IMG/VR virus record: IMGVR_UViG_3300029490_000113
Coordinates: 1-7,775 of that record
DNA length: 7,775 nucleotides
From: a virus
Lineage: Duplodnaviria > Heunggongvirae > Uroviricota > Caudoviricetes
Reading direction: 5' to 3' (one strand)
Positions within the stretch are counted from its first letter, which is position 1. Every line of letters starts with the position of its first letter. Below, one piece after another: positions 1 to 7,775 of this stretch. Under the pieces are notes generated by a model. The model saw only the letters and a program-made list of their open reading frames with translations, was not told the DNA's origin and searched no databases. The position numbers and the translations under genes were made by a program.

Positions 1-860
1 GTCAGGCTGGATGGCGTGGAAAAATAGGTTTGTCGCCATTTTTTGTGAATAGCCATACCGGAAGCCACTTTGCGCAGCTCCTGGAATTTCGGTATCCAGA
101 AATATTCATCCAGATACAGGTTGCCGTGGTAACTCTGGGCCGTGCGGGCATTGGTGCCGAGGAAGTAAAGCGTGGCCCCGTTGGGAAGCACCATCGGATC
201 GCCTTTCAGCTCCACTTCCACTTCTTTGGCGAAGTCGATGATGTACTGCTTAAAGACGTGCGCCTGTGCCTTACTGGCAGAAAGGAAAATCTGGTTACGT
301 CCGGTTAGCAGGGCGTCAATCAGGGCTTCACGGGCAAAATAGAAGGTCGCGCCGATCTGGCGTGACTTCAGCAGGTTGCGGATGCGGTTGGTTTTTCCGG
401 CTTCCCACCAGTGACGCTGGTAGTTGAACATGGAGGAATGGAAGATTTCTTCCAGCTTCTCAATCTGTTCATTGGTGAAAACATTCTTTTCAGGCTGACG
501 GCGCGGGCCTTTGTTGCGGTTGGCGACGTTAGGGTTTAAATCGGCTTCGTTGCCGCCATTGTTAAACTTGCCGATCCGCGCGTGGCGCTCCGACTGGCGC
601 GCCAGCAGATCAATTTCTTTGAAATCTTTCCCTTCTTTGTGCTCCTTCATAATGAGCTGGCAGTAACGTGCGGCGGTGGTGAGCTGCATCTGATCCAGCG
701 GCCCATAGTCACCCCACTTGTCGCGTTTTTTCCAGCTGTGAACGGTTGCAACTTTCTCGCCCAGCATTTCAGCAATGCGGGCTACGCGGTATCCCTGAAA
801 GTACAGCAGCATGGCCTGCCGACGGGGATCGAGATCTGCGGGTGTCAGTGTGGTGTTCAT
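1..860 (-). CDS. P: P2-family terminase large (ATPase) subunit GpP; N-terminal ~286 codons, 3' end beyond window start
   Basis: Hand translation of the reverse complement from ATG at 860..858 is open to position 1 and reads [43 protein letters not shown]...[13 protein letters not shown]. This has an N-terminal HTH-like segment and resembles P2 GpP as I remember it. An in-frame TAG lies 4 codons upstream (870..872). It is divergent from gpO, as in P2. Not in the ORF track because no stop falls inside the window. Confidence 0.85.
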
Positions 861-906
861 GGCACAAACCTACAGCCTTGAATGAAGGCTTTCCCCGCCT
901 GCGGTT

Positions 907-924
907 TGTGTGGTTGTCGGTACA
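907..924 (+). promoter_or_regulatory. Candidate Ogr-dependent late promoter element (TGT-N12-ACA dyad) for the gpO-N-M operon
   Basis: TGTgtggttgtcggtACA sits in the 142 bp divergent gpP/gpO intergenic region. It matches the TGT-N12-ACA half-site spacing described for P2/P4 late promoters. Its centre is about 55-60 bp upstream of a plausible start near 970-975, with a weak -10-like CATAAG at 963..968. A 6-specified-base dyad is expected about twice by chance in 7.8 kb, so position is the main support. Confidence 0.4.
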
Positions 925-1002
925 AATACCGCGCATTGTTTCACTGCCCCCATCACCGCAACCATAAGGCTCCAGTAAGTTTTTTCTAACGGAGCACGGC
1001 TC

Positions 1003-1836
1003 ATGACAGTGAAAGCAAAGCGTTTTCGCATCGGGGTGGAAGGTGCCACCACCGACGGACGCGAAATCCAGCGTGAATGGCTGGAACAGATGGCAGCCAG
1101 CTACAACCCGGCGGTGTATACCGCGCTGATTAACCTTGAGCACATCAAGTCTTATCTGCCGGACAGCACCTTTAACCGCTACGGCAAGGTGACGGCGCTG
1201 TTTGCTGAAGAAATCACGGAAGGTCCGCTGGCAGGCAAGATGGCGCTGTATGCCGACGTTGAGCCAACAGAGTCCCTGGTGGAGCTGGTGAAAAAAGGCC
1301 AGAAATTATTCACCTCTATGGAAGTCAGCCCAAAGTTTGCTGATACGGGCAAAGCCTACCTGGTCGGGCTGGCTGCCACTGATGACCCTGCCAGTCTGGG
1401 CACTGAAATGCTGACATTCAGCGCCAGTGCAGCCCATAACCCGCTGGCAAACCGCAAGCAGAATCCTGCCAATCTCTTTACCGCTGCAGAGGAAACGGTG
1501 ATCGAACTGGAAGAAATCCAGGAGGACAAGCCGTCCCTGTTTGCCCGCGTCACGGCGCTGTTCACCAAAAAAGAGCAGTCCGACGATGCCCGGTTCTCTG
1601 ATGTGCATAAGGCCGTGGAGCTGGTCGCCACTGAGCAGCAGAACCTGAGCGCACGCACCGAAAAATCCCTGTCTGAGCAGGAAGAACGTCTGTCTGAGCT
1701 GGAGACTGCCCTGCAGGCACAGCAGACCGCCTTTAACGAACTGGTGAATAAGCTGAGTCATGAAGACAGCCGCCAGGACTACCGCCAGCGTGCAACAGGC
1801 GGTAACGCCCCCGCTGACACTCTGACCAATTGCTGA
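1003..1836 (+). CDS. O: P2-family capsid scaffolding protein / prohead protease GpO
   Basis: 277 aa ORF, MTVKAKRFRIGVEG...NLEHIKSYLPD...YLVGLAATDDPASLGTE...DDARFSDVHKAV...ATGGNAPADTLTNC, is collinear with P2 GpO as I remember it. GGAG RBS at 991..994. It is followed 16 nt later by the capsid gene. Confidence 0.9.
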   Translation: MTVKAKRFRIGVEGATTDGREIQREWLEQMAASYNPAVYTALINLEHIKSYLPDSTFNRYGKVTALFAEEITEGPLAGKMALYADVEPTESLVELVKKGQKLFTSMEVSPKFADTGKAYLVGLAATDDPASLGTEMLTFSASAAHNPLANRKQNPANLFTAAEETVIELEEIQEDKPSLFARVTALFTKKEQSDDARFSDVHKAVELVATEQQNLSARTEKSLSEQEERLSELETALQAQQTAFNELVNKLSHEDSRQDYRQRATGGNAPADTLTNC

Positions 1837-1852
1837 TGGAGCACAAAACCCG

Positions 1853-2911
1853 ATGAAGAAGAATACCCGCTTTGCTTTTAACGCTTACCTGCAGCAGCTG
1901 GCGCGTCTGAACGGTGTGGCAGTTGAAGAACTGTCCAGCAAGTTCACCGTAGAGCCGTCCGTGCAGCAGACATTGGAAGACCAGATCCAGCAGTCCGCCG
2001 CTTTCCTGACGCTGATTAACGTCACGCCAGTGACTGAGCAGTCCGGTCAGCTGCTGGGGTTGGGAGTTGGCAGCACCATTGCCGGAACCACTGATACCAC
2101 CGCGAAAGAGCGTGAACCTGTCGATCCGACGCTGATGGTCGATGTGGAATATAAATGCGAGCAGACCAACTTTGACACGGTGCTGACCTACGCGAAGCTG
2201 GACCTGTGGGCGAAATTTCAGGATTTTCAGGTGCGTATCCGTGACGCCATCGTGAAACGTCAGGCACTGGACCGCATCATGATCGGCTTTAACGGCGTGA
2301 AGCGTGCGAAAACCTCCAACCGTAGCGAAAACCCGCTACTGCAGGATGTGAATAAAGGCTGGCTGCAGAAAATCCGTGAGGATGCACCGGATCACGTCAT
2401 GGGCAGCACCACCACGGGCGGTGAAACCACACCGGGCGCAGTGAAAGTCGGGAAAGGTGGCGAATATGCCAACCTGGACGCCGTGGTGATGGATGCCGTC
2501 AATGAGCTTATCGACGTGGTCTACCAGGACGATGACGATCTGGTGGTGATTTGCGGTCGTGAACTGCTGTCTGACAAGTATTTCCCGCTGGTCAACAAAG
2601 AGCAGGAAAACAGTGAAAAACTGGCTGCCGATATGATCATCAGTCAGAAACGCATGGGTGGCCTGCAGGCCGTGCGTGCGCCGTTCTTCCCGCCGAATGC
2701 ACTGCTGATCACCCGTCTGGATAACCTGTCCATCTACTGGCAGGAAGACACCCGCCGCCGTTCAGTTATCGACAACCCGAAACGTGACCGGATTGAAAAC
2801 TTTGAATCCGTTAACGAAGCCTATGTGGTTGAGGACTACCGCTGTGCCGCACTGGTGGAAAACATCCAGATTGGCGACTTCAGCGCCGCCGCAGCAGAAA
2901 CCGGAGCGTAA
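1853..2911 (+). CDS. N: P2-family major capsid protein GpN
   Basis: 352 aa ORF, MKKNTRFAFNAYLQQ...KFTVEPSVQQTL...TLDLWAKFQDFQVRIRDAIVKRQALD...VGKGGEYANLDAVVMDA...SQKRMGGLQAVR, matches the P2 GpN family. GGAG RBS at 1838..1841. Tightly packed between O and M. Confidence 0.9.
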   Translation: MKKNTRFAFNAYLQQLARLNGVAVEELSSKFTVEPSVQQTLEDQIQQSAAFLTLINVTPVTEQSGQLLGLGVGSTIAGTTDTTAKEREPVDPTLMVDVEYKCEQTNFDTVLTYAKLDLWAKFQDFQVRIRDAIVKRQALDRIMIGFNGVKRAKTSNRSENPLLQDVNKGWLQKIREDAPDHVMGSTTTGGETTPGAVKVGKGGEYANLDAVVMDAVNELIDVVYQDDDDLVVICGRELLSDKYFPLVNKEQENSEKLAADMIISQKRMGGLQAVRAPFFPPNALLITRLDNLSIYWQEDTRRRSVIDNPKRDRIENFESVNEAYVVEDYRCAALVENIQIGDFSAAAAETGA

Positions 2912-2914
2912 TTC

Positions 2915-3487
2915 ATGAGCCTGAGTCCCGCACGGCAGCATCGCCTGCGCGTTCAGGCTGAACAGGCCGCCCGCGAGGGCGGCAGTGTTCGCCACGCGTC
3001 GGGCTATGACCTGATGCTGCTGCAACTGGCGGAAGACCGCCGCCGTCTCAAGGGCGTTCAGTCCACGGTCAAAAAAGCGGAAATCAAGGTGGAGCTGCTG
3101 CCGAAGTACGCCGCCTGGGCAGAGGGTGTCCTGGCTGCCGGAGGCGCTCAACAGGATGACGTGCTGATGTACGTGATGCTGTGGCGCATTGATGCCGGAG
3201 ATTATGCCGGGGCGCTGGAGATCGGGCGTCATGCCCTGCGTCATGGCTGGGTGATGCCACTGGGTAACCGCAATGTGCAGACCGTGCTGGCAGAGGAAAT
3301 GGCAGATGCAGCGCAGAGCGCAATGCTTGCCGCCACCGGCTTTGATGCCGATCTGTTGTTGCTGACGCTGGAGCTGACAGACGGTCTGGATATGCCGGAC
3401 CAGTCACGGGCGCGTCTGCATAAAGCGATTGGCGCTGTTCTGAGTGAAAGCAATCCGGCTTTACGACCAGTCTGGAGCTTGAAGTGA
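2915..3487 (+). CDS. M: P2-family terminase small (endonuclease) subunit GpM, probably C-terminally truncated
   Basis: 190 aa ORF with GAQQDDVLMYVMLWRIDAGDYAGALEIGRHALRHG and LELTDGLDMPDQSRARLHKAIG, resembling P2 GpM. Start is 3 nt after the gpN stop, with GGAG RBS at 2903..2906. P2 GpM is about 247 aa as I recall, and the expected basic C-terminal tail is missing. The ORF ends ...ESNPALRPVWSLK and is followed by AT-rich DNA instead of gene L. Confidence 0.75.
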   Translation: MSLSPARQHRLRVQAEQAAREGGSVRHASGYDLMLLQLAEDRRRLKGVQSTVKKAEIKVELLPKYAAWAEGVLAAGGAQQDDVLMYVMLWRIDAGDYAGALEIGRHALRHGWVMPLGNRNVQTVLAEEMADAAQSAMLAATGFDADLLLLTLELTDGLDMPDQSRARLHKAIGAVLSESNPALRPVWSLK

Positions 3488-3603
3488 GGATTGATGATTT
3501 CGAAATGGAATGATTCTTCGCAATGGAGAACTTTTAAGTTTGCAAAATGGAATAATGCGGTATCATTATTGTGAATTTAGCAAAAATGGGGAGAACTCGA
3601 AAA

Positions 3604-3822
3604 ATGATGATTTGCCCACTGTGTGGAAGTGCCGCCCATACTCGCAGCAGTTTTCAGGTATCTTCATTGACCAAAGAGCGTTACAACCAGTGCCAGAACA
3701 TTAACTGCAGCCATACTTTTGTTACCCATGAAACTTTTGTTCGTTCGATTGCAACGCCAAAAGAGTCAAATCCGGTTCAGCCGCATCCAATGAAATCAGG
3801 ACAGGTGGCGCTCTCCCTTTGA
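3604..3822 (+). CDS. ogr: Ogr/Delta-family zinc-finger late transcription activator
   Basis: MMICPLCGSAAHTRSS...KERYNQCQNINCSHTFVTHE...VQPHPMKSGQ has the CxxC...CxxxxC zinc-binding arrangement and aligns with P2 Ogr (MFHCPLCQHAAH...KERYHQCQNVNCSATF...). Start chosen at ATG 3604 (or 3607), preceded by GGGGAGA at 3587..3593. The ORF-track start at 3571 is a GTG further upstream in the same frame. Confidence 0.85.
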   Translation: MMICPLCGSAAHTRSSFQVSSLTKERYNQCQNINCSHTFVTHETFVRSIATPKESNPVQPHPMKSGQVALSL

Positions 3823-3900
3823 CGCTGCCGCCATTTTGTCGCCATCGTTAAAAAACAGTGCTTCTAACATCATGATTTTAAACAGCTTAAATTTCAGGCA

Positions 3901-3945
3901 ACAAAAAACCCATCAACCTTGAACCGAAATGGCGGGGTTGATGGG
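3901..3945 (-). terminator. Rho-independent terminator (minus-strand orientation), probably for ybjL
   Basis: 10 bp perfect inverted repeat cccatcaacc (3909..3918) / ggttgatggg (3936..3945) with a 17 nt loop. On the minus strand the stem is followed by TTTTTTGTT. It lies 113 nt downstream of the ybjL stop. There is no T-run after the stem on the plus strand. Confidence 0.5.
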
Positions 3946-4057
3946 CTCCACAAAATGGGGACATCAAAGAAAAGCAGTGGCACTAATTAAGACTGATGCC
4001 CTGCGGAAAAGTTCTGCGGTTGTGCAAAAAAATTTCATTTTCAGGGCAACTTCAGTT

Positions 4058-5743
4058 TTATCCTAATCCTGGCCATACCATGACGATGATTGTCCCTGCC
4101 AGCGTCAGCAGGACGTTGGCGATTGCATAGGTGCCCGCATAGCCCAGCGCCGGGATGTTACTGCGAGCTGTATCACTGATGATCTCCATTGCCGGCGCGC
4201 AGGTACGTGCGCCCATCATTGCGCCGAACAACAGCGCGCGGTTCATTCGCAATACATAAGCACCGAATAAGAAACAGATAACCACGGGCACCAGACTGAC
4301 AATCAATCCGGCAATCAACATCTGACCGCCAATCGCGCCCAGGCCGTTATTAATACCGCTACCGGCGCTCAGACCAACGCCTGCCATAAACACCATCAAG
4401 CCGAACTCTTTCACCATGCTTAATGCACCCTGCGGAATGTAACCGAAGGTCGGGTGGTTAGCACGCATAAAGCCCAGCATAATTCCGGCGAATAACAACC
4501 CGGCAGCGTTCCCCATGCCGAAACTGAATGTGCTGAACTGGAAGGTGATCATCCCGATCATCAGCCCAATAACAAAGAAGGCGCAGAATGCCAGCAGGTC
4601 AGTGACCTGGCTGTGAATCGAGATAAAGCCGATGCGATCGGCGATGGTTTTTACGCGGCGGGCATCGCCGCTGACTTGTAAAACGTCACCTTTGTTAAGC
4701 ACGACGTTGTCATCTATCGGCATCTCAATCTGGCTACGAATGACGCGGTTAAGGAAGCAACCGTGATCGGTCAACTTCAGTTGTGCGAGACGTTTACCTA
4801 CAGCGTTATGGTTTTTAACGACCACTTCTTCAGTGACGATACGCATGTCGAGAAGGTCACGATCGAAAACTTCTTTACCGTTACGGAAGCTGGGATCGAG
4901 TCGGGCATGGGCGTCGGGATAGCCTACCAACGCTATTTCATCGCCCATTTGTAGCACGGCATCACCGTCTGGATTTGCCAGAATCCCGTTACGTCGAATA
5001 CGTTCAATGTAGCAGCCGGTTTGTCGATAAATACCCAGTTCACGCAGATTTTTGCCGTCGGTCCAGGCCACCAGTTCCGGGCCGACGCGATAGGCGCGGA
5101 TCACCGGTAAATAAACCTTACGGTTGGCATCAGTGTCCAGGCCACGTTCGCGGGCGATTTGCTGGGCGCTGGTCTGTAAGTCCTGATGCTGCAATTTCGG
5201 CAAGTAACGCGCACCAACAATCAAACTCACCAGACCGATTAAATAGGTTAAGGCATACCCGAGGCTCAGATTATCCAGTGCCAGTGAGAGCTGCCTGCTT
5301 TCCATGCCGGAATGACGCAGTGTATCGCCAGCACCGACCAGAACCGGTGTCGACGTCATAGAGCCTGCTAACATACCGGCCGTCAGGCCAATATCCCAGC
5401 CAAACAGCTTACCTAACCCTAAGGCGATCACCAGCGCACTGCCAACCATCACCAGTGCTAACATTAGGTAATTTTTCCCATCGCGAAAAAAAATGGAAAA
5501 AAAGTTCGGTCCGGCTTCGACCCCGACGCAGAAAATAAACAGCATAAAGCCAAGATTAAGCGCATCGGTGTTAATGCTGAAATGTTGTTGGCCTAATAAC
5601 AGCGATACGACTAAAACGCCAATGGAATTACCCAGTTGGATCGAACCAAGTCGTAACTTTCCGAGACATAGCCCAAGCGCGAGGACCACAAATAATAACA
5701 GAATGTAATTCCCATTTAACAATTCGGCGACGTTTATATTCAC
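4058..5743 (-). CDS. ybjL: Putative transport protein YbjL (AAE-family transporter with cytoplasmic TrkA-C-like regulatory domains)
   Basis: 561 aa [37 protein letters not shown]..., matches E. coli YbjL over its full length from memory. Hydrophobic N- and C-terminal membrane domains flank a soluble middle region. The start codon is GTG at 5743. Confidence 0.9.
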
Positions 5744-6012
5744 GGAGGCTAACTTCTTGTTTACTAGTAAGCTGTTGAAAGAAATGGTAATTTACGATAA
5801 TGTTTTTTACCAGAATTCAGGGCGCAGATTCATTCAGCGCACCTAAACGATAGTAAAGTAACAATATATTTTACTAGTGTAATCACATTAGGTATCAACG
5901 GCTATATGAATTGCGTTGGCCTATATTAGCATGGAATGCGAAGCGGCTTTATCTTACTGAACGCCACACTGGCGAAAAATGTGTTCGATAGACGCAGTGT
6001 CAGGAGGAACGA

Positions 6013-6390
6013 GTGAAACATAAACAACGTTGGGCGGGGGCAATCTGCTGTTTTGTCCTCTTCATTGTGGTGTGCCTTTTTCTGGCGACGCACATGAAAG
6101 GCGCTTTTCGGGCTGCCGGGCATCCTGAAATCGGCTTGCTATTTTTCATTCTTCCTGGAGCAGTCGCCAGCTTCTTTTCACAGCGTAGAGAAGTCCTGAA
6201 ACCTCTGTTTGGCGCAATGCTGGCGGCACCCTGTTCGATGCTCATTATGCGGCTGTTTTTTTCACCGACGCGCTCATTCTGGCAAGAGCTGGCATGGTTA
6301 TTAAGTGCGGTGTTCTGGTGTGCGCTGGGGGCACTGTGTTTCTTATTTATCAGTAGTTTGTTTAAACCACAGCACAGAAAAAATCAGTAA
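6013..6390 (+). CDS. ybjM: Inner membrane protein YbjM
   Basis: 125 aa hydrophobic ORF, MKHKQRWAGAICCFVLFIVVCLF..., matching E. coli YbjM. GTG start with a strong AGGAGG RBS at 6002..6007. Divergent from ybjL. Confidence 0.85.
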   Translation: MKHKQRWAGAICCFVLFIVVCLFLATHMKGAFRAAGHPEIGLLFFILPGAVASFFSQRREVLKPLFGAMLAAPCSMLIMRLFFSPTRSFWQELAWLLSAVFWCALGALCFLFISSLFKPQHRKNQ

Positions 6391-6409
6391 AGCCCTCAAC
6401 GCGAGGGCT
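6391..6409. terminator. Short GC hairpin between convergent ybjM and grxA stops (possible bidirectional terminator)
   Basis: AGCCCTC aacgc GAGGGCT, a 7 bp stem, begins immediately after the ybjM TAA (6388..6390) and ends 10 nt before the grxA stop (6420..6422). T-runs are weak on both sides. Confidence 0.4.
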
Positions 6410-6419
6410 TGTCAGACGA

Positions 6420-6677
6420 TCAGGCGTCCAGATTTTCTTTCACCCATGCAGCAAAATCGGTATAGCCGCCGATATGTTGCTGATCGACAAAAATCTGCGG
6501 CACGGTTTCTACGGGTTTACCTGCCTTTTGTTGTAGATCTTCTTTAGTGATCCCTTCCGCACGAATATCTACATAGTGATACTGAAAATCATCGTGTTCA
6601 TTGCTCAATTTCTCAGCCAGATCTTTTGCACGCACACAGTAAGGGCAACCCGGACGACCAAAAATAACGGTTTGCAT
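6420..6677 (-). CDS. grxA: Glutaredoxin 1
   Basis: MQTVIFGRPGCPYCVRAKDLAEKLS...VPQIFVDQQHIGGYTDFAAWVKENLDA contains the CPYC active site and matches E. coli GrxA (85 aa). Start set at ATG 6677..6675, which is preceded by GAGGAGAGAA. The longer track ORF (to 6692) starts at an ATG that lies within that Shine-Dalgarno sequence. Confidence 0.9.
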   Translation of the reverse strand: MQTVIFGRPGCPYCVRAKDLAEKLSNEHDDFQYHYVDIRAEGITKEDLQQKAGKPVETVPQIFVDQQHIGGYTDFAAWVKENLDA

Positions 6678-6836
6678 TATTTCTCTCCTCATAGATTTAT
6701 GCCTGTAATGATCACGCTAAAATGTATTCGCTGAAAGTAGGTTTAACCTGTTGCATTAATTGCTAAAAGCTATAACTGTTAAACACAATACAGTGAAAAG
6801 TTTTAGACTGAAGGCTCACTTTGCAGAGGGAAGCGT

Positions 6837-7124
6837 ATGCGCGCGATCGGTAAATTGCCTAAAGGCGTGTTGATACTGGAATTTATCGGAATGATGCTAC
6901 TGGCGGTGGCGCTGCTGTCGGTAAGCGACTCCCTGTCGCTGCCTGAGCCATTTTCTCGGCCAGAAGTGCAGATTCTGATGATTTTTCTCGGTGTTTTGCT
7001 CATGCTTCCCGCTGCGGTGGTGGTTATTCTTCAGGTGGCAAAACGTCTTGCCCCACAGCTGATGAACCGTCCACCGCAATATTCACGTTCAGAAAGAGAA
7101 AAAGATAATGACGCCAACCATTGA
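6837..7124 (+). CDS. ybjC: Small inner-membrane protein YbjC (DUF1418), first gene of the ybjC-nfsA operon
   Basis: 95 aa ORF, MRAIGKLPKGVLILEFIGMMLLAVALLSVSDS..., matches E. coli YbjC. AGAGGG RBS at 6825..6830. Its 3' end overlaps the nfsA start by 17 nt. Confidence 0.85.
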   Translation: MRAIGKLPKGVLILEFIGMMLLAVALLSVSDSLSLPEPFSRPEVQILMIFLGVLLMLPAAVVVILQVAKRLAPQLMNRPPQYSRSEREKDNDANH

Positions 7125-7775
7125 ACTTATTTGTGGCCATCGCTCCATTCGCCATTTCACTGATGAACCCATTTCCGAAGCGCAGCGTGAGGCGATTATT
7201 AACAGCGCCCGTGCGACGTCCAGTTCCAGTTTTTTGCAGTGCAGTAGCATTATTCGCATTACCGACAAAGCGTTACGTGAAGAACTGGTGACGCTGACCG
7301 GTGGGCAAAAACACGTAGCGCAAGCGGCGGAGTTCTGGGTGTTCTGTGCCGACTTTAACCGCCATTTACAGATCTGTCCGGATGCTCAGCTCGGTCTGGC
7401 GGAACAACTGTTGCTCGGTGTCGTTGATACGGCAATGATGGCGCAGAATGCATTAATCGCAGCGGAATCGCTGGGATTGGGCGGCGTATATATCGGCGGC
7501 CTGCGCAATAATATTGAAGCGGTGACGAAACTGCTGAAATTACCGCAGCATGTTCTGCCGCTGTTTGGGCTGTGCCTTGGCTGGCCTGCGGATAATCCGG
7601 ATCTTAAGCCGCGTTTACCGTCCTCCATTTTGGTGCATGAAAACAGCTATCAACCGCTGGATAAAGACGCACTGGCGCAGTATGACGAACAACTGGCTGA
7701 ATATTACCTCACCCGTGGCAGCAATAATCGCCGGGATACCTGGAGCGATCATATCCGCCGAACAATCATTAAAGA
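7108..7775 (+). CDS. nfsA: Oxygen-insensitive NADPH nitroreductase NfsA (5' portion, runs off window end)
   Basis: Translation from ATG 7108 gives MTPTIELICGHRSIRHFTDEPISEAQREAIINSARATSSSSFLQCSSIIRITDKALREEL..., matching E. coli NfsA. No stop before the window end. Confidence 0.9.
   Translation, partial: MTPTIELICGHRSIRHFTDEPISEAQREAIINSARATSSSSFLQCSSIIRITDKALREELVTLTGGQKHVAQAAEFWVFCADFNRHLQICPDAQLGLAEQLLLGVVDTAMMAQNALIAAESLGLGGVYIGGLRNNIEAVTKLLKLPQHVLPLFGLCLGWPADNPDLKPRLPSSILVHENSYQPLDKDALAQYDEQLAEYYLTRGSNNRRDTWSDHIRRTIIK

Follow-up and report, generated by a model that had tools for sequence, protein, structure and literature searches.

P2-type prophages inserted at the rybB non-coding RNA site of Escherichia coli have been described before: Rybb*W, Rybb*B and Rybb*Cr, carried by E. 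coli W, B and Crooks, are defective copies, and the same compilation (Archer et al., 2011; PMC3032704, Table 2) gives ogr-D' at the cyaR site as the cryptic P2 remnant of K-12. Conserved defence genes have also been reported from P2-like prophages that are defective (bioRxiv 10.64898/2026.02.27.708500). In P2 and 186 themselves the modules run in the order Q-P / O-N-M-L ... T-U-D-ogr/B-att, and M lies 18.1 kb (P2) or 14.0 kb (186) from ogr. The DNA analysed here, referred to below as the window, is the whole 7,775-nt stretch of IMG/VR record IMGVR_UViG_3300029490_000113. At positions 1-3913 it contains the right arm of a prophage of the family Peduoviridae (the P2 family), inserted at the rybB 3' end (Table 1). 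We conclude that this arm is very probably defective, a single illegitimate recombination having joined codon 182 of M to D and removed 15.7 kb of late genes.

Table 1. Features of the prophage arm and its host junction, in window coordinates.
Feature	Position	Strand	Basis or remark
gpP homologue (terminase large subunit), 5' part	1-860	-	Start codon 858-860; runs off left edge
P/O region, putative divergent late promoter	861-1002	none	Pattern search
gpO homologue (capsid scaffold/protease), full length, 277 aa	1003-1836	+	Phage_GPO 2-268 of 268
gpN homologue (major capsid protein), full length, 352 aa	1853-2911	+	Phage_cap_P2 1-327 of 327
gpM' (terminase small subunit, truncated)	2915-3487	+	Native for 182 codons (to 3460/3461), out of frame for the last 8; TGA 3485-3487
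Deletion junction	3456-3461	none	Overlapping BLAST segments against relatives L001, L002 and L013
'D (tail gene D), last 52 bp	3462-3513	+	Native TGA 3511-3513; one mismatch to the D 3' end in L001 and L002
ogr promoter, sigma-70-like, predicted	3539-3566	+	TTTGCA-16-TATCAT; consensus scan
ogr (late-gene activator, Ogr/Delta zinc finger), 72 aa, intact	3604-3822	+	Pfam Ogr_Delta
attR, phage-side arm	3823-3899	none	3' of ogr
att core, 14 bp, AACAAAAAACCCAT	3900-3913	none	Identical 14-mer in attL beside rcdA of relative L003
rybB, host sRNA gene, complete	3900-3978	-	Rfam RF00110, 105.3 bits, model 1-79 of 79; K-12 annotation

The gene order P' (minus strand), O, N, M', 'D, ogr, attR is the annotated order of P2 and 186 minus the deleted block, with P divergent from O-N-M and D-ogr lying beside att, and the Pfam families and the Ogr/B-type dyad between P and O are likewise common to the window and to those phages. 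All of the Peduoviridae hallmarks (gpP, gpO, gpN, gpM and the Ogr/Delta activator) were recovered by Pfam far above the cut-offs. Membership in Peduovirus (P2) or Eganvirus (186) was rejected, as P, O, N, M and Ogr are only 45-63% identical in amino acid sequence to their counterparts in both. Positions 1-3461 instead match prophage-derived E. coli phage records and Klebsiella phage 4LV2017 (Elveevirus) at 97-98% nucleotide identity, so that on sequence the element appears closest to the Elveevirus group and distant from P2 and 186; the 97.2% found for 4LV2017 itself over that stretch is to be read with the window holding only 3.8 kb of phage DNA. Phage 4LV2017 and the intact prophage of E. 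coli strain FDAARGOS_497 have the same gene order and 96-97% nucleotide identity over P-O-N-M, but in both the late region is complete, including the 15.7 kb from L through D that the window lacks. The FDAARGOS_497 prophage also shares the window's site and has an Ogr identical at 72 of 72 residues, while the Ogr-like ORF of 4LV2017 is annotated with an N-terminus 6 residues longer and is otherwise identical. The lineage differs from P2 and 186 in the length of gpM (216 aa, versus 247 and 249 aa) and in its attachment sites, the 186 record annotating ileY as attB and the P2 record an attP core; the early genes of the window's relatives are of the 186 type (CI/CII/Fil/DinI-like) and not the C/Cox of P2.

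The integration site lies between rcdA and ybjL in E. coli, and past the prophage and rybB the window continues into the host genes ybjL-ybjM-grxA-ybjC-nfsA. The att core AACAAAAAACCCAT is duplicated, in the window's attR and in the attL of a relative, which marks site-specific integration, and homology between the window and the empty K-12 site starts at 3888. rybB is the host integration target and not phage DNA; since the end of its terminator overlaps the att core, integration regenerates the rybB terminator.

The deletion was mapped against the prophages of cM2a and GPEC1240, which carry nearly the same one, and against the intact FDAARGOS_497 prophage. Homology with every intact relative breaks off at 3461, where nucleotide 546 of M is fused to D 52 bp ahead of the D stop codon, and the remaining D sequence is collinear with positions 20007-20058 of the intact relative L013. 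M and D share an imperfect 6-bp microhomology at this point (CGGCTT in M versus CGGTTT in D), across which one illegitimate-recombination event would have joined codon 182 of M to the end of D. Relative to the FDAARGOS_497 prophage 15,687 bp are missing (reference positions 4320-20006), less than the roughly 20 kb of the preliminary description. The lost block comprises the end of M, then L, X, holin, endolysin, lysA/B/C, R, S, V, W, J, I, H, G, FI, FII, E, T, U and most of D. No complete virion or lysis module is left in the window, and the remnant could not make tails, as had been supposed. The same description had everything from L through D absent, which holds for L and for the lysis and tail genes between M and ogr but overlooks the last 52 bp of D. 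Between the M' stop (3487) and the ogr ATG (3604) lie 116 bp, close to the roughly 115 bp given earlier, and part of this interval is D.

The product of M' lacks the last 34 residues of the intact 216-aa gpM. In their place it has a foreign tail, LRPVWSLK, read from the D remnant, and its stop codon is not native; the Phage_term_smal domain (residues 35-163, Pfam) is still whole. The neighbouring genes are in better condition. The 286 N-terminal codons of gpP contained in the window (ORF at 3-860) are open, carry Terminase_5 and Terminase_6N domains and, when aligned with L013 over 286 columns, agree with it at 284 residues. gpO is identical to its homologues in intact relatives at 274/277 residues and equal to them in length, and gpN differs from that of an intact relative at a single residue (351/352 identical). 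The earlier reading of P, O, N and M as full-length genes without frameshifts or internal stops is therefore borne out for O and N, which are free of lesions, and for P as far as the window reaches, but not for M, which is cut by the deletion and ends out of frame. Only 3 private substitutions occur in 3,437 bp, too few to separate selection on O and N from young age.

We considered whether the junction could be an assembly artefact in which 15.7 kb had been collapsed or skipped between M' and 'D, the real late region being intact. All 5,426 complete E. coli genomes lack the junction, as would be expected of an artefact, and it was also absent among one-genome-per-species contigs; no record of the truncated M protein was found among known proteins. 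However, the imperfect 6-bp match shared by M and D is not a repeat that an assembler would collapse, and closed, mostly long-read genomes contain junctions of the same kind at the rybB locus, with 0-7 bp of microhomology, one of which (cM2a) uses the M position of the window exactly. An artefact is thus extremely improbable. A genuine deletion, specific to this strain rather than fixed, is the reading we retain.

The regulatory sequences that would serve the surviving genes appear to be in place. A pattern search found a TGT-N12-ACA dyad of the Ogr/B activator-site type in the P/O gap (907-924, predicted) and a second one, at 849-866, that overlaps the P start codon. The first ends 79 nt upstream of the O ATG, and the annotated B-protein site of 186 is equally far from gene V (3817 to 3896), suggesting that the region is an Ogr-dependent divergent late promoter. 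The predicted ogr promoter lies directly 3' of the D stop, as does pB in 186, and was compared with the annotated ogr promoter signals of P2. The ogr gene itself is retained, as the preliminary description had it, and its product is the protein WP_000972391.1 in all but two of the annotated remnant loci that we fetched.

With O, N and ogr undamaged and almost unchanged from their counterparts in intact phages, the M domain complete and both predicted control elements present, the locus could be read as a functional capsid module in which P, O, N and M, under Ogr, would supply heads to the host or to a P4-type satellite. Yet M has lost its last 34 residues and L is gone. P4 requires the tail and lysis genes of its helper besides the head genes (Q, P, O, N, M, L), and the remnant, having no tail or lysis genes, could not serve as helper. 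In other remnants at rybB the deletions take out M, N, part of P or most of O, giving no hint of selection for the retention of head genes, and small remnants that keep most head genes are scarce, with only 16 records covering at least 80% of the window in one place. Left deletion ends range from P to V among about 25 remnants, so head genes are not preferentially kept. We therefore regard a capsid module as very unlikely, and the use of these genes by a P4 satellite, envisaged earlier, does not survive the comparison. The idea of a remnant reduced to its head module fares no better: the window starts inside P and cannot show such a state, L is deleted, Q lies outside the window, and similarly deleted relatives keep the early region and defence cargo. 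It seems instead that the deletion merely happened to begin in M, the head genes not having been kept for a purpose. Ogr, if made after derepression, would drive harmless transcription of O, N and M'.

Defective P2-type prophages of the Rybb* type have already been described and crippled copies are common; the window's deletion is a private allele. This prophage type occupies rybB in about one fifth of complete E. coli genomes, and about a third of those copies have other internal deletions. The D'-ogr allele of the window occurs in 1,143/5,426 complete genomes, but a single place covering 80% or more of the late region plus host flank was present in only 737. Each of the approximately 25 remnants that we mapped at the locus has different deletions, and all keep ogr, attR and rybB. 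Decay can be stepwise, isolate 38A23CPO011 having the deletion of 38M23CPO005 plus one further. The prophages of cM2a and GPEC1240 still contain int, cI, cII, the replication genes, defence cargo, Q and P, and the defence-type cargo in such near-identically deleted relatives includes an AAA ATPase with DUF4435, AIPR and retron genes. The element would be a ‘grounded’ prophage, one that has lost host lysis and virion production. Loss of the lysis cassette while immunity stays, along with the defence cargo upstream of Q seen in relatives, is a likely reason why such deletions persist.

The deletion ends may not be scattered at random. Independent genomes have identical ends joined to differing partners. 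Reference position 4319/4320 (nucleotide 546 of M) is such an end in the window, in cM2a and in a remnant at the ssrA locus of FORC_081. Ends at 4295, 2582, 5545, 5851, 17247 and about 19302 are used twice each, and those at 2662, 15347-15349 and 17560 three times each. The re-used sites include nucleotides 522 and 546 of M, a site near the 3' end of O, two in the endolysin gene, and sites in E/T and in D; 15347-15349 serves both as a left and as a right end, and one of the uses of 17560 is a 12-bp-repeat deletion within T. Within a 400-bp stretch of M only 5/987 records have a break, and four of the five lie at 4295 or 4319/4320. The flanking haplotypes of genomes that share a breakpoint are as diverged as those of random pairs, and a held-out check on four further genomes gave about 8 new ends, 4 of them no more than 3 nt from a catalogued end.

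One explanation would be a sequence-specific DNA breakage or joining activity that repeatedly cuts the late region at preferred sites, nucleotide 546 of M among them. The first seven re-used sites all fit G-N-T-N|N-C. However, this motif is post hoc and is not shared by the later sites at 2582 and about 19302; shared microhomology makes the two ends of a junction non-independent, the remnants sampled number about 25 out of roughly 400, and comparison with known activities yielded no candidate enzyme. The re-used sites do not resemble the crossover sites of the prophage Din invertase, Chi, the cos of this lineage or the A-protein origin, and they have no notable hairpin. They are also unlike the consensus for quinolone-induced cleavage by gyrase and topoisomerase IV, which is G/C-rich and symmetric (PMC2094056). 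Specific cutting thus remains a tentative explanation, somewhat less probable than its absence. The wider proposal, that a sequence-preferring breakage or joining activity of the host, the phage or a defence system recurrently disarms P2-like prophages, with the window's junction as one of its products, is one we hold to be rather unlikely. If upheld, breakpoint re-use would suggest that prophages are inactivated by a specific mechanism.

Taken alone, the window adds a further grounded prophage of the P2 family to a known site and is of little weight. It is nevertheless a worked example of decay, in which one microhomology-mediated deletion would have stripped every lethal or virion-forming late function and spared ogr, attR and the rybB terminator. 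The wider rybB locus may be of more value than this single remnant, as the same prophage seems to have suffered independent deletions in about 400 complete E. coli genomes, a natural series for the study of deletion formation.

Among described systems, the window matches the Rybb* type, being a P2-type remnant at rybB, the site also occupied in E. coli B. The Rybb* copies share with it the site at the rybB 3' end, the phage lineage, the ogr protein and the presence of disabling internal deletions. That of E. coli B, which carries retron Ec86, has three other deletions (cII'-'A, O'-'endolysin and invertase'-'D) that leave most baseplate and fibre genes, whereas the window has a single deletion of 15.7 kb running from M to the end of D. 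The cryptic remnant of K-12 belongs to the P2 lineage proper and lies at a site other than rybB. Like the window, it has a truncated D and ogr beside att at an sRNA gene, the attR-proximal piece that is retained in every remnant we mapped. To our knowledge the K-12 remnant keeps nothing besides ogr-D'; the window, by contrast, still has P', O, N and M'.

The element that ends at rybB in the window is an ordinary defective prophage; both its family and its integration site are known, and its deletion is private. We mapped that deletion against the prophage that occupies the same site, with its late region intact, in E. coli FDAARGOS_497 (the reference, L013). Window 1-3461 aligns with reference 859-4319 and window 3456-7775 with reference 20001-24321, and once the 6-bp overlap at the junction (window 3456-3461) is resolved, reference 4320-20006 (15,687 bp) is absent. 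Most economically, one microhomology-mediated deletion would have formed this remnant. Its left end lies inside M, leaving 182 native codons followed by eight wrong-frame D codons (LRPVWSLK) and a stop, against 216 aa in intact M; the small-terminase Pfam domain (residues 35-163) is complete in the truncated product, as a domain match only. The right end falls 52 bp before the D stop (TGA at 3511-3513). The preliminary description of a defective P2-family remnant with undamaged O and N was real, and needed correcting where M seemed full length, without obvious lesions, and the loss was put at about 20 kb.

Alignment to the reference gave identities of 274/277 for O, 351/352 for N and 72/72 for Ogr. 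The window has three private substitutions in 3,437 bp, too few to speak to selection on O or N, and two of the three alter an amino acid (one in P, one in M). Both regulatory elements predicted in the table have counterparts in phage 186: the annotated B-protein site there has the same spacing as the dyad, which may have the same function in the window, and pB occupies the place equivalent to the predicted promoter, after the D stop. GC content is about 0.61 in M and drops to about 0.44 over the stretch of D remnant, ogr and attR (window 3401-4000), which fits an ogr and att arm compositionally distinct from the structural genes. From 3888 onward the window is collinear with K-12 at 99.5% identity, and no tRNA gene was found in the window.

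Features of the window (gene order from ORF listing, Pfam scans and alignment), re-used deletion ends in the reference, and regions in fetched loci (L-numbers)
Feature	Sequence	Position	Strand	Remarks
Terminase gpP, first 286 codons	window	3-860	minus	open ORF, continues past left edge
Divergent promoter region, 142 bp	window	between P and O
TGT-N12-ACA dyad	window	907-924		predicted; end lies 79 nt 5' of O start codon
O, 277 aa	window	1003-1836
N, 352 aa	window	1853-2911
M-like ORF, 190 aa	window	2915-3487
Promoter-like TTTGCA-16-TATCAT	window	3539-3566		predicted; after D stop
ogr, 72 aa	window	3604-3822
rybB sRNA gene, complete	window	3900-3978	minus	Rfam, 105 bits, full length
ybjL, ybjM, grxA, ybjC, then nfsA start	window	downstream of rybB		E. 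coli DNA
nfsA	window	from about 7108		cut by window end
Re-used end	reference	2582		2 times
Re-used end	reference	2662		3 times
Re-used end	reference	4295		2 times
Re-used end	reference	5545		2 times
Re-used end	reference	5851		2 times
Re-used end	reference	15347-15349		3 times; serves as left end and as right end
Re-used end	reference	17247		2 times
Re-used end	reference	17560		3 times; one is a 12-bp-repeat deletion within T
Re-used end	reference	about 19302		2 times
Cargo region	L001	7774-9984
Cargo region	L002	7443-10033
Cargo region	L005	5654-7702
Cargo regions	L025-L034	about 4000-7050 and 15400-17600
nfsA, annotated pseudogene	L002	23365-24087
nfsA, annotated pseudogene	L013	23653-24376
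nfsA, annotated pseudogene	L017	6031-6753

The site is empty in K-12 (rcdA, rybB, ybjL), and a 14-bp att core, AACAAAAAACCCAT, is found both in the window and at a relative's attL. The core overlaps the rybB terminator, so that integration regenerates the 3' end of the sRNA; the attachment site of this phage is thus an sRNA 3' end. For E. coli W, B and Crooks, the rybB ncRNA has been listed among the insertion sites of P2-type prophages (Archer et al., 2011, PMC3032704). Several of the fetched strains have an nfsA, just downstream of the locus, whose annotation is that of a pseudogene with an internal stop or a frameshift. Nitrofuran resistance has been linked to loss of functional NfsA.

Whether the deletion is fixed or strain-specific, a check proposed at the outset, has a clear answer: it is shared by none of 5,426 complete E. 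coli genomes. The host part is matched by 5,424 of them. Coverage of at least 80% of the window at a single place is limited to 16 records, and in all 16 it comes in two pieces with extra DNA between. The junction had no exact match in a scan of one-genome-per-species contigs, and a look-up of the truncated M protein gave no record; the O protein occurs too widely to be of diagnostic use (6,127 blocks; the 10 places listed were mostly intact prophages). The nearest structure is that of strain cM2a, in which M' is fused to the last 606 bp of D at a junction that is itself unique. The closest P-O-N-M' haplotype (99.5%) belongs to a scrambled remnant at ssrA in FORC_081. This remnant (NZ_CP029057.1, 4595408-4616868) adjoins ssrA, not rybB, and its M' is broken at the window's position, after which come pieces of sheath, invertase, fibre-assembly, endolysin and holin genes in inverted orientation; at rybB, FORC_081 has another copy, which IS26 interrupts.

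Remnants of this kind are common. Among the complete genomes, the D'-ogr allele occurs in 1,143, P-O-N-M at 80% coverage or more in 977, and at least 80% of a 25-kb query, built from the M-to-ogr region and 8.4 kb of host flank, in 737, so that about one carrier in three lacks a substantial part of the late region. In the approximately 25 remnants that we mapped, left ends lie in P (851), O (2287-2662), N (2811, 3070) and M (3864-4320), and further ones in L, the holin gene, the endolysin gene, R and V; right ends range from the endolysin gene to D, and ogr, attR and rybB are kept in every one. Since left ends extend from P to V, the head genes are not a preferentially retained unit, and the window is simply the case whose deletion started in M. 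Two Ottawa isolates of a Canadian surveillance series, 38A23CPO011 and 38M23CPO005, have a V-to-T deletion in common, and one of them has also lost L, X, holin, endolysin and lysA/B through a further deletion, from M' to lysC, so that prophage decay is visible step by step.

In the remnants whose upstream DNA was fetched, int, cI, the replication genes and Q are still present, and the cargo lying between the DinI-like gene and Q is variable and of defence type. Across these prophages cargo is highly variable at two places, from the DinI-like gene/cos to Q and from S to V, and includes AAA ATPase with DUF4435, AIPR, retron RT with effector, GmrSD, SIR2 with DUF87, KAP NTPase, TIR, and HNH with AAA. 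Both places presumably correspond to the P2 defence hot spots of the literature. Without the lysis cassette, induction would no longer carry its cost, and whatever immunity and cargo lie upstream would be retained, which could favor persistence. Defective P2-like prophages with conserved defence genes have likewise been noted (2026 preprint, bioRxiv 10.64898/2026.02.27.708500).

The element in the window would be a grounded prophage arm, incapable of cell lysis, of head completion (it has no L) and of making tails. What P4 demands of its helper is established P2/P4 biology, and with these functions gone a helper role is impossible; the suggestion that the arm could supply heads to a P4-type satellite is not supported.

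Breakpoint re-use is the sole element that might repay further work. Reference 4319, the M break of the window, is also where cM2a is broken, and the FORC_081 remnant breaks within 1 bp of it; the partner sequence differs in each. Only 5 of 987 records break inside a 400-bp stretch of M, four of them at 4295 or 4319/4320. Four extra genomes, fetched later, contributed about 8 new ends, 4 of which lay no more than 3 nt from catalogued ends. The flanks of breakpoint-sharing genomes are about 2-3% diverged, like those of random pairs, which makes recent common descent unlikely as the source of common breakpoints; the exception is the pair formed by the window and the FORC_081 ssrA remnant, separated by 18 SNPs. 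Homologous recombination between deletion alleles should, by reasoning, be unable to make new half-junctions. Independent remnants appear, in a small sample of about 25, to re-use identical breakpoints with different partners. A G-N-T-N|N-C motif, found post hoc, is read by the first seven re-used sites and is absent from two identified later, and we offer it only tentatively as a feature of such sites.

No mechanism for the re-use emerged from comparisons with invertase sites, Chi, hairpins, cos and the A-protein origin. The canonical crossover sites of the prophage's Din-family invertase (TTCTCGCATACCTTGGTTTGGGAGA and its partner) are unlike the M or D sites, and the cos of this lineage (GGCGTGGCGGGGATACGAG) is unlike the M site, so that an invertase quasi-site and pseudo-cos cleavage by terminase were both rejected. 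RecBCD was rejected as well, since the window has no exact Chi and none lies beside the breakpoints; the fold at the M site is not unusual (z = -1.1), so hairpin-driven slippage is not supported; and the ori regions of P2, 186 and this lineage, as models for a pseudo-origin of the rolling-circle A protein, are unlike the break sites, and this mechanism too was rejected. The quinolone gyrase/topoisomerase IV consensus is symmetric and G/C-rich (PMC2094056); the re-used sites are not symmetric and do not resemble it.

As to lineage, several prophage-derived E. coli phage records and many Klebsiella phages, 4LV2017 (Peduoviridae, Elveevirus) among them, match window 1-3461 at 97-98% identity, and all of these matches stop at 3461. 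The head genes have 97% nucleotide identity to many Klebsiella pneumoniae prophages, which indicates recent cross-genus exchange of the phage lineage. One record named as a phage, 'Escherichia phage vB_EcoM-813R9' (ON470620.1), covers a prophage region together with flanking host DNA (on one side, dacC to rcdA). Its tail-fibre gene H runs straight into ybjT, ybjS and amiD, which are inverted, so the record represents a rearranged or partial prophage and not a phage genome. The window's proteins are just 45-63% identical to those of P2 and 186, so that the element belongs to the P2 family and is neither of the two, and its same-site relatives carry 186-type early genes (CI, CII, Fil, DinI-like).

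Follow-up and report, generated by a model that had tools for sequence, protein, structure and literature searches.

That cryptic P2 remnants can retain an ogr gene has been known since the early 1990s. P2 Ogr, the founding member of its family, shares with the protein described here a length of 72 aa, a four-cysteine (Cys4) motif and a position between D and the attachment site (attP in P2); its gene has its own promoter and is also reached by transcripts reading through from the F operon, and a single activator site serves both pP and pO of P2. P4 Delta, which is encoded by a satellite, has the same Pfam family, cysteine pattern and promoter class, but is 166 aa long and contains two tandem Ogr-like domains. 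In E. coli, activators of this family alone suffice for the P2 PF promoter (bioRxiv 10.1101/2022.11.09.515794), ogr and delta each activate P2 and P4 late genes, and P4-like satellites are common in Enterobacterales (PMC8628076). At the rybB gene, the E. coli W genome paper lists the P2-like prophages Rybb*W, Rybb*B and Rybb*Cr (PMC3032704), and a site termed 'Hotspot 29' is occupied only by Felsduovirus prophages integrated in rybB (PMC10121019).

The window analysed here (the whole stretch of 7,775 nt) contains one end of an element of this kind, a P2-family prophage with a 186-like control region that is integrated in the 3′ end of the small RNA (sRNA) gene rybB. The intact relative in E. 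coli ATCC 8739 encodes a 186-like CI/CII/Fil control region, and the switch is of the 186 type, whereas P2 has a C/Cox-type switch. The best explanation of the locus as a whole, to which we assign a probability of roughly 0.6, is that an intact P2-family ogr was left behind by a deletion of ~17.6 kb, that its product would act by the mechanism of its family, and that the gene is intact owing to the recency of the deletion and its position at the prophage end.

The ogr gene and the rybB attachment site

The genes and sites around ogr are the following.

1..860, minus strand: gpP, large terminase subunit, N-terminal 286 codons, running off the left window end (annotation of relatives)
1003..1836, plus strand: gpO, capsid scaffold/protease, full length (Phage_GPO, E = 2e-113)
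1853..2911, plus strand: gpN, major capsid protein, full length (Phage_cap_P2, E = 3.5e-152, profile 1-327 of 327)
2915..3487, plus strand: gpM′, small terminase subunit, truncated (profile match, alignment to relatives)
3590..3593, plus strand: GGAG, Shine-Dalgarno-like, 10 nt upstream of the ogr ATG (direct reading of the letters)
3604..3822, plus strand: ogr, 72-aa Ogr/Delta-type zinc-finger late-gene activator (Pfam match, alignment, identity to WP_000972391.1)
3826..3846, plus strand: two GCCAT-containing motif copies, GCCGCCATTTT and GTCGCCATCG, between ogr and the att core (likeness to 186 arm sites)
3900..3913: attR core AACAAAAAACCCAT, right prophage end, overlapping the rybB 3′ end (14-nt direct repeat, attL/attR)
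3900..3978, minus strand: rybB, host sigma-E-dependent sRNA gene, convergent with ogr (Rfam RF00110, K-12 annotation)

The ogr reading frame opens with ATGATG at 3604 on the plus strand, ends with the stop codon at 3820-3822 and comprises 72 codons plus the stop, in keeping with the 72-73 codons that an initial annotation, made from the letters alone, had given for an Ogr-family frame. Its product matches Pfam PF04606 (Ogr_Delta) with 78 bits and E = 5e-22 over profile positions 2-47 of 47, against a gathering cutoff of 26.3 bits, and equals RefSeq WP_000972391.1 ('ogr/Delta-like zinc finger family protein') in every residue. The cysteines form the pattern CxxC-N22-CxxxxC (C4, C7, C30 and C35). 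When aligned with P2 Ogr, K-12 OgrK, 186 B and P4 Delta (sequences of annotated records), the protein shows identities of 51%, 51%, 54% and, over the aligned part, 39%, respectively; 17 positions are invariant across the five sequences in addition to the four cysteines. The Cys4 motif that the initial annotation had seen as kept is therefore confirmed, with none of the four cysteines substituted relative to P2 Ogr, OgrK or Delta. A search of solved structures for an Ogr relative gave no match below E = 0.4.

Several lines of evidence place the start codon. Translation from 3604 makes the first cysteine residue 4, where P2 Ogr and 186 B also have it, and the 219-nt ogr is annotated identically in related genomes in RefSeq. 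An alternative GTG start at 3571 (83 aa) was dropped, as the homologues and the RefSeq annotations all begin at the position of 3604. Of the ribosome-binding site previously called sensible, the GGAG element is present and usable, while its spacing of 10 nt to the ATG is rather long. Judged from its sequence, then, the frame is a genuine and undamaged ogr, predicted to encode the late-gene activator of a P2-family prophage.

To the right of ogr the window enters the host chromosome, with the genes ybjL, ybjM, grxA and ybjC. Between ogr and ybjL lies rybB, which matches Rfam RF00110 with 105 bits (gathering score 40) and had gone unmentioned in the initial annotation, both as the adjoining host feature and as the attachment site. 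The att core was derived from the two ends (attL and attR) of the intact prophage in ATCC 8739 and the unoccupied site in K-12, and integration of the prophage regenerates an intact rybB. The core lies 78 nt downstream of ogr. The two GCCAT-containing copies within this interval resemble the arm-type sites of the 186 integrase (consensus YAYCGCCAYTY) and by that resemblance may serve as such; similar copies are present at attL.

That ogr stands at the prophage edge, as had been stated, is true. The position is nonetheless its normal place next to attR and nothing unusual, because P2, 186 and all prophages of this kind examined here have ogr as their final gene ahead of att. Intact relatives show the order D, ogr, att, and the window retains 57 nt of D upstream of ogr. 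The same order (D, B, att) is found in 186, whose B protein is the closest characterised homologue (54% identity).

A deletion of ~17.6 kb and the survival of ogr

Alignment to relatives divides the prophage part of the window into two arms. Positions 1-3461 align with intact gpP-gpO-gpN-gpM at up to 99.5% identity. From 3456 onward, the window corresponds to the terminal 57 nt of gpD, then to ogr, att and the host chromosome; identity to relatives is 99.6-99.7% over this right arm of ~4.3 kb and reaches 99.8% for the ogr-att segment alone. The arms meet at a single joint.

3456..3461: deletion joint, gpM up to nucleotide 546 joined to the final 57 nt of gpD, 2-nt TT overlap (alignment to relatives)

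Relative to the intact ATCC 8739 prophage, ~17.6 kb are missing at this joint, comprising L (head completion), X, the holin and lysozyme genes, LysB/C, R, S and a cargo gene, the V-W-J-I-H tail-fibre operon, the DNA invertase gene, and the sheath-tube-E-T-U-D (F) operon. The initial annotation had supposed that the V and F operons were deleted; the alignment bears this out and adds the lysis genes to the loss. The truncated gpM′ consists of 182 native residues and 8 residues read from former gpD sequence, as compared with 216 aa for intact gpM; it lacks the last 34 residues yet retains the whole Pfam small-terminase domain (profile 1-130 of 130). With the lysis genes and all tail genes deleted and gpM truncated, what is left of this P2-family element cannot produce phage. 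Neither GTDB representative genomes nor JGI metagenomes nor any of the 5,426 complete E. coli genomes contain the exact joint, no record of the gpM′ fusion frame was found, and the joint appears private to the source strain.

The breakpoint in gpM recurs elsewhere. In three different rearrangements, namely those of the window, of strain cM2a (locus L001, 6161) and of FORC_081 (locus L004, 6462), gpM is broken at the same base, directly after the sequence ending in AATCCGGCTT. In cM2a the break is joined to the last 606 nt of gpD, as compared with the last 57 nt in the window, and both of these deletion joints have a 2-nt TT overlap. In FORC_081, where the break lies in a second P2-like element, it is followed by 44 nt of unmatched sequence and then by an inverted sheath-invertase-tail-fibre segment. 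The carriers do not represent one clone, because their left flanks differ, being 97.6% and 99.5% identical to the window. Truncated gpM is otherwise rare: the best match is partial in only 5 of 987 records, one of which breaks 24 nt away. A quasi-site for the serine invertase of the prophage was considered at the gpM breakpoint and set aside as unsupported, since its resemblance to the natural cix-like sites is weak.

The retained genes are near-identical to those of intact relatives. The window ogr differs from its relatives by one private synonymous change, which leaves the protein the same as in intact prophages, and the 148 nt preceding the gene show 1-4 base differences from four E. coli relatives. 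We conclude that the deletion is recent, because gpO and gpN are still full length, ogr has acquired a single synonymous change and its upstream region has hardly diverged; after a recent deletion, an undamaged 219-nt gene is to be expected. The intactness of the window ogr thus reflects the recent deletion and involves no demonstrable selection. Most probably, ogr is intact through this recency and its protected place at the prophage end, and not through any need of the host.

Prophages at the rybB site that decayed independently, in cM2a, 22F46 and E. coli B, also keep ogr. The deletions in 22F46 are different again, and the rybB site accumulates independently decayed copies. Retention of an identical ogr in four independently degraded prophages, the window included, would fit a regulator domesticated for the benefit of the host, either as a trigger acting in trans on satellites or remnants upon infection by a P2-like phage, or as a controller of host genes; the retention of ogrK by K-12 in a remnant of ~630 bp and the abundance of P4-like satellites in Enterobacterales (PMC8628076) point the same way. 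A target of 219 nt beside attR and rybB, however, would tend to be spared by internal deletions, and small size and att-adjacent position explain equally well why cM2a, 22F46 and E. coli B have kept the gene. The copies are moreover identical to those of intact phages, so that selection in the phage explains their conservation, and no suitably placed dyad of the kind bound by Ogr was seen at a host target within the window. We regard domestication as quite unlikely, and return to the survival of ogr through recency and position as the preferred reading.

Late promoter, predicted ogr promoter and proposed mode of action

One late promoter region is left in the window, in the intergenic region (861-1002) between the divergent gpP and gpO genes.

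907..924: TGTGTGGTTGTCGGTACA, perfect TGT-N12-ACA dyad, predicted Ogr site common to the divergent P/O late promoters (pattern scan)

Measured from its centre, this dyad is 55.5 nt away from the start codon of gpP and 87.5 nt from that of gpO. It is the same in the intact prophage of ATCC 8739 and similar to the site annotated for the B protein of 186. In the intact relative, TGT-N12-ACA occurs in just three intergenic places of the prophage, each upstream of a late operon. One is the P/O region; the second is 55.5 nt away from the start codon of V, and the third 85 nt from that of the sheath gene. According to the P2 record, V transcription begins at the V start codon itself. By in silico placement, cognate late promoters with a TGT-N12-ACA dyad near -55 are present. 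The number of matches is not above chance, either in the window (5 found, 1.9 expected, with 5 of 200 shuffles reaching 5) or in the 39-kb locus that spans the intact prophage (L011; 8 found, 10 expected), and the remaining matches in the window fall within coding sequence or overlap the gpP start. It is placement only, not count, that argues for the predicted sites.

These findings bear on two earlier statements. The P/O region had been proposed as the target remaining in cis, and a canonical dyad is predicted there at the expected distances from gpP and gpO. The gene had also been called an orphan, which is right insofar as its V and F targets are lost and goes too far insofar as one of three late promoter regions is still present in cis. 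The K-12 ogrK remnant has no late promoter in cis; here the P/O region and its dyad are retained, and ogr is therefore only partly orphaned.

Upstream of ogr, all of the 148 nt are native, and a consensus scan identified a putative promoter within them.

3539..3566, plus strand: predicted sigma-70-type ogr promoter, -35 TTTGCA, 16-nt spacer, -10 TATCAT (consensus scan)

This is the only promoter-like site that the consensus scan found between 800 and 4100, with 9 of 12 consensus matches. It was retained because it sits 83 nt downstream of the deletion joint. The -10 hexamer TATCAT and the approximate position are common to this promoter and to the annotated pB promoter of 186.

Several short repeats surround the site. 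Direct repeats of the form AAATGGAAT(G/A)AT, 42 nt apart, occupy positions 3500-3557 on either side of the predicted -35, with another related copy (CAATGGA) in between; the hexamer GTGAAT, equal to a 186 CI half-site, is found just downstream of the predicted -10. The repeats, CAATGGA and GTGAAT may be binding sites for regulators. A specific CI operator at the ogr promoter was considered but not called: the cI-apl intergenic region of the intact relative shares with it only a GTGAA/TTCAC-type half-site, which is insufficient.

Control by CI has a precedent in 186, where the gene B promoter pB is directly repressed by CI through two CI sites (186 GenBank annotation and, in part, Dibbens, Gregory & Egan 1992), and by analogy expression of ogr in the source strain may depend on a cI gene surviving to the left of the window. 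If so, ogr could be a silent passenger, its promoter shut by CI where CI is retained, or weak when the phage does not replicate, and the gene would be inconsequential until it decays. The repression annotated for pB, the CI, CII and Fil genes in the 186-type control region of the intact relative, the GTGAAT half-site just past the predicted -10 and the apparent recency of the deletion are all consistent with this. On the other hand, CI of the intact relative is only 32% identical to 186 CI, and Klebsiella phages with the same ogr promoter have CI proteins only 48-50% identical; one promoter shared by heteroimmune phages is not expected of a specific operator and speaks against one at ogr. The cryptic ogr genes of E. 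coli K-12 and B are, furthermore, said to have been found functional by Slettan and colleagues in 1992, which counts against silence. A silent ogr is possible, and we hold it as a tentative alternative to an ogr that would work by the family mechanism.

By that mechanism, the protein would bind one zinc ion through C4, C7, C30 and C35, by homology with P2 Ogr and 186 B, would bind a TGT-N12-ACA dyad centred ~55 nt upstream of late transcription starts, and would turn on late promoters by contacting the RNA polymerase alpha subunit and thus activating sigma-70 RNA polymerase. The sole target left to it in cis would be the predicted dyad at 907-924. The deletion has placed ogr downstream of gpO-gpN-gpM′, and the interval 1003-3604 contains no predicted plus-strand terminator, so that transcripts started at the O promoter should now extend into ogr. 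Because of this arrangement, Ogr would feed back on its own transcription, with read-through from O standing in for the read-through from the F operon that would occur in the intact phage, as annotated in P2.

Taken further, such a loop (P/O to gpO-gpN-gpM′ to ogr) could amount to an accidental self-activating module of head genes, freed of lysis and tail genes and perhaps bistable. It might yield a subpopulation filled with procapsids, or a constant supply of Ogr acting in trans that sets off incoming P2-like phages or resident P4-like satellites too early, and the identical ogr of decayed rybB prophages would then be a mark of selection. We consider this elaboration quite improbable. In the preferred reading, a simpler consequence would be that the remnant, if Ogr is made, could express the large terminase, scaffold, capsid, truncated small terminase and presumably the portal protein, whose gene lies downstream of gpP, beyond the window. 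A remnant with neither tails nor cell lysis would provide no complete helper.

In trans, Ogr could turn on the late promoters of other P2-like prophages or of P4-like satellites in the same cell. That both the P/O region and such trans targets would be left for it, as the initial annotation had suggested, is reasonable, as family members act in trans on P2- and P4-like late promoters. Cross-activation of P2- and P4-type promoters by the window protein, which is 51% identical to P2 Ogr, is assumed from the behaviour of the family.

Downstream of ogr, no intrinsic terminator is predicted in 3823-3899, and transcripts of ogr (in intact phages, of the late F operon too) would run antisense into rybB. 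The element differs here from 186, whose integration site is a tRNA-Ile gene and whose B gene is followed by a terminator. One could therefore ask whether the transcript and not the protein is the output, with convergent ogr transcription modulating the sigma-E-dependent sRNA as an antisense. P2 and 186 have an intrinsic terminator right after ogr or B, and none is predicted here at 3822-3900, as this would require. The reasoning is, however, purely structural, the arrangement is a property of all lysogens of this phage type and not specific to the window remnant, termination could be Rho-dependent, and the ogr promoter is modest, with its 9 of 12 consensus matches. We judge this the least probable of the explanations considered, and very unlikely; the protein as a late-gene activator remains the preferred output.

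Occurrence and comparison with described remnants

The gene is widespread. WP_000972391.1 is annotated in E. coli ATCC 8739, cM2a, 22F46 and B REL606, a set of Klebsiella pneumoniae phages encodes an Ogr 100% identical to that of the window, and the exact sequence occurs on at least 1,000 contigs. Among 5,426 complete E. coli genomes, the ogr region was found in 1,153, with at least 80% of the region covered in 1,119. The gene, its protein sequence, the prophage type and the rybB attachment site are all already known, and a leftover intact ogr in a deleted P2-like prophage is ordinary and no new kind of thing. Its significance beyond correct annotation is small, although in the source strain the remnant could still respond to P2-like phages and P4-like satellites or affect them.

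With regard to the characterised activators, the relationship to 186 is the closest, extending to the -10 hexamer TATCAT and to a B-binding site similar to the 907-924 dyad, while the CI proteins of 186 and of the intact relative are only 32% identical. Residue 42 is His in the window protein and Tyr in P2 Ogr, in which it is the site of the ogr1 change that suppresses rpoA109.

Two described remnants provide direct precedents. The E. coli K-12 prophage PR-X (the 'ogr-D′' remnant) has, like the window, an intact 72-aa ogr (ogrK) with the same Cys4 motif; it lies beside att, where the 3′ end of an sRNA gene is the integration site, and is preceded by a gpD fragment. Its OgrK is nearly identical to P2 Ogr, as compared with 51% for the window protein, and its attachment site is cyaR instead of rybB. 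PR-X is ~630 bp long and has no late promoter, whereas the window remnant retains gpP, gpO, gpN, gpM′ and the P/O promoter.

The prophage Rybb*B of E. coli B (REL606/BL21) shares with the window the rybB site, the identical Ogr WP_000972391.1 and internal deletions that spare ogr. Its deletions run from gpO′ to lysozyme′ and from invertase′ to gpD′, so that the F operon is gone but the V operon remains; in the window, neither tail operon is left, whereas gpN is. Rybb*B (locus L013, REL606 884272-904605) also carries a retron with a St85-family reverse transcriptase and an effector, which is Ec86 according to PMC3032704. An ogr RT-PCR product was obtained from uninduced BL21(DE3) and attributed by its authors to primer annealing elsewhere in the genome (bioRxiv 10.1101/2022.11.09.515794, Fig. 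S5); it could instead reflect transcription of the chromosomal E. coli B ogr. Compared with the K-12 ogrK and Rybb*B precedents, the locus described here differs only in which genes the deletion has spared.
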